Positions 1-64,000 of a stretch of DNA of 64,000 bases are shown here, piece by piece. Under the pieces are notes generated by a model. It was not told where the DNA came from. It worked only from the letters and a program-made list of their open reading frames with translations, and ran no database searches. The stretch spans positions 29,437 to 93,436 of the forward strand of contig CAZUDQ010000006.1 of the NCBI GenBank assembly GCA_964619365.1. The letters are read 5' to 3'. The position numbers and the translations under genes were made by a program. Source of the DNA: an uncultured archaeon. GTDB lineage: Archaea > Altiarchaeota > Altiarchaeia > JAFGQM01. Within the stretch, counting starts at the first letter, position 1. Every line of letters begins with the position of its first letter.

Positions 1-43
1 GGACAAAATCATCGGGCCCCTTAATTGGGGTCCGCTATTTCTC

Positions 44-1249
44 TTACTTTCGAGATTTTTTCTTTCTTGGTGCAGGGGCACGATTTTTACGAAGATTTTT
101 TGCCCTTGGCATTCCTTTTTTCTTTGGAACGTCCTTAGGCTTTCGCATATTAAGATAGGATATTCCAAGAATTGCCACTATAACAATTACAAGGATTACT
201 ATAATCCATGGGGCGGACTGACTCTTTTGTTCAACAACAGGTATTTTTTCTACAATGAGCTGTTCGTCCTTCTTTAGTTCTTCAGGGAGTTTCTCGGGAG
301 TTTCTTCTTCTTTTGTCCCGTCTGCTGAATCATTCACGACCTCAGTTGCGTTTTCTTTTGATGGTTCTACCTGCTCTTTATCGTCAGCTATTATTGGGAT
401 CTCCACGCCCTCTTTTGCCGCAACATAAATCGAGTGTAAAACATCAACTTCATAATTGATTATATTGTTGAAATTGCGCCCTGCGCACTTAATCCACTCT
501 GGGTTGGTGTAGTCATAGTTTACATCCATCCAGATTGCAGAACAGTTACCATTCTCGCCTTCATAAGTCTCGCGTCCAAGCTTTGTTACAGCGTCATAGG
601 GTGACATCTCGTCAAGTGAACCGTCAAATTCTATGAACTCCCCGTATGTATCCATAAATTTCTGTGGGGGATACGACTTTGCGGAGGGGGAAATTGTCTG
701 TAGTGTAGTATAATCTGTGAATTTTGCGCCGTTTGCGGCGTTGCTTATGACTCTTGAAAAAAGTCCTGCGTCAGAAACATAGGAGAGTATTATACCTATC
801 TCTTTTGACGCGTATCCGTTTGCCGCCTTGCTAAGCTGGTTTACTGCCCCGTCCCATTTCCTCTGTGCGATTTTGGCAAGGTTTGCATCAGTAAGTTCGC
901 CTTGCGAATCAAACCTGATGTACTGTCCAACGCTGTCACAAATGCTCTCTTTTTTAAAACAGCTGTCAGGCAATTCCGTACCATAATAAAGAGATTTTTC
1001 TATTATCCACTCAGCCTCTTCTGGAGCGACTTCCTTTAGCATATCCCAAGCTTGGTCTGCCAAGAAATCATGAGTCGCATACATCGTGTCGCGCTTCCAC
1101 TCATCAATACTATTAGCAAGGCGTGGGTCTTTTGAAGGAGTGCCGTAAAGCGGGTCGTAATAAGGAGAATATCCGTTGCCCCAAGCTAGCGCGCCAGGAA
1201 TAATAAGACAGATTATTGCAAAAAGCATAATCGGGGTTTTTGCGTCCAT
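44..1249 (-). CDS. Membrane-anchored secreted protein with a degenerate zinc-dependent phospholipase C / P1-nuclease-like domain
   Basis: Signal peptide ending A-W-G-N-G; THDFLAD and YGTELPD motifs; acidic linker; C-terminal TM helix and basic tail. Confidence 0.6.
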   Translation of the reverse strand: MDAKTPIMLFAIICLIIPGALAWGNGYSPYYDPLYGTPSKDPRLANSIDEWKRDTMYATHDFLADQAWDMLKEVAPEEAEWIIEKSLYYGTELPDSCFKKESICDSVGQYIRFDSQGELTDANLAKIAQRKWDGAVNQLSKAANGYASKEIGIILSYVSDAGLFSRVISNAANGAKFTDYTTLQTISPSAKSYPPQKFMDTYGEFIEFDGSLDEMSPYDAVTKLGRETYEGENGNCSAIWMDVNYDYTNPEWIKCAGRNFNNIINYEVDVLHSIYVAAKEGVEIPIIADDKEQVEPSKENATEVVNDSADGTKEEETPEKLPEELKKDEQLIVEKIPVVEQKSQSAPWIIVILVIVIVAILGISYLNMRKPKDVPKKKGMPRAKNLRKNRAPAPRKKKSRK

Positions 1250-1291
1250 TTTGAATCGGGCTATTCTGCTAAGATTATAGGTTCAGGTTAT

Positions 1292-2518
1292 TTAAACCCC
1301 AGTTGTAGCCTTTGCTTCGGCAATCGTACGTTCCTTAAACGCCTGCACACCCTCTCCATCAAGTTTCTCAATGTCAAGGGCTGCCATAAGTCCTGGTATT
1401 AAGACTGTTTCTGTTTCTTTTGGAAGACTTGATTTTCCAATACTCTCAGAAATTATGTTTCGCTCCATTTCCTCGATACCTTCAGTTTTTACAGATACCT
1501 CAGAGTAAGATATCGCCCCAAGGGCGCTTATATTTCTCCTTATTGCGATAGCTCCGTTTTCTGCCGCAAACTCTGTTATGTGTCTAAAATTTATGTCGGA
1601 GGGTGCGCCTTCCTTAAGCGTTCCTTTGAGCCTGATTAAAAGAATGAATCCTTCAGAATCCAGTTCTGATATCTCCCCTTCTATCCTTGCCTGGAGTTCA
1701 GACGGACTAAGGCCCTCTGCATTAACAGTTATCGTTTCTATTTCACAAACCTTAAGTTCCTTAAATTCAATATCGGCTTTGCCATTTTCTACCGATACAA
1801 TATAGAACCCACCTTTCCCAAAACGCTCAAGTTCTGCAAAATTGGCTGGAAAAAGCGCTCCTGGGAACGCGACTGTCCCACCCTCGAAGTCATGCAAAGA
1901 GGGATGGTGTATGTGCCCTGTAGCATAATAATCGAATCCTTTGGGGAGAAGAGAAAGAGGCATGGCATCAACCTCTTTTAAGTATCCTGGCAAAAATTCC
2001 TTTATTCCAGCATGGAATGCGAGTATCTTAAAATCGCTTGGAGCATTTAGTCTTTCTGAAAGTTCTTTTTTGTCAAGGGCAATAAAAGTGTTCTCATCAA
2101 GAGCAGCCTTCCTTCCAGATATTCCGCATATGAGAGTTCCGTCAGGCGTCCTTATCGCATCTTTGCCAGCTTCTTTTGGGTCATCTTCACTCGCACGCCC
2201 GACATTGACTAGAAGTCCTGCGGACTCAAGAACACGAAGAAAAGTCTTTCCAGAAGGTGAGAAGTCGTGCGAACCTGCAACTGAGTAAACCGGAATCCCT
2301 TTTGCCTTTAATTTTGAGAGTTCTATTGTTATGAAATCAAGAACCTCAAAGGAAGGCATTGCCGTGTCAAAAAAGTCCCCTGCAATTATTATGAAATCTA
2401 CCTTTTCATTTATGCACATGGCTGTTGCTTGTTTGAATGCTTCTTCAGAGAATGCTTCTATTTCCGGGTCGCGCCAGCCACCCAGATGCAAGTCTGCTAA
2501 ATGTGCGAATCTTACCAC
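1292..2518 (-). CDS. mre11: Mre11/SbcD-family DNA repair exonuclease
   Basis: Metallophosphoesterase motifs ADLHLG, AGDFFD, GSHD, FH, GHIH. Confidence 0.85.
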   Translation of the reverse strand: MVRFAHLADLHLGGWRDPEIEAFSEEAFKQATAMCINEKVDFIIIAGDFFDTAMPSFEVLDFITIELSKLKAKGIPVYSVAGSHDFSPSGKTFLRVLESAGLLVNVGRASEDDPKEAGKDAIRTPDGTLICGISGRKAALDENTFIALDKKELSERLNAPSDFKILAFHAGIKEFLPGYLKEVDAMPLSLLPKGFDYYATGHIHHPSLHDFEGGTVAFPGALFPANFAELERFGKGGFYIVSVENGKADIEFKELKVCEIETITVNAEGLSPSELQARIEGEISELDSEGFILLIRLKGTLKEGAPSDINFRHITEFAAENGAIAIRRNISALGAISYSEVSVKTEGIEEMERNIISESIGKSSLPKETETVLIPGLMAALDIEKLDGEGVQAFKERTIAEAKATTGV

Positions 2519-2519
2519 C

Positions 2520-3449
2520 TTAGAAATGTTCCTGTGAGAGCACCTGACCGTCTACAGCTGAGAAAAGAAGGTATTTCTGCTGGTTTGATTTAAGGTTTGT
2601 TATAAGCGCCTTGTACTTGGGATAGTATATCGTTTCAATCTTTAATGTCACAGTCTCTGAGACTTTTTTGTTGGCGTTTGGAACGCGCCGTATTAGGCTT
2701 TGGGTTACAAGTTCGTCTTCTGCAAGCTTTGGCGTATACGCATTTGCAATGACTTCGGTCCTTGGGCCTGCTTTTTGCGGGTCAAAAGACTCCAACTTCT
2801 TGCCTTTGACATATATTTCAAGAGCAGGTTTTGGCACGCCTTTTGCATCATAATACTTGCCGGCTTCGTTCTTTTTGACAATTGTCTGAAGGCCTGTTAG
2901 TTTTAGGCCTGAGCCTCCCGAACCAAATAACCCTCCGCCACCGGTGCTTGACTTTATGTCATAAGAATCTGAACCTATCTTGACCTTAACTGTATCCTGG
3001 TCAAGAGCCAGGTCAAACTCGCGGTTAAGCTCAAATTTCCCTTTGTACTCTGCTACTGCGCGGTTTATGGGCTCATAAACAAGAGTAATAGAATCGACTC
3101 GGACTTCTGAAGGACTGGGGCTGCTAAAAACACTTGAGAATGCTTTGCATTTAAGGGACTCTGACTCGAGTTTGCGCTCGGCTCCTGTAAAGTCAAACTC
3201 CACTTGGACTGAAAGTACGTCTGGCTCTTTTCGCTTTATGTCCTTTGGGTCAATTACCTGGACTGGAGCGGGTGCTGGAGCAGGTGCTGGAGCAGGTGCT
3301 GGAGCGTGCGCAGGTTCTTTTGGTGTCTTTTGAACCTCTTTTTTTGTAGCTTCAGGGGCAGTCCCGTCGATTTTACTTCCACATTTAGAACAGAATTTAT
3401 GGCCGTCTTTTATTTCGGCTCCGCAATTTGGACAAAACATTTTAATCAA
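2520..3449 (-). CDS. Zinc-ribbon domain protein with Pro-Ala linker
   Basis: N-terminal CPNCG...FCSKCG; (AP)n linker. Confidence 0.7.
   Translation of the reverse strand: MIKMFCPNCGAEIKDGHKFCSKCGSKIDGTAPEATKKEVQKTPKEPAHAPAPAPAPAPAPAPVQVIDPKDIKRKEPDVLSVQVEFDFTGAERKLESESLKCKAFSSVFSSPSPSEVRVDSITLVYEPINRAVAEYKGKFELNREFDLALDQDTVKVKIGSDSYDIKSSTGGGGLFGSGGSGLKLTGLQTIVKKNEAGKYYDAKGVPKPALEIYVKGKKLESFDPQKAGPRTEVIANAYTPKLAEDELVTQSLIRRVPNANKKVSETVTLKIETIYYPKYKALITNLKSNQQKYLLFSAVDGQVLSQEHF
3264..3305. repeat. 12-bp coding tandem repeat encoding APAPAP
   Basis: (tggagcaggtgc)n-like units. Confidence 0.8.
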
Positions 3450-3497
3450 AGATTTAATTTTCTTTTATTTTGACTTACGAGAAAAAAAACCAACTAG

Positions 3498-3938
<441 letters not shown>

Positions 3939-3943
3939 AACAA

Positions 3944-4606
3944 ATGGATACTATCTTTATTCCTTGCAAAGCATCAATTGATGCAAAGGCTATCGCAAAG
4001 ACTGTTTCAAAAAATATTTCTGAAAAAAGAATCGGTTTGATAAGTACTGCCCAGTTTTGTTCAAATTTAAGAGAGCTTAAGGATCTTTTAGAACAAACTG
4101 GAACTTCTGTTACAATGGGGCAAGGCAGGCCGAACGTTGGACAAGTCCTTGGCTGTGACGCACTTGCAGCAAGAAACTGCGGGGATGTTGAGGCGTTTGT
4201 GTACATTGGAACTGGCGTCTTTCATCCCCAAAGGGCTGCTGTTGAGACTGGCAAGAAAGTTTATTCTGTTTATCCCGACGGGAAAATGGGTGAGATTATT
4301 GATGAAGAATACGTCAAGCTCTTTAACAAGAAAAAAATGGCGCGCATCTTTAAGTTCCAGGAAGCCATGAATATTGGAATCCTGGTATCAACAAAACCTG
4401 GTCAAAACAAGATAAATGAGGCATTAAAGTTAAAGGAAACTCTTGAAAAGGAAGGCAAGAGCGCAGTTATAATCGCGGCCTCAGAACTAAGTCCGACAAA
4501 CCTTCTGGGGTACAAAGTGGATTGTTTTGTCTCAACTGCTTGCCCAAGGCTCGTTGAAGATAAGTTTGGCGCGCCGTGTGTTGATATTTCTGAGATACTT
4601 AGCTAA
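3944..4606 (+). CDS. dph2: Diphthamide synthesis protein Dph2, short form
   Basis: GQVLGCD, YIGTGVFHP, LVSTKPGQ and TACPR motifs; N-terminal domain absent. Confidence 0.8.
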   Translation: MDTIFIPCKASIDAKAIAKTVSKNISEKRIGLISTAQFCSNLRELKDLLEQTGTSVTMGQGRPNVGQVLGCDALAARNCGDVEAFVYIGTGVFHPQRAAVETGKKVYSVYPDGKMGEIIDEEYVKLFNKKKMARIFKFQEAMNIGILVSTKPGQNKINEALKLKETLEKEGKSAVIIAASELSPTNLLGYKVDCFVSTACPRLVEDKFGAPCVDISEILS

Positions 4607-4634
4607 TTTATATAGTTTTGGGGATTAAGTAAGT

Positions 4635-5744
4635 ATGTCACCCCCTAATTCATCAAAACCTAAAGAAATAAAAAAGGCATACTTACTCGTGCATCCTTTC
4701 TACGGTTACTATGGGGGTGGGCAATTGGCCAGGGACAAAAAAACCCAGAAGTATACTGGATACTTACCAGTTGACCCGAATACTCGATTTTATAGAGAAC
4801 GTTTAGAGCTTGAGTGGGCAAAACAAGGACCAGAAAGAACTCTTAGTCAGGAAGAAATAAATGCAAAAAAAAGCGAGCTAACTGCGGGTTTGGTAAGTTT
4901 TGATGGATTAAGTCCTGAAGCTAGAAAAGGTTTTGAAGAAAGATTTGGAGCAGGGAGCGCCAGGCCAATTTATGATGGAATGCTAAGACATCAACAAGGG
5001 GACGCCGACTTGAAATTTAAAAAATGGTTCTATGATAAATCCTACAAACATCCTAGTGCCAAAGACATTGAAATTTATGCGCGAAAAGCTAAGAAACTCT
5101 ATAAAGGTGCAATCAATGAGGCCTCAAAAAGGAAGGACTCTGTTTTTGTCACAGTGAGTACGCCCTCTGTAAAAATAACTGCATTGCCAATAAAACATAG
5201 CCAACAGCTAACAAAGAGAACGCATGAGTACGGGCTCCTGAAATATTCCAAAGATAAATTAGGAAAGCGCTCGATTGTACTGCAGGAACACTTTTCCCCG
5301 ACAACGTTGTTTAAAGTCCTAAACGCGCGGGGATACAAACTCTCGCCGAATGTTGAAGTTGAAGGTTTTGGGGAAGTGGGGACGCCCTTAGAAGGATATG
5401 AACAGATAGGATGCGTCCCTGATGCTATGATAAGGTTAGGTGAGTCTCTTCCAGAAATGCGAAAGAGTGTTGAGACTGGAAGCATAAGGACTAAGAAAAA
5501 GGAACCTCCTCCTGAAGGTGGCTTTGACAGTAGAGACTTGTTTACGGCACCTAAGGCAGTGGATCCTTATGGGGAGATGCCGAATTGGCTCAACTTTGCA
5601 GACAAAACACCAAAAAAGAACGGGAAAGATTTATTCTGGATAAATCTATCAAGAAACGGAATTCCTCTTAAGAATATCGAAAGGTTCTCCAGAAAAGTAA
5701 GACACAGAAAACCTGGTCGTACTAAAAGAGTCAGGAAGAAATAA
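4635..5744 (+). CDS. Hypothetical basic protein
   Basis: 369-aa ORF with Pro/Lys N-terminus and Arg/Lys C-terminal tail; LLVHPFY and GFGE...GCV motifs. Confidence 0.65.
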   Translation: MSPPNSSKPKEIKKAYLLVHPFYGYYGGGQLARDKKTQKYTGYLPVDPNTRFYRERLELEWAKQGPERTLSQEEINAKKSELTAGLVSFDGLSPEARKGFEERFGAGSARPIYDGMLRHQQGDADLKFKKWFYDKSYKHPSAKDIEIYARKAKKLYKGAINEASKRKDSVFVTVSTPSVKITALPIKHSQQLTKRTHEYGLLKYSKDKLGKRSIVLQEHFSPTTLFKVLNARGYKLSPNVEVEGFGEVGTPLEGYEQIGCVPDAMIRLGESLPEMRKSVETGSIRTKKKEPPPEGGFDSRDLFTAPKAVDPYGEMPNWLNFADKTPKKNGKDLFWINLSRNGIPLKNIERFSRKVRHRKPGRTKRVRKK

Positions 5745-5838
5745 GGGACCTGTGTACCAGGGATGCTACCGCCAACTTCTAAAAAATTTGAATCAATAGA
5801 ACTTTCTCTAGCTGTCATGATTAATTAAGGGTTAAAAG

Positions 5839-6093
5839 AGAAATAGAGGCCCAGGTGCCAGGCATTCCCGACACCAGGTTGGGCAGATTTCTATGGGGGT
5901 GGTAAGTAAATCCCGATTGCTCGGGAGTTAGCATTATTTTCCATATCTACTTGTGATTGTGAGACGCCTGATACGGGTTCAGGGCTTTTCTCTGTACCCG
6001 CTTTTTGGGTTGCCAAACAAGCGGGGATTGGCCTAATGTACTCCCGCACGTGTTTGCCCATTGACAAATGTGCGGGGGCTTTAAAATGGCCTA
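5839..6093 (-). ncRNA. Candidate structured non-coding RNA (unassigned)
   Basis: Five GC-rich hairpins in a convergent intergenic gap; minus strand gives a GCAA tetraloop, two AAUG loops and G-U pairs. Confidence 0.35.
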
Positions 6094-6128
6094 TTTTGGG
6101 TTGTGGCTTGGGTTTTTAGCAAAACAGT

Positions 6129-6638
6129 TTACTTGGGTTCCTGGGTTGTTGGGGGCTTGGGAGCTTTGTAGTAAACAGTCCTGCCAGAGTGAATTTTTGA
6201 TAATGCTCCAACTGAATAGAGCTTGTGGAGTCGTGATGATGCCGCGTTCTTTCCTTTGTATCCAAGTTTTTTCTGGACGTCTTCTGCCGTGACTTCAGCT
6301 CGAGTCATGACAAAATCTAATATCTCGTGATCCTTCTTTGAAAGACCGATCTCTGGGGTTGTTTGGCTTGGAATGTCTGTTTCAAGCGAGTTAAGTCGCT
6401 TGTCGATTTCGGTCAATCGTATATTGAGATCAACAAGAAGTGAGTTGAAATTCTCCATTGCGGCCTTAAGGCCAAGGAAGATTTGTGAGAAGAGGAATGG
6501 GTTTTCGGAGATTGCTTTGTATTTTTCTGTGACTTCATTCAACTCCGTCATCTGGTCTGCCAGGTTAAGAGTATATTTTTGAGGTGAGAATTGTGGGGGC
6601 ATTTCCTCATCTCCAGTACTTGTCATAGTTCTCTCCAT
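6129..6638 (-). CDS. Coiled-coil plus winged-helix DNA-binding protein
   Basis: Heptad region followed by LSKKDHEILDFV...AEDVQKKLGYKGKNAASSRLHKL...GRTVYY wHTH. Confidence 0.8.
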   Translation of the reverse strand: MERTMTSTGDEEMPPQFSPQKYTLNLADQMTELNEVTEKYKAISENPFLFSQIFLGLKAAMENFNSLLVDLNIRLTEIDKRLNSLETDIPSQTTPEIGLSKKDHEILDFVMTRAEVTAEDVQKKLGYKGKNAASSRLHKLYSVGALSKIHSGRTVYYKAPKPPTTQEPK

Positions 6639-6643
6639 TTAAA

Positions 6644-6693
6644 TCGTGACTATATCACGACACAGTCTATATAAATGCGTGCTTTTTTCGTGA
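6644..6693. promoter_or_regulatory. Palindromic operator TCGTGA-N5-TCACGA, TATA box and extra half-site in a divergent promoter
   Basis: Palindrome 6644-6660; TTTATATA on the minus strand at 6668-6675; TCGTGA at 6688-6693. Confidence 0.5.
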
Positions 6694-6798
6694 CACTATA
6701 ATAATTATTATGTTATAAAACGCATGCTTTCAATCATAATAAAAAAGCTCCAAAAGCATTAGCCTTTTTATAGTTTGTGTCATTATATACCGGGGGAA

Positions 6799-7902
6799 AT
6801 GACAGAGAGTTTTGCTCTTAAAGGGGCAGCAAGATACTTGCGGGAAAATCATGACGGAAACGAGATAGATGATGTCTTGCTTATCTGTCACAATCTTGCA
6901 GATTCGTTATCTAAAGAGAAGGGGTATCTCCATCCGCGCGCGCTTGCTGCGGCGTCATCACATATATATTTAACTGGCCAAGGTGTCTCTGTGACTCTTG
7001 AGAAGGTCTCAGCCACCTTTAAAATATCTTCTGCAACACTTCGTGAGTATCTAAAAACATCCCCAGGTACAAGTGCTGAGGATGCATGCGAGAAGATGCT
7101 TGAAAAAAATCTTTATGGATACAGTCTTCGTGAAGCACTTAAAGCGCGTGACTTGCTTCTCCCTTCAATAAAACAAAAAAAGAACACTGTAAACTCTGCA
7201 GCCCTTGCCGCAGCTTCAGTTTATGTGTCCCTCTACAAAGGAGGGCAGGAAGTCTCTTTAAGTGATATAGCGCGTGATTACTCAATTTCCGCATCCACTC
7301 TTCGTGATTATGTCTCATGTTATGAAAAAGGTGTGGATCCAAAAGAACGCGCAATGAAGCTTCTTTTGAGCCATGCTCCTAATATCGATGAAAGGCAGGC
7401 TCTTCGTATCTTAGAATCCGCAGCAGAAAATACAGGTATCAATACAGCCCGAATTCTGGCTGCAATAACTTTTTATCTTTATACTGTCGACAAGCAGGAA
7501 TATGCGACAGTCGAACGTGTCGCACGTGATTTTAATGTCTCAATTCCTGCACTCAGATCATATCTGGAGCCGTATATGCCTTCGATTGCAGGAACTTACC
7601 TGCTCTTTAAGAAGGGGGGCGGCAGTGCAAGAGTATCACTTTCCCAGCTAAATGATTCTGAAACGGCTCTTCTTAAAAGTGCTTATGGGAAGTTCGGGAC
7701 AAATATTTTTGAAACGTCTGAGTTATTTCTTCTTGGTAATGCGCCAAGGGGGCGTTGGCAATTGCTTTTAAGAAAACTCGGAAAACTTGGGTTAATCGAT
7801 ATTTACAAAAGACCTCTTGACCCGCGACAATATTGCTCAATTAGCCAAAGTGTTGTTGATGTGCTTTCGACTGCAGAAAGACTTGAGAAATGGGTAGGCT
7901 AA
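6799..7902 (+). CDS. Protein with three TFIIB cyclin/HTH-like repeats and a C-terminal wHTH-like region
   Basis: Three LAAA/S..Y...[TS]L..[VI]A..[FY].[IV]S..TLR.Y-type repeats; no Zn ribbon; ATG at 6799 chosen as start. Confidence 0.65.
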   Translation: MTESFALKGAARYLRENHDGNEIDDVLLICHNLADSLSKEKGYLHPRALAAASSHIYLTGQGVSVTLEKVSATFKISSATLREYLKTSPGTSAEDACEKMLEKNLYGYSLREALKARDLLLPSIKQKKNTVNSAALAAASVYVSLYKGGQEVSLSDIARDYSISASTLRDYVSCYEKGVDPKERAMKLLLSHAPNIDERQALRILESAAENTGINTARILAAITFYLYTVDKQEYATVERVARDFNVSIPALRSYLEPYMPSIAGTYLLFKKGGGSARVSLSQLNDSETALLKSAYGKFGTNIFETSELFLLGNAPRGRWQLLLRKLGKLGLIDIYKRPLDPRQYCSISQSVVDVLSTAERLEKWVG

Positions 7903-7925
7903 AAATAAAATTCCTAAAGCGTATT

Positions 7926-9119
7926 CTAGTCTATTTCACAGTACCCGATAAGACGCCATTTCATCTCAATCCTCTTTGAGATAGCTATCCTGTCGCCTTT
8001 CTGTGCAACAATTGGGATTTTAAGGGCCATTGTTGCAGAGTCTGCCTTTATTTTTTGGACAACACCTACTGTGACCGCAGTACCAATTGAAAGCATCAGG
8101 GGCTCTCCTGGAAGAATCTCAAAGCCTACGTCAATAAGCTCCCTTTCTATCATATGGATTGTACAATCTATAGTTTTTAGGGGTTCGGGTAAAGTTCCTT
8201 TTAGACCTAGTACGTTTCCTGATAAAGAATCTGATTTTGTAAGATATGGGTCAAGCTCTGTTTTAAGTGCGATTAGGCCTCCGGGAACTGCTGACTGTGC
8301 AATCTCCTCACCATAATTAATTTCTGTTATTTTTGTGGTGACGGGTTCCCAGACATCCTGATTATGTTTCTGTGTCTTAATTCCAGGCTTTATTTCAATC
8401 TCGTCGCCGACCTTAAGCTTCCCTGAAACAAGACTGCCTCCAAGAACGCCTCCATTTATGTCTTCAATTGGAGTTCCCGGTTTATTTATGTCAAAAGAAC
8501 GGGCAATAAACATCTTAACGTCCTCCTGACCCCTGTTTTTCGGCGTTGGGATGAATTCTTCTATTGCCGCGAGAAGAACATCAAGATTTGCCGCTTCGTT
8601 TGCAGCTAAGGGTATTATTGGAGCCTCAATCCCTACTTTTTTGAGGAATGCTTTTATCTGCTCGTAGTTATTCTTTGCGTCCTCAGGGGTTACGACATCA
8701 ATTTTATTCTGAACGACAATAATATTTTTTAGACCCATTAGCTTTAGAGCCAATAAATGCTCTTTTGTCTGTGGTTGAGGGCACTCCTCATCTGCAGCAA
8801 TAACAAGTATTACGCCGTCCATTAAGGCTGAACCAGAAAGCATTGTTGCAATAAGTGTCTCGTGACCTGGCGCATCAACAAAAGATACTTTGCGCAGTAA
8901 TTTTCCGCCAGACTTATCATCAGCGCTAAATGATTCAAAACCGTCTTTTCCAGTAATGGAATATAAAGAGCAGTCAGCGTAACCCAGCCTTATTGATATT
9001 CCACGCCTAATCTCTTCGCTGTGGCGGTCTGTCCAAACACCTGAAAGTGCCTTTGTAAGTGTAGTCTTCCCGTGATCAACGTGCCCTACAAGACCTATAT
9101 TGGCTTCTGCTTGTGTCAT
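7926..9119 (-). CDS. eif2g: Translation initiation factor 2 gamma subunit
   Basis: [29 protein letters not shown]; start MTQAEANIG. Confidence 0.97.
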
Positions 9120-9144
9120 AAAAATAATTGAAGGATTATACCCT

Positions 9145-9579
9145 TTATTGGGTGGTTTCTCCTTCTGCCGGTGCTTCTGTAGCCTCACCCTCTGGGGGCT
9201 TTTCCAGACCAAGAAGCTTTGGGATTGAATCTTTTCCAGATTTTAGAACTACTGTGTTTATCTGCGATATGCTTTCGTCTATTACGTCGCCAACAACAGT
9301 CTTTCTCATCCTTATGCCGTGTCCGTCTGGGTTATATCCTTGGGTTCTTGTTGAAAGAAGAGCTTTTCCGCGCCCGGCTTTATGCATATCTTTTCTCATG
9401 GGGAATCCCTGTTTATCGGATCCACCACTTATCTTCACCTCATATCCTTTGAGGCCAAGTGGGGTAACATTTACCGTGTCCCCGATGTGCTTACCGAGGA
9501 AAACAGCAGCCCCCTCGTCTTTTGCTTCGAGGTTGTAGGACTTTCCGTCCTTTGTTCCAACAACTATTTTCGCTTCCAT
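9145..9579 (-). CDS. rps6e: 30S ribosomal protein S6e
   Basis: [13 protein letters not shown] motif; position between infB and eif2g. Confidence 0.95.
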
Positions 9580-9763
9580 TTTATATTTCTGATTAGTGGC
9601 TTTCTGTTCTTGAGGAGAAAGCGGTTTATTTGAAGCTAAGGGTATTAAAGGATTAAAAATACTCAAAACACGTTTATTCTTATCCAAGAAGATGGAATAC
9701 GCTTAATGAGCTAATCAAAAGGGAATAAAAATAGGCAATTTAAAGGACAGAAAAGGATAAGAC

Positions 9764-11524
9764 TTATTTGGCCTTCCTTACAATCTGTGCAATATTCTTT
9801 AGAAGCTCCTCGTCCTCCCCGTTTAAGAACTTTTTGCCTTTGTTTAAAATCTCTTCGTACTGGTTAAATGTTATGTAAGTAAGGAAGTGATCGCCTTCAT
9901 CAATGTTTCGGCCGACTGTTGCCCCTTCAATCGAACATGCGACCTCCATTCCCTTTGTTGCTTCTTCTACCTTCTCTTTTTTTTCCTGTAAGCCCTCTAT
10001 GCGACCGATTCTTGTCCCATCGGGCTTCATAAGTGGATACCCTGGCCTTACTCTGCCTTTTAGAACTGCAATGCCGATAACTGATGGTGATGAGCGCCTA
10101 AATGTACAATTTTCAAGATAGCGAATCTCTGCTGGGAACGGGACTGAATCAAAAAGAGCCATTTCCTGCTCGCGTTTTACATCCTTCATCCATTCACCAT
10201 AATCCCCAATAATCTTATAGATTACTTTGTCTGCAAGTATGCGCACTTTTGCATTTTTTGCAAAGTTTTCCATGTCTTCTGGAACCTCTGTATTAAACGC
10301 CATGATAAGACCAAACTCGGGGTTCTTTTTCCTGACGGATTCTGCCTCAATCATATCGGTTTTTGTAACTGCCCCTATATCGGCTTTTCTGACAGGAATT
10401 TTTAGTTTCTTTAGCATGCCAAGTATTGCCTCAAGACTGCCTAATGTGTCTGCGCGAACAATTATTCCCTCATCATCGTGGTCGAACTTGACAGACTCAA
10501 GCTCTGTTGTTATCTTCTCTTTTAGTTCTTTGATTGTTTCAGGACTTGTTACATATACCTGTCCGCCGGGAAGAGCATCTTCAATATCCGGGGCGACAAG
10601 TTTTACGCCTGATGCGGCATGGACTGAAGGTATGTTATCAAAGCGGTCTTTTGGGTCGCGCATCTCATCAAGGGGTTTTGGTTTAAGGAGCGCCCTCACT
10701 TTGCTTACTATGGGGCCGTTTTTACCAGAGATGACAACGGAGTCATTTCTTGATATTGTCCCGTCATAAAGTATTAAATCCAGACTAAGTCCCAGGCCCT
10801 TTGTCTCCTTGACTTCAAGAATGCTCGCCTTGCCAGGTCCTGATACTTCAATCTGCAGGTTCTTCTCAAGATACTTTTGGGAAAGCCCTGAAAGAAGCAT
10901 AAGGGCCTCGCCCATGCCTTCCCCTGTTTTGGCTGAAATCGGAATTATTGAAACCTGTTTTGTGAAATCATCAACTCGGTCGAATCTCTCTGCATACACA
11001 TTCATTTCAGAAAGCTTTCCGATAAGTTCATAAATCTTTTTGTCAAGTTCTTTCTTTACAAAATCCTGTTGTTCCTTAATAGACTTTCCAAAAGAATATT
11101 GACCTGTGTTTTTCCATCCCATAAGAAGGTCGCATTTGTTTGCACATATTATAAATGGTGTTTTGTAGTTCTTAAGAATCTCTAGAGCTTCAATTGTCTG
11201 AGGCTTAAATCCATCGCGAATATCAATTACAAGAACGGCCATATCAGCGATACTGCCCCCTCTTTTCCTTAGATTTGTAAACGCCTCGTGCCCTGGCGTG
11301 TCAACAAAAAGGAGACCGGGAATCTTCATAGTAACACCCATTGACTTAAGAAGCGGACCACATACCTTTTCTACGGTATCTAATGGGATTTCAGTAGCAC
11401 CAATGTGCTGGGTTATACCTCCAGCTTCCCTTGCCGCAACAGAGCCTTCCCTGACTTTGTCAAGAAAACTCGTCTTCCCGTGGTCGACGTGACCCAAGAC
11501 TGAGATTATCGGCTGGCGTATCAT
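9764..11524 (-). CDS. infB: Translation initiation factor aIF5B (IF-2)
   Basis: [36 protein letters not shown]. Confidence 0.97.
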   Translation of the reverse strand: MIRQPIISVLGHVDHGKTSFLDKVREGSVAAREAGGITQHIGATEIPLDTVEKVCGPLLKSMGVTMKIPGLLFVDTPGHEAFTNLRKRGGSIADMAVLVIDIRDGFKPQTIEALEILKNYKTPFIICANKCDLLMGWKNTGQYSFGKSIKEQQDFVKKELDKKIYELIGKLSEMNVYAERFDRVDDFTKQVSIIPISAKTGEGMGEALMLLSGLSQKYLEKNLQIEVSGPGKASILEVKETKGLGLSLDLILYDGTISRNDSVVISGKNGPIVSKVRALLKPKPLDEMRDPKDRFDNIPSVHAASGVKLVAPDIEDALPGGQVYVTSPETIKELKEKITTELESVKFDHDDEGIIVRADTLGSLEAILGMLKKLKIPVRKADIGAVTKTDMIEAESVRKKNPEFGLIMAFNTEVPEDMENFAKNAKVRILADKVIYKIIGDYGEWMKDVKREQEMALFDSVPFPAEIRYLENCTFRRSSPSVIGIAVLKGRVRPGYPLMKPDGTRIGRIEGLQEKKEKVEEATKGMEVACSIEGATVGRNIDEGDHFLTYITFNQYEEILNKGKKFLNGEDEELLKNIAQIVRKAK

Positions 11525-11609
11525 TTTCCTCGCATATTTGAAAGACTCTGCAAAAAAAGTATTAATGGGGTATTTTTAGGGACAAAACACTAAACTAAAA
11601 AGAAAACGA

Positions 11610-12311
11610 ATGGATAAAGGTAAACTCATAGAACATATGATAAAGGAGGGCGAGCTAAAAAGTATCGCTGTCGAAAAGGCATTCATGAATGTTGAGCGAG
11701 GGAATTTTATCCCCGATGACCAAAAACTAATGACCTATTTTGATGTTCCCCTCTCAATATCATGCGGACAGACAATATCCGCACCATCTGCAATAGCAAA
11801 AATGCTTGAACTTGCCGAACTAAAAAAGGGATTAAAGGTTCTTGAGATTGGGACTGGCTCAGGTTATAATACTGCGCTCATCTGTGAGATTATCGGCGAG
11901 GAAAATGTAACAACTATAGAGCGTTACCCCGACCTTGCAAAATTCGCAAAAGAAAACCTAAGGAAAAACGGTTATTCCAAAATAGAAATCATTTGCGGGG
12001 ACGGTAGCTTAGGATTTCCAGATAACGCCCCTTATGACCGGATAATTTCAACAGCGGCCTCACCTCAGATACCGTTCACCTGGATAGATCAAATAAAGAA
12101 CATGGGACTTATCATCGCCCCGATAGGTGGCCATCACCTTTACCAAGAACTAATGACCGCAAGAAAAAGCAGTAACGGGAAAATCAATAAGCTATCGCAT
12201 GGCTCATGTGTCTTTGTGCCACTAATCGGTGATTTGGGTTTTCCTGAGTACTCAGAAAATCTACATCCAAAAGGCTCCGGTGAGGAGAAGATAGAGGATA
12301 AAGATAAGTAA
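11610..12311 (+). CDS. pcm: Protein-L-isoaspartate O-methyltransferase
   Basis: GQTISAP, VLEIGTGSGY, APYDRII, FVPLIG. Confidence 0.95.
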   Translation: MDKGKLIEHMIKEGELKSIAVEKAFMNVERGNFIPDDQKLMTYFDVPLSISCGQTISAPSAIAKMLELAELKKGLKVLEIGTGSGYNTALICEIIGEENVTTIERYPDLAKFAKENLRKNGYSKIEIICGDGSLGFPDNAPYDRIISTAASPQIPFTWIDQIKNMGLIIAPIGGHHLYQELMTARKSSNGKINKLSHGSCVFVPLIGDLGFPEYSENLHPKGSGEEKIEDKDK

Positions 12312-12419
12312 GAAACCCATAATCGTTATTGCGGCAACACGTGGCGAGAACTCATGCTTTATCTCTTCTTCAAATGAGTCGTCATTGATTACTACTTCTT
12401 TCTTTTTTGTTCTTGCCAT
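12261..12419 (-). CDS. Small single-TM protein (52 aa), possibly Sec61beta-like
   Basis: Manually translated MARTKKKEVVINDDSFEEEIKHEFSPRVAAITIMGFLLIFILYLLLTGAFWM; starts just after the 12438-12995 gene. Confidence 0.5.
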   Translation of the reverse strand: MARTKKKEVVINDDSFEEEIKHEFSPRVAAITIMGFLLIFILYLLLTGAFWM

Positions 12420-12437
12420 TTTTCCTTTAGATTTGAG

Positions 12438-12995
12438 TTATAATATCTCTGTTGCGCATCGCCATGCCGCAAAATGTGCGTCGCGGGGACATTTGCCATT
12501 GCCAACGGCTATTGCGTCACCTTCTTCTGGTTTAAATATTGAGTCTATTAACTTAAAATCTCGTAATGAGTTTTGGGAAAGACTAAGCTTGCCTTCATTT
12601 GGGGCAAGTAAATCCCCATTTTCAAAAGTCAAAAAGATTGCTGAATTTTGCTTTCTTTCGGTAAGTTTTGAGGCTTTTTTCGCAGCACCTTTTATAGATA
12701 TTGCATAAGCAAAATTCCCTTCACAAAAATCTAGCTTGACATCCTTGCAACGAAGAAGTTTTTTCATCCGAGCATATGTCTTTTTACCGCGGGAGTTAAG
12801 CTTCCTCCCTTCGGGACAAGACTCAACGAGATTCAGCTCTGCAAGCCTTTGAAGTATCGTTCGTATGCTGCCTTCGCCAAGTCCTGTTTCAACAACAAGT
12901 GCCTTTCGTCCTATCGGCTCCTTTCTTGAGATTATGTAAAAGACCCAGTTGATATGCGCTTCACAAAACCGCTCGGGTGCTCCTGCTTTTGCCAT
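12438..12995 (-). CDS. HTH protein, DUF2111/DUF4443-like
   Basis: PIGRKALVVETGLGEGSIRTIL HTH. Confidence 0.7.
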   Translation of the reverse strand: MAKAGAPERFCEAHINWVFYIISRKEPIGRKALVVETGLGEGSIRTILQRLAELNLVESCPEGRKLNSRGKKTYARMKKLLRCKDVKLDFCEGNFAYAISIKGAAKKASKLTERKQNSAIFLTFENGDLLAPNEGKLSLSQNSLRDFKLIDSIFKPEEGDAIAVGNGKCPRDAHFAAWRCATEIL

Positions 12996-13059
12996 TTAAC
13001 TAGTTACAAATATATTTAGTTCTTCTTTTTGCGGCAAAGTAAAGTAAAAGGAAATAGGA

Positions 13060-13099
13060 TTTTTGCGCGAAGGAAACTCCTGATTTCCGCGCGCAAAAA
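13060..13099 (-). terminator. Hairpin downstream of glnA
   Basis: tttttgcgcg..ggaaa / tttcc.cgcgcaaaaa inverted repeat. Confidence 0.55.
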
Positions 13100-13120
13100 A
13101 CTAGTCAAAAATAAGAAGTC

Positions 13121-14470
13121 TTAGTACTTCTCAAGGTATGTGTTTACTTCCCAGTCTGTTACTGCAAGACGGAAAGACTCCCACTCCGCATTCTTTGCAG
13201 CCAAATACTGCTCGAATGAATGTTCACCCAAGCATTCCCTCATAAGACTACTGCCTGAAAGCTCATCTATAGCATCACCAAGTGAGGCGGGAAGTGTGTT
13301 TATACCCATTGCGACTAAGTCTGATGGGGTCTTTTCATACATATCGTCTTCAATTGGTGTTGGCGCATCAAGACCTTCTTTTATCCCTGCAAGACCAGCT
13401 TTTAGCATTACAGCAAAAGCAAGATATGGGTTTGCTGTCGGGTCTGGACAGCGAAGTTCACAACGAGTGGCTTTCTCCCTACCGACAGAGTATCTTGGAA
13501 CCCTGATAAGAGCGCTTCTATTCTTCTGTCCCCAACAGAGGTAAACCGGCGCCTCATAACCTGGAACAAGCCTTTTATAAGAATTTACTGTGGGTGCAAG
13601 TATTGCAGACATCTCCTTAACATACTTTAGTTGGCCTGCAACAAATTTTCTTGCAATATCTGAAAGCTTCATTGGGTCGTTTGCATCAAAGAAAACATTC
13701 TCGCCATCTTTATTAAAGAAACTCTGGTGTACGTGCATCCCAGAACCGTTTATTCTGCCAATCGGTTTTGGCATGAATGTCGCATAAGTGCCATGCATCG
13801 TTGCAATCGCCTTAAAGGCGTATTTCATAGTAAGGGTGTTATCTGCCTGTGTTAAAGCAGGACCATACCTGAAGTCTATTTCATGTTGACCTTCTGCAAC
13901 TTCGTGGTGGCTCATCTCAACAGTGACCCCCATTTGTTCAACAGCATTTATCATGTCACGGCGAACGCCATATGCAAGATCCATTGAAAGGTCAAAATAA
14001 CCTCCATTGTCATGAGGTGCTTGAACAATTTTACCGTCTGCATCTCGTGCAAATAAGAAGAATTCAAGCTCTGGTCCAACATTATATGTAAGACCCATCT
14101 CTTCAGCCTCTTTCATAACTTTCTTTAATATGTATCGTGGGTCGCCTTCAAAGGGCTTGCCATCAGGCATATATACGTCACAAATAAGGCGCGCAGAATT
14201 TCCTGATTCTGAAATTTTCCATGGAATTACACTATAAGTACTAGGGTCTGGCTTAAGGTACATGTCGCTCTCACAGATTCTTGTAAATCCTTCAATTGAA
14301 GAGCCGTCAAACCATGTTCCTTTCTCCAATGATTCTGCAAGATGGGTTGCGGGGATAGTCACACTCTTGACAGTTCCAAAAAGATCTGTAAACTGCAAAT
14401 CCACAAACTTTACGTTATCATTCCTTGTTTTTTCTAATACGGCTTGCGCCTCTGCACTTAAGCTATCCAT
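13121..14470 (-). CDS. glnA: Glutamine synthetase type I
   Basis: FDGSSIEG, HHEVAEGQHEIDF, TFMPKP, NGSGMH, ELRCPDP. Confidence 0.97.
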   Translation of the reverse strand: MDSLSAEAQAVLEKTRNDNVKFVDLQFTDLFGTVKSVTIPATHLAESLEKGTWFDGSSIEGFTRICESDMYLKPDPSTYSVIPWKISESGNSARLICDVYMPDGKPFEGDPRYILKKVMKEAEEMGLTYNVGPELEFFLFARDADGKIVQAPHDNGGYFDLSMDLAYGVRRDMINAVEQMGVTVEMSHHEVAEGQHEIDFRYGPALTQADNTLTMKYAFKAIATMHGTYATFMPKPIGRINGSGMHVHQSFFNKDGENVFFDANDPMKLSDIARKFVAGQLKYVKEMSAILAPTVNSYKRLVPGYEAPVYLCWGQKNRSALIRVPRYSVGREKATRCELRCPDPTANPYLAFAVMLKAGLAGIKEGLDAPTPIEDDMYEKTPSDLVAMGINTLPASLGDAIDELSGSSLMRECLGEHSFEQYLAAKNAEWESFRLAVTDWEVNTYLEKY

Positions 14471-14604
14471 TTTATTAAAAAATCTTTATTTTTATTCCCA
14501 AGAGGGTAAACTTACCGCTATATTAGTAGTGTAACAAATAAAAAGGTTTCGTTTTTTTGAACATCATTTCAAAATAGATAGACAATATTGAGAATATCCT
14601 CAAA

Positions 14605-15057
14605 ATGGGCACAAAAATAGAGAATCTGGACCTAAAGATCCTAAAGGAGCTTCAACGAGACGGGCGCGTGAGCTTTCGTGACATAGCAGAAAAGCTGGGT
14701 GTTGCTGAAGGAACCATATACAACCACGTCTCAAAGCTTGAAGAGAAAGGAATCATAAAACGGTTTATGGCTGATATAGATTTTACTAAACTTGGTTATG
14801 ATCTCATTGTCGCAATAGGTGTCATGGTTGAGGGTGGAAGCCTGCCCCAGATTGAAGAGAATATCGGAAAATCGCCAAATGTCACTGCAGTATATGATGT
14901 TACAGGAGAGTATGATGCGATTGTCATAGCACGCTTCTCTGAACGCTCAGAACTTAATGATTTTGTAAAGGGTCTTCTTTCGATTGCCGGAGTCAAAAGG
15001 ACTAATACCATGATGATTCTTAATGTCATGAAAGATACACACGGCGTCGAACTTTAA
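14605..15057 (+). CDS. Lrp/AsnC family regulator
   Basis: LDLKILKELQRDGR HTH; VYDVTGEYD RAM domain. Confidence 0.93.
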   Translation: MGTKIENLDLKILKELQRDGRVSFRDIAEKLGVAEGTIYNHVSKLEEKGIIKRFMADIDFTKLGYDLIVAIGVMVEGGSLPQIEENIGKSPNVTAVYDVTGEYDAIVIARFSERSELNDFVKGLLSIAGVKRTNTMMILNVMKDTHGVEL

Positions 15058-15106
15058 AGATAAAAAAATTGGGTGACAAAGATTTGTTGCGCACCCTTTT
15101 AATAAA

Positions 15107-15280
15107 TTATTTCTTGGATTTTGTCTTCTTTGCGGGTGCTGCTGGAACTGCCTTCTTTTTTACTCCCATAAATGTCAGGAGTCCAAGACACCACGCAGCT
15201 GCAAGCGCGTTAATGATATTAAGTGCGCCAGACACTCCAGTCGAGGGATTTGCAAATCCGCCAGCTGCAAGAAGCGCGGG
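15107..15280 (-). pseudogene. 3' fragment (or tiny gene) of a membrane protein
   Basis: ...GALNIINALAAAWCLGLLTFMGVKKKAVPAAPAKKTKSKK*; upstream in-frame stop and no convincing 5' part. Confidence 0.35.
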
Positions 15281-15362
15281 GGCTCGCGTGAATTCGAGTC
15301 GTCAGAGAAAACTGGTGAGCAAAAAAGGAAAAAACGTTAGATTGTTTATTTTGCTTGGTTTT

Positions 15363-15381
15363 GGAAGCCTTTTTGGCTTCC
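15363..15381 (+). terminator. Hairpin plus T-tract
   Basis: GGAAGCC-TTTTT-GGCTTCC followed by a long T-rich run. Confidence 0.6.
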
Positions 15382-15438
15382 TCTTTTTTCTTTTTACTTT
15401 TATTTTGTTACTCTTTCTAAACTTTCAGATTAATCAAT

Positions 15439-16236
15439 ATGGAAATTGATATTTTTGAGGTATTTGCTGCGATATCTGAAAATCCGCCTTTGGTGCATCA
15501 CATAACAAACTGGGTGACGATTTATGACTGCGCGCAAATCTGCCGCTGCGCAGGCGCACTTCCAGTTATGGCTCACGCAAAAGAAGAAGCAGGGGACATG
15601 ACAAACGTTGCAAACGCAATTGTTCTTAACATTGGAACGCTTACCCCGGAGCTTGTTGATGCCATGATACTTGCAGGAGAAGTTGCAAACAAAAATGGCA
15701 TCCCTGTTGTTCTTGATGCAGTCGGTGCGGGCGCAACGCCATTAAGGACAGATTCCTGCAGAAAGATTCTTGATAAAATTAAGGTGGATGTAATTAAGGG
15801 TAATCTTGGTGAAATCGCAACACTTAGCGGTCTTGGTGGAAAAGTAAGGGGTGTTGAGAGTGTGGGTGCTGATGCGAAGGGAACTACAATTGCAGAATCG
15901 CTTGCAAAAAAGGAAAATGCCACCGTAGTCATAACAGGGGGGGTGGATGTAATCTCTGATGGAAAAAGAACTTTTGAAGTTGCTAATGGAACTCCTATGA
16001 TGTCAAAAGTCGTTGGTACTGGATGCATGGCAGGAACCCTTATCGGAGCATTTTGTGCTGTTGAAAAAGACTACACGAAAGCTGCAACTTGCGCTCTTTC
16101 ATGTTATGGTATCGCAGGAGAACTCGCAGCAAGAAAAAGCTCGTCTCCCATGGAATTTAAAACACAGCTTTTTGACTCGCTTTTTTCACTTAACAAAGAT
16201 TGTGGTATTGAGCCAAAAATAAAACAGGTCAGATGA
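15439..16236 (+). CDS. thiM: Hydroxyethylthiazole kinase
   Basis: PLVHHITNWVT, GALPVMAH, LNIGTL, GTGCM. Confidence 0.95.
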   Translation: MEIDIFEVFAAISENPPLVHHITNWVTIYDCAQICRCAGALPVMAHAKEEAGDMTNVANAIVLNIGTLTPELVDAMILAGEVANKNGIPVVLDAVGAGATPLRTDSCRKILDKIKVDVIKGNLGEIATLSGLGGKVRGVESVGADAKGTTIAESLAKKENATVVITGGVDVISDGKRTFEVANGTPMMSKVVGTGCMAGTLIGAFCAVEKDYTKAATCALSCYGIAGELAARKSSSPMEFKTQLFDSLFSLNKDCGIEPKIKQVR

Positions 16237-16856
16237 AAAAAATAGCTGGATTTTATTTTATAACGGACTCGGAATTGAGTAAAACCGGCATTGAAAATGA
16301 CGTTAGGGGCGCAATAGATGGCGGAGCATCTTGTGTCCAATACCGTGAGAAGAATAAGCCATATAACGAAATGCTTAAGGAAGTCCTTGTCCTAAAAGAA
16401 ATCTGCAGGGGTAAAGTTCCCTTGATTATAAATGACAACCTTTCCCTCGCAAAAGAAACTGATGTGGATGGAATTCACCTTGGGCAAGATGACAACGATA
16501 TCTATCATGCACGAAAAGCGCTCGACGATGACAAAATAATTGGCATCAGCACCCACTCTGTAAAAGAGGCTTTGGCGGCAGAAAAAGCTGGGGCAAATTA
16601 CATCGGTTTTGGCCCTGTGTTTCAAACTTCAACAAAAGCTGATGCGGGAACTCCGTTAGGACTTGGCGCACTACGGGAAGTTTGCGAGGCTGTAAATATC
16701 CCGGTTGCTGCAATTGGCGGGATAAATCCTGACAACGCAGAATCTGTTATAATCACGGGAGCAGACTGCCTTTGTGCAATCTCTGCAAGTATTGGCAATG
16801 ACACAAAACTCCGCGTAATAAACCTAGTTCGTCTCTTTTATCCAAAGAGAAGATAA
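16233..16856 (+). CDS. thiE: Thiamine-phosphate synthase
   Basis: VQYREK, LIIND, GIHLGQDD, TSTK, AIGGI. Confidence 0.95.
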   Translation: MKKIAGFYFITDSELSKTGIENDVRGAIDGGASCVQYREKNKPYNEMLKEVLVLKEICRGKVPLIINDNLSLAKETDVDGIHLGQDDNDIYHARKALDDDKIIGISTHSVKEALAAEKAGANYIGFGPVFQTSTKADAGTPLGLGALREVCEAVNIPVAAIGGINPDNAESVIITGADCLCAISASIGNDTKLRVINLVRLFYPKRR

Positions 16857-16868
16857 TTTCATAAAGAA

Positions 16869-17060
16869 ATGGCACGTGTAGTTGACGAGACTTTTGAGGC
16901 GCTTTTTGCGATAACCGATATCAGGCAGCTCCTTAGGGAGACAAAACCAGATTACTCCTTAAACAAGGAGCAAATGGCTCTTTTAGAGAAAAAACTTGAA
17001 CGCGCAAGAGTGGCTCTTGAAAGAATCGAAGAGGACTTTAGGGAGACAAGTAAGAAATGA
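16869..17060 (+). CDS. Small helical protein, probable SepCysE N-terminal-domain homolog (SepCysSN)
   Basis: 63-aa helical ORF overlapping the pscS start (ATGA); matches the known small partner-gene arrangement. Confidence 0.6.
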   Translation: MARVVDETFEALFAITDIRQLLRETKPDYSLNKEQMALLEKKLERARVALERIEEDFRETSKK

Positions 17061-18235
17061 ACCCGATAGGCACACTTCCCGTAAGAGAACGGGAAGAGGA
17101 AGCCATAAATCTTCAGCCGATTCAGGCGGCAGGAAGACTCACATCCGATGCCATGAAAGCACTCATTGCTTATGGTGACGGATATTCTGCATGTGACTTG
17201 TGCCTTAAGCCGTTTCGTCTTGATACTATTAAAAAACCTGATATCGCTCAGTTCCACACCGATGTAGCAGACTGGTTGGGCGTCGACCAGATAAGAATAA
17301 TGCCTGGAGCGCGCAGGGCTTTTCAGGCAGTATGTTTAAGCCTCCTTTCAAAAGGGGACACCGCACTTATTACCCAGTTTGGGCATTACACAATAGGTCT
17401 TTCAGTTGAGCAGGCAGGAGCCACCTGGCGCGAGATACCTGCTGATGAAACAAATCACATCACGCCTGATGCTACAGCAGAGAAAATAGAGCTTGTAAAA
17501 AAGGAGACTGGTTCCGTCCCAAAGCTCATAAACGTTGCGCATTTTGACTACCAACTGGCTAACGAACATGATATAAAAGGGATCATCAAGGTCGCTCACG
17601 AATACGATGTTCCAGTACTTTATAATGGTGCTTACACAATTGGTGTCATGCCAGTAAACCACAAGGATTTTGGCGCGGATTTCTATGTCGCCTCAGGCCA
17701 CAAGTCTATGGCGGCTCCAGCCCCAACTGGCGTTCTTGGAATGAATGATGAATGGGCAGAAAAAGTCTTTAGGACGACTGACGCGACCGGGGACGTTACC
17801 GGACGAAAGTTTGGAGTAAAGGAAGTCCAGCTTTTAGGCTGCACAGTCATGGGCGGCCCGCTTTTTGCTATGATGGCGTCTTTCCCCCACGTCAAGGAAC
17901 GTGTTAAACACTGGGACACTGAACTTGAAAACGCTCGCTGGTTTGTTGACCAAATGTTAAAAATTGAAGGGACTTCAGTTGTTTCTGAGATGCCAAGAAA
18001 GCACACGATAACAAAGATAAAGACTGACGGCTTTAACAAGATTGCAGATACGCACAAGAAAAGGGGGTTTTTCCTGACTAAAGCACTCTCATCGCGTAAG
18101 ATAACGGGGCCGTTTCCCGGCGCAACGCGCGAGTGGAAGTTCTCAACTTACGGCCTAACACGAAAACAGGTAGAATACACCGCTAACGCGTTTAAGGAAA
18201 TTGCTCTTGAGAACGGGCTTAATGTTTCTGACTAA
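17057..18235 (+). CDS. pscS: Sep-tRNA:Cys-tRNA synthase (SepCysS)
   Basis: INLQPIQAAGRLT, GDGYSACDLC, ASGHKSMA (PLP Lys), LLGCT. Confidence 0.93.
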   Translation: MNPIGTLPVREREEEAINLQPIQAAGRLTSDAMKALIAYGDGYSACDLCLKPFRLDTIKKPDIAQFHTDVADWLGVDQIRIMPGARRAFQAVCLSLLSKGDTALITQFGHYTIGLSVEQAGATWREIPADETNHITPDATAEKIELVKKETGSVPKLINVAHFDYQLANEHDIKGIIKVAHEYDVPVLYNGAYTIGVMPVNHKDFGADFYVASGHKSMAAPAPTGVLGMNDEWAEKVFRTTDATGDVTGRKFGVKEVQLLGCTVMGGPLFAMMASFPHVKERVKHWDTELENARWFVDQMLKIEGTSVVSEMPRKHTITKIKTDGFNKIADTHKKRGFFLTKALSSRKITGPFPGATREWKFSTYGLTRKQVEYTANAFKEIALENGLNVSD

Positions 18236-18251
18236 ATTTTTAGGAAAGAGC

Positions 18252-19025
18252 TTACTTTTTATGTTGCCGTCTTTTTGCTTTTCTCTCAGCAGAAATCTTT
18301 TTTAGCTTCTTTGCTTTACCGCCGTCTTTCCTTAGGGTTTTTCTGAGTTTAGCACCCTTTGCACGCCAGACTATGACATTTTCCAGATTTGCCGCTTCAT
18401 CGTGGGCCAGCTTTTCTGTATGGACAACGGAGCGCTTGATTGCTTCGTATTTACGTACGTCCTGTAAGGTTCGCGGGTTCTGTTCTTTAAAGCTTTGAGA
18501 CTCTTTTGCCTTGGCTATTTTTGCATCTAACCAGTCGGCATGCGATTGATTTCCTCTAGATTGGTTTGCTTGATGTTTTTGAAGTCTGCGCAATTCTTTT
18601 AAGGGGACTCCGTCCACTTCGGTTTTTGGACCGATTCCTAATTCTTTTGCAGGCTTAAACTTTTTTGGGTTTCTTTGGCGTTTTCTCTCGGCAGAAATAT
18701 TTTTTAATTTCTCGGCCTTTTTACCTCCAGCCTTCAGATCTGCACGCAATTTGCTTGCTCTTGTGCGCCAAACCCTGACCTGGCCGACAACTTCATTTAA
18801 TGCTCCAGCTTCATTTCTGGCCCCCCTGGCAAGTCTGTTCGCATCCCTTGCAAGTGATGTATTCTCCCGGTAGTTCCCAACTCCTGCCGCCAGTTCATAA
18901 TTCAAACCCTTTTGTTGATGTTTTTGTGCTTCTTTTCTTTTGGACTTGATTAAGCGATGTATTTGCTTAACTGAGATATCGGTGATATCTATTTCTGGGC
19001 CAAGGTTTGGTTTTTTGCTAGGCAT
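18252..19025 (-). CDS. Basic WRT-GG repeat family protein 1 (two modules)
   Basis: Start MPSKKP; VWRTRASKLRADLKAGG and VWRAKGAKLRKTLRKDGG...ISAERK. Confidence 0.75.
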   Translation of the reverse strand: MPSKKPNLGPEIDITDISVKQIHRLIKSKRKEAQKHQQKGLNYELAAGVGNYRENTSLARDANRLARGARNEAGALNEVVGQVRVWRTRASKLRADLKAGGKKAEKLKNISAERKRQRNPKKFKPAKELGIGPKTEVDGVPLKELRRLQKHQANQSRGNQSHADWLDAKIAKAKESQSFKEQNPRTLQDVRKYEAIKRSVVHTEKLAHDEAANLENVIVWRAKGAKLRKTLRKDGGKAKKLKKISAERKAKRRQHKK

Positions 19026-19130
19026 CTTAATTGCTGAAAAGTTGTATATGATAATTAATTTCAAAAGAATAAAAACACTAAAGGTAAAACGCTCGCTCTT
19101 GATTTATTATTAATGAAAAGTAAGAAAATC

Positions 19131-19853
19131 TTACTTTCTTTTCTTGGAGATTGCCTTTAAGCGGTCCGCCTCAAAACCACCCTCGCGTAAAGTTTGCCTC
19201 AATGGAGCCCCCCTTGTACGCCACATAACTTTATGTCCTGCTTCTGCTGCCCTATTAGAAAACTTTTTTACTTGACCGCGCGCTGTCCACATTGTATTTA
19301 TGTGCCGATTATACTCCGTGCGCGCACCATAATCGCTGCCCCCTTCTATTACGGCATTCACTCCTTTTTTCTTAACCATCCGATAAGCTTTTTCATCAGC
19401 TACATTAGCTAGACGTTCATGCTCCTTGGCTAATTTAAGGTTACGTTTTTGAACTCTGCTTAGTTGATTTACTTTTAATCGTTCTACTTTTACCTTAGAC
19501 CCACCGTCTCGCAAAAATTGTCTAGTGGGTGCTCCGTATGTGCGCCAAGTGTGTGCCCAGTTATACTTAGCGGCTTCATCTGCAGAGAAATTCCGGTTCT
19601 TAGTTTCTACTGTTACTAAATCATTATATTTGACATAATCAGGATGTTCCTTGTTTATACGCGCAATATTGCGGGCGTTCTTATATGCTTCAATCCTTTG
19701 TTCAGCAACACCTGTGCGCTTAATAAAATGTTTTTTAGCAGTTGTTAACTGTTTGGCAGACATATCCTTAAGCTCTGTATGCAAATTGACTCCTTTGGGT
19801 TTTGTTGGAAACTTCGCAAGTTTTGGGTGATATCCTCTGGGTCTTGTGGGCAT
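19131..19853 (-). CDS. Basic WRT-GG repeat family protein 2 (two modules)
   Basis: MPTRPRG; TWRTYGAPTRQFLRDGG and MWRTRGAPLRQTLREGG...ISKKRK. Confidence 0.75.
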   Translation of the reverse strand: MPTRPRGYHPKLAKFPTKPKGVNLHTELKDMSAKQLTTAKKHFIKRTGVAEQRIEAYKNARNIARINKEHPDYVKYNDLVTVETKNRNFSADEAAKYNWAHTWRTYGAPTRQFLRDGGSKVKVERLKVNQLSRVQKRNLKLAKEHERLANVADEKAYRMVKKKGVNAVIEGGSDYGARTEYNRHINTMWTARGQVKKFSNRAAEAGHKVMWRTRGAPLRQTLREGGFEADRLKAISKKRK

Positions 19854-19913
19854 TTTAAGTTGTAATCTAAGATTTGGTCTAAAAAGATAAAAATGCCAGA
19901 AAGTAAGAAAATC

Positions 19914-20600
19914 TTACTTTTTGTTTTTAGAAATGATGCGTTTTGCTTTTCTTTTCTGCGAGATTTTATTTAGTTTCTCCGATTTGGGGCCACCGTCTTT
20001 TATTGCTTGCTTTATGTCTGCCCCTTTAGTGCGCCACATGAGTTTAAATCTTACTTTTGCGAGCTCTTCGGTATGAATATTTTGAGCTTTTTTGGTTGCG
20101 ATAAAGTTGATTTTGTGTGCACGATAAACTTCCTTGGTTGTTGTTTTAGCTTTCCCAGAGGGCATTTGTATGTATTTTTTAAAAAGTGCTATTGCAACAT
20201 CTTTATGTGTCTTTTTAGGTTCCTGACATGCAACAAGCCATTTCTTGCGTTTTTTTTCGTTTTTGCGCAGTTCATTCAACTCTTTTTTTAGGTCTTTTGC
20301 CCTCTTATTATATTCTAATGATTTATCAGCATGTACGTTTTTAGCCTCTGTGCTTATTTGCAACGAATCAACATAGCTATTATAATTTTTGTCACCTTCT
20401 TTCGTGCTTTTGATTGCTTTTTTGAGTGCAACTAGATTCTTTTGATGTGCTTTACTAAGGCCCATGTAATATTTTCTGCCGGCAATGGCCTGTTTTACTG
20501 AAATTGTAGAATTAACATTAGTAGCAGCGTTAAACCCCTTTGGTTTCTTTGCCAAGTTGGTGAATTTTTCTCTAGGCTTTTTTACTGATTTTGAAACCAT
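19914..20600 (-). CDS. Basic WRT-GG family protein 3
   Basis: MWRTKGADIKQAIKDGGPKSEKLNKISQKRK. Confidence 0.75.
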   Translation of the reverse strand: MVSKSVKKPREKFTNLAKKPKGFNAATNVNSTISVKQAIAGRKYYMGLSKAHQKNLVALKKAIKSTKEGDKNYNSYVDSLQISTEAKNVHADKSLEYNKRAKDLKKELNELRKNEKKRKKWLVACQEPKKTHKDVAIALFKKYIQMPSGKAKTTTKEVYRAHKINFIATKKAQNIHTEELAKVRFKLMWRTKGADIKQAIKDGGPKSEKLNKISQKRKAKRIISKNKK

Positions 20601-20661
20601 TTTTAATTAGCATGCCTGACTAGGATAAGCAATAGACTTAAGAGTAAAGAGATAAAAATCC

Positions 20662-20849
20662 TAAAAAGTAAGAAAATCTTACTTTCTCGGAAATACCCGA
20701 GGAGTATTGTCGGGTTACTTTGTAACCCAACGTAATAGAAATTTAAAAAGTAAGAAAATCTTACTTTATCGGAAATACCCGATGAGTATGGTCGGGTTAC
20801 TTTGTAACCCAACATAATAGAAATTTAAAAGGTAAGAAAATCTTACTTT
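20662..20849. repeat. Two tandem 82-bp multi-hairpin units plus a terminal palindrome
   Basis: Period exactly 82 bp; near-identical units; third copy at 52653-52755. Confidence 0.9.
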
Positions 20850-21373
20850 TTCGTTCTCCTTGATTTTTTTCTCATATTTGAAATAAGTTTTAGTCTAAAT
20901 GCCCCAATCCCACCTTTTTTCATTTTAGTCTTAAGCTTAGATCCGCGCGTGCGCCAGATAATTGCAGTCTCGTAATCTGCCCTTCTATTATTGAGGTATT
21001 TAGTGTAGGCTCCCTTTGATTGCTTGATTTGTCCGTCATAATCTTTTCTTCTGTACTTTAGCTCGCTTAAATTCAGCTTGTTAACATCAAGACCCTCTCT
21101 TAACTTTACTAATTCGGATTCTGCAAGCCGCCGTCCCTGTTTACCCTCTTTTATGTCTGCCCGAGATGATCTAAGTTCTTCCTGCTTACTGGCAATTTTC
21201 CGAAGTTCCTCGACATGTTTTATTCTACTACGAACCTCAGCTTCTGGCATTCCATTAATCTCTTCTTTTCTCAAGTCACCAAGAGGTGCAATTTGGAGTT
21301 GGTATGGTTCTCTGTGAGGTGGGCGTTTGATTTTAAACCATCCCAAAGAGGGCTTTTCCTGTTTTGTGGGCAT
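20843..21373 (-). CDS. Basic WRT-GG family protein 4
   Basis: MPTKQEKP; IWRTRGSKLKTKMKKGG...LISNMRKK. Confidence 0.75.
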   Translation of the reverse strand: MPTKQEKPSLGWFKIKRPPHREPYQLQIAPLGDLRKEEINGMPEAEVRSRIKHVEELRKIASKQEELRSSRADIKEGKQGRRLAESELVKLREGLDVNKLNLSELKYRRKDYDGQIKQSKGAYTKYLNNRRADYETAIIWRTRGSKLKTKMKKGGIGAFRLKLISNMRKKSRRTKK

Positions 21374-21472
21374 TTAGTTATAATCGATAGGGGTTAAGGC
21401 TAAAGGAATAAAAAATTCAAAAGTAAGAATTTCTTACTTATTTCTTTAGGTTCCTGGAAAAGTAAGAAAATC

Positions 21473-22054
21473 TTACTTTTTGTTTTTAGAAATGAGGACC
21501 GTGCGTTTTGCTTTTCTTTTCTGCGAGATTTTATTTAGTTTCTCCGATTTGGGGCCGCCGTCTTTTATTGCTTGCTTTATGTCAGCTCCGCGAGTACGCC
21601 ACATGAATGCATGATTAAATTTCGCCGCTTCTCCAGCAGCTTTTTTCGCTTCGTCTTGTCCTGCCGTCCTCAACTGGCTATATCTAGTAAACAAAGGACC
21701 CTCCTTGCGTGCATCAGCTACATTACGAGCTTTCTCATATGCATTGACCCTCTTTATATTTGCTTTGTTAAGTGCGTTGTAATAGTTTCTAGCCAGTTTT
21801 ACTTGTCTTGTGGACATATCCTTAAGTTTAGCATCCGGATTAACTCCAATTGGTTGTTCCGGCAACTTGATGGATTTTGGTCTGTAGCTATTACGTCCCC
21901 CTCGCTTGCCCACACCAGTACCCTGATGACTAAACTCCATTGCACCTCGTGGGCGCGACCTTGACGTTCTGCCTGGAACAAACTCAAACTGGATTCCATA
22001 TTGACTCGCAGCAGTAGACTTAATTTCTCCGTGCGATCTCGTAGGTCTTGGCAT
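21473..22054 (-). CDS. Basic WRT-GG family protein 5
   Basis: MPRPTRS; MWRTRGADIKQAIKDGGPKSEKLNKISQKRK. Confidence 0.75.
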   Translation of the reverse strand: MPRPTRSHGEIKSTAASQYGIQFEFVPGRTSRSRPRGAMEFSHQGTGVGKRGGRNSYRPKSIKLPEQPIGVNPDAKLKDMSTRQVKLARNYYNALNKANIKRVNAYEKARNVADARKEGPLFTRYSQLRTAGQDEAKKAAGEAAKFNHAFMWRTRGADIKQAIKDGGPKSEKLNKISQKRKAKRTVLISKNKK

Positions 22055-22104
22055 TTTAAGTTATATACTAGAATTCATTCTAAAAAGATAAAAATAAAGA
22101 AAAA

Positions 22105-22120
22105 TGGGGATTTCTCCCCA
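22105..22120 (-). terminator. Hairpin after Cys-rich gene
   Basis: TGGGGA-TTTC-TCCCCA followed on the minus strand by a T-rich run. Confidence 0.55.
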
Positions 22121-22127
22121 GTTAGTC

Positions 22128-22967
22128 CTAGACGCAACACGCCCCACATGAACTGTGTCCACAGGTGCTTGCCGAAAGGTCTGTACTTATCCAACAAACG
22201 CCAGTGCAGGTGCTTGTCGTAGACTTTGCGACATAACAGGTTCCTCCAAGAAGTCCAGCTTCCGTTGGACACCCTTCCTCAGATACTGTAGAGTCACTGC
22301 CATCCATCGAATATGTGCAACCACAGTTTTTCATCTTTTGGATTGCCTGTTCCTCTGGCGTGGGGCTTGGTGGGTTTGGCATTGTGCACATCTCGTTTGA
22401 GTCGTGCCCGCAACCCGTTCCATCAGATTCTACCCAGCACTTGCCGTCGCATGATTCTTTTGTCATTACCCATTGGCTGCCCTGCTTTTCTGTGTAAACG
22501 TCACTTGCTTCCGAGTCATACCAGCAGCCACAGTTTTCCATAGCGTCATTTGCTTCAGACTTTGTAAGCTCTGTTGGCTCAGGAGGTTCTGGGGGGTTTG
22601 GCATTGTGCACATCTCGTTTGAGTCGTGCCCGCAACCAGTATCATCAGTTCCTACCCAGCATTTTCCGCCGCATGATTCTTTTGTCATTACCCACTGGCT
22701 GCCCTGCTTTTCTGTGTATACTCCGTTGGCATACGGGTCATACCAGCAGCCGCAGTCTTTCATTGCGGCATTTGCCTGGGATTCGGTCAGGTCTGTTGTC
22801 GGTGTGGGTGTCGGGGTTGGAGTGGGTGTTGGCGTCGGAGTCGGTGCGGGGGCTGGAGAACCACCCATAAGGACTACGGCCGCTATTATCGCAAGCACTA
22901 TCACTACAACGCCAATAATTACTAATTGTTGTGTATCTAATGTCATTTTTGATTTGCTTAAAAGCAT
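22128..22967 (-). CDS. Membrane-anchored Cys-rich repeat protein (3 modules)
   Basis: N-terminal TM, (PT)n linker, two CGCWYD...CG.KCW...CGHDSNEMC repeats, terminal module ending CGACCV. Confidence 0.8.
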   Translation of the reverse strand: MLLSKSKMTLDTQQLVIIGVVVIVLAIIAAVVLMGGSPAPAPTPTPTPTPTPTPTPTTDLTESQANAAMKDCGCWYDPYANGVYTEKQGSQWVMTKESCGGKCWVGTDDTGCGHDSNEMCTMPNPPEPPEPTELTKSEANDAMENCGCWYDSEASDVYTEKQGSQWVMTKESCDGKCWVESDGTGCGHDSNEMCTMPNPPSPTPEEQAIQKMKNCGCTYSMDGSDSTVSEEGCPTEAGLLGGTCYVAKSTTSTCTGVCWISTDLSASTCGHSSCGACCV

Positions 22968-23063
22968 AAAATCTTATGGCAGATTTGATTTAAATGAGAA
23001 TGCCTAAGGAAGAATAAGATAATTGCAATAAGAAAAAGAATAAAATAAAAAAAGAAAATATTT

Positions 23064-23079
23064 GGGGAGTCACCTCCCC
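23064..23079 (-). terminator. Hairpin after Cys-rich gene
   Basis: GGGGAG-TCAC-CTCCCC followed on the minus strand by a T-rich run. Confidence 0.55.
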
Positions 23080-23087
23080 TTAGCTAC

Positions 23088-24605
23088 TTAGAGACAACAC
23101 GCCCCACATGAACTATGTCCGCAAGTGCTTGACGAAAGGTCAGTGCTTACCCAGCAGACGCCTGAACATGTGCTTGATGTAGACTCTGCAACCCAGCACT
23201 CGCCACCAAGAAGTTTTGCTTCAGTTGGACAACTCTTCTTTGAAACTGTTGAGTCGCTTCCAGTCATAGAATAGCTGCAACCGCAGTTCTTCATCATCTC
23301 GATTGCTTTTTCCTTGTCTGTTGGCTCAGGTGGATCTGGCATTGTGCACATCTCGTTTGAGTCGTGTCCGCAGTTGTAAGCATCTGTGTCTATCCAACAC
23401 TTTCCGCCACAATTCTCTTTGGTCATAACCCACTGGTTGCTCTTCTTCTTTGTAGACACATCACTTGCACTTGGATCATACCAGCAACCGCAGTTTACCA
23501 TTCTCCTATCTGCTTCATCCTGGTCAATTGTGCAATCAGCCTTTGTGATATGCGTCTTTCCAGAGTATAGGTTTATTCTACATTCACCCTTACAACTGTC
23601 ATGCGTTATAACAAGGTCGTCGCCATCATATCTTGTGTGGCTTTTACTGCTACCTGCATCAAACGGGCATCCATTGTCTTCAAGGCGCCTGACAGCCGTA
23701 CTCTTTGACATCTTACACTGTGGGTCGCCTGGAATCTGTGTGTCACCAGTGTTCACATTGATTTTACACTGTTCCTGGCAATTCTCCTCTTTCATAATAT
23801 AGTAGTCTCCACTGCGGTAGACGTCAACATCACTGTCTGAAGGGTCAAATGGACAACCTGCAGCTTCCATTTTTGAAACCGCCTGGCTTCTTGTTAATGG
23901 GCCTTCTTTACATGCTGGACCGCCTGCATCAACGTGGACATATCCTGTGTTCTTGTTACAGGTACACTGTCCATTACAGCCTGTCTTTTGCATGACATAC
24001 TGGTCAGCACTCCATGTTACTGAGACACCAGTGTCGCCGTAATTATAGAAACATCCGCCGGATTTCATCTTATCGATACATTCCTGCTGTGTGAGCCCTG
24101 GAGTTAGTCCCGTGCACATCTCGTTAACATCATGTCCGCAACCCGAACCGTCAAGATTTACCCAGCATTTTCCACCACATCCGGATTTCGAGATAATCCA
24201 TTGGTTACCTTCTTGGGCTATCGACTCGTCTGGGTCTGATAAATCATACCAGCAACCACATGCCACCATTGCCGATGTTGCTTCAGACTTTGTTAAGTCC
24301 TGTGTCGGAGTTGGCGTTGAACCGCAGTCTGCAGTTATATCAATGTTGCCTGACTTTTCGTTGATTGCACATGAACCGGTGCAACCTTCTTTTGTCATCG
24401 TCAATACGTCACCTGAAATCGAGACTGAGACGCCTTCCTCACTTTGTGAGTATGGGCATGTTGAACTTTCAAGTCTAGATATCGCTTCACTTGGTGTCAG
24501 TTCGCTACTTGATGAACCGCCGCTTAGTAAAACAACTGCTGCGATTACAACAACTAGGACTACTACCACTAAAATCACTATTTGTTTAGAATTGTTTGAA
24601 TCCAT
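23088..24605 (-). CDS. Membrane-anchored Cys-rich repeat protein (7 modules)
   Basis: N-terminal TM; six modules of about 60-65 aa plus the same terminal module (CGACCL). Confidence 0.8.
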   Translation of the reverse strand: MDSNNSKQIVILVVVVLVVVIAAVVLLSGGSSSSELTPSEAISRLESSTCPYSQSEEGVSVSISGDVLTMTKEGCTGSCAINEKSGNIDITADCGSTPTPTQDLTKSEATSAMVACGCWYDLSDPDESIAQEGNQWIISKSGCGGKCWVNLDGSGCGHDVNEMCTGLTPGLTQQECIDKMKSGGCFYNYGDTGVSVTWSADQYVMQKTGCNGQCTCNKNTGYVHVDAGGPACKEGPLTRSQAVSKMEAAGCPFDPSDSDVDVYRSGDYYIMKEENCQEQCKINVNTGDTQIPGDPQCKMSKSTAVRRLEDNGCPFDAGSSKSHTRYDGDDLVITHDSCKGECRINLYSGKTHITKADCTIDQDEADRRMVNCGCWYDPSASDVSTKKKSNQWVMTKENCGGKCWIDTDAYNCGHDSNEMCTMPDPPEPTDKEKAIEMMKNCGCSYSMTGSDSTVSKKSCPTEAKLLGGECWVAESTSSTCSGVCWVSTDLSSSTCGHSSCGACCL

Positions 24606-24681
24606 TTTGGATTGATTAATAATATCCCCGATAATAGTTATGGAATTTCTTATTTAAATGCAAATAATCAAAGTAAAGGCA

Positions 24682-25434
24682 ATGCTTGAGATAAAGAATT
24701 TGTCTGTCGGTATTGAAGATAAAAAGATACTGGAGGACATTAACATCAAGGTAGGTTCGGGCGAGACTTATATGATATTTGGCCCCAACGGCAGCGGCAA
24801 GACTACATTATTAAGGGCTATTCTCGGCTATCCAAAATATGATGTGCTCAATGGAAAAATAGAACTTAATGGAAAAGAACTTACAACGTTACCAATAGAC
24901 AAAAGAGTAAAACTTGGTCTTGGAATGGGGTTCCAGCATCCCCCTGAGATAAAGGGGATAACGCTTCTTGATATGCTTAAGATTTGCGAAGGTAAAGGTC
25001 CTGAAGACGATTTATCAAACGATGCAAAAAACCTGATAAAAAAATTAAATATGTCAGATTTCCTTGAAAGGGATGTCAATCGAGGTTTTTCCGGAGGGGA
25101 AAGGAAGCGCTCAGAAGTCCTTCAACTGCTTCTTATGAAACCGCACCTGATGCTTCTTGACGAGCCGGACTCAGGCGTTGATGTAGAAAGCCTTGCACTA
25201 ATCGGAAAGACTATAAATGATTACATCAAAAAAGAAGATGCCTCGGCGATGATAGTCACTCATCAGGGAAAAGTCATGGATTATATTGCGGCAAGCCACG
25301 CATGCGTCCTTATCGGTGGAAAGTCTTATTGTTACAAAGGACCAAAGGGCATAATGAAGGATATCGAAGAGCGTGGATATCGTGCATGCGTCAACTGCCC
25401 TTTGCGAAAGGAGGATGATAACTGTGGAACGTAA
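24682..25434 (+). CDS. sufC: Fe-S assembly ATPase SufC (SmsC-type)
   Basis: GPNGSGKT, VNRGFSGGERKR, LDEPDSGVD, C-terminal CVNC. Confidence 0.92.
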   Translation: MLEIKNLSVGIEDKKILEDINIKVGSGETYMIFGPNGSGKTTLLRAILGYPKYDVLNGKIELNGKELTTLPIDKRVKLGLGMGFQHPPEIKGITLLDMLKICEGKGPEDDLSNDAKNLIKKLNMSDFLERDVNRGFSGGERKRSEVLQLLLMKPHLMLLDEPDSGVDVESLALIGKTINDYIKKEDASAMIVTHQGKVMDYIAASHACVLIGGKSYCYKGPKGIMKDIEERGYRACVNCPLRKEDDNCGT

Positions 25435-26560
25435 AGACAAGTCGTCAGACATCCTCTCAGACCTTCCAGAGGAGATATTAAAGGCGGCGGCAAAGGTCGG
25501 TGTGACTAGAGAAGATAAGTCAAATGATAGGGCCGGGACCTACTTCCAGCTTGATGAAAACAGGATAGATGCTGCAATAAACAAACGCATGGAAGGTCTC
25601 ATTGAGATAATGCCTATTGAAGAGGCTCTCAAAAAATACGCCTGGCTTAAAGATTATTCCTGGAATCTTGTTCCAAAGGATAAAGACGAATTCACAAAAG
25701 AGGTCGCAAAAAACGGCAAAGGCGGTTACTTCATGAGAATACTAAAAGACGCTGATGTGACATTTCCCCTACAATCATGCCTTATGGTTTCTGACGGTGA
25801 ACGCCAGCGCGTCCATAATATAATAATAGCTGAGGAGGGTTCTAACTCGCGAATAATCACCGGTTGTGCCAAACATCCGCACGCGCAAAATGGCGAACAT
25901 CTTGGAATCTCGGAATTATATGTCAAAAAGGGCGCAAAACTTCATTTTACTATGATTCATGACTGGGCACAAGGGACAAAAGTCCGCCCAAGAAGCGTGA
26001 CAAATATTGAAGATGGTGGGGAATTCATTTCAGACTATATATCTCTTGCACCTGTAGCAGACATACAGATGTACCCAAAAGCCGTCTGTAAGGGAAAAGG
26101 ATCGCGCGCTGCACTCAATTCCATACTTCTTGCAAAAGGCAAAAGCAATCTTGATATTGGAAGCGAGATTGTGCTTTCTGGAAAGGGCTCGCAAGGTGAA
26201 ATAGTATCACGCTCAATTGCAAAAGATGAGGCTACACTTATTGTCAGGGGGCGCCTAGTTGGCAAGTCTAAAGAATGCACGGGGCATTTGGAGTGTCAGA
26301 GCCTTAACCTGGGGGAAGCAAATATCCATGCTATCCCTGAGCTAAAGGTTGTTACAGAAGGTGCAGAACTTTCACACGAGGCCGCAGTTGGCAAGATATC
26401 TGATGTCGAACTTGTCTACCTCATGTCGCGCGGCTTAAGCGAAGATGAAGCAACGGCAACAATTGCACGAGGTTTTTTAGATGCAAAAATACTTGGTCTT
26501 CCAGAAGAACTTGAGGCGAGAATTAAAAAACTGGTCGACGAGGCGGCTATTGGAAACTAG
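25415..26560 (+). CDS. sufB: Fe-S assembly protein SufB/SufD family (SmsB-type)
   Basis: FPLQSC, VHNIIIAEEGS, GHLECQ, ELSHEAAVGKI, YLMSRGL; start 25415 or GTG 25424. Confidence 0.92.
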   Translation: MITVERKDKSSDILSDLPEEILKAAAKVGVTREDKSNDRAGTYFQLDENRIDAAINKRMEGLIEIMPIEEALKKYAWLKDYSWNLVPKDKDEFTKEVAKNGKGGYFMRILKDADVTFPLQSCLMVSDGERQRVHNIIIAEEGSNSRIITGCAKHPHAQNGEHLGISELYVKKGAKLHFTMIHDWAQGTKVRPRSVTNIEDGGEFISDYISLAPVADIQMYPKAVCKGKGSRAALNSILLAKGKSNLDIGSEIVLSGKGSQGEIVSRSIAKDEATLIVRGRLVGKSKECTGHLECQSLNLGEANIHAIPELKVVTEGAELSHEAAVGKISDVELVYLMSRGLSEDEATATIARGFLDAKILGLPEELEARIKKLVDEAAIGN

Positions 26561-26565
26561 ACCGG

Positions 26566-26937
26566 CTAGTTCTTATCTCTTGGAAACAAGTTTTTTACTT
26601 CCAAAGGCATGAGTTCTTTGTGTTTATCCACAGGTATTTTTCTAGGGGAAATTGGCTCTCCATAGGTACCCATGTGTCTCCGTGACATTTTAGATCCAGA
26701 AATCACTATGTCTGACCCCTCATGTTTAAAAGTTATGCTTCGTATGAGTTGTTCTCGGGGCAACCATTGTTCATGACTTATTTTCATCCCTGTGGGTGAT
26801 TTTCTCCAGGTGAGCTTGTCTCCTGCAGGCATCGATTTTTTATATTCCCGTAGCATCTGCCTTAAATTAGGCATGAAGGGATGTTCCTTGTTCGTAGAAC
26901 TCTTTCTAACTGGATTTTTCCTGGCGGGCATTGCCAT
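26566..26937 (-). CDS. Hypothetical basic protein (MP-R/K start)
   Basis: MAMPARKNP...; fills the gap between sufB and porC on the opposite strand. Confidence 0.55.
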   Translation of the reverse strand: MAMPARKNPVRKSSTNKEHPFMPNLRQMLREYKKSMPAGDKLTWRKSPTGMKISHEQWLPREQLIRSITFKHEGSDIVISGSKMSRRHMGTYGEPISPRKIPVDKHKELMPLEVKNLFPRDKN

Positions 26938-27075
26938 ATACTTACCCTTAAAAAGATAAAAGTTGCGGCCTAAAAAAGAATCGCCCTTTTATTCTCGTAT
27001 GGGTAATATATTCCTTCTTTTTGTTAGGCCAAAAGCCAACGCAAAAGATACTTCAAATATAACCTTCACCACAAA

Positions 27076-27648
27076 ATGGATAAAGGCATCTTTGAGGTGC
27101 GCATTCACGGAAGAGGCGGACAAGGTGGAAAAACCGCTGCACAATTCATTGCAGAATCGGCAATGGATGAAGATAAGTTTGTGCAGGCATTTCCCGAGTA
27201 TGGCCCTGAACGTAGTGGAGCACCTGTAACTGCATATGCGCGTATATCGGACGAAAAAATCCGTTTATACCAGCCAGTCCGCAACCCGGACGTAGTGCTT
27301 GTGATTGATCCGACACTTATCGGTCCGATAAGTGTCAGCGATGGAATGGATGAAAACGGGATTCTTATTATAAATTCACCAAAGAGTCCTGACGAGATGA
27401 AAAAAGAGACTGGCTTTAAAGGTAAGGTTTACACCGTTGATGCCACAAAAATCTCCCTTGAAGCTACAGGCGCCAATAAGCCCAATTTACCAATACTTGG
27501 AGCCCTAGTCAAAGCAACAGGAATCATCTCTATTGAGGCTCTTGAAGAAAAGACACGTCAGAAATTCGAAAAGAAGCTGGGCAAAGAAAAAACCCAGGCG
27601 ACAGTCGATGCCATAAAAAGTGCTTATGACGGGGTAAAAGGAAACTGA
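27076..27648 (+). CDS. porC: Pyruvate/2-oxoacid:ferredoxin oxidoreductase gamma subunit
   Basis: EVRIHGRGGQG, FPEYGPERSGAP. Confidence 0.93.
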   Translation: MDKGIFEVRIHGRGGQGGKTAAQFIAESAMDEDKFVQAFPEYGPERSGAPVTAYARISDEKIRLYQPVRNPDVVLVIDPTLIGPISVSDGMDENGILIINSPKSPDEMKKETGFKGKVYTVDATKISLEATGANKPNLPILGALVKATGIISIEALEEKTRQKFEKKLGKEKTQATVDAIKSAYDGVKGN

Positions 27649-27654
27649 TTAACA

Positions 27655-27948
27655 ATGGCTGAGAAAAAAGGTTGGAAAGATATCCCAATCGGGGGTATAA
27701 TCGATAAGCCGCCTACATCTGTAAACAATAAAACAGGGGCATGGCGCGCGTTTAGGCCAGTTTGGGATGAAGAAAAATGCATTAACTGTATGATGTGTGT
27801 TGCATTATGTCCAGACATGGCAATTCCGGTTAAAGACGGGAAAAGAAAGGAGACGGATTTTGATTACTGCAAAGGCTGTGGTATATGTAAGGCGATTTGC
27901 CCGGTAAAGTGTATCAAAATGGAAGAAGAAAGTAAGTTTAGAAAATGA
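27655..27948 (+). CDS. porD: Pyruvate/2-oxoacid:ferredoxin oxidoreductase delta subunit
   Basis: KTGAWR; two CxxCxxCxxxCP motifs. Confidence 0.93.
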   Translation: MAEKKGWKDIPIGGIIDKPPTSVNNKTGAWRAFRPVWDEEKCINCMMCVALCPDMAIPVKDGKRKETDFDYCKGCGICKAICPVKCIKMEEESKFRK

Positions 27949-29111
27949 ACAAGGCAAAACCACTTACAGGTGCAGGCGCTGTCGCGCAGGCAATGAGGCA
28001 GATTAACCCTGATGTTGTTGCGGCATACCCAATAACACCCCAGACTCCGATTGTCGAAGGCTTTGCAAAGTTTGTTGCAGATGGGATTGTTAAAACAGAG
28101 ATGATAAGGGTGGAATCAGAACATTCTGCTCTTTCTGCTGTTGTTGGTTCAGCATTTGCAGGAGCAAGAACGATGACTGCGACATCTTCGGCTGGTCTTG
28201 CTTTGATGTATGAGATTTTAGGTGTTGCTTCAGGTCTTAGAGCGCCAATTGTCATGCCAATAGCAAACAGAGCTCTTTCTTCGCCACTTAATATTCACTG
28301 TGACCATTCGGACACCATGGGTTGTAGGGACATGGGCTGGCTGCAGATTTATGCTGAAGACGCTCAGGAGTCTTATGAGAACACGCTTCTTGCGATGCGT
28401 CTTGCTGAGCATCCGGATATCCTAACACCGATAATGCCTTGTATGGACGGCTTTATCACAAGCCACGGTGTTGAGAACGTTATTATACATAGTGACGAAG
28501 CAGTAAGAGATTTTATTGGGGAATATAAGTTCCCCTACAACCTCCTTGATGTTGAGCATCCAATAACTGTCGGTGCAATTGAACTCACGGATTATCTCTT
28601 TGAGACAAAACGTCAGCAGGTGGAATCAATCAGCAAAGTGCCTGATGTCTTGCCAAAGATAGCTTGCGAGCTTGCGAGAATAACTGAAAACGAGTTTGAC
28701 GTCGTTGAGGAGTATCACACAGATGATGCAGATGCGATAATTGTTGTTATGAGTTCGGCTGCTGGAACGACAAAGACTGTTGTTGATAAAATGAGAAAAG
28801 AAGGCAAAAAGGTTGGCCTCCTAAAACTCAGGATGTTTAGACCATTTCCTTACGAGCGCATTGCAAAAGGACTTGTGGGAGCAAAGGCGGTTGCTGTTCT
28901 TGATCGTGCGGCAAGCTACGGAGCTGACGCACCAATATTTACAGACGTTAAGTGTTCGCTTTATGCGAGCTCAGAAAAGCCAAAAATCCAAAGTTATGTC
29001 TTTGGTATCGGCGGCCGCGAGCTTTATGACGACCACATAGAAAAAGTGTTTGACGACCTCCTTGCGGGAAAAGTTACCGGTAAGGAAGAATACATCAACT
29101 TAAGAGAATGA
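27945..29111 (+). CDS. porA: Pyruvate/2-oxoacid:ferredoxin oxidoreductase alpha subunit
   Basis: AAYPITPQT, ESEHSA, TATSS, NRALS. Confidence 0.95.
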   Translation: MNKAKPLTGAGAVAQAMRQINPDVVAAYPITPQTPIVEGFAKFVADGIVKTEMIRVESEHSALSAVVGSAFAGARTMTATSSAGLALMYEILGVASGLRAPIVMPIANRALSSPLNIHCDHSDTMGCRDMGWLQIYAEDAQESYENTLLAMRLAEHPDILTPIMPCMDGFITSHGVENVIIHSDEAVRDFIGEYKFPYNLLDVEHPITVGAIELTDYLFETKRQQVESISKVPDVLPKIACELARITENEFDVVEEYHTDDADAIIVVMSSAAGTTKTVVDKMRKEGKKVGLLKLRMFRPFPYERIAKGLVGAKAVAVLDRAASYGADAPIFTDVKCSLYASSEKPKIQSYVFGIGGRELYDDHIEKVFDDLLAGKVTGKEEYINLRE

Positions 29112-30031
29112 ACTACAAAGAATTTGCAGCTAAGGAATGTAGGCTAGCACCTGGTCACAGGCTCTGTGGAGGTTGTGTCGCGCCAGTTGTTGTAAAAACG
29201 GTACTTGGGGCAACAGACAAGCCAGTTGTTGCAGCAAACGCAACAGGATGTCTTGAAGTTTCAACGACAATCTATCCTGACTCTGCATGGAAGATACCAT
29301 GGATACACAGCGCCTTTGAAAACGCCTCAGCAACAATATCTGGAGTTGAGACTGCTTACCGCTCGCTTAAAAAGCAGGGTAAGATTGATAAGGACATAAA
29401 GTTTGTGTGTTTTGGTGGTGACGGCGGGACCTATGATATTGGACTTCAGTCGCTTTCAGGAGCTCTTGAGCGTGGACACGACTTCCTTTATGTGTGTTAC
29501 GACAACGAAGCTTACATGAACACAGGAAACCAGCGTTCCAGTTCAACGCCATTTGGTGCATCTACGACAACAGCACCGGCCGGCAAAGTGATTCAGGGTA
29601 AAACAGAATGGAAAAAGGATCTTCTTAAGATTGCTGTTGCCCACCACATACCGTATGCTGCGAGTGCTGCTGTTGGAAACTGGCTTGATTTTGTGAATAA
29701 GGCTGAGAAGGCATTTACAATAGAAGGGCCAAAGGTGCTTCTTGTAAATTCGCCATGTACAACACTTTGGGGCTTTGCAAATGATAGTGCAATAGACTTA
29801 TCAAAGTTGCTTGTAGAAACTGGCGCATGGCCGCTTTATGAAGTCGTTGACGGCAAGTACAAGCTTACGTACAAGCCTAAGGAGAGAAAGCCTATTCTTG
29901 AGTACTTAAAGACCCAGGCACGCTTTAAGCACCTCCTTAAGCCGGAAAACGCGCACATTGTCGAGAAGATTCAAAAGCATGTTGATTCTGACTGGGCAGA
30001 GATGCTCAGGCTTTGTGGCGAGAGCGAGTAA
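29108..30031 (+). CDS. porB: Pyruvate/2-oxoacid:ferredoxin oxidoreductase beta subunit
   Basis: GHRLCGGC, ATGCLEV, GGDGGTYDIG, DNEAYMNTG. Confidence 0.95.
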   Translation: MNYKEFAAKECRLAPGHRLCGGCVAPVVVKTVLGATDKPVVAANATGCLEVSTTIYPDSAWKIPWIHSAFENASATISGVETAYRSLKKQGKIDKDIKFVCFGGDGGTYDIGLQSLSGALERGHDFLYVCYDNEAYMNTGNQRSSSTPFGASTTTAPAGKVIQGKTEWKKDLLKIAVAHHIPYAASAAVGNWLDFVNKAEKAFTIEGPKVLLVNSPCTTLWGFANDSAIDLSKLLVETGAWPLYEVVDGKYKLTYKPKERKPILEYLKTQARFKHLLKPENAHIVEKIQKHVDSDWAEMLRLCGESE

Positions 30032-30042
30032 TTTTACTCGCT
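30023..30042 (+). terminator. Hairpin overlapping the porB stop codon
   Basis: AGCGAGTAA-TT-TTACTCGCT then a T-rich run. Confidence 0.55.
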
Positions 30043-30180
30043 TCTTATTTTCTTTTTATTTTTTAATATTTTTTATTCTTCTAGCTTTGGCTCGCTAAAA
30101 CAGAACACTAAAAAAATAATGCAGATAATTCTACCCTTACGCTAAGAATAAAAAGAGGCTTAATGGGACTTAATATGGAT

Positions 30181-30492
30181 TTAACAACTTTTTACGTCGT
30201 GAAACCCTTGTGCGACAAGAGTGTCATAATCGATTGAACCCTTCTCTGTTAGAGTCGCACGTACAGGCTTTATCTCTGCAAGAATCTTTTTTGTCGCAAC
30301 TGACGGATCAGAAACAATCACTTTTAGCTTCTTTTGCGGGAAGCTGATGTTTGCCCTCACGACCTCAGGTATAAGCAGTACTTTATACTGTAAGAAGGCG
30401 GCATGCGACGCGCTTTCAAGACCATTTAATGAAAACTCCTCTATTGTAACCTTCTCAAAAGGCTCAGTCCCGTATCTTCCCTTGTGAGTCAT
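30181..30492 (-). CDS. HMA-like domain protein lacking CxxC
   Basis: FSLNGLESASHAAFLQYKVLLIPEVVRANISF resembles the GMxCxxC HMA pattern. Confidence 0.5.
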   Translation of the reverse strand: MTHKGRYGTEPFEKVTIEEFSLNGLESASHAAFLQYKVLLIPEVVRANISFPQKKLKVIVSDPSVATKKILAEIKPVRATLTEKGSIDYDTLVAQGFHDVKSC

Positions 30493-30493
30493 T

Positions 30494-32134
30494 TTATAGT
30501 TTAAAGTTGTCTTTTATGTCAAGGTAGGCCTTCTTATAAACATCACCTGCTTCAAGAGGTGCTGGCTTGCGCTTATACTTTCCATCGAGTATCTTCTTTC
30601 CTGTTTGTTTCTCCCATTCCTCAGCGGGGATGGCATATTGAGCCTGTACTTTATCCCTATATATCTCGGGAAGCACGTTAAACGCACAGAAAGGGATTAT
30701 TCTCCCGTCAGGCATCGCATAGTGGATGCAACAACGCTCAACGCGCTCAACATCATAATTATACGGATCCTGGAAGTGCATCATGCCAATAAACATCGAC
30801 TTGCGATGAAGCTCTCCAATTGCATGATAATTGTGCTTGACAAGGGCATTGAAAAGTAGCTTATTAAGTGAGAAGCCTTCTGGCTGCTTGTCCTTTTCTA
30901 TGAACTTTCCCAGGTTGCGATATACTTTGATTCCAGTCCACACTTTACTTTTGCCACGACGTTCTTCTGCCATCTCTTCAAGATATTCTAAAAGACCGTC
31001 AACATCTACAAAACTGGGCAATGTGACGAGTTTGCCGTCATCGCCTTTTATTATGTAGGTTGCCATACCACATGCAAAGTGAGTTGAAAGTGTATACTGG
31101 GGTTTTCCAGTTATTGCTTCAACAAAATCGGTTATTGGTGCCACTGAAGGGACTGGGAAGAAATCATCTTTTGTGATAACTCCATTTGTTTGCTCTTCAA
31201 TATTTGCGATGACTTTTGGTATAGTTATTCTTTGTGCATCACGCTCTTTTTGTGGCATCCTTCCGACTAAAGAGACTGGCTGGAAGTTTATTCCCTTGAT
31301 GACATCAAGGTTGTTTAAGCCGAAATTGACTATGTCTCCCGTTTCATGGTCGTTTATGCCTTTAATCATTGTCGGGACAAGTACAATTCCCATGCCGCAT
31401 TTTCTACAGTTTTCAATCGCATAAGGGGCTTCCCAGTGGTTTTTGGGGTTTGACTTCTTACTTACTCCGTCAAAACTCATATATACGGTGTTTGAGCCAG
31501 CTTCGCGAAGCGCTGCGGGGAGTTCTGGTTTAAATGCGAAATTTATGGCATCAGTGTTTATCTGAACGTGGTCGATGCCTTCTTCTTTCATTATCTTGAC
31601 CATGTCAACAAGGTCTTCTCTCATAGTGGGCTCGCCACCCGTTATCTGAACTGCCTTACATGGAACGGGCTTTTCTGAGGCAAGGTTCTTTGCCATAGCG
31701 CGTATCTGTTCAAGAGTCGGTTCATATACGGGTTGGCCTTCTTTAGCGTAAAAGAAGCAGTACCAGCAGGAAAGGTCGCATCTGTTTGTCGCGACAATAT
31801 TAGCTAATGCCGTGTGGCTTTTATGTCGTGTGCATATACCGCAATCATATGGGCAATTTGCGCCGGTAGACTCTAAATTTGGGTTCTTTTGAAATACGGG
31901 TGATGACGCATACTTGCGAGCTCTTTCATAAAGCTCAACGTCCTCCCAGTATTTTTCGACATACTCCCCATGTTCCGGGCAGGTCTTTTTCATCCAGACA
32001 ATACCGTCTTTTGCAAAAACGTGAGCTTCTATTGGACGTTTGCACTCAGGGCAAAGCGAAGTTGTTGTGTGTGGCAGGGAATCGCCATATTTTTTTGATT
32101 CCGTTTTCTGTGATTTTGTCATGATTATTGTCAC
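30494..32134 (-). CDS. tes: Tetraether lipid synthase (Tes/GDGT-MAS, MJ0619 family radical SAM)
   Basis: SLCPEC..KTCPEHG, CPYDCGIC..H, TNRCDLSCWYCF, MMHFQDPYNYD.ERV.RCCIHY, IPFC. Confidence 0.88.
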   Translation of the reverse strand: MTIIMTKSQKTESKKYGDSLPHTTTSLCPECKRPIEAHVFAKDGIVWMKKTCPEHGEYVEKYWEDVELYERARKYASSPVFQKNPNLESTGANCPYDCGICTRHKSHTALANIVATNRCDLSCWYCFFYAKEGQPVYEPTLEQIRAMAKNLASEKPVPCKAVQITGGEPTMREDLVDMVKIMKEEGIDHVQINTDAINFAFKPELPAALREAGSNTVYMSFDGVSKKSNPKNHWEAPYAIENCRKCGMGIVLVPTMIKGINDHETGDIVNFGLNNLDVIKGINFQPVSLVGRMPQKERDAQRITIPKVIANIEEQTNGVITKDDFFPVPSVAPITDFVEAITGKPQYTLSTHFACGMATYIIKGDDGKLVTLPSFVDVDGLLEYLEEMAEERRGKSKVWTGIKVYRNLGKFIEKDKQPEGFSLNKLLFNALVKHNYHAIGELHRKSMFIGMMHFQDPYNYDVERVERCCIHYAMPDGRIIPFCAFNVLPEIYRDKVQAQYAIPAEEWEKQTGKKILDGKYKRKPAPLEAGDVYKKAYLDIKDNFKL

Positions 32135-32207
32135 CTCATAAACATTTAATGATTATTAAAAGTTGTAAATTTATATGCTTGAAGTATATAAACTTAGTGG
32201 TTTTGAT

Positions 32208-32702
32208 ATGGTTAAAAAATCATCTGAAGATGCTGTGGGTAAGATAGAAGAAAGGATTCTTGAGAGTTTTGCCGCCGTAGCAGAAACCATAGGTTACTCG
32301 CCACTCCATGGCAAGATAATCGCAGTCCTCCTCATACGCAATGCCCCAACAAGCTTAAACGATGTCGCGCTTGAAACGGGTTATTCGAGTTCCATGATAT
32401 CCCTCTCCTTTGACTTCTTGGAAATAATGGAGGTCATAACAAAAATAAAGAAGCCTGGCGACCGTAAATTGTATGTAAAGCTCAATGGAGATCTTCTTGG
32501 GATATTAAAAAAGGCAATAGTGATTAGAGTAAAAAAGGCACTTTCAAGTTCCCTTGAGGAATTCGGAGAAAGTAAAGAATCGCTGTGCGAGATTAACGAT
32601 GAGGATAAGATTCGCCTTGAGCAGGCCATAAACACAATGGAACATGAAATCGGCAGGCTCAGTTATTATGTCGCTATGCTTGATAAGATAGAACTGCCGT
32701 AA
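32208..32702 (+). CDS. GbsR/MarR-family transcriptional regulator
   Basis: GYSPLHGKIIAVL...SLNDVALETGYSSSMIS..., KKPGDRKLY. Confidence 0.85.
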   Translation: MVKKSSEDAVGKIEERILESFAAVAETIGYSPLHGKIIAVLLIRNAPTSLNDVALETGYSSSMISLSFDFLEIMEVITKIKKPGDRKLYVKLNGDLLGILKKAIVIRVKKALSSSLEEFGESKESLCEINDEDKIRLEQAINTMEHEIGRLSYYVAMLDKIELP

Positions 32703-32766
32703 TCAAGCTAATTCTTGGAAAAAGCTGCTTGCAAAGGCTAATTTTTAATAAAATAAGAAAAAGCGT

Positions 32767-32790
32767 TAGCCCGAGTAAAGTCTCGGGCTA
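32767..32790. terminator. Hairpin between convergent genes
   Basis: TAGCCCGAG-N6-CTCGGGCTA, flanked by a direct repeat tttaataaaataa.aaaaagcg. Confidence 0.55.
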
Positions 32791-32818
32791 TTTGTTTAAT
32801 AAAATAAAAAAAGCGACC

Positions 32819-34006
32819 TTATTGGGTCGCCGCGTCACTGATTAATTGCTCGATTACTGCTCTGAAATCTGCTTCTTCAGCCGCAAGGTCATTTTTCGAC
32901 TCGTAAGCGGATCCAACACGGTAATACTTGCAACCAAAGACGAATGTCGGAATTGAGCCTCTGTCGTTGAATTGCTTAAACACTGCAAGTTCTGATTCAG
33001 GGACTTCTGTTTCGACTTCTTCTGTTATACTATCGTCCCCGGTGTCAACTTCCCAGTGGTGAGCAACAATCTTGCCTGCATCAACATATTCAGACATAAC
33101 CTCATCAAAGGTCTCTTTTATCCAAGAGCAATGTGGGCACCATGTGGTCGTATAAAGTCTCATTACAGGCTTTTCACCTTCTACACAGACCGCATAATCA
33201 AATGCCTTAAACGAACCTATTCCTTCAACCTGCTTTGGAGGCATTGTACCTGCAAGAACTTTTGCTATTGCATCTTCAAATGTCTCATAAGGCTGTGCTC
33301 CTGAAATGAACCATCCATCCTTACCACCAACAAAGATTGCCGGAGTTCCTGAAACGCCAAGTTCTGCTGCGAGTGTTATATCTTCCTGGACTTCGTCTTC
33401 TTTGGAGTTTGACTTCAGACATGTTGAGAACTCATCTACATTAAGTCCTTCAATTGTTGCCGCCATCTTTTGAATGTCTTCGACTGAAAGGCTTGTTTGG
33501 TTGTCAAACATCAAGTCGTGAAGCTCCCAGAACTTGCCCTGATCTTCGGCGCATTCTCCAGCTTCTGCTGCGTCCTGTGCCTTCTCGTGGAATGACAATG
33601 GATAATTGATGTATTCAAACGAAATCTTATCGCCATAGTTCTTCTCAAGCTCATCCATAGTATCGGCAAACCTTCTGCTGTATCCACACTCAAAATCGCT
33701 AAAGACCATTATATTTACTTTGTCATCTTCTGCAGTCTCATTTTTAACAGGAATTACAATGGGCTCCTGTGTGGAATCATTCACTACGGGCGTTACCTTT
33801 TTTACAGCCTCGCTTGGCGCACTAAGTAGTACAATTGCTGCGACCAGAACTAAGACGCAAACAAGCGCTGCGACCAAAAAGACTGGATTTGAGCATGCCT
33901 TGACTGGGCATTCTGTCTTTTTGGGAGTTTCTTCGATTTTTGTCTTAGAAACTTTTTGAGTATCTACACTCCTCTTGGGTGCAGATTTCTTCTTTTTTGT
34001 AACCAT
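32819..34006 (-). CDS. Membrane-anchored DsbA-like plus thioredoxin-like two-domain protein
   Basis: FSDFECGYS, PLSFH, GVSGTP, GAQPY; second domain TTWCPHC...SIPTFVFGC. Confidence 0.85.
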   Translation of the reverse strand: MVTKKKKSAPKRSVDTQKVSKTKIEETPKKTECPVKACSNPVFLVAALVCVLVLVAAIVLLSAPSEAVKKVTPVVNDSTQEPIVIPVKNETAEDDKVNIMVFSDFECGYSRRFADTMDELEKNYGDKISFEYINYPLSFHEKAQDAAEAGECAEDQGKFWELHDLMFDNQTSLSVEDIQKMAATIEGLNVDEFSTCLKSNSKEDEVQEDITLAAELGVSGTPAIFVGGKDGWFISGAQPYETFEDAIAKVLAGTMPPKQVEGIGSFKAFDYAVCVEGEKPVMRLYTTTWCPHCSWIKETFDEVMSEYVDAGKIVAHHWEVDTGDDSITEEVETEVPESELAVFKQFNDRGSIPTFVFGCKYYRVGSAYESKNDLAAEEADFRAVIEQLISDAATQ

Positions 34007-34051
34007 TTTACTTATAACTTATTATATTGTTTTTGAGTGTTAGGGGAGATT

Positions 34052-35434
34052 TTATTCTCCCGATGTTATTTCAACAAGTTTTTTACAAGTTTCATCATCA
34101 CCCACGCAATAGTATTCGACGCTTAATGAATCGCCAAACAGCTTATCAAGCTCTTCGACAAGCGCCCTTTGTGCAAGTGAAGCCTCCGAATCCGGGGAGT
34201 AGAAAGCTTGGAGCACACTTGTATTATCAGATGGGACACATGACATCTCGCCAGTCTTATACAAGTTTGATATTATGTATTCATTTGGTATCTGTGCTCC
34301 AACAACAGTTCCATCCTCCGCCCGAGTTATGCCAAGTGATTGGCAAATCTCTTTTGGCTCGGCATTGTTGTAAAGGCAAGTCAATGTTACAAGAACCTGG
34401 AACTCTGTTCCAGATGGCACTTCACCCCGTAACTCTGCAAGGGCAAGAGTCTTTCTTATGCCAGCTTGGCAATTCCAGATAAGTCTTGGTACTGTTGTCA
34501 CATTATATGACAATGCAAGCTCTGTATCATACGCATCAAACTTCATCTGACTCTCTTCTGCAAGCTCATAGGAGTATCTGAATTCATCAAACTCCACACG
34601 GTCCACGTATACTATAATTCCCTTGGCAGTATCCTCCTTAGGTATTGTCACAGCTTTTTGTACTATTACTTCAGAAGGGAGTGGAAGCCTGTGGTAATAA
34701 TTCTTACCGTCTGGTGCTGTGACTGTAGTCTTTATGTAGCCCTGAGCTATCTCAATGGAATATGGCAACAGAGAGCCACTGCAGTTAAGTACGTCTGGCA
34801 TGTCCACCATATAGCGTGCGCGCTTTGTGCCATTGAGTAACTTATCAACGAGATAGAATCCCACATAATTATCATTAAAGAGCTTTGCACACTTCTGATA
34901 ATCATTGGGTGCTATTTGCATCAGGAACTCTGATGGGCTCCACTGCAAATTGCCGTTAAGACCGACTTTTAAGGCCTTTGATTCCGGCGACATGAGAACC
35001 ATGAATTTATTTGACCCTGTGTCTGTAGCAAAGGTGACAAGATAATTGTCTCCGTTTTCTGTGACGCTTCCTGTTAACTGGTCAATTGTTATATTAAGGT
35101 TTGATTCGATTGAATCCATAACACTTTTTGTCTGTGCAAGAGCAGCTCCTATGAGTTCTGCGTCATTTGTTTCACTGGCAATTGTCTTGCTGGTGTCTGT
35201 CATCACAAAAGCTACTGCGCCGATAACGATTATTAATCCAATGATAATAAATGCATAAACACCCATCATCGAATTTCCTTCGGATTTTTCCTTAGTCGGA
35301 GTCGTAGCTACTTCTTTTGAAACCTCTTTTGGCGAACTGACTGCAACCTTGGTCGCAGGCTCTGCCTCAGCGGAGGTATTATCGATTTGAACGTCCTTTT
35401 TAGGGTCGCTCTTCTTTTTAGCAGCCATTTTCAA
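34052..35434 (-). CDS. Hypothetical membrane-anchored protein with degenerate thioredoxin-like segments
   Basis: N-terminal TM; YNVTTVPRLIWNC and AFYSPDSEAS. Confidence 0.6.
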   Translation of the reverse strand: MKMAAKKKSDPKKDVQIDNTSAEAEPATKVAVSSPKEVSKEVATTPTKEKSEGNSMMGVYAFIIIGLIIVIGAVAFVMTDTSKTIASETNDAELIGAALAQTKSVMDSIESNLNITIDQLTGSVTENGDNYLVTFATDTGSNKFMVLMSPESKALKVGLNGNLQWSPSEFLMQIAPNDYQKCAKLFNDNYVGFYLVDKLLNGTKRARYMVDMPDVLNCSGSLLPYSIEIAQGYIKTTVTAPDGKNYYHRLPLPSEVIVQKAVTIPKEDTAKGIIVYVDRVEFDEFRYSYELAEESQMKFDAYDTELALSYNVTTVPRLIWNCQAGIRKTLALAELRGEVPSGTEFQVLVTLTCLYNNAEPKEICQSLGITRAEDGTVVGAQIPNEYIISNLYKTGEMSCVPSDNTSVLQAFYSPDSEASLAQRALVEELDKLFGDSLSVEYYCVGDDETCKKLVEITSGE

Positions 35435-35526
35435 GAATGATTTTGTAGCGTTACAAATAGTAATCAGCCGACTAATTTGTAGTTCCTAATATAAATATTA
35501 GCTTCAAGTTGTTTCGGAGTTATTAG

Positions 35527-36915
35527 CTAATCAAGTTCTTCTTTTAAGAGTGATATTATCTCGCCTGCCCGGGCGCGTCCCTTCATCTCCCGCATTACTT
35601 GACCCATAAGGAAATTAAGCGCGCCGAGGTTGCCTGAATTGTAATCCTCAACTGCTTTTTTATTCTTTTCTATTACACTTTTGACTGCGGCTTTAAGCGC
35701 ACTCTCGTCCTTTACGACAGCAAGACCTTCATCAGTTACAATCTTTACAGGGGACTCGCCCGAATCCATTATTCGCTCAAGGAGCTTTTTGGCAATGGAG
35801 TCTGTTATTGCATCTTTCCTTAAAAGTTCCATTAATTCTACAAAAAGCGGGACACTAAGCTTTGTTTCAGATAATGTCTTTTCTTTGTAATTAAGTTGAG
35901 CAAGGACTTCTTCAGCCATCCATTTCGCGCAAAGCTCTGGGTCGGTTTCCTTAAGTTTAAGTGCTTCTTCAAAGAACAAAGCTACTTCCTTATCATTTGT
36001 TATGACTTTTGCATACTTACCTGATATACCATAGGTTTCCTTAAACCTTGCGCGCATATCCTGAGGTGTCTCGGGCCCTTCTCCAAGTGCATCAAGCAAT
36101 GCTTCATCAAGCATTATCGGAGGAAGGTCTGGATCTGGGATGTATCTGTAATCCTCGGCATTCTCCTTTTTCCTCATTAGATAGGTTTCACCTTTTTCGT
36201 CGTCCCATCCACGCGTCTCCTGTTCGACAAGACCACCCGAATTTACTATTTCGTCTTGAGCACTTATCTCATATTCTATTGCGCGTGCAATCGAGCGAAT
36301 AGAATTTACGTTTTTTATCTCCCGGCGCGGTCCCCCCTTTATTGATACATTAACATCAGCACGGATTATCCCGTCACCTTCAAGGATAAGTTCGGAGTAC
36401 TCAAGCATCGATACCAATTCTTTCATAAAAGCGCGCGCATGCTCGGAGCTCTTTAAATCAGGTGCAGTCACTATCTCGACTAAGGGGACTCCTGAACGAT
36501 TATAATCCACCTGCCCTTTTGTTAGATTGAACTGGCCCGGATCCTCTTCAAGATGCGCCTCCCATATGCCAACATCTGGAAAGCTTCCGTCTTCAAAAGA
36601 GAACTTGCCGTCTTTTCCAATGGGTTCAGAGGTTATCTGGTATCCCTTAGGGAGGTCAGGGTAATTGTAATGCTTTCTTTTCAGGAAAATCTTTTCTGTT
36701 GGAAGCTTGCAGTTAAGGAGCTTTGATATTATTATTACAGACTCAAGCGCGCGCTTGTTCACGGGCTTTGGTTTAATCCCAGGCATCGCCGTACATATCT
36801 CGCAGACTAAGGAATTGGGCTCTGTTGTATCATGATAATCCGTTGGGCAATCGCAAAAGAGCTTACGCTCAGTTTTTAGCGGCGCGTGTATCTCAAGACC
36901 TATTTTTACGTCCAT
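35527..36915 (-). CDS. gatB: Asp-tRNA(Asn)/Glu-tRNA(Gln) amidotransferase subunit B
   Basis: KIGLEIH, RKHYNYPDLPKGYQI, HLEEDPG, DYRYIPDPDLPP. Confidence 0.96.
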   Translation of the reverse strand: MDVKIGLEIHAPLKTERKLFCDCPTDYHDTTEPNSLVCEICTAMPGIKPKPVNKRALESVIIISKLLNCKLPTEKIFLKRKHYNYPDLPKGYQITSEPIGKDGKFSFEDGSFPDVGIWEAHLEEDPGQFNLTKGQVDYNRSGVPLVEIVTAPDLKSSEHARAFMKELVSMLEYSELILEGDGIIRADVNVSIKGGPRREIKNVNSIRSIARAIEYEISAQDEIVNSGGLVEQETRGWDDEKGETYLMRKKENAEDYRYIPDPDLPPIMLDEALLDALGEGPETPQDMRARFKETYGISGKYAKVITNDKEVALFFEEALKLKETDPELCAKWMAEEVLAQLNYKEKTLSETKLSVPLFVELMELLRKDAITDSIAKKLLERIMDSGESPVKIVTDEGLAVVKDESALKAAVKSVIEKNKKAVEDYNSGNLGALNFLMGQVMREMKGRARAGEIISLLKEELD

Positions 36916-36937
36916 TTAAAAACAGCCAAAAAGCCCG

Positions 36938-37351
36938 TTAATAGACTTGTATTGGAACCCAAAAATTGAAGCTGAGCATTAATAAACCTACTATTATCAA
37001 AAACGCATTTGCAAAATTGCCGTCTGATGCTATGCACTTTAGTCCGTATCTCTTTTTTGAGAAGGGGAAAAGAAGCGGGACTCCGGCATGGGTTGTCGCA
37101 TCAAGAAGTATGTGGGACATAAAACCAATAAAGAGTGCCATAGCAATTATGACTGATGAAAACAGATAAAATACCGCTAAGGAAAGTAGTATCGCAACAA
37201 AGGGAGAATGTGAAAACCATGCGCGATGCGAAATGTTCCGGTCAAAATCCGGTAGAACTGCGATAAGCGCTCCTAATGCAAGGGGCAATGGATGAAGTGT
37301 GAGAAAAGAGACTGAACCCAGTCCACATGCAAGATGAGCAGTTCTTAACAT
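36938..37351 (-). CDS. Membrane metal-dependent hydrolase (YdjM/DUF457-like)
   Basis: H, LPDFD, HRAWFSHS, SHILLDATT..GVPLLFP. Confidence 0.85.
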   Translation of the reverse strand: MLRTAHLACGLGSVSFLTLHPLPLALGALIAVLPDFDRNISHRAWFSHSPFVAILLSLAVFYLFSSVIIAMALFIGFMSHILLDATTHAGVPLLFPFSKKRYGLKCIASDGNFANAFLIIVGLLMLSFNFWVPIQVY

Positions 37352-37433
37352 GAATAATATACAGCCTTGGGTCTTAAGGGTGTTTCGTGTCTTTGAGCGC
37401 TAATCGGTGGTTAATCTGTGGTTAATTACTCTT

Positions 37434-38666
37434 TTAGAAACTTGATAAGGTCTTTTGGCTAACATCATAATAATTGTCGTTTGCCTCGCGACCAAAGACC
37501 GGATGTCCATACATGCCGCCGCCGCCTGAAATGTACTTTATTTTCCCAGTCCTAAATTCTTCGATTATCTCGGCCAGTTTCTTGTTTGATTCAGATATTT
37601 TGGTCAAAGGCACGTTAAGGAGTATTTCAGATTCGTTGCCAAGCTTTTGAGTCAATTCGTTCCACGCGCTTTGGACTTTTAGGCTTGTTAAGGTTTTAAC
37701 ACCTATTGCCATCCCCAGACATTCTGCTAAAGGTACAGTCTTTATGTAAGGCGGCCTGTACGAAGGGTGTTTTGTCTCGTTTCCACCAGAAAGTTCAAAT
37801 ACTCGTTCTACGACTCCTTTTTTTATTATTCCGCCACATTCAGGACAACGCCTTTTCATTTGCTGGGCGTCTTTTGGATGAAACTTAAGGTAACATCGTG
37901 TGCACGCCGTCTCATGGTATTTTCCTTCGCGCGGGTCAAGACCCACATTAAGTATTATTTTCCGCCCACCTTCTCGTAGGATAGCTTTTTTTATCTCGTC
38001 AAAGGACAAGTCATCAATCTTCAGGCGATTAAACTCCCGCCCTATTCTATGTGGGTGCGGACTGTGGGCATCACTATTTGAAAGGAATGTTAAGTCTTTT
38101 AATTCTGTAATGGTGTCTGCCATATCGCAGTCTGCGGAAAGTCCAAGTTCAAGAAAGGATATATGTTTTAAAGCCTCGCCATAGCAATCCTTTAACGAGT
38201 CATGCGCCTTATAAACTGAAGTCCAGGGGGTAAATGCGTGACAGGGTCCGATTAACGCCCCGCATTCGTTTGCAAGCTCTGCTATCTGCTCGCCTGAAAG
38301 CCTTAGGTGTGGGCGTCCTTCAGTATCTATGTCCTTAGAATCTTTTTTTATGCGCTCTCTAAAGTCTATTGCGCTTGACAGCTCCGGAAATAAAAGAAGA
38401 TGGTGCACGCGCCTGTCATCTTCGACTTCTGCCGTTATAAGAAATCGTGTGGGTGAATCTCCATAAGAGTATACTCCTGAGTCGTTATCAGGAACCAGAG
38501 TCTCTTTGATATGTGCAATCCAGTTTGGGTTTGTAGCATCGCCGGTTCCAATGACGTCAAGACCTTTGCCCTCGCATCCTTTTGCCAGGCTGGGGATATC
38601 CATATCTCGTGAACAGCCTCCAGAATATTTGGAGTGTATATGGAAATCTATATTTGCCTCTTGCAT
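37434..38666 (-). CDS. Endonuclease Q / TIGR00375 PHP-family protein
   Basis: DFHIHSKYS, HAFTPWTS, ELGLSAD, NSDAHS, GKYHETACTRC, CPECGG. Confidence 0.9.
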   Translation of the reverse strand: MQEANIDFHIHSKYSGGCSRDMDIPSLAKGCEGKGLDVIGTGDATNPNWIAHIKETLVPDNDSGVYSYGDSPTRFLITAEVEDDRRVHHLLLFPELSSAIDFRERIKKDSKDIDTEGRPHLRLSGEQIAELANECGALIGPCHAFTPWTSVYKAHDSLKDCYGEALKHISFLELGLSADCDMADTITELKDLTFLSNSDAHSPHPHRIGREFNRLKIDDLSFDEIKKAILREGGRKIILNVGLDPREGKYHETACTRCYLKFHPKDAQQMKRRCPECGGIIKKGVVERVFELSGGNETKHPSYRPPYIKTVPLAECLGMAIGVKTLTSLKVQSAWNELTQKLGNESEILLNVPLTKISESNKKLAEIIEEFRTGKIKYISGGGGMYGHPVFGREANDNYYDVSQKTLSSF

Positions 38667-38704
38667 TCTTTTTTTGTTTACTTTTCTGTTGAGTATAAGC
38701 TTTC

Positions 38705-39493
38705 CTACCGTATATAACGGTCAACGTCCTCATCAGAGCTGACTTGTCCGCCGGCCAGTGCCATCTGAAGAGCATGCTCCTGCTCATCTTGCATCTGCTT
38801 TATCTTTGAGAGTTCTTCTTCAGTCTTTTTAGCCTTCTTCTTAAGGTCGCGCATGTCGACCTCGATTCCAACAACCTTTGAAAGTTTCTCGAGGAGCACT
38901 TTTGCAGCTTTGGCATCAACCACTTGTCCCAGTGTTTCGGCCATAAGACAAACTCCGTCAAGCTCGCGAAGGGCGCCAAGACCTAAAAGGAGACCTGATG
39001 CGCCAAATATTCCACCGCCTTCTCTTCCTGTGAACTTAAGTTTGAATTCCTTATGTGACTCAATCAGCTTTGCGTTGTTTGCCGCGGCAAATACTGCAGG
39101 GCGCTTGACTACCTTTCCTATGCCAAGACCTCCAAGAGTGTAAATCACCTTAGGCTTGAATTCTTCTAGAACGTCAAGAATCTTTCCTGCAATCTCATAC
39201 TGCGACTCTGGAGTCATCCCCTGAAAGTCCCCTGCTATTATTATGAAATCCTGACCATTCTCATTAAAGTGATGAAACTCATTTTTCACCTGGTGAACGA
39301 TGCCTTTCTTGTCGGTTATTACCTGAGGTGGAAAATATGGGGAATATATCTCACAAAAAGGTGTTGTTTTCTTTTTTGACAAAAGATGGTCAACAGCTAT
39401 TTTTCCAACAAGCCCTATGCCTGGAAGCCCTTCTATTACTATGGGGTCTTTTAACTCCGGTTTTGAATTGAATATGACTTGGGTTTCTTTCAT
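38705..39493 (-). CDS. PAC2-family proteasome assembly chaperone
   Basis: IEGLPGIGLVGK, YSPYFPPQV, TLGG; synteny after nop10. Confidence 0.9.
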   Translation of the reverse strand: MKETQVIFNSKPELKDPIVIEGLPGIGLVGKIAVDHLLSKKKTTPFCEIYSPYFPPQVITDKKGIVHQVKNEFHHFNENGQDFIIIAGDFQGMTPESQYEIAGKILDVLEEFKPKVIYTLGGLGIGKVVKRPAVFAAANNAKLIESHKEFKLKFTGREGGGIFGASGLLLGLGALRELDGVCLMAETLGQVVDAKAAKVLLEKLSKVVGIEVDMRDLKKKAKKTEEELSKIKQMQDEQEHALQMALAGGQVSSDEDVDRYIR

Positions 39494-39533
39494 TTTAAGC
39501 AGTTTTTATTTGGTTTATTCTGAGTTATGTGCA

Positions 39534-39698
39534 TTATTGCTTTTCAGTCTCTTTATCCATCCTGCGGTAGGCGCCGTATTTGTCTTCAGGACTGTATCTT
39601 GGAGGCTCTGAATTAGCGGTGCGCTCGTTGCATTTTGGGCAAAACCCTTTTAGAGTATAAAGGGAGCATGCAGGACACCACTTTATTAGGGTTTTCAT
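39534..39698 (-). CDS. nop10: H/ACA RNP protein Nop10
   Basis: Manually translated MKTLIKWCPACSLYTLKGFCPKC...PPRYSPEDKYGAYRR. Confidence 0.93.
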   Translation of the reverse strand: MKTLIKWCPACSLYTLKGFCPKCNERTANSEPPRYSPEDKYGAYRRMDKETEKQ

Positions 39699-39731
39699 TT
39701 GCTTTTTTAAAGAATTTTAAGGAATAAAAAA

Positions 39732-40532
39732 CTATGCTTTGGCCTTGAGCTTCTTATTGAATTCAAATGTCGCATGGTTCTTGTTTGCAACCTTTTCTAT
39801 TGTCTCATAACAGGCTTTCATCGACTTTTCTGCCGACTTGTAATCCTCTGCGGTGATATCAATCCGGTAGTTTGGAGGTGCGATATAACTTAGCTTGCCT
39901 TCGATTCCTTCCGAGAAAGTGTCTTTTCCTGCAAGAAGTGCAGACTTCACCCCAACAACGCCATTAGGTTCTGAGGAATGCAACGTGACAAAGCCCTTTA
40001 TTGAAACAAGAGTGGGTGTTATGTTCTCACAAATAGCGGTCACAAACTTTGTTCGTAATCCTTCGTCCTTTATGTATTTTTTAAAATCTTCTTTTTCATT
40101 TGCAACAGCAGCAAAGGCGTCATAGATAGAATCATAATCTTCCAGGAGGTTGTCCCCTAGCATCGCTTCAAGATCCTTTCTTGCCACCTCGTTTTCCTTG
40201 GCAAAGTGCTCAATGAGCTTTTCAATCCTTATCTCAAGCTTGAATTCTTTTAGTTTGTTCCTGCGCTCGTTATCGTTTACTACTTTTAGGCTAAGGTCGA
40301 TATGCTCACGCTCAGGGTTGACGCGCAATACTTTAAGGACAGCCTTCTGCCCTTCTTTTAGGTAATCACGAGGATTTTTAACCCATTTACGGGAAAACTC
40401 CTTTATGCTCACCATACCTTGCTTATTGCCATACTCGTCAAGGTGTACAAAGGCGCCGTAGCTAAGAACGCTTTCAACTGTTGCTACTACAAGCTCGCCT
40501 TTGTCGGGATAATCGCCCTCTTCAGAAGACAT
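39732..40532 (-). CDS. eif2a: Translation initiation factor 2 alpha subunit
   Basis: YPDKGELVV S1 domain, IDLSLK, YIAPPNYRI; start MSSEEG. Confidence 0.94.
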   Translation of the reverse strand: MSSEEGDYPDKGELVVATVESVLSYGAFVHLDEYGNKQGMVSIKEFSRKWVKNPRDYLKEGQKAVLKVLRVNPEREHIDLSLKVVNDNERRNKLKEFKLEIRIEKLIEHFAKENEVARKDLEAMLGDNLLEDYDSIYDAFAAVANEKEDFKKYIKDEGLRTKFVTAICENITPTLVSIKGFVTLHSSEPNGVVGVKSALLAGKDTFSEGIEGKLSYIAPPNYRIDITAEDYKSAEKSMKACYETIEKVANKNHATFEFNKKLKAKA

Positions 40533-40534
40533 TG

Positions 40535-40705
40535 TTAAAATGACCTCTTGACTTCTCCTTCGACTTTTGCAGCGCCTCCAGTAGGTGAAACAAGAGTCTT
40601 GTCGCACACAAGGCATTTAACAACAGTCGCGGAGCGGTCGAATGTGACCTGCGTATTGCCGCAGTTCTTGCACTCGACTTTAATGAATTTGCTTTTAGTT
40701 TCCAT
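40535..40705 (-). CDS. rps27e: 30S ribosomal protein S27e
   Basis: Manually translated METKSKFIKVECKNCGNTQVTF...VKCLVC...PTGG. Confidence 0.94.
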   Translation of the reverse strand: METKSKFIKVECKNCGNTQVTFDRSATVVKCLVCDKTLVSPTGGAAKVEGEVKRSF

Positions 40706-40714
40706 TTTTTAGAT

Positions 40715-41416
40715 TTAATTTATAGTGAGGATATTGATATTAAGTCCGTGATCAACAAGTTCAAGGAAATCCTTAATGGTGATTTTGTTATTAGGATTAT
40801 TAAAATCCTTAAAGTTCTTTGTGCTCATTGGGGATGCAGATGTTACTGTAGAGCCTTTTGGTATCTGGGAGAGTCTTAATTGTGCCGCGCGCTCCCTTAG
40901 GGCAATAATTGGTGAATATCCACCTGATGAATCTGTGTGTTCTCTTGTATGCGGGAACTCCTTGACTGTGTAACCGAGCATTGATAATGTTTCGCGCGGC
41001 TCGTCCATTATTTTCTCGTATCTTGCAAGGAAACTTGGGTCGTGGTAATATACTGAGCCTCGTCCCCTAAAACCATGATTATCCATCACGCGTATCTTGT
41101 CATAAAGTACCTGGCTTATGTGTGCTACATCAATGTAGGGATAATGCTCGAGCATGACATGATAACAACGTGGGCATCCAACTATTGCAAGACTATATTT
41201 TTCCAACATTGGACGAGATTCTTCTGCGATGTCATCAATTCGCTTCTCATCACGCCCAAAATACTCGCACCCACATGAAAAATCAAAGACGTCAGGCTTT
41301 ATTCCTACTTTATTTAATACTTTGACACCAAGGTATGCTTCTTCATTACCACACTCGGAGCACCCCATGTGCAACATAACCCTTTGGCTCTTGCGCTTGC
41401 TAAGTATCGGAAACAT
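40715..41416 (-). CDS. CCG-domain (HdrB/GlpC-like) Fe-S protein with a Cys-less second domain
   Basis: HMGC, SCGC, GCPRC; then YHDPSFLAR, DSSGG, SASPMS. Confidence 0.7.
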   Translation of the reverse strand: MFPILSKRKSQRVMLHMGCSECGNEEAYLGVKVLNKVGIKPDVFDFSCGCEYFGRDEKRIDDIAEESRPMLEKYSLAIVGCPRCYHVMLEHYPYIDVAHISQVLYDKIRVMDNHGFRGRGSVYYHDPSFLARYEKIMDEPRETLSMLGYTVKEFPHTREHTDSSGGYSPIIALRERAAQLRLSQIPKGSTVTSASPMSTKNFKDFNNPNNKITIKDFLELVDHGLNINILTIN

Positions 41417-41480
41417 ATTTAAAATAAGGAATCGTGCCTTGAAATCTAAGGAAAAGGCACAAAAACTAAAAATAAGGAAA

Positions 41481-41837
41481 TTACTTTACGAGAACGCCGT
41501 TTACAACGCCATCCTGACTTGGACGGGAAGTAATTTTTGTCTTGCCAAGTTCAGTTTCAACAACACCGCCCATACTAAGCACGCTTTCACGTTTAAAGTC
41601 CTTGTTTGCAGGGTTGTCTTCTACTGCCACTATCTTGACTTTTTTTGTCTTGCCGGCATCTGAAACATTAACATATGAGACTTTAGTTGCAATTGTTTTC
41701 TCGCCGCCGCCACGTACAGGGATATTCTTTCTCTCCTCTATTTCAGAGACTTTTGTCTTTACAGGGTCTGATCCAAGCTCCTGTTTTGTCTTCTTTCTCC
41801 TCACAAGCTTTGAGGACCTTCCTTGGAATTGTGCCAT
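41481..41837 (-). CDS. rps8e: 30S ribosomal protein S8e
   Basis: ELG, VRGG, NPANKDF, TSRPSQDGVVNGVL. Confidence 0.93.
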   Translation of the reverse strand: MAQFQGRSSKLVRRKKTKQELGSDPVKTKVSEIEERKNIPVRGGGEKTIATKVSYVNVSDAGKTKKVKIVAVEDNPANKDFKRESVLSMGGVVETELGKTKITSRPSQDGVVNGVLVK

Positions 41838-41986
41838 TTTAAATTGATTTTTGAGTTTATATTAAAATTACTCGTGAAAATGCGGATAATTTGAAGCTTC
41901 TTATATAAATACTGTATACTCGCTTTTAGGGGCAAGCTGGATAGTTTTAGAGATTTTTAAGTAATCCACATTAATTATTAGTAAGG

Positions 41987-42421
41987 ATGATATGTAAAAG
42001 TATGAGGAAAGGGGGGAATATCGGCATGTTAATAGTTCTTTTCTGTTTGATACTTGTGGTTGGAATGGGCCTGAGCTATATCCTTGGCTTCTGGAATCCT
42101 GATACAGGTAATGCTGAGGGGGACTTTGTGGATTCTGGGCTTAGTGCCGGATACGTGTGGACTGCAGATACGCCCGCTGCAGGCTCAAGTCCAAAAGGTC
42201 CTGAAACAATGATAGTTACAATACGCTCCAAAAGCAACCCTTGTGGGAATAAACTTTGCGCGCCCGTTTATTTAGGGACTAATGACATGACACTTGAATA
42301 TCCAAGTTCATTTGGCAGTTTTGCAGGGGGGGAGGAAGTAAGCGCTCTTGGAACAATTAATGGGGACAAGATAGTTTCTGAAGAAGTCTCCTTGTTACTA
42401 GAAATGGAGGTTATGGAATGA
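41987..42421 (+). CDS. Hypothetical membrane-anchored protein
   Basis: N-terminal TM; overlaps the next gene (ATGA). Confidence 0.55.
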   Translation: MICKSMRKGGNIGMLIVLFCLILVVGMGLSYILGFWNPDTGNAEGDFVDSGLSAGYVWTADTPAAGSSPKGPETMIVTIRSKSNPCGNKLCAPVYLGTNDMTLEYPSSFGSFAGGEEVSALGTINGDKIVSEEVSLLLEMEVME

Positions 42422-43992
42422 ATAATAATATCTTAAAGGCCGGGTTTTTGATATTAACTGTCTTTGCACTTCTTTCGCTAGCTCAGGGTGTAGCCAATCC
42501 AAAAGTCATAAGTTTCACTGTTACAAATGATGTGGGGGACAGTATAACATTCCCGGCAGAAGGTGCATTCGAACCTATAGAACTTAACGCCAGTGATACT
42601 TATTGCGTCACAGCAGTAGTAGAAAACACTGGGGACTCTGATGTGGGTGTTGGAAAAGGTCGTGTCTTTTGCCACCCTTGGATTTTGCCACAATATATGT
42701 CAGTTGCTAGTCAGCCATTTAGTGTTCCTATCCGTGCAGGGTCCAATATTATGACAGAGGAGTTCTGTGGGGTCGTAAGAAGTGATGCTGTAGAAGGTAC
42801 TTATAATATGTACTGTGCAGTATGGGATTATGACTCAGGGGGGCCAACAGGCACACTTTATGAACATAATTCAATAAAAATTGGGCCAAATCCTGATGAG
42901 ATTAACTTGAAATTTTTATGGAACAAATTAACGTACACCCCAGTTGATTCCATAATAGGTTCTACTATTGATGTGGATAAATTTGAAAACTTCAAGGCTG
43001 AGATAAAAATCCAGAATCTCGGGGAGGGTGCAAATGAGGTCGTGATGAAATGTAATACTGGACCAAATTTGGCACTTGAAACAATAGACGATTTTGCAAT
43101 ACCTGGCAACAGCGATTATATCAAAGAGGTCACTTGGTTAAAAGAAAATCAGCGACTCGATGATTCAAGGGCAAGTTTTTGTTGTTATCTTTACAGAAAA
43201 GATACTGGCGGATATATCTCTGGTGTGGGTTACTGGCCATTTATGGCAAGCGGAAGCAAGACTACGATTTTAATCTATTCGGGCCTGGGTTTTGATAAAA
43301 GCGATTACCTTCCGGGCGAATCAGGAAAGTTTAGTGTAAAAATAGGAAATATGGGGTTTGAGCCATACTCTGGAGAAAGTATTGCTACAGTGAATATTGT
43401 GCAAAACGGAAAAACACTTGCCACAGGAACAGTACCTTTTGGAACTGAGCTTGGAGTGGGTCGGCAAACAGAATTAGAATTTCCATTCACAATACCACGA
43501 GATGCGGCATGGATGAGCGATATTGACTTTTGTCTTGATTTTGATATAAAGGATTTAGATGGCAATAGTTTTGATACTGTTGATCTCCTTGGGACAAACG
43601 GGGTGACCCCGCTTAACTTAAACAAAGATTACTGCAGAACAACAACACTTTCAAAACCTGAAGCCATGGAGTGTGTTATGACGTCATCATATACTGCAAA
43701 CTGCAGCCTGGCTAATGAGACTGACGACTATGTGATTATAACGGTTCCGGACGGTTTTGAAGAAGGCAAAATAGATAAAATCGAATATGAACCTGGCGCG
43801 CGAACTACACATATATTCTCAACAGACAAAAAGTCAGTCGTGTTTCTTTACCCGGATAAAGACAATCTAGTTTCTGTATTCTTTAGTAAGGTGGCTTTAA
43901 ACGCCCCGTCGGGGGAATTATCTGCACTCATTATTGCAGTAATCCTCTCAGTCCTTGTGGTCTTTTTTTATAAGCCCGGAAAAAAGAATTAG
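42418..43992 (+). CDS. Secreted Ig/CARDB-like surface protein with C-terminal sorting-type anchor
   Basis: Signal peptide; three V.N.G-type beta domains; APSGE-TM-KPGKKN C-terminus. Confidence 0.7.
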   Translation: MNNNILKAGFLILTVFALLSLAQGVANPKVISFTVTNDVGDSITFPAEGAFEPIELNASDTYCVTAVVENTGDSDVGVGKGRVFCHPWILPQYMSVASQPFSVPIRAGSNIMTEEFCGVVRSDAVEGTYNMYCAVWDYDSGGPTGTLYEHNSIKIGPNPDEINLKFLWNKLTYTPVDSIIGSTIDVDKFENFKAEIKIQNLGEGANEVVMKCNTGPNLALETIDDFAIPGNSDYIKEVTWLKENQRLDDSRASFCCYLYRKDTGGYISGVGYWPFMASGSKTTILIYSGLGFDKSDYLPGESGKFSVKIGNMGFEPYSGESIATVNIVQNGKTLATGTVPFGTELGVGRQTELEFPFTIPRDAAWMSDIDFCLDFDIKDLDGNSFDTVDLLGTNGVTPLNLNKDYCRTTTLSKPEAMECVMTSSYTANCSLANETDDYVIITVPDGFEEGKIDKIEYEPGARTTHIFSTDKKSVVFLYPDKDNLVSVFFSKVALNAPSGELSALIIAVILSVLVVFFYKPGKKN

Positions 43993-44475
43993 CCAGACAA
44001 GAACTATTACACCTAAAAAAACTGCCTGGCCAAAATTCCAGATGAAGTCGTGTAATGCGTACATGCCTGAAAACTCCCAAATTCTTGCGATATGATATAA
44101 GGAGGCAATCCGTAGTAAGTTCTCTATTAGTATCAATGCGACAAAAGCTAGAAGGGGGAATGCTATTTCTTTAATCGGTTTTGTTCGCGCTATAAGGGCG
44201 ACAATCAGAAATATAATTACTTCACGAAATGCAACACATAGAGGGATAAGATTCACTTGTAGCTCGAGGTCGGTATAAAATAGGCTTGATTCAAAAACAG
44301 CCACAGGAAGGCCCCATGCCACCTGGAGTAAGTACACGGCTTTTGCTTGCAGTCTTGTTACAGGTTCAAGTAGCAAAGAATCCTCTAGTATTGGGTCGAT
44401 AAGAAGTCCGTAAATTAAGATTAATGCAAGGAGGATAGCTATTGTCTTTATGTCTTTACTCACAATTTTATCCAT
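43948..44475 (-). CDS. Archaeosortase/exosortase family protein
   Basis: Multi-TM; Cys (PLCVAF), Arg (ENLLRI), His (LHDFIW) in family order. Confidence 0.75.
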   Translation of the reverse strand: MDKIVSKDIKTIAILLALILIYGLLIDPILEDSLLLEPVTRLQAKAVYLLQVAWGLPVAVFESSLFYTDLELQVNLIPLCVAFREVIIFLIVALIARTKPIKEIAFPLLAFVALILIENLLRIASLYHIARIWEFSGMYALHDFIWNFGQAVFLGVIVLVWLILFSGLIKKDHKD

Positions 44476-44493
44476 GATAAAAATGCAAAAGGA

Positions 44494-45480
44494 TTACAAC
44501 TTTTTCTCTGCATATACTGCTTCCAGTAACGAAAAGCAATCCTTCATTAGTTCAGATTCTGTGCCATCATATGTGCCGTTGACACTTATTGCGGCAACGT
44601 GGCCGCCGCCTGTACCGTCAAGTATTTCAGCTAGCCTTGGTGCATAGTCTTTTGCAAAGTTTAACTTAGTCTTCTTAATGAAGGTATTGTTGGCGCGAAC
44701 AGAAACCCGTGCCTCCTTATCAGAATCCACGCTGCAGACAAATGATACATCAGCACCAATCTTCACAAGAGAACGAGCCGCGCTTGCTTCAAAGGAACCA
44801 ACATGTGAAAGTCCCACTATCCATTCGTCAAGCCTCTGCATTTCAAGCCTTGATGCCGCTTTTAAGTGTGCAATCTTTCTTGAGGGTTCAGTTGGTATAG
44901 TTATAAAAGAAAGAACTTCGGGATAGGTCATCTTGCATTTATCAAGAAGGTCGGCAACCGTCCTTAGGGTCTCAGGACGTGCAAACTGAAGGTGCGCTGT
45001 ATCTGTGACGATACCTGTAATCAAAGCGAGACATGATTCCTTTGTAAATTCAAAACCTTCTTCTTCTAAAAGAGCATATATTATCTCGGATGCACTTGTT
45101 ATAGTCTCATCAAATATCCCCTCTTTTGCCATGTTCTTTAAGTCGTCATCAGGTATGTGATGATCGGCTACAAAGATATTGCCTGAAAAATCCCTTACAT
45201 TAACTGGGGCAAGCTGAGAAAAAGAACAGGTGTCAACAATAAAAAGAGTATCTACTCCATCAAGACGGGGATTTATTTCAATTTTGTGTCCCAGTTTTTT
45301 CAGAAGGTTTCGCGCCAGGGCATTCACACCACCAGCAGCGGCAATTTTAGCATCTACGCCTTTTGATTTAAGGAAATCATATGCGCCAATGCCTGAACCT
45401 ATTGCGTCGGGATCTGCGTTAAGGTGACATAATATTACGACCTTTCCACCAGATTCTACGACGCTTGAAAGAAGCGTCAT
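44494..45480 (-). CDS. DHH-family phosphoesterase
   Basis: HLNADPDA, VDT, ADHH, GIVTDT, GGGH. Confidence 0.9.
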   Translation of the reverse strand: MTLLSSVVESGGKVVILCHLNADPDAIGSGIGAYDFLKSKGVDAKIAAAGGVNALARNLLKKLGHKIEINPRLDGVDTLFIVDTCSFSQLAPVNVRDFSGNIFVADHHIPDDDLKNMAKEGIFDETITSASEIIYALLEEEGFEFTKESCLALITGIVTDTAHLQFARPETLRTVADLLDKCKMTYPEVLSFITIPTEPSRKIAHLKAASRLEMQRLDEWIVGLSHVGSFEASAARSLVKIGADVSFVCSVDSDKEARVSVRANNTFIKKTKLNFAKDYAPRLAEILDGTGGGHVAAISVNGTYDGTESELMKDCFSLLEAVYAEKKL

Positions 45481-45840
45481 CTACGCGCCGGTAGGTCCGG
45501 TGCTAGCACCCATCGCTGCCGAGAGGTCTTTTGATATCTCCTGGAGCTTAGCTGCAAGCTTTGTTTCCTGTGAAGAAAGTAACACAAGGCGCTTATCAAC
45601 AGTACTAAGTTCAGAATCTATTTGCGACTTTGCATCTATAAGATCAACTTTAATCAAAAGAGGACCTACGGATTTATAAACGTCGCTTTTTGCACCCTCT
45701 AGCGCTTTTTTCGCAGCTTCTGCCTCGGCTTTTCCAAGCTCCATTTGTTGCTTTTGGACCGAAACCATCTGAAGCTGTTCACGAAGCGTTTGATAATTCG
45801 CGAGCTTTTGCTCCATTTCTTTTGGGATTTGTGGTTGCAT
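45481..45840 (-). CDS. pfdB: Prefoldin beta subunit
   Basis: Coiled coils flanking VYKSVGPLLIK. Confidence 0.9.
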   Translation of the reverse strand: MQPQIPKEMEQKLANYQTLREQLQMVSVQKQQMELGKAEAEAAKKALEGAKSDVYKSVGPLLIKVDLIDAKSQIDSELSTVDKRLVLLSSQETKLAAKLQEISKDLSAAMGASTGPTGA

Positions 45841-45980
45841 TTCAATCAATATTTAATTTATTGGCTATTTTGAAACGCACGACATTAAAATGAAATGGGT
45901 ATTTGACTATTTTAGGAGCATTGTCGATAATTGACAACTATGCTTTTTTATTGTGCGCGACGTTTAATAAGAAGATAAAA

Positions 45981-46196
45981 ATGGTAAAGAAAAAGGGAAT
46001 GGATGCTAGTATGGTCTCAGCAATAATCCTTCTTGTGGCAATTATCTGCGCAGTTCTTTTAGGCACTACCTACTATCTCGCTTATGAGGACACGCTCACT
46101 TCAGTTGTTGTTGCATTCCTTCTTTTTGTCGCAATAGATTCAGGGCTTTCTGCTATTCTTAACGCCCCAAGCTGGATAATTCCTTTTATCCGCTAA
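45981..46196 (+). CDS. Small two-TM hypothetical protein
   Basis: MVKKKG start; two hydrophobic helices. Confidence 0.55.
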   Translation: MVKKKGMDASMVSAIILLVAIICAVLLGTTYYLAYEDTLTSVVVAFLLFVAIDSGLSAILNAPSWIIPFIR

Positions 46197-46214
46197 GTTT
46201 TTTCTATAGGAAGT

Positions 46215-47687
46215 CTATGGCTTTTTCGGATTGAATATTATCGTGTGCGCTTTTGTCATATCGTCGACTGAGAACTTAATTCCTTCCCTGTCCATCCCCG
46301 AATCTTTGTCACCTCCAAACGGGAAGTTTCCAAGACCGTGGGCTGGTGCTGCATTGATATTGACAGTTCCGTCTTCAAGGCGTAGCCCCGCATCAATTGC
46401 CTTATTGATATCGTTTGTGAAAACAGAGGCATCAAGGCCGTACTCGCTCTTGTTTGAAAGCTCAATCATTTCTTCATAACCTGAAACAGACATTATTGCT
46501 GCAACCGGACCAAAGGTCTCTTCCCATGCGATTTTCATCTTTGGAGTAACGCCTGAAAGCACAGTTGGCACGTAATATAATTTCCCAAAACTTGTTTCGC
46601 GTTTTCCTCCGCAAAGGACTTTTGCACCCTTCTTTTTAGCATCGGCAACAAGGCTTTCAACTTTTGCTATAGCACGCTCGTTTATCAGGGGCCCTATCTT
46701 TGTCTTCTCATCAAGCGGGTCGCCCATAGTGTAGCCTTTTGCCTCCTTAAGGATTAGCTTTGTGAGTTTGGCGGCAACACTCTTATCAACCAGTATCCGC
46801 GATATGGCATCGCACCTTTGACCTGAGAACTTAAAGGCTCCGGATGCGCATTGTTTTGCCGCAAGTTCAAGGTCGGCATCGGCAAGAACGAGTGCCGGGC
46901 TCTTTCCTCCAAGCTCAAGATGAAGCTTTTGCATGCTGGCATTCTTTGCAATGGCCTTTCCGACTCTAGTACTGCCAGTAAATGATATCATGTCAATATC
47001 TGGATGTGATGAAAGATAGTCTCCTATCTCAGCACCCGGACCTGTTATCACGTTAAGTGCGCCTGAAGGGAGTCCTGCCAGTTCAAGAATCTCTGCTAAA
47101 AAGAGTAGTGCAAGCGGGTCATCAGATGCCGGCTTTGCAATAACCGAGTTTCCCGCAGCTAAGGCCGGGGCAATCTTTGCTGATGCAATAAAAAGAGGAT
47201 AGTTAAAGGGACATATGGCAAGTACTACGCCAATTGGCTGGCGGATTACCATGCCAATCTTTTCCTTGTGCCAGGGAACTGTATCACCAAGAAGGCTTTC
47301 TCCCGTTATCTGCTTTGCTTCCTCAGCCGCATAAAGAAACCTTTCTGCTGTAGCTTCAATCTCGCCCTTTGCAACAGAATAAGGCTTTCCAGCATCAAGA
47401 CAGATGGTTTCAATGAGCTCTTCAGAAAACTCATATATCAACTCGCCTGCGTTCCGTAGGATTTCAGCGCGGTCGACAGCAGGCATCGTGCCTATTGTCT
47501 TTTTGGCGGCAACTGCCGCCTTGACTGCCTTTTCTGCGTCCTTCTTAGTTCCTTTCTGGACCTTTGCAATCACTTCTCCGTCAATCGGCGAAACAACAGG
47601 CATCAGCTCTTTTGAAGATGATGCCACCCATTTGCCCCCTATCAGCATCTTAAATACTGAGTCGGTAGCTTCTCCTTCAGTTGGCAT
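46215..47687 (-). CDS. gapN: Aldehyde dehydrogenase, probably non-phosphorylating GAPN
   Basis: PFNYP, FTGS, LELGGKSP, SGQRCDA, EETFGP. Confidence 0.75.
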   Translation of the reverse strand: MPTEGEATDSVFKMLIGGKWVASSSKELMPVVSPIDGEVIAKVQKGTKKDAEKAVKAAVAAKKTIGTMPAVDRAEILRNAGELIYEFSEELIETICLDAGKPYSVAKGEIEATAERFLYAAEEAKQITGESLLGDTVPWHKEKIGMVIRQPIGVVLAICPFNYPLFIASAKIAPALAAGNSVIAKPASDDPLALLFLAEILELAGLPSGALNVITGPGAEIGDYLSSHPDIDMISFTGSTRVGKAIAKNASMQKLHLELGGKSPALVLADADLELAAKQCASGAFKFSGQRCDAISRILVDKSVAAKLTKLILKEAKGYTMGDPLDEKTKIGPLINERAIAKVESLVADAKKKGAKVLCGGKRETSFGKLYYVPTVLSGVTPKMKIAWEETFGPVAAIMSVSGYEEMIELSNKSEYGLDASVFTNDINKAIDAGLRLEDGTVNINAAPAHGLGNFPFGGDKDSGMDREGIKFSVDDMTKAHTIIFNPKKP

Positions 47688-47720
47688 TTTGGTTGATAAT
47701 AAATTATAATAAACCTGATT

Positions 47721-47927
47721 TTATTTCTTCTCTAGAGCTTCTATTTCAGAAATGAGTTTTTTTAGGTCGCCGTCATTTAGCCCATGAGCCATAGCACCCT
47801 GTTCAAGAGATTCCATTGCCGCAAGCGGGCAGGAAATGCAATGAAAGCCCCATTTTGAAAGTACTGGCTCGGCTTCAGGATATACTGCAAGAATCTCGCT
47901 TATTGTCATTTGTGGAGTAATAGCCAT
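47721..47927 (-). CDS. DUF1858 domain protein
   Basis: ITPQMTI..YPE...GFHCISCP...ESLEQGAMAHG. Confidence 0.85.
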   Translation of the reverse strand: MAITPQMTISEILAVYPEAEPVLSKWGFHCISCPLAAMESLEQGAMAHGLNDGDLKKLISEIEALEKK

Positions 47928-47982
47928 TTTATTTCCTAATTCTTATAATTCTAGGGTTAAAAAGAAGGGACTAACAACGCAA

Positions 47983-49602
47983 ATGAGATCTGATAGACTA
48001 AAAAAGGGAGCGGATACTGCGCCACACCGGGCGCTGCTTAGGGCAAGCGGACTATGTGATGAGGACTTCAAAAAGCCCTTTATTGGGGTTGCAAATTCAT
48101 ATAACGATATAATACCCGGGCACATTCACCTAAACCGCCTTACTGCGGAAGTCAAGCGCGGGATAAAAGACGCAGGAGGAGTCCCTCTGGAATGGGGCGT
48201 TCCGGGAATCTGTGACGGGATTGCAATGCATGTTGAAATGCGCCTTTCCCTCCCTTCACGCGAACATATCGCTGATAATGTTGAACTCATGACGCTTTCA
48301 CACTCACTTGACGGCTGGGTCGGTGTCACCAATTGTGATAAGATAACACCCGGCATGCTCATGGCCGCAGGACGACTTGACATCCCCGCAATAATGATTA
48401 CGGGGGGAGCTATGATGCCGGGAACTGTCAACGGTAAAAAAACCGACTTAATCGGTGTCTTCGAAGAGGTTGGAAAAGTCCTTGCGGGAAAAGATCCTGA
48501 AGAAAGTCTCAAAGCCTTTGAATGCTCGGCATGTCCAGGAGCCGGAAGTTGTGCCGGACTTTTTACTGCAAACACAATGGCCTGCATGACTGAAGTTCTT
48601 GGTATGAGCCTTACTGGATGCGCAACATGTCCTGCGATATCAAAGAAGAAACTTCTGTATGCCTATGAAACTGGAAAAAGGATTGTAGAGCTTGTTAAAG
48701 AAGGAATAACCCCAAGAGGCATAATGACAGAGTCCGCATTCAAAAACGCTGTCATGGTCGACATGGCAATTGGCGGGAGCACAAACACGACACTTCACTT
48801 ACCTGCAATCGCTAAGGAATGTGGCATAAGCCTCCCATTAACTTACTTTGATGAAATCGCAAAAAAGACGCCTAACATCTGCCACTTGTCTCCAGCAGGA
48901 AATCATTTCATAGTTGATCTTGATAACGCTGGGGGAATACCTGCAGTCTTAAATCGCCTAAAGGATCGTTTAGAGGAAAGTCCTACTGTCAATGGTAGAG
49001 GGATAATCGAAATCGCTAAAGGTGGGAAAGTCTTTGACGCTGATGTAATCCGCCCGCTTGACAAACCGTATTATAAAGAAGGTGGGATTGCAGTTCTTAC
49101 AGGCAACCTTGCCGATGAATCAGTAATCAAACAAACTGCAGTCGAGCCAGAGGCGCTCCATCTCAAAGGTCCGGCAAAGGTCTTTGAACACGAGGACGAT
49201 ATCATTGATGCAGTCGAAAATGGCAATATCAAAGAAGGCGATATCCTAGTCCTAAGGTACATGGGTCCAGCAGGCGCGCCAGGTATGCCTGAGATGCTTA
49301 CGCCAACAGCGGTCATAATGGGTGCCGGCTTTAAGAAGGTAGGAATATTGACCGACGGAAGGTTCTCAGGAGGAACACGAGGTCCGTGCATCGGACACAT
49401 TGCCCCAGAAGCGTTTAAGGGGGGGGCACTTGCGGCAGTAAAAGACGGAGATATCATTGAAATCGACATACCAAAGCGCATACTTCGTGTCGAACTAAGC
49501 GACGTTGAAATTGCAGAAAGGCTAAAAACTGCAAAGGCTCCAAAACGCAACATAACACCAATGATGAAACGCTTCCGTGATTACGCTCTTTCTGAGATGT
49601 AA
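47983..49602 (+). CDS. ilvD: Dihydroxy-acid dehydratase
   Basis: PGHIHL, CDGIAM, CDKITPG, GSCAGLFTANTM, TDGRFSGGT. Confidence 0.96.
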   Translation: MRSDRLKKGADTAPHRALLRASGLCDEDFKKPFIGVANSYNDIIPGHIHLNRLTAEVKRGIKDAGGVPLEWGVPGICDGIAMHVEMRLSLPSREHIADNVELMTLSHSLDGWVGVTNCDKITPGMLMAAGRLDIPAIMITGGAMMPGTVNGKKTDLIGVFEEVGKVLAGKDPEESLKAFECSACPGAGSCAGLFTANTMACMTEVLGMSLTGCATCPAISKKKLLYAYETGKRIVELVKEGITPRGIMTESAFKNAVMVDMAIGGSTNTTLHLPAIAKECGISLPLTYFDEIAKKTPNICHLSPAGNHFIVDLDNAGGIPAVLNRLKDRLEESPTVNGRGIIEIAKGGKVFDADVIRPLDKPYYKEGGIAVLTGNLADESVIKQTAVEPEALHLKGPAKVFEHEDDIIDAVENGNIKEGDILVLRYMGPAGAPGMPEMLTPTAVIMGAGFKKVGILTDGRFSGGTRGPCIGHIAPEAFKGGALAAVKDGDIIEIDIPKRILRVELSDVEIAERLKTAKAPKRNITPMMKRFRDYALSEM

Positions 49603-49617
49603 TGTACTAAGCAATAT

Positions 49618-51177
49618 TCATTCGAAATTTATTACTTTTAGATTCCAGTTCTTAAGCTCTAAAATCGGCACTTGGCAAGGTGTTGGAATATGTCCCTGTT
49701 GTGCTTGGAAATCCGTCTGGGCCTGCCAAGTTCCAGAGTTTATTATCGTCACTCCACGGTAGTTTGAATAGCCATTCTTGTGGACGTGCCCGCAGTGCAT
49801 AATATCGGGAACATCTTCCATTACCATATAATCGCGCTCTTCGGGGGCTATCTGGTCTTTTGTACCATAAATTGGGGCGTAATGCCTTTTCTTTAAATAT
49901 TCTTTCTGGGCAATTTCAGGTTTATCATAAGAGAGTCCGGGGATAGTTGATATAAGGCCGTCCATTGATGTACCGTGATAAAGCTGAACATCAATGCCAT
50001 GAGCTTTTACGCGTCCTGGACTTCCGATAAGATGGAAATTAGGCAGGTCGCAAAGAGGACTAAGAAGATCTTTTAATGAGGGTTGAGGCTCAACTCTGCG
50101 CACCGCGTCGTGGTTTCCGGGAATCATGACAACTTCTATGTAAGACGGTATGTTTGTCAGGAGTTTTGCGAGATAATCATATTGTTTGTAAATATCTGGT
50201 ATTGAGAGTTCTTTTTCCTGAGACGGATATATCCCGATACCGTCAACGGCGTCCCCTGCAATAAAAAGATATTTTACCCCGCTTGCAAGCTCCCTGCTTT
50301 TTTCAGGACCCCCCATATTAAGCCACGAAATAAATTTTCTGAATTCACGGTCTTTAAAGAGGAAAGACCCGACATGTATATCCGAAATAAACGCTATTGA
50401 TATGTCATCTTCTACTACCTGACGCGGCTTTGTAACAGGGATATCCGGCTCTATTATCTCTTTTGCAAATATTATCATGCCGCGATTTCTCTGAAGCGTT
50501 CCAGTTATGCCGACAACTTCATCGTTTGTCAGCGTAAATCCTCCGGGAGGCTCCTCGCCTATAAAGACTGCCATCACGCTCCCAGTCATATCCTCAAGCT
50601 CAAGCATAAGCTTTCCGTTCTTTGAACGCCTCATCTCCCGAATCATACCAATTATCTTAACGTCAGTACGGGCAGTTGATTCCAAATCCCCTATTTGAAC
50701 AGTATCTTTTAGGTTGACGCGCTCTGAAAGAATCTTGCTTAGGCGCTTGTAACGGTCTGAAAAAAGCGATACGAAATTCTCAATTTTGCCTTCTGAAGTC
50801 GAGTTGCCAGTTATATCAAGAGAATCGTCAATTGTAAGCTCTGACTCTATTTTTGAGGCGCGGGCGTTACTCCCTTTTCTAACGACAAAATGAAACTCCT
50901 GGGCGGGTTTTGTATCATCTGTTGAAAACTCTTCGACAAATTCGCGTGAGATTATAAACATTTCACGTTTCTTGGCAGTCTTTGCTATTTGCTCTAACTC
51001 TACCTCGTTTTCAGCTATGGCATCTATTGCTTCACTTGACGCCAAAAGTCCCTGTTTTACAAAAAATAATGCAATCTCTTTTCGCCTGTCTTCTAAGATT
51101 GGCCCCTTTTGCGTGCTGATGCTAACTTCAGGCATATTTTCAGCTTCGCACTCGCAATTAAGTTCTCCCCCATCCAC
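49618..51177 (-). CDS. polB: DNA polymerase D small subunit (DP1)
   Basis: OB fold; SDIHVGS, GDAVDGIGIYP.Q, PGNHD, YHG, GHVH, NSGTWQ. Confidence 0.95.
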   Translation of the reverse strand: MDGGELNCECEAENMPEVSISTQKGPILEDRRKEIALFFVKQGLLASSEAIDAIAENEVELEQIAKTAKKREMFIISREFVEEFSTDDTKPAQEFHFVVRKGSNARASKIESELTIDDSLDITGNSTSEGKIENFVSLFSDRYKRLSKILSERVNLKDTVQIGDLESTARTDVKIIGMIREMRRSKNGKLMLELEDMTGSVMAVFIGEEPPGGFTLTNDEVVGITGTLQRNRGMIIFAKEIIEPDIPVTKPRQVVEDDISIAFISDIHVGSFLFKDREFRKFISWLNMGGPEKSRELASGVKYLFIAGDAVDGIGIYPSQEKELSIPDIYKQYDYLAKLLTNIPSYIEVVMIPGNHDAVRRVEPQPSLKDLLSPLCDLPNFHLIGSPGRVKAHGIDVQLYHGTSMDGLISTIPGLSYDKPEIAQKEYLKKRHYAPIYGTKDQIAPEERDYMVMEDVPDIMHCGHVHKNGYSNYRGVTIINSGTWQAQTDFQAQQGHIPTPCQVPILELKNWNLKVINFE

Positions 51178-51271
51178 AGTTTTTCATTTTGAAGGATAAT
51201 GCTATTAAATCGGGCCTGGGGAGAGCCTAAATTTATAGGCATTTAAATATTTTTACTTTTGTAAATAGTCT

Positions 51272-51586
51272 ATGGTAATAGCTTCGACATATATGTCACC
51301 GCTTGTCGCACTTTTGATAACAGCTTTTGGAGCATATCTTTTTAGCATTGCAAAAAAATACAAAGAGACTCCTGCTTGGATGTATGCTTACACGTTTGTA
51401 GGTATAATCGCAGTTCTTTGGGGACTTACAATGCTCTTTGCACCCTATGAGGCTGGTTTATCTGGAGTCGCTGCCGCATTTGGCATCTGCGCTTTCGGCA
51501 CATATTATTCTAAAGGTAACGTTCAGGCAGTTCTTGGTGCAGCAAGCTTCCTGATATTCCTTATTATGATTAGTCCTGCACTATAA
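51272..51586 (+). CDS. Small 4-TM protein, paralog array member 1
   Basis: 104 aa, hydrophobic; YYSKGNVQ before the last helix. Confidence 0.7.
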   Translation: MVIASTYMSPLVALLITAFGAYLFSIAKKYKETPAWMYAYTFVGIIAVLWGLTMLFAPYEAGLSGVAAAFGICAFGTYYSKGNVQAVLGAASFLIFLIMISPAL

Positions 51587-51676
51587 AATTGAGCAGGGCG
51601 CATTATTCTACATCTTTACTTAGTATTAGGTCTGTTTTTCAAAACTAAATCTTTTTATATAAGTAACCACTAAATA

Positions 51677-51988
51677 GTGGTAACAAGTAAGAACCACTAT
51701 AAGATGATGCCTGGAGCCGAAGTAGGACTTGTCATTGGAATGTGTCTTTTTTTTTGGGGGGCCATTACAAAGGAGCAGGATAAGCAGCTTGCGCTTTGTT
51801 TTGCCGGTCTTGGCTTATCACTTTTCTCACTTTGGGGAGTTGCCGCTGTTGCTGCAGCCCCCCCCGAAATGCTTCCAGCTTTAACGCTCCTTTTTGGAGT
51901 GAGCAGCTTTTACACTAAAGGAAACACGCAGATGATGTGCATACTCATGGTATTTATCATGATATGGCCAGTTATGCTTTATGTCTAA
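51677..51988 (+). CDS. Small 4-TM protein, paralog array member 2
   Basis: FYTKGNTQ before the last helix; start uncertain. Confidence 0.65.
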   Translation: MVTSKNHYKMMPGAEVGLVIGMCLFFWGAITKEQDKQLALCFAGLGLSLFSLWGVAAVAAAPPEMLPALTLLFGVSSFYTKGNTQMMCILMVFIMIWPVMLYV

Positions 51989-51990
51989 AA

Positions 51991-52305
51991 ATGGAACCTA
52001 TGCTTATATTGCTCGGGCTTTTCCTCGTTGCTGCCATATGGCGCAATAAAGAGCTCTCGGACGACCCTGAAGGGAAAAACACAGGAGTATTTACATTCTT
52101 TGTTATCATGTCAATCTTGCTAATCTGCAGGGGTGCCGGATTCGTCCTGCCTCTTGCAAATACTAATAACACGGGGCTTTTCCCACTTGTTCCCGCGTTA
52201 GTGGTTTTTGCGGCAATACGCTCTACGGCAAATGGGCCTGTAAAGATGTATGCTACAATTGGCGGATTGTCAGTGCTTTGTTTTATGATACTTAACTTTG
52301 TTTAA
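51991..52305 (+). CDS. Small 4-TM protein, paralog array member 3
   Basis: MEPML...WRNK...LICRG...TANGPVK...MILNFV. Confidence 0.75.
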   Translation: MEPMLILLGLFLVAAIWRNKELSDDPEGKNTGVFTFFVIMSILLICRGAGFVLPLANTNNTGLFPLVPALVVFAAIRSTANGPVKMYATIGGLSVLCFMILNFV

Positions 52306-52312
52306 GCTGTAA

Positions 52313-52627
52313 ATGGAACCTATGCTTGTAATCTTGGGAATTTTTCTTGTTGCAGCATTATGGCGCAATAAGGATCTTGCCGATGCTACAAGTGGTAACA
52401 ATAAAGAAATCTTTACATTCCTTGTAATACTATCAATCATACTTATCTGCAGAGGTACAGGGTTCATCTTGTCTCTTGCAAAGACAAACAAGTCTGGGCT
52501 TGGAATACTCGTACCTATATCACTAGTTTTTGCTGCAATAGGGGCAACTGCTAATGGTCCTGTAAAGACTTATGCAACAATAGCGGGGGTATCCTTACTT
52601 TCTTTTATGATACTTAACTTTGTTTAA
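52313..52627 (+). CDS. Small 4-TM protein, paralog array member 4
   Basis: Colinear close paralog of 51991-52305. Confidence 0.75.
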   Translation: MEPMLVILGIFLVAALWRNKDLADATSGNNKEIFTFLVILSIILICRGTGFILSLAKTNKSGLGILVPISLVFAAIGATANGPVKTYATIAGVSLLSFMILNFV

Positions 52628-52652
52628 GTATCTCGAGAATATTATTTTTGAG

Positions 52653-52755
52653 GAAGTAAGAAAATCTTACTTTATTCCGAAATACCCGATGAGTATGGTC
52701 GGGTTACTTTGTAACCCAACGTAATAGAAATTTAAAGGTAAGATTTTCTTACTTA
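52653..52755. repeat. Third copy of the 82-bp element flanked by two 21-bp palindromes
   Basis: Near-identical to 20747-20849; right palindrome has a TTT instead of AAA loop. Confidence 0.9.
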
Positions 52756-52763
52756 GCTTATTT

Positions 52764-55700
52764 TTAGATTTTTTCGGTCTTCATGCCTGTTTTTCTTCTG
52801 AATGCGAAGACAACAATTAATACTGCGGCAATTATGGCTGTTACAAGAAGCAATACTGACCTTGTGGCCGACCCAGTAATCCAATCAACAAAGTCGCGGG
52901 CGGCGTCTGCAACAGACCCAAGCACACCTGCGCTGTCTGAGTCTTGTGTGCTAGCTCCCTTATTATCAACCTGTAAAAGAACATAATTCCCAGCGTATCC
53001 AGTTTTGTCAGCCATTACAGCCCACTTGCCCTTCTCATAGAGCCTAAATCCTTCCTCATATTGGACTATACGCCCGCCTGGGGCAATAAACTGGATTGTG
53101 GCACCCTCAATAATGTTTCCATACTCATCATACACAGTAACATTTACATCCTCACCCACAAAGTCGGCTCCATCGACAACAATCTCAAGCTCGCTGTCTG
53201 TTGCGTCGATGTCACAGGTATCAACCATCTGGTCACTTCCCTTGCAGTCTCCATTGTCACATGAACACTTGCACATCCGAGTCTTAAGGCCGCCCTTGCA
53301 CTTACTCCACTTTGAGCATTTCCAATCGGCGTCACAGCCCGTCTTTCCTTTACTGCAAGTCTCATCATAAGTAAATTTACAGTTTCCTTCAACACAGCTC
53401 GGAATAAAGCACTCTTCTGCAGGACAATCGCTTGCTACTTTGCAGTCACAAACAAAGTCTCCCGGGACGCACGCCCCGCCCGAACACTTATCACCTTCTG
53501 TGCAGACATCACCGTCATCACAAGCATTTTGTGTCAGGACCTCAGTACACACGCCAAGCTCGCAGACAAGGTCAATACACGGGTCACTTGATTCTCCGCA
53601 GGTGTTTCCCGAGAATAGCTCAATGACACATTCTCCATCGACACACGCAACGCTTGTACATGGGTTGCCGTCATCTTCACAGGTCACACCCTCGCAAGCA
53701 TCACATTCCTGCTCGGTTTCATGCTCACCAGTACACTGGGATTCCTTTGAACACGCGCATGAACACTCACGCGTCTGTAAACCTCCAGTACACACGCCCC
53801 ACTCCTCACAAGACCAAGCTTTAGAGCAAGTGGGTGCGGGACATGATATTGATACACTTGCTTCTGCGTTTTTTGTTATAGCATTAGGCGTGTCTGAGAT
53901 CACATTGACGCTTCTTGTTACGCCTGTTTCTGGACAAGAGACACCTTGGGCCCAATTGGATGTACCATAAGAATGTGCGGCAATAGTCTTATGGGAACTG
54001 CTGGTCCATGAGGGGTTTATGAGTACCTCAATGTCCAAGTTCCCATGGTTTGATATGTTTAAGACCCAATTCACGACGCCACTTTCTAGTACACTGCTTG
54101 GAACTGCCCTAAATTCTATTGTAAAGTTTGGGGGTGAATAACCCGGGCACTGTGTGTCATTGCTTAAGTTCTGCCAGATAAGGGTGGGGTTACCTGCATT
54201 ATCACAAAAACTGTCCCATGGCGGAAAACTCCATGTAGAAATTGGCAAATTTGTGATTGTATAAAAATAATATGCGTTTGTTTCTGCACTGCAGTTTTCG
54301 TTTCCACTATCATAACAGAAACTCGCATTGTCTCCAGTATGATTTAACCAGTAAGAGTCATTGATTGTTGAGGATGAAAGTAATCTTCCCACAAGGCCCC
54401 CTGTGGCGCTGTTTCCAGTGACGCTTCCTGTTGCGTAAGAATTTAAGATTGTTGACCAGTCTATTACGTACCCTGCTAGGCCTCCTGTGTCCTGGTTTCC
54501 ATTGACATTTCCCAGGGAATATGAATCCGAGAGTGTTGAGCCATCATATAAAGCTCCAATCAGGCCACCTGTCCGGTCATTTCCTGTGACATTTTTTGTG
54601 GAGTATGAGTTCGAGAGTGTTGACTGGTGCATACGTCCACTGAGGCCGCCTGTGTATTCTTCTCCTGTGACGTTTCCTAAAGTATATGAAGTTAGGACTG
54701 AACTCCTGTACACATCTCCCGTGAGGCCACCTGTGTATTCTTCTCCCGTGACTGTTCCTGATGTATATGAATTTAAGATTGTTGAATCTCCTAAAGACCC
54801 TGCGATGCCTCCTGTGCTCCTATTACCATTAACTTCTCCTGTTACAGAGGAATTTGATATTATGCTATTGCCATAGGCAATCCCTATTATGCCGCCTGTG
54901 TCTTGATATCCTGTAGTGTTTCCTGTTATAGAAGAGTTTGATACTACTGAATTTGTAAATAAATATCCTACAAAGCCGCCTGTATAACTACTTCCGGTGA
55001 TGCTCCCCGTTACAGATGAGTTCGAGATTGTTGAATAGTAATCTAATTTTCCTGTAATACCGCCTGTGTAAACGGTTCCGGTGACAGTTCCCGTTACAGA
55101 TGAGTTCGAGATTGTTGAATTGTAATCTGTTTCTCCTGTGAGGCCGCCTATATAACTGTTTCCGATGACAGTCCCTGTTACAGATGAGTTTGAGATTGTT
55201 GACCGGTTTAATCTTCCTGTAAAGCCCCCTACACGGTCGTCTCCTGTGACATTAACCTGCAGGTCTAGATTAGAGACGCTACTGTTATCGAGATATCCAA
55301 AAAGTCCTATGAAATTCCCGGACGGACGATTTATAAAAAGACTGGTTATCGTGTAATTTGCTCCGTTAAAGTTTCCTGTGAAAGGTTCTGATTCGTTGCC
55401 TATGGGGTTCCATCCAAGGCCTGTTATGTAACTCGCATCACAAAGCGAGAAATTTATGTCGTTATCCAGTTCATAGTCCCATGAAGCTTGTGTTCTTGTT
55501 AGATTCAGGTCGTCGCATGAACATATTGGATGTGGACTTATGCTGTCGTTCCAACAGTCCGTTACCGAGTCGCCCATCAAGCCTGAAACGGGTTCTGTGT
55601 CATTGCCAGTTTCGTTTTCGGTTTCGTTTCCAGTCTCGGTTACGGCGTAAGTTCCTGTTTCGTTTTCGGTTTCATCTCCAGTCTCGTTTGATTCTGGAGA

Positions 55701-55868
55701 AGTGACAAAATACTCGAATAACTCATCATCACCTATTGCAAGGCCTTGGGGTGACTCTGATACTTTAACGGTATCTTCAGGGAGGATTATGTCTGGGAGG
55801 CTAAAGAACAATGCAAAAGCTATAATAAGTACGGCTGCTATTAACACTATTGCGATTTTGTGGACCAT
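52764..55868 (-). CDS. Large surface protein with GLUG repeats and Cys-rich repeats
   Basis: N-terminal TM; many GG[LI].G GLUG repeats; CDDG..CT and W.C..W..C..G..TR.C repeats; C-terminal TM. Confidence 0.85.
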   Translation of the reverse strand: MVHKIAIVLIAAVLIIAFALFFSLPDIILPEDTVKVSESPQGLAIGDDELFEYFVTSPESNETGDETENETGTYAVTETGNETENETGNDTEPVSGLMGDSVTDCWNDSISPHPICSCDDLNLTRTQASWDYELDNDINFSLCDASYITGLGWNPIGNESEPFTGNFNGANYTITSLFINRPSGNFIGLFGYLDNSSVSNLDLQVNVTGDDRVGGFTGRLNRSTISNSSVTGTVIGNSYIGGLTGETDYNSTISNSSVTGTVTGTVYTGGITGKLDYYSTISNSSVTGSITGSSYTGGFVGYLFTNSVVSNSSITGNTTGYQDTGGIIGIAYGNSIISNSSVTGEVNGNRSTGGIAGSLGDSTILNSYTSGTVTGEEYTGGLTGDVYRSSVLTSYTLGNVTGEEYTGGLSGRMHQSTLSNSYSTKNVTGNDRTGGLIGALYDGSTLSDSYSLGNVNGNQDTGGLAGYVIDWSTILNSYATGSVTGNSATGGLVGRLLSSSTINDSYWLNHTGDNASFCYDSGNENCSAETNAYYFYTITNLPISTWSFPPWDSFCDNAGNPTLIWQNLSNDTQCPGYSPPNFTIEFRAVPSSVLESGVVNWVLNISNHGNLDIEVLINPSWTSSSHKTIAAHSYGTSNWAQGVSCPETGVTRSVNVISDTPNAITKNAEASVSISCPAPTCSKAWSCEEWGVCTGGLQTRECSCACSKESQCTGEHETEQECDACEGVTCEDDGNPCTSVACVDGECVIELFSGNTCGESSDPCIDLVCELGVCTEVLTQNACDDGDVCTEGDKCSGGACVPGDFVCDCKVASDCPAEECFIPSCVEGNCKFTYDETCSKGKTGCDADWKCSKWSKCKGGLKTRMCKCSCDNGDCKGSDQMVDTCDIDATDSELEIVVDGADFVGEDVNVTVYDEYGNIIEGATIQFIAPGGRIVQYEEGFRLYEKGKWAVMADKTGYAGNYVLLQVDNKGASTQDSDSAGVLGSVADAARDFVDWITGSATRSVLLLVTAIIAAVLIVVFAFRRKTGMKTEKI

Positions 55869-56049
55869 CTGCTTTTGGGATTGTATGTTAAATGGTATAC
55901 TAGGTATACTTGTTATTATTACTGAAGGCTTAAAAACTTTGTTTGTTTGAATGAAAAATCACCTTAAACGCAAACATAAACAAGGCTTATGTGGGGAAAA
56001 TAGAGCTTTATTTTCCTTTATATCACCCGAGCTTCCAAAATATCCCAAA

Positions 56050-56907
56050 ATGTCTAATCTTGTTGTTATTGGTGGGGTGACACTTGATTCAACTTGCTCA
56101 GTAAGGGACGCTAAAGCAGACTTTACCCTAGCCGATTCCCTTTGTGAAAGCTTAGGGGGAATGGCATATAACACTGCCATTGCAAGTTCACAACTGGGCA
56201 CGCGGACAAAACTCCTTGCGTCTGCAGGTCCCGATTTACCTCCAATCAAAAACCGGCGAAACCTCGTCTATGACTTCTGTGAAAGTGCTACGCCGACGTC
56301 CCACTGTTTCATGTTCCATGACGGCGAAAAGGAGCGCATATGTTTTTATCCTGGCTCGTATAATGAGATTGATGAGAATCGGGCTAAGCGCGCAATAGAA
56401 CAGGCTGATTGGGTTCATTTTGCAGGAGTATGTCCGGTTTTTGAGGAACTTGTGAACTTTTCTGATACCGAAAGCAAGATAATAAGCGCATGCCCCGGCT
56501 ATGATATCCATCACAACGACCCAAAAAGCTCAATCTTACGGGAACTTGTTCAAAAAAGCGATTATCTCATACTTAACACCGATGAAGCAAAACATCTGGG
56601 ATTGCCCCTTGATTCCATTGTAAATGCGGGCGTTATTGTAACAATGGGTAAAAACGGCTCAGTCCTTGTTGAAAAAGAAGGGCGAACACAAGTAAAGGCT
56701 TATGAAGTTGAAGTAAAAAGCCCTTTTGGGGCAGGGGACGTTTTTGTAGGTACCTTTATTGCTGCAATGGCTAGTGATGAGGCAAAAAATGACGCTACTA
56801 TCGCAACAAAACTCGCAAGCGCCGCAGCTTCTTTTGCAGTAGAACAAGAAACAACAATCCCAGAACTCAACTGGGATGAAATCAAAAAGCGGGCAAAAAA
56901 ACTTTAA
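56050..56907 (+). CDS. PfkB-family carbohydrate/nucleoside kinase
   Basis: GGMAYNTA, NTDE, VTMGKNG, GAGD. Confidence 0.88.
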   Translation: MSNLVVIGGVTLDSTCSVRDAKADFTLADSLCESLGGMAYNTAIASSQLGTRTKLLASAGPDLPPIKNRRNLVYDFCESATPTSHCFMFHDGEKERICFYPGSYNEIDENRAKRAIEQADWVHFAGVCPVFEELVNFSDTESKIISACPGYDIHHNDPKSSILRELVQKSDYLILNTDEAKHLGLPLDSIVNAGVIVTMGKNGSVLVEKEGRTQVKAYEVEVKSPFGAGDVFVGTFIAAMASDEAKNDATIATKLASAAASFAVEQETTIPELNWDEIKKRAKKL

Positions 56908-56932
56908 TCAGTTCCTTTTCTTACGCTAGTGA

Positions 56933-58189
56933 TTACTTGCCTTCAAGTATTTCTTTGGCACGACCCATGCGCACATTGCCTTCTTTTATTAGCTGGTTTG
57001 CGACGCGCTCGATATCTTCACCTTCGGCTCCCGCCATAACAACTATATTTCTTGCATGAAGGGCCATGTGTCCCTTTTGGATGCCTTCATCTGAAAGCGC
57101 GCGCACAGCAGCAAAGTTCTGTGCAAGGCCGACTGCGGCAAATACTCCTGCCATCTCGCGGGCGTTCTCACAGCCCAGAATCTTCTGGCATATCTGGAAC
57201 TCTGGGTGAACCTTGGTCGCACCACCAATTGTTGCAACGGCCATTGGGAGTTCTATTTCCCCGACTATGTTGCCCTTCTCGTCCTTATAGTAACGCGTAA
57301 GGGGTTTGTAATGGTCCATTGCGGCATAAACATGCGCTCCAGCCTCAATTGCCCTGTGATCCTGTCCTGTTGCAAGGGCGACTGCCGCAATTCCGTTCAT
57401 TATCCCCTTATTGTGTGTTGATGCGCGGAATATGTCGTTTTCTGCAAAAGCATAAGCTTTAAGGATATTATCAACAACCTCGCCCCCGCCAATAAGCTCC
57501 TTTGGGAAGATTACCTTTGCCTTTGCGATTCGGTATATTGCAAGATTTGATATTATCTTAAGTAGTGTGCGCCCACCTGATATCTCTTCAAGGAGCGAAG
57601 ATATGGCTTCGGCCATTGTATTAACGGCATTTGCGCCCATCGCGTCCCTGACATCAACCATTAGATGTACACGAAGCATTTTACCTTCGCTTGTATCAAG
57701 GACTTTTACTGTGATATCACGAGGACCACCGCCAAACTTTACAAGTATTGAGTCCTGTGCTTTTGCAAGTTCAAGAAGTTCGTCTTTCCTTGCAACTATG
57801 CGTTCTGCTGCTTCTTCTGGGTCTGGAACATCAACAATCTGAATCTGACCTATCATGATGGGGTCTGTAGTCTCGGCACTAAATCCTCCGGCTTCTCTTG
57901 CCATTCTTGCCGCGTTTGACGCTGCCGCAACAACAGAAGATTCTTCAGTTGCCATTGGAATAAGATAATCTTTCCCGTTTATCTGAAAGTTTGTTGCAAT
58001 GCCAAGCGGAATCATGATGCTTCCTATGACATTTTCAATCATTATATCGACTTTTGATTGCTCAAGGGCACCGCAATCACCAATCATTTTTGCTTCCTCG
58101 TCACTTAAGCCTGCAAAGTTCTTGACGAGTTTTAGCCTCTCTTCTGGCGGGAGTTTATGGAATCCCGATATCCTAGACGTCTTTTCCAT
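56933..58189 (-). CDS. mvaA: HMG-CoA reductase, class II
   Basis: ENVIG, PMATEESSVVAAAS, DAMGAN, THNKGIMNG, GIQKGHM.LH. Confidence 0.93.
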   Translation of the reverse strand: MEKTSRISGFHKLPPEERLKLVKNFAGLSDEEAKMIGDCGALEQSKVDIMIENVIGSIMIPLGIATNFQINGKDYLIPMATEESSVVAAASNAARMAREAGGFSAETTDPIMIGQIQIVDVPDPEEAAERIVARKDELLELAKAQDSILVKFGGGPRDITVKVLDTSEGKMLRVHLMVDVRDAMGANAVNTMAEAISSLLEEISGGRTLLKIISNLAIYRIAKAKVIFPKELIGGGEVVDNILKAYAFAENDIFRASTHNKGIMNGIAAVALATGQDHRAIEAGAHVYAAMDHYKPLTRYYKDEKGNIVGEIELPMAVATIGGATKVHPEFQICQKILGCENAREMAGVFAAVGLAQNFAAVRALSDEGIQKGHMALHARNIVVMAGAEGEDIERVANQLIKEGNVRMGRAKEILEGK

Positions 58190-58278
58190 TTTAGAGTATT
58201 TTTATGGGTGAAATTACCCTTGCCTTTTTTGTCGCGATAATTTGAGTCTCTGGTTAAAAATATCAAAAATCAAACAAT

Positions 58279-58509
58279 TTAGGAAAAGGATATTGCTGCT
58301 GCTGCCATCTTAAGCTCCCTTAGGCTGGCATTTATTGACGCACGGAGCGAACCGATATCGCCCGAACTAAAGTGTAGAACTACACAAGTCCCCTTAAGTT
58401 CTAGACTTACCTGACATCGCGCCTTGGGTCTTTTTGAGAGGCTTATTGCCAAGTAGACAATATTTGCATCCTTAGGACTAGACATGCGACAACAAAGGCT
58501 TGCTTCCAT
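58279..58509 (-). CDS. pcc1: KEOPS complex subunit Pcc1
   Basis: DIGSLRASINASLR; synteny after rpoP. Confidence 0.75.
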   Translation of the reverse strand: MEASLCCRMSSPKDANIVYLAISLSKRPKARCQVSLELKGTCVVLHFSSGDIGSLRASINASLRELKMAAAAISFS

Positions 58510-58558
58510 TTTAAAGGGGATAGCAGTTTTAAAGCCTTTTAGCAAAAAAGATTTACTC

Positions 58559-58696
58559 TTATTCTGCCTCAAGGACTTTTACGCTGTTTGCACCTTTCTT
58601 GACAAGTATGCGCGTACTGCAATACGGACAAGCAACCTTTTGTACGTGACGATCTTCAACAACCTTCCCGCACTTTTGACATACGAATTCACCCAT
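58559..58696 (-). CDS. rpoP: RNA polymerase subunit P (Rpo12)
   Basis: CQKCG...CPYCSTRILVK. Confidence 0.9.
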   Translation of the reverse strand: MGEFVCQKCGKVVEDRHVQKVACPYCSTRILVKKGANSVKVLEAE

Positions 58697-58701
58697 CTTA
58701 A

Positions 58702-58908
58702 TTATTCTGCAGTGTATGCTTTTCCTGTGAATTTGCCGCAGCGCGGGCATTCGAATATTCCGCTTCCAATGCGCTTTGCGACACCATCACACTTTGGACA
58801 TTTCTGCTCTGCCCTTTGTTTTCTCTCGACTTCAGCTATCCTCGCACGAATCTTACGACCATACCTAGGACCCGTCTTTCCGCCGAGCTTTTTTGTCTTC
58901 TCACTCAT
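58702..58908 (-). CDS. rpl37ae: 50S ribosomal protein L37ae
   Basis: GPRYGRKIR, CPKC, RIGSGIFECPRCG. Confidence 0.93.
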   Translation of the reverse strand: MSEKTKKLGGKTGPRYGRKIRARIAEVERKQRAEQKCPKCDGVAKRIGSGIFECPRCGKFTGKAYTAE

Positions 58909-58958
58909 TTTTCATTAAAAAAATCGCTCTTGTTTTGCAGATGAATGTTATTAAAGCT

Positions 58959-59744
58959 TTACTTCTTTACTAACTTTTCAAGATCCTTGTGCTTCTTCAT
59001 CGCAAGATTAATAAGCTCTATTACCTCTTTTGATGAGAATGCTCCAATTCCACCTTTCTGCATAGCATGAATCGCTTTTCCACTTGTGGTTACAGTTAGA
59101 CGTGCGTCGGTCGCATATTCCTCATCAGTACAAGGGTCAATCATTATTGTCTCTCCAATCTTAACAAAAGTGCATGAAATCGGAAGCTTAGTTAAGGGCA
59201 TATCCATGCTCTTTTCGAGTTTTACTTCCTCAGTCTTTTTGTTATAAGTTGGAATCCAAGCTGATTTTAGCGCGGCGACTGCTGCAATTGAACCTGCATC
59301 AAGGAGATTACCCTCATCGTTTATGATATGGATATCGATTGATACCATCCATACTTTCTCACCAGGCACAATGCAAAGCTTGTCAAGCTCAATCATGTTT
59401 GATTCACGAATACCCCTGTCAATTACTCTTGCGAGCTCTATTGCGTTCTCACCAGGACGGCCAGCCTCAAACTCAGGGGACGCTATCGGGCAAAGTTCTG
59501 CCCCTGTCATCATGACTCCTGAATCCGGTCTGTCTGAATATGGTGTTGCTAATATAACCTTTATTCCGCAAAGGACCTCTGTGCCACCTAGTTTTACCCA
59601 AGCGCTGCCTTCTGCCTTATCCGAAATAACATTTGTCGTTATTGATATCTCGCGGGCCTCATCAAGCTTCCTGCCGTCAACACGACGACCTTCTGCTGCA
59701 AGCCTTGCGATAAAATGTTTTTTTAGTTCTTTGTCTATGTTCAT
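58959..59744 (-). CDS. rrp42: Exosome subunit Rrp42
   Basis: RVDGR, AEGSAWVKLG.T, ELARVIDRGIRES. Confidence 0.95.
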   Translation of the reverse strand: MNIDKELKKHFIARLAAEGRRVDGRKLDEAREISITTNVISDKAEGSAWVKLGGTEVLCGIKVILATPYSDRPDSGVMMTGAELCPIASPEFEAGRPGENAIELARVIDRGIRESNMIELDKLCIVPGEKVWMVSIDIHIINDEGNLLDAGSIAAVAALKSAWIPTYNKKTEEVKLEKSMDMPLTKLPISCTFVKIGETIMIDPCTDEEYATDARLTVTTSGKAIHAMQKGGIGAFSSKEVIELINLAMKKHKDLEKLVKK

Positions 59745-59771
59745 CTTGATACCTCAAATTACTTTTATTTT

Positions 59772-60491
59772 TTAGTTCTTCTCGTACTTTGCCTTGAGTG
59801 CTGCCTTTTGAAGCTCATAGACCTTTTTTGCACCCTTAAGGGCAAGTCCCTGTGCTTTTTCGAACTCTTCTTTTGTGAAGTCGCCGTCAAGCTGCAAAAG
59901 TACTATCTCGTCTTTTTCAGGTACGTATGCAATCGGCAAATCGCCGTCCCCAAAGTTGTCTTCTGGCTGGTCAAGGTCAAGAACTATTTCACCCTCGACT
60001 TTACCTGCTGCGCATCCTGCAACAAGGTCTTTCATTGGAATTCCTGCGTCTGCAAGTGCAACTGCGCCTGCTGTGAGAGCCGCAATCCTTGTTCCTGCGT
60101 CTGCCTGGAGTACTTCCATAAAGACATCAATTCCGCTTGTCGGGAATTCGTTTAGCATGACAACACGCTCAAAAGCCTCTCTTATGACCATGGAGATTTC
60201 TGTGCTCCTACGGTCAGGGCCCGGCCTCTTCCTGTCTGGAACAGAAAACGGCGCCATGTTGTAGCGACACCTGAGAGTTGCCTGCGTGTTTTGCTGCAAG
60301 TGCTTTGGATGAAGCTCACGCGGACCATAAACTGCCGCAATAACCTTATTCTTGCCCCATTCAAGGTAACATGAGCCATCGGCTCTGTTGATGACGCCCG
60401 CTTCAATCTTAATCGGCCTCATTTCATCAAACTTTCTTCCATCAAGTCTTTTTCCCTTTGTAATCAAAGGTACATTGGATTTTCCGCCCAT
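59772..60491 (-). CDS. rrp41: Exosome subunit Rrp41
   Basis: RLDGR, VYGPRE, YNMAPFS, QADAGTR. Confidence 0.96.
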
Positions 60492-60507
60492 TTTCTTTAT
60501 TTGTTAA

Positions 60508-61203
60508 TTAATTTGATTTTTTGTCTTTTCCTTCTAGCACGTCCATGCCATCGTTCAGGTAATTAGCTATGCGATCTGTAAGGCCTGTTGTGTGTGATTC
60601 GGACTCAATTTTCCTTATTGCGCTTATTACAAGGTTCGTGTTTTCCTCCGGACCGTCTATCCAGATTATACCATTTTGACCAACGACAATCCTGCAATTT
60701 GTGATGTCACGCATCATGTTAAGCATGGATTTCTTGCTCCCGATTACGCGGGGAATCTTTTTTGCATTGACTGTGATTACACGGCCTCCTTTTAGTCTGC
60801 GCGGACCGTCTGCATATGCATTTTTGATTTCATCAACGCGGCTTATTTTAACGGAGAGTATATCGCCCTCGCGAAAAATCCTCCTGATATCAAAAGACCC
60901 GTCATCATCACGCCTTTTCTCGTGGTTAAGGTATGCTGTATATGCGGGAGAATATGTGATTAACCAGCCAGTTCTTACAATATCAGTTACGAGACCCACT
61001 ATCATATCGCCTTCTTTTGGAGTATATTGACCTGCAAAAGGTATTATTGAAGTCTTTCCGCCCTTCTCGTTCTTAAGTCCGAATACGCTGGCTTTCTGTT
61101 TTTTTTCATCGACGTATGTAAAGTCGCCTTTTCCTGCACGACCTAAGTCCTCACCAGGCGTGACGACTCCGCTCCTTAGTTCAAGTTTCTCTTCTTTTGC
61201 CAT
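60508..61203 (-). CDS. rrp4: Exosome subunit Rrp4
   Basis: Y.PKEGD S1 domain; KIPRVIG KH domain; GQNGIIWI; SHTTGLTD. Confidence 0.92.
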   Translation of the reverse strand: MAKEEKLELRSGVVTPGEDLGRAGKGDFTYVDEKKQKASVFGLKNEKGGKTSIIPFAGQYTPKEGDMIVGLVTDIVRTGWLITYSPAYTAYLNHEKRRDDDGSFDIRRIFREGDILSVKISRVDEIKNAYADGPRRLKGGRVITVNAKKIPRVIGSKKSMLNMMRDITNCRIVVGQNGIIWIDGPEENTNLVISAIRKIESESHTTGLTDRIANYLNDGMDVLEGKDKKSN

Positions 61204-61206
61204 TTC

Positions 61207-61899
61207 TTATTCCTTTAGGACTCTTGTCTCTGCATTACCGTGAGTAAATGAATTAAGTTCTGAATAAAGCTTGTCCTGAAGACCAGCTGGGAGCTCTATT
61301 ACTGCTACAAGCGACCCGTCTTTTTGCCACTCTTCCTTTTTGACATTGTAGTTATGGAGATGGTTATATGCCTTTGGCGCGTAATCTGCATCAATCCTTA
61401 CTGCAATATTCAGCTTTTCAATCTTAATCGGGAGTATCGGACGAATAGCCTTTATCGCATCTTCCACTTGTGTCTCAAGATTCTTGTGGGCATCAAATGA
61501 GAAACGAGCCTGCTCTAGCGCGTTTGATATGCGCTCTGGAGGATGTGGATGCATGGTCTGCGGGTCAACAGCATCCCGGCATATTGCCTGAATTACCTTC
61601 TGGCGCCTTTGGTCAACCATGGCCTTTCTTTGTTCGGTTGTAAGCTGAATCTCGCCATCTTTTAGAATCTTTGCTGCGACTTCGCGAATATCATCTGTTC
61701 CAAAAGATTTTTTTATTGTTTCAGGAGATGCTTTATCGCCCTTGTGTGCATCCTTGAAAATCTCGTCTATCTCAAGGACTTCAGAAATGTCTATGTCGTC
61801 TCCCGACTTAAAGGCTTCTGCCTTTTTTGGGTCTGCAAGAATCTCAAAGTGGTCGCCGGCTTTTGAATACCTGGCTATAACACTATTATCTAATGACAT
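61207..61899 (-). CDS. Ribosome maturation protein SBDS/Sdo1
   Basis: FEILADP, GEIQLTTEQR, PHPPERI. Confidence 0.94.
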   Translation of the reverse strand: MSLDNSVIARYSKAGDHFEILADPKKAEAFKSGDDIDISEVLEIDEIFKDAHKGDKASPETIKKSFGTDDIREVAAKILKDGEIQLTTEQRKAMVDQRRQKVIQAICRDAVDPQTMHPHPPERISNALEQARFSFDAHKNLETQVEDAIKAIRPILPIKIEKLNIAVRIDADYAPKAYNHLHNYNVKKEEWQKDGSLVAVIELPAGLQDKLYSELNSFTHGNAETRVLKE

Positions 61900-61906
61900 T
61901 TTGTTT

Positions 61907-62626
61907 TTAGGACTTTGCTTTCAGTGTGGCCTCAATCTTATCTGAATCGAGCTGCTCGAATTTCTTGTCCTTTTCTTCGATTATCGCGATATTGACGTTT
62001 TTAGGATTGAATTTTGCCGAAGACACTTGTTTTAACGCGTCTATTGCAAGCTTTATTGCAGCCTCGCGCGTCAAGTCCTTCTTGTAGTTTTTTTCAAAGA
62101 ATTTCTCTACTTCTTTTTTGCCTGAACCTATGGCTGTTGCAAGATACTGGGTGTATGCCCCAGAGGGGTCTGTCTCATAAAGCTGCGTTCCGTGAGAGTT
62201 TATCCCTGCAATAAGAAGCGCACAGCCAAAAGGCCTGATGCCTCCGTACTGTGTGTAAATCTGAGAAGTGTTTGATATCTTTCTTGTCATCTCGGAAACT
62301 GAAATCGCCTCGTCATAAGCAATTCTGTTTCTCTGCGCTTCAAGGCGGCAGTCCTCGACCATTCGGCGCGCGTCAGCAATAAGTCCTGATGATGCTGCAC
62401 CAATATGCTCATCAATCTGATAGATTTTCTCTATTGACTCTGGAACAAGGAAGGGATAATCTATATTTTTATCAACGGCCAAAAGGACTCCGTCCTTATA
62501 AACCATTCCAATCGCAGTCGTTCCTCGCTTTACTGCTTCGCGAGCGTATTCTACTTGAAAAATTCTTCCGTCAGGGCTAAAAACGGTAATCGCCCTGTCA
62601 TATGCGACTTGGCCACCTGGATACAT
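61907..62626 (-). CDS. psmA: Proteasome alpha subunit
   Basis: YDRAITVFSPDGRIFQVEYAREAV. Confidence 0.97.
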   Translation of the reverse strand: MYPGGQVAYDRAITVFSPDGRIFQVEYAREAVKRGTTAIGMVYKDGVLLAVDKNIDYPFLVPESIEKIYQIDEHIGAASSGLIADARRMVEDCRLEAQRNRIAYDEAISVSEMTRKISNTSQIYTQYGGIRPFGCALLIAGINSHGTQLYETDPSGAYTQYLATAIGSGKKEVEKFFEKNYKKDLTREAAIKLAIDALKQVSSAKFNPKNVNIAIIEEKDKKFEQLDSDKIEATLKAKS

Positions 62627-62779
62627 CTTTTATTCTCCTATAATCGTGATTAAATGAAATGATGATTACTGAAATGAAACTAAGCCCATAAAACTAGAAG
62701 CGAGCGCTTATTTTGAATCCTGGAGTATAAAAAAGGCAAATAAAGTACAATATGATAAATTTATGTAATCAATGCACTT

Positions 62780-63811
62780 CTATTTCCGTCTTCTTCTCAT
62801 CTTTTCCAGATGTTTCTTATGTATCTCGTTTAGATGTTTCTTATGGAATTCTTTCACCAGTCCCGAAGTGGGGAAATGCCCCCTGCGCAAAAGCATTCGC
62901 TGGTAAGCCGGGATTCTGCGATCTGGGACGCCCTTGACTTTTAATGCATGTTGTAGTACCTTGGCATGCGACCATTTCTTTGGTATTTCGTTTCTAAGTG
63001 CTAGATAAAGGCCTAGATTTTTCGGCCTAATCCCATTTCTGTTTAACACAAACTTAACGTCCTTGACAATATGTTTTGGGTCATGGCCTGCCTCGGCTGT
63101 AGCTTTAAGTGTGGGGGTTATTGCAACAAAGTGTTCATGTGTGATTTGTCTATGGTATAAAGCATTACCAAGTTCCTCAGCAACTCCCTTTGGGTCATGG
63201 CCCGCCTCGGCTGTAGCTTTAAGTGTGGGGGTTACTGTAGCCAAATCGTTCCAGACAAACATGCCACAAGGCGACCCTCCAAGTCCCTCACTCAGGAGAT
63301 TGTGTGTATTGTAGCCGGCTTTGGCTGTTGCTTCCAAGACAGGAGCTATTAGAGTAAGATTCTTATCGGTGAGTTGTCTCGAATCCAAATATCTTCTAAA
63401 AGCTCGGGTGAGATCCTTTGGGTTTTGGCCTGCTTTGGCTGTTGCCTCCAAACTCGTTCTTATCGCTTCTGCGGATTTTGCAAAGTTCTCATGAGTGATT
63501 GCTTTTGAGTTTAAACCTGTTCTAAGGGTGTCGGCGAGGTTTTCAGGGTTGTGGCCAGCCTTGGCTGTTAATTCAAGTGAGGGAGCCATTAGCTCAAGTT
63601 CCCGGTGAGTTAATGCTTTTGAGTATAACTCCCATTTGAGAGTTCTGAGGAGATTGTGAGGGTTGTGGCCTGCTTTGGCTGTTGCATTTAATGTAGCCAA
63701 CATATTTGAAAGAGCAGTTTTGGAGACTTTGTTCTTATCTAAAATATTAGCGAAATCTTTATCGTGTTCACCAATTTCTTTTAGTAATTGCTCCCGAGTC
63801 TGTTTGGGCAT
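62780..63811 (-). CDS. Helical 38-aa repeat protein with basic termini
   Basis: Six L.ATA[KE]AG[HQY][ND]P-type repeats; MPKQ start; RRRRK end. Confidence 0.75.
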   Translation of the reverse strand: MPKQTREQLLKEIGEHDKDFANILDKNKVSKTALSNMLATLNATAKAGHNPHNLLRTLKWELYSKALTHRELELMAPSLELTAKAGHNPENLADTLRTGLNSKAITHENFAKSAEAIRTSLEATAKAGQNPKDLTRAFRRYLDSRQLTDKNLTLIAPVLEATAKAGYNTHNLLSEGLGGSPCGMFVWNDLATVTPTLKATAEAGHDPKGVAEELGNALYHRQITHEHFVAITPTLKATAEAGHDPKHIVKDVKFVLNRNGIRPKNLGLYLALRNEIPKKWSHAKVLQHALKVKGVPDRRIPAYQRMLLRRGHFPTSGLVKEFHKKHLNEIHKKHLEKMRRRRK

Positions 63812-63824
63812 ATTGCTTTTTCGT

Positions 63825-64000
63825 TTATAACTTCTCAGGCTTCATTAATGTCTTTTTCCTTGTGGCAAAAAAGCCTATCACGACAACAAGCCCGACTATT
63901 GTTACAAGAAGCAGGACTGATCGCGCTCCGGACTCTGTGACCCATTCAAAGAAGTCGCCTACTGCGTCTGCAACAGAACCCAGTACACCTGTTGCACTTG
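63825..64000 (-). CDS. C-terminal end of a surface protein paralogous to 52764-55868 (runs off the window)
   Basis: Manually translated ...GVLGSVADAVGDFFEWVTESGARSVLLLVTIVGLVVVIGFFATRKKTLMKPEKL*. Confidence 0.8.
   Translation of the reverse strand, partial: SATGVLGSVADAVGDFFEWVTESGARSVLLLVTIVGLVVVIGFFATRKKTLMKPEKL

Follow-up and report, generated by a model that had tools for sequence, protein, structure and literature searches.

Introduction

What could five neighbouring genes for very basic proteins, all ending in the same sequence module, be doing in a small archaeal genome? They lie in a window (the whole 64,000-nucleotide stretch of DNA analysed) from an uncultured salt-lake archaeon with a ∼1.2-Mb genome (17 contigs, 1,208,397 bases). 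An initial annotation had noted the genes and their module and had offered several possible functions, which we weigh here against the genome, its relatives and a predicted fold.

Results

The array consists of five adjacent minus-strand ORFs of 257, 240, 228, 176 and 193 amino acids (genes 1–5), and the ORF listing confirms the five co-oriented genes of 176–257 amino acids first described. Each protein comprises one or two copies of a homologous unit of about 110–135 amino acids. Gene 5 (21473–22054; 193 amino acids) has an Arg/Gly-rich N-terminal arm of 56 residues followed by one unit, and gene 4 (20843–21373; 176 amino acids) is a single unit. In gene 3 (19914–20600; 228 amino acids) the first of two units has a decayed module, and gene 2 (19131–19853; 240 amino acids) has two units with modules at residues 94–130 and 202–240. 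Gene 1 (18252–19025; 257 amino acids) is a fusion of two complete units, with modules at residues 77–115 and 211–249. Read from a TTG, a longer frame (18252–19064) would give gene 1 270 amino acids; starting at the ATG at 19025 yields the 257-residue form ‘MPSKKPN...’, in line with the size range given originally.

The proteins are Lys/Arg-rich, as had been stated, with pI 10.35–10.90, net charges of +26 to +43 (gene 5: pI 10.90, +30) and at most one cysteine. Ranked by net positive charge density among the 1061 ORFs of at least 100 amino acids, they stand at positions 1, 9, 10, 12 and 17, in a list that also includes an ORF overlapping an MC1 match (contig C3, 68510–68821) and another which, on our own reading of its sequence, we take to be ribosomal protein L19e. 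The GRAVY values are −0.99 to −1.18 and the glycine content 3.5–8.3%; only 14 of the 1061 ORFs fall below −1.0, four of them array genes, in a proteome that is otherwise not unusual (median pI 6.27). There are no hydrophobic segments: because the top Kyte–Doolittle 19-residue window in the five proteins is only 0.32, we find neither a transmembrane segment nor a signal-peptide core, which bears out the original description. A twin arginine (RR) is likewise absent from the first 35 residues of all five.

A search for the WRT..GG motif in the six-frame translation of all 17 contigs gave seven matches, every one inside the array genes, and 2000 residue shuffles of the five proteins gave none. The seven copies reported earlier are thus upheld. 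By motif match and HMM (59–80 bits over the seven copies), the gene 5 module, WRT..GG..KIS..RK, lies at 21512–21628 on the minus strand, and the six others at 20867–20983, 19947–20063, 19458–19574, 19134–19250, 18681–18797 and 18279–18395. Also as described, L-x-x-I-S-x-x-R-K trails six of the seven, the exception being the internal copy of gene 2, and a module stands at the C-terminus of all five proteins, with a second, internal copy in genes 1 and 2. Weak module remnants lie at residues 187–193 of gene 2 and, as the alignment shows, in gene 3. The upstream motif, P.G[VF]N...[DT][MI]S.[KR]Q, is clear in genes 5, 2 and 3 and loose in genes 1 and 4. The bodies, said to differ strongly between paralogues, are indeed more variable than the module but not unrelated, with 25–40% identity between whole units in BLASTP. 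Residues 8–140 of gene 2 and 57–183 of gene 5 are 40% identical (E 1e-22), residues 21–176 of gene 4 and 118–256 of gene 1 are 31% identical, and genes 3 and 2 are 25% identical over their full length.

Conservation peaks at unit residues 96–125, and the mean BLOSUM62 pair score is 2.0–2.8 for the C-terminal ∼40 residues, against −0.2 to 0.8 for the body. The module is under purifying selection, a signal whose absence had been named as a refutation: among six modules pN (0.14–0.48) is below pS (0.29–0.89) in all 15 pairs, and dN/dS is 0.23–0.59 in the nine pairs with computable dS. Synonymous sites between the paralogues are saturated (pS 0.59–0.89 in 14 of the 15 pairs), and synonymous codons vary at conserved residues. 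The stretch is present in six salt-lake metagenome runs, and in contigs of four metagenome runs the only variants inside the coding sequences of the array, at 20157 and 20160, are both third-codon and synonymous. The array genes are real and protein-coding.

Each gene is preceded by a TATA-like TTTTTAT on the minus strand: at 22088–22094 for gene 5 and 19887–19893 for gene 2 (both 40 nt before the ATG), and at 21408–21414 (gene 4, −41), 19069–19075 (gene 1, −50) and 20652–20658 (gene 3, −58). Over 824 ATG-started ORFs of the genome this word is ∼9-fold enriched at −50 to −16. Downstream, the palindrome AAAGTAAGAAAATCTTACTTT at 19117–19137 contains the TAA stop of gene 2, and equivalents lie at 19900–19920 (gene 3), 20829–20849 (gene 4) and 21459–21479 (gene 5), with an extra copy at 21420–21440; gene 1 keeps only the left arm. 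The stops of four of the five genes sit in a hairpin followed by a T-run. Genes 2, 3 and 5 give RNA stems of ∼10 bp (−8.0 to −8.7 kcal/mol), gene 4 a weaker one (−5.1 kcal/mol) and gene 1 no stem. We read the five genes as separately promoted and terminated. The palindrome is multiplied in this genome only, in 36 copies, seven of them within the array, and it also borders two tandem 82-nt repeat units between genes 4 and 3 (20662–20825). This repeat (family D4, 95% identical) recurs on contigs C3, C4, C10, C11 and C13 and at 52656–52752 of the window.

Structure prediction gives the unit as a long antiparallel hairpin of helices, followed by a third helix. An AlphaFold2 model of gene 5 residues 57–193, from an alignment of eight paralogous units of this one genome, has a mean pLDDT of 84.8, a pTM of 0.67 and helices at 26–59, 63–109 and 112–135; modelling gene 2 from its sequence alone gave a poor result (pLDDT 55.8). 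In the unit model WRT.GA lies within the 47-residue helix 2, GG forms the turn and KLKKIS..RK is helix 3. The idea of a constant terminal module stands as to conservation but not as to separability: by this model the module is not a detachable tag, because it is made of the end of helix 2, the turn and helix 3.

Foldseek returned no match to the unit model at E≤0.001, nor any among viral folds (BFVD) at the same threshold. VIA-align gave a best Z of 9.1 and 32 chains at Z≥8, where the bar of the tool for helical models is about 13. Below that bar are membrane-remodelling proteins, namely the Snf7 N-terminal domain (8wb7_A; Z 9.1, 94 residues aligned, rmsd 4.4), the Snf7 core (8.7), Asgard ESCRT-IIIB (8.3), Vipp1 (8.2) and PspA (7.7), and the secreted hairpins EsxA (8.0–8.1), AvrRps4 (8.2) and phyllogen (7.7); unrelated hairpins score equally.

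That the family was unrecognised is borne out by the curated libraries. The best Pfam match of the five proteins has E 0.063, all matches being far below the family cut-offs; NCBIfam gave at most 18.1 bits against a cut-off of 234, PADLOC matched none of the five, and PHROGs gave nothing convincing (best E 3.6e-4, 20.7 bits, on a helical stretch of gene 3). None of the five has a Pfam match to histone fold, Alba or MC1 (PF00808, PF01918, PF05854), and Snf7 and PspA are absent even from their weak matches (E≤1). An apparent resemblance of the array proteins to the C-terminal helix of L19e was not borne out: hhalign of the unit alignment against the ORF that we take from its sequence to be L19e (C4:5118–5564) gave a probability of 0.1%. 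No relatives were found in the other 60 genomes of the class (57–97% complete), the same-genus genome included, or among 1.84 billion representative proteins. Of 16 pattern matches in 2.9 million viral contigs of IMG/VR none was confirmed, and tblastn against 50,697 INPHARED phage records gave no match. As far as the data searched extend, the family is restricted to one lineage and is not found beyond this genome.

The genome has chromatin proteins of its own: two histone-fold genes (contig C8), Alba and MC1 (C7 and C3). The suggestion of a probable symbiont finds no supporting sign, the window encoding glutamine synthetase, ThiM/ThiE, a SufC-like ABC ATPase, SufBD and a pyruvate:ferredoxin oxidoreductase subunit. 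Codon usage of the array is close to that of the genome; because, in addition, searches turned up neither an integrase in the genome nor a tRNA in the window nor a viral relative, the evidence argues for resident cellular genes.

Four of the five array proteins start with Met-Pro. About 27 basic orphan ORFs of the genome, picked by a heuristic of our own, share a Met-Pro-Lys/Arg/Pro-rich N-terminus. The ORFs with this leader fall into at least eight unrelated paralogue families, mostly in tandem. The DNA word for MPKPK occurs seven times in this genome, against 0–2 times in each other genome of the class (n = 60), and its reversed control not at all. A homologue of one leader family, from elsewhere, is 34% identical and likewise starts MGKPKPEKPK.

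Discussion

The reading that we favour, tentatively and at somewhat below an even chance, is that the array proteins are cytoplasmic accessory proteins that bind nucleic acid or another polyanion. The five genes would have arisen by tandem and internal duplication of one unit, giving soluble, very basic, all-α products of one or two units each. By the topology of the model, the conserved residues would cluster at the open end of the hairpin, on a variable stalk. This set would comprise the start of the N-terminal helix (G..N...[DT][MI]S.KQ), the end of helix 2 (W-R-T-x-G-A..L+..L+), the GG turn and helix 3 (KLKKIS..RK), together forming a conserved, strongly cationic head that may bind a polyanion, with DNA or RNA as the likeliest ligand. 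The proteins may then have an architectural or chaperone-like role in the cytoplasm. Ligand, cytoplasmic location and expression are what we infer; Pfam, NCBIfam and module scans gave no recognisable DNA- or RNA-binding domain in the array proteins.

Among the functions originally proposed, binding of nucleic acid is the most plausible, whereas packaging and export are not supported. Nothing found here points to export, there being no signal or transmembrane segment and no viral or phage relative. A main role in DNA packaging is unlikely because two histone-fold genes, Alba and MC1 are already present, leaving no obvious vacancy for a chromatin protein. Like histones, Alba, MC1, Sul7d and Cren7, the array proteins are small, very basic and soluble, with a promoter for each gene, paralogous copies, fused doublets (fused histone doublets occur in haloarchaea) and nucleic acid as presumed ligand. 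They have, however, no sequence or fold relation to the archaeal chromatin proteins, whose families are widespread, whereas this one was found in one of 61 genomes of the class; that searches missed it in the other 60, even in the same genus, would be uncommon if it were a core part of the nucleoid or ribosome. The module pattern A-x-L-R-x-x-L-K-x-G-G-x-K-x-E-K-L-K-x-I is similar to the SAP consensus, in which a Gly joins two short amphipathic helices. In contrast to SAP/HeH, the module has a loop shorter by 3–4 residues and its first half lies inside the 47-residue helix of the AlphaFold2 model. SAP (PF02037) was not among the Pfam families matched at E≤10 by the seven modules scanned alone; a genome scan for it found none in 61 class genomes, but also none in 14 control genomes, and so carries no information.

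Could the genes instead stem from a mobile element such as a virus or plasmid, as its cargo or its remnants? They might, for example, encode proteins that coat or package a genome and have arrived with a replaced segment of the locus. We consider this unlikely. In its favour, the SepCysS–porG interval, here holding the array, two Cys-rich membrane proteins and SufC/SufBD, contains different genes in the four same-family relatives inspected, with IscS-like genes adjoining SepCysS in three of them; SufBD was not found in four of five relatives, and neither IscS nor IscU was found in this genome. GC falls to 0.383 at 20–22 kb, against 0.41–0.47 elsewhere, and the array holds its seven palindromes. 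Set against this are the lack of an integrase in the genome and of a tRNA in the window, the absence of any convincing PHROGs match and of anything in IMG/VR, INPHARED or BFVD, the genome-like codon usage, and the age of the paralogues, saturated at synonymous sites. We regard as quite improbable a reading as effectors exported or delivered against a host, partner or competitor, in which the Met-Pro-Lys/Arg/Pro-rich N-terminus would be the targeting signal and the cationic hairpin would act on the target, at its acidic surfaces, its membranes or its nucleic acids. The array proteins are specific to one lineage, encoded by tandem duplicates and free of known domains; by our heuristic a similar leader is carried by 27 ORFs in at least eight unrelated families, its MPKPK word is enriched here, and the 34%-identical outside homologue keeps it. 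Several structural neighbours (EsxA, AvrRps4, phyllogen) are secreted hairpins, and with WXG100/EsxA, AvrRps4 and phyllogen the array shares a ∼100-residue hairpin and lineage-specific duplicated families, at Z 7.7–8.2. Yet these scores lie below the bar of the tool for helical models, there is no sequence relation, and the array Trp falls within helix 2 rather than in the loop of the hairpin. Type VII secretion is a bacterial system, and we know of no secretion machinery of this kind in archaea. The array proteins also have no Sec/Tat signal or hydrophobic segment, and no sign of a symbiotic lifestyle was found. Moreover, as far as one account of archaeal ribosomal proteins goes, Lys/Arg/Pro-rich arms are usual in nucleic-acid-binding proteins (10.1101/671966).

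The hairpin fold and the composition each suggest a further explanation. Polymers like ESCRT-III, PspA or Vipp1, binding and remodelling membranes through a basic helical hairpin, would account for the top structural neighbours (Z 7.7–9.1) and for the predicted long basic α1–α2 hairpin with a further helix. This is highly improbable, given scores under the bar of ∼13 that unrelated hairpins equal, an empty Foldseek result at E≤0.001, no Pfam cut-off reached and neither Snf7 nor PspA among matches at E≤1. ESCRT-III proteins have an acidic C-terminal half, whereas the array proteins are basic throughout. A role as hydrophilins, or as protectants of the LEA/dehydrin type against stress in a hypersaline organism, with the conserved Lys-rich segment C-terminal and internal, seems very unlikely. 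Dehydrins, with their Y and K segments, are very hydrophilic and rich in Lys, and carry a conserved Lys-rich stretch both C-terminally and inside the protein. The array proteins are alike in strong hydrophilicity (four of the 14 ORFs with GRAVY below −1.0), in Lys-richness and in an N-terminal motif with end and internal Lys-rich segments that recalls Y and K, and the stretch is present in six salt-lake metagenome runs. In contrast, they have no Pfam match, the model gives their units a defined fold, with Trp invariant and a Gly-Gly turn, rather than disordered repeats, and the proteome is otherwise ordinary.

It is doubtful, at about the level of the effector reading, that the WRT array is the largest member of a genome-specific repertoire of ∼27 leader-bearing genes whose shared leader, in exact MPKPK form at the start of seven of them, marks a common fate, such as export from the cell, transfer into a partner, loading into particles or vesicles, or anchoring on one nucleic-acid scaffold. 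If it were so, this would be an undescribed archaeal targeting or effector system, with the WRT-GG-KIS head as the working end of one effector type; and if the leader is a targeting signal, the array points to an unknown archaeal delivery route.

The importance of the family is uncertain without orthologues. It is nevertheless a well delimited orphan family whose fold is confidently modelled and whose conserved site is defined, and so open to simple tests of binding and localisation. If, as we favour, its proteins bind nucleic acid, it would represent a family, associated with chromatin or RNA, that a single archaeal lineage had invented, and a clean case of the origin of an architectural protein by duplication and fusion of a unit beside a full classical set.

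The module array and its proteins

The array comprises five minus-strand genes: gene 1 (18252–19025; 257 aa from the ATG at 19025, beginning MPSKKPN), gene 2 (19131–19853; 240 aa), gene 3 (19914–20600; 228 aa), gene 4 (20843–21373; 176 aa) and gene 5 (21473–22054; 193 aa). It is flanked on one side by a SepCysS-like gene (17057–18235, plus strand; PF05889 and PF00266) and on the other by two Cys-rich membrane-anchored proteins. All five products are very basic, with a pI of 10.35–10.90, a net charge of +26 to +43 and a GRAVY of −0.99 to −1.18, and none has a hydrophobic window above 0.32 on the Kyte-Doolittle scale. When the 1061 non-overlapping ORFs of at least 100 aa in the genome are ranked by net positive charge density, the array proteins take places 1, 9, 10, 12 and 17. 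The initial annotation described five genes sharing seven copies of a conserved segment (WRT..GG..KIS..RK, here the module), and this description holds for the genome as a whole: six-frame translation of the assembly (1,208,397 bases) gives seven occurrences of the motif, all seven inside array genes, and none was produced by 2000 residue shuffles.

The bodies preceding the modules had been taken to differ strongly between paralogs. As a statement that they are unrelated this did not survive comparison, since the bodies are homologous, with 25–40% identity between units. Residues 8–140 of gene 2 match residues 57–183 of gene 5 (40% identity, E 1e-22), residues 118–256 of gene 1 match 21–176 of gene 4 (31%), residues 9–115 of gene 1 match 118–240 of gene 2 (29%), and genes 2 and 3 align along their full length (25%). 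Thus, each protein consists of one (genes 4 and 5) or two (genes 1, 2 and 3) units of about 110–135 residues, of which the module forms part. The first module of gene 3 has been lost, and gene 2 carries an extra module remnant. Conservation is uneven along the unit: body positions have a mean BLOSUM62 pair score of −0.2 to 0.8, and unit residues 96–137 one of 2.0–2.8.

A helical model of the unit

With gene 2 as a single sequence, AlphaFold2 performed poorly (pLDDT 55.8); an eight-unit alignment, made up of paralogs of one genome, gave a confident model (mean pLDDT 84.8, pTM 0.67). For the gene 5 unit, helices are predicted at residues 26–59, 63–109 and 112–135. In the unit model the N-terminal motif (..DMS.RQ) lies at the start of helix 1, KEGP in the hairpin loop, WRT.GA..L+..L+ in the final portion of helix 2, GG in a turn and KLNKIS..RK in helix 3. 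Judging from this topology rather than from coordinates, the conserved parts would converge on the open end of the hairpin.

The structure prediction proposed at the outset yielded a modelled helical unit; the Foldseek search, run against PDB and BFVD, gave no match at E ≤ 0.001. VIA-align returned Z scores of up to 9.1 to many long helical hairpins, short of the level that the tool itself sets for helical models; these neighbours include Snf7/ESCRT-III, Vipp1/PspA, EsxA, AvrRps4, the seryl-tRNA synthetase arm and Rop. The ESM Atlas gave no usable feature match for genes 5 and 4 (TM by query ≤ 0.37). An L19e-like helix in the unit was also considered and rejected.

Selection and population variation

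Codons were compared over six ungapped 39-codon modules, the internal module of gene 2 being left out because of a 2-residue indel. Non-synonymous differences per site (0.14–0.48) were lower than synonymous ones (0.29–0.89) in 15 of 15 module pairs; dN/dS was 0.23–0.59 in the nine pairs with computable dS, and synonymous sites were saturated in the remaining six. Residues that are conserved are encoded by varied synonymous codons (Arg cgt/cgc, Thr act/acg/aca, Gly gga/ggg/ggt). The consistently lower non-synonymous differences, the saturation and the codon variety therefore indicate that the paralogs are old and that the module has been maintained by selection, as expected of real genes under constraint.

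The stretch is present in six salt-lake metagenome runs, none of them listed as an RNA run. In contigs from four salt-lake runs, which may belong to one campaign and from one of which the assembly may derive, the locus is near letter-for-letter identical, and the only variants within array coding sequence are at 20157 and 20160, both third-codon and synonymous when read against the sequence. Across their last 105 nt, genes 3 and 5 are 93% identical at the nucleotide level, suggesting that the cassette ends have undergone gene conversion or exchanged sequence recently. In one run, X4, a single low-depth contig (2.34) joins 19936 to 21502, skipping 1565 nt including gene 4. The join falls across the 105-nt repeat common to the 3′ ends of genes 3 and 5, and may reflect either a variant with a deletion or an artefact of assembly at this repeat.

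Isolation of the family

The family had been called unrecognised, and so it remains: Pfam, NCBIfam, PHROGs and PADLOC gave no family above cut-off or otherwise convincing for the array proteins. The module-profile search suggested by the initial annotation was run over the genome and public genomes, and its true matches are confined to the array. Against 1.84 billion representative proteins (E ≤ 0.001) the profile returned six: the array's own five and P0006, a protein of low-complexity RTYGAD repeats that we judged spurious. Word-indexed searches of 5.8 billion clusters found two proteins with gene 3 as query (among 840 candidates) and four with the eight-unit alignment (among 1611 candidates), all of them from the array. 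Applied first to 41 and later to 61 species genomes of the class (57–97% complete; the same-genus genome 83%), which also make up the whole phylum in the genome collection, the profile matched only the genome under study, apart from 16 residues (E 0.004) in genome G030. This match sits within a P-loop ATPase taken to be RadB-like and was likewise judged spurious. Pattern matches in genome contigs (141), viral contigs (16) and metagenome contigs (598) gave no confirmed case, tblastn against phage records gave no match, and the sole match among PDB sequences had an E of 0.42. We met no mention of the string WRTRGA in a literature search.

The SepCysS–porG locus

Completeness of the genome is about 85% and its GC 0.43; at that completeness mcrA was not found. 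In the SepCysS–porG loci of three same-family relatives (L017–L020 compared), an IscS-like gene follows SepCysS, and two of these three then have an IscU-like gene and a basic ORF ahead of porG. A fourth same-family relative has porG immediately after SepCysS. The IscS and IscU names are our reading of the sequences. In the genome under study this place is occupied by the array together with the two Cys-rich proteins, a SufC-like ABC ATPase and SufBD (window 18252–26560). The loci differ in their Fe-S assembly genes: SufBD was not found in four of five relatives, and the genome under study yielded no IscS or IscU. The array therefore lies within a region of about 8 kb where replacement has taken place in this lineage.

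The Cys-rich paralogs are adjacent (22128–22967 and 23088–24605, both minus strand). In both, the N-terminus carries a membrane anchor, and Cys-rich modules (CGCWYD ... CGGKCWV ... CGHDSNEMC) are repeated, along with Pro/Thr linkers; neither has a Pfam match or a further copy in the genome. The genome under study and two relatives, G004 and G001, have a basic ORF of 123–223 aa immediately upstream of porG and on the strand opposite to it (window 26566–26937, L017 7251–7892 and L018 9469–10140, minus strand in each), with an MP.RK-like N-terminus. The three cannot be aligned with each other, and they may be fast-evolving positional counterparts.

Probable promoter elements and an intergenic palindrome

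The word TTTTTAT precedes every array ATG, by 40, 40, 41, 50 or 58 nt. Together with its neighbours it is the most enriched 7-mer, about 9-fold, at −50 to −16 of 824 ATG-started ORFs, and we read it as the organism's probable TATA element, with short leaders. No Shine-Dalgarno-like sequence was seen by eye, and a sigma-70 promoter and terminator scan did not rise above shuffles.

In genes 2–5 the TAA stop lies within the palindrome AAGTAAGATTTTCTTACTT, followed by Ts; the corresponding RNA stems have −8.0 to −8.7 kcal/mol in genes 2, 3 and 5 and −5.1 in gene 4, and gene 1 has no 3′ hairpin. A 17-nt palindrome, AGTAAGATTTTCTTACT, occurs in the array at 19117–19137, 19900–19920, 20665–20685, 20747–20767, 20829–20849, 21420–21440 and 21459–21479, with a further palindrome/repeat site in the window at 52656–52752 and others on contigs C1, C3, C4, C7, C8, C10, C11, C13 and C15. 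Allowing up to one mismatch there are 36 copies in this genome, 1–2 copies in five of seven other family genomes, and one each in two of the remaining 53. The palindrome often bounds a conserved 82-nt unit, two of which lie between genes 4 and 3. It is not special to the array, as other, unrelated genes stop inside it too, and it resembles a REP- or MITE-like intergenic repeat whose expansion is limited to this lineage. We rejected a CRISPR identity for the 82-nt repeat, the sequence between palindromes being itself 95% conserved, and likewise a C/D-box sRNA, with no D box seen by eye; Rfam on 17500–23000 (E ≤ 1) gave two chance miRNA rows only.

A copy of the 17-mer also lies inside a conserved gene of three relatives (L055 in G001, L058 in G004, L057 in G006), where it codes for ..KSKKILL.. 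and where the gene is taken to be PIN-domain-like. In the genome under study the PIN-domain-like gene (L060, C13:6000–7400) is detectable only from residue 138 on, as its C-terminal part. This part stands roughly 330 nt from a four-palindrome cluster, with a small AbrB-like ORF between.

A shared leader across the genome

By a simple heuristic, about 27 ORFs of the genome begin with Met-Pro and a Lys/Arg/Pro-rich stretch, seven of them with exactly MPKPK. A basic pI, around 10, is usual among them, and most occur as tandem pairs of paralogs. Against Pfam, none of 20 tested reached cut-off and 18 were without any match at E ≤ 0.01. Counted together with the array genes, they fall into at least eight distinct paralog families, most of which are tandem pairs. 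The DNA word encoding MPKPK is present seven times in this genome versus 0–2 times in each of the other 60 class genomes, and not at all in the reversed control for this genome. Within the window such ORFs are found at 62780–63811 and 26566–26937 (both minus strand) and as array genes 1, 2, 4 and 5. One leader family (C2:114172/115006) is absent from the other 60 genomes; the family with a member at 62780–63811 has an outside homologue, 34% identical, that starts MGKPKPEKPK.

Interpretation

Our preferred reading, held tentatively, is that the array proteins are putative cytoplasmic polyanion-binding proteins, the ligand most likely being DNA or RNA. This fits best because the positive charge is extreme and evenly spread, because export and membrane features are lacking, because the layout is monocistronic, and because a conserved cationic head sits on a helical stalk. 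Counting against it, no binding domain is recognisable, the family occurs in a single species, and the genome encodes all the classical chromatin proteins (MC1, Alba and two histone-fold proteins).

Mobile-element or viral cargo would suit genes in a replaced segment; no tyrosine integrase or recombinase (PF00589) was found in the assembled 1.2 Mb, while 14 of 14 control genomes have one, and we regard cargo as unlikely. Delivered effectors, with AvrRps4 and EsxA among the structural neighbours and the proteins free of export features, strike us as rather improbable. The same neighbour list contains Snf7/ESCRT-III and Vipp1/PspA, at scores below the tool's bar, and we give ESCRT-III-like membrane binders the slightest chance of the readings named here. 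That the proteins are hydrophilins, as their low GRAVY might allow, seems very doubtful; the proteome is not acid-shifted (median pI 6.27). The remaining probability goes to something else.

Beyond polyanion binding as the tentatively preferred role, the leader-type start of four of the five array genes is the basis for a further reading, which we hold to be improbable, in which the shared leader would mark a common fate.
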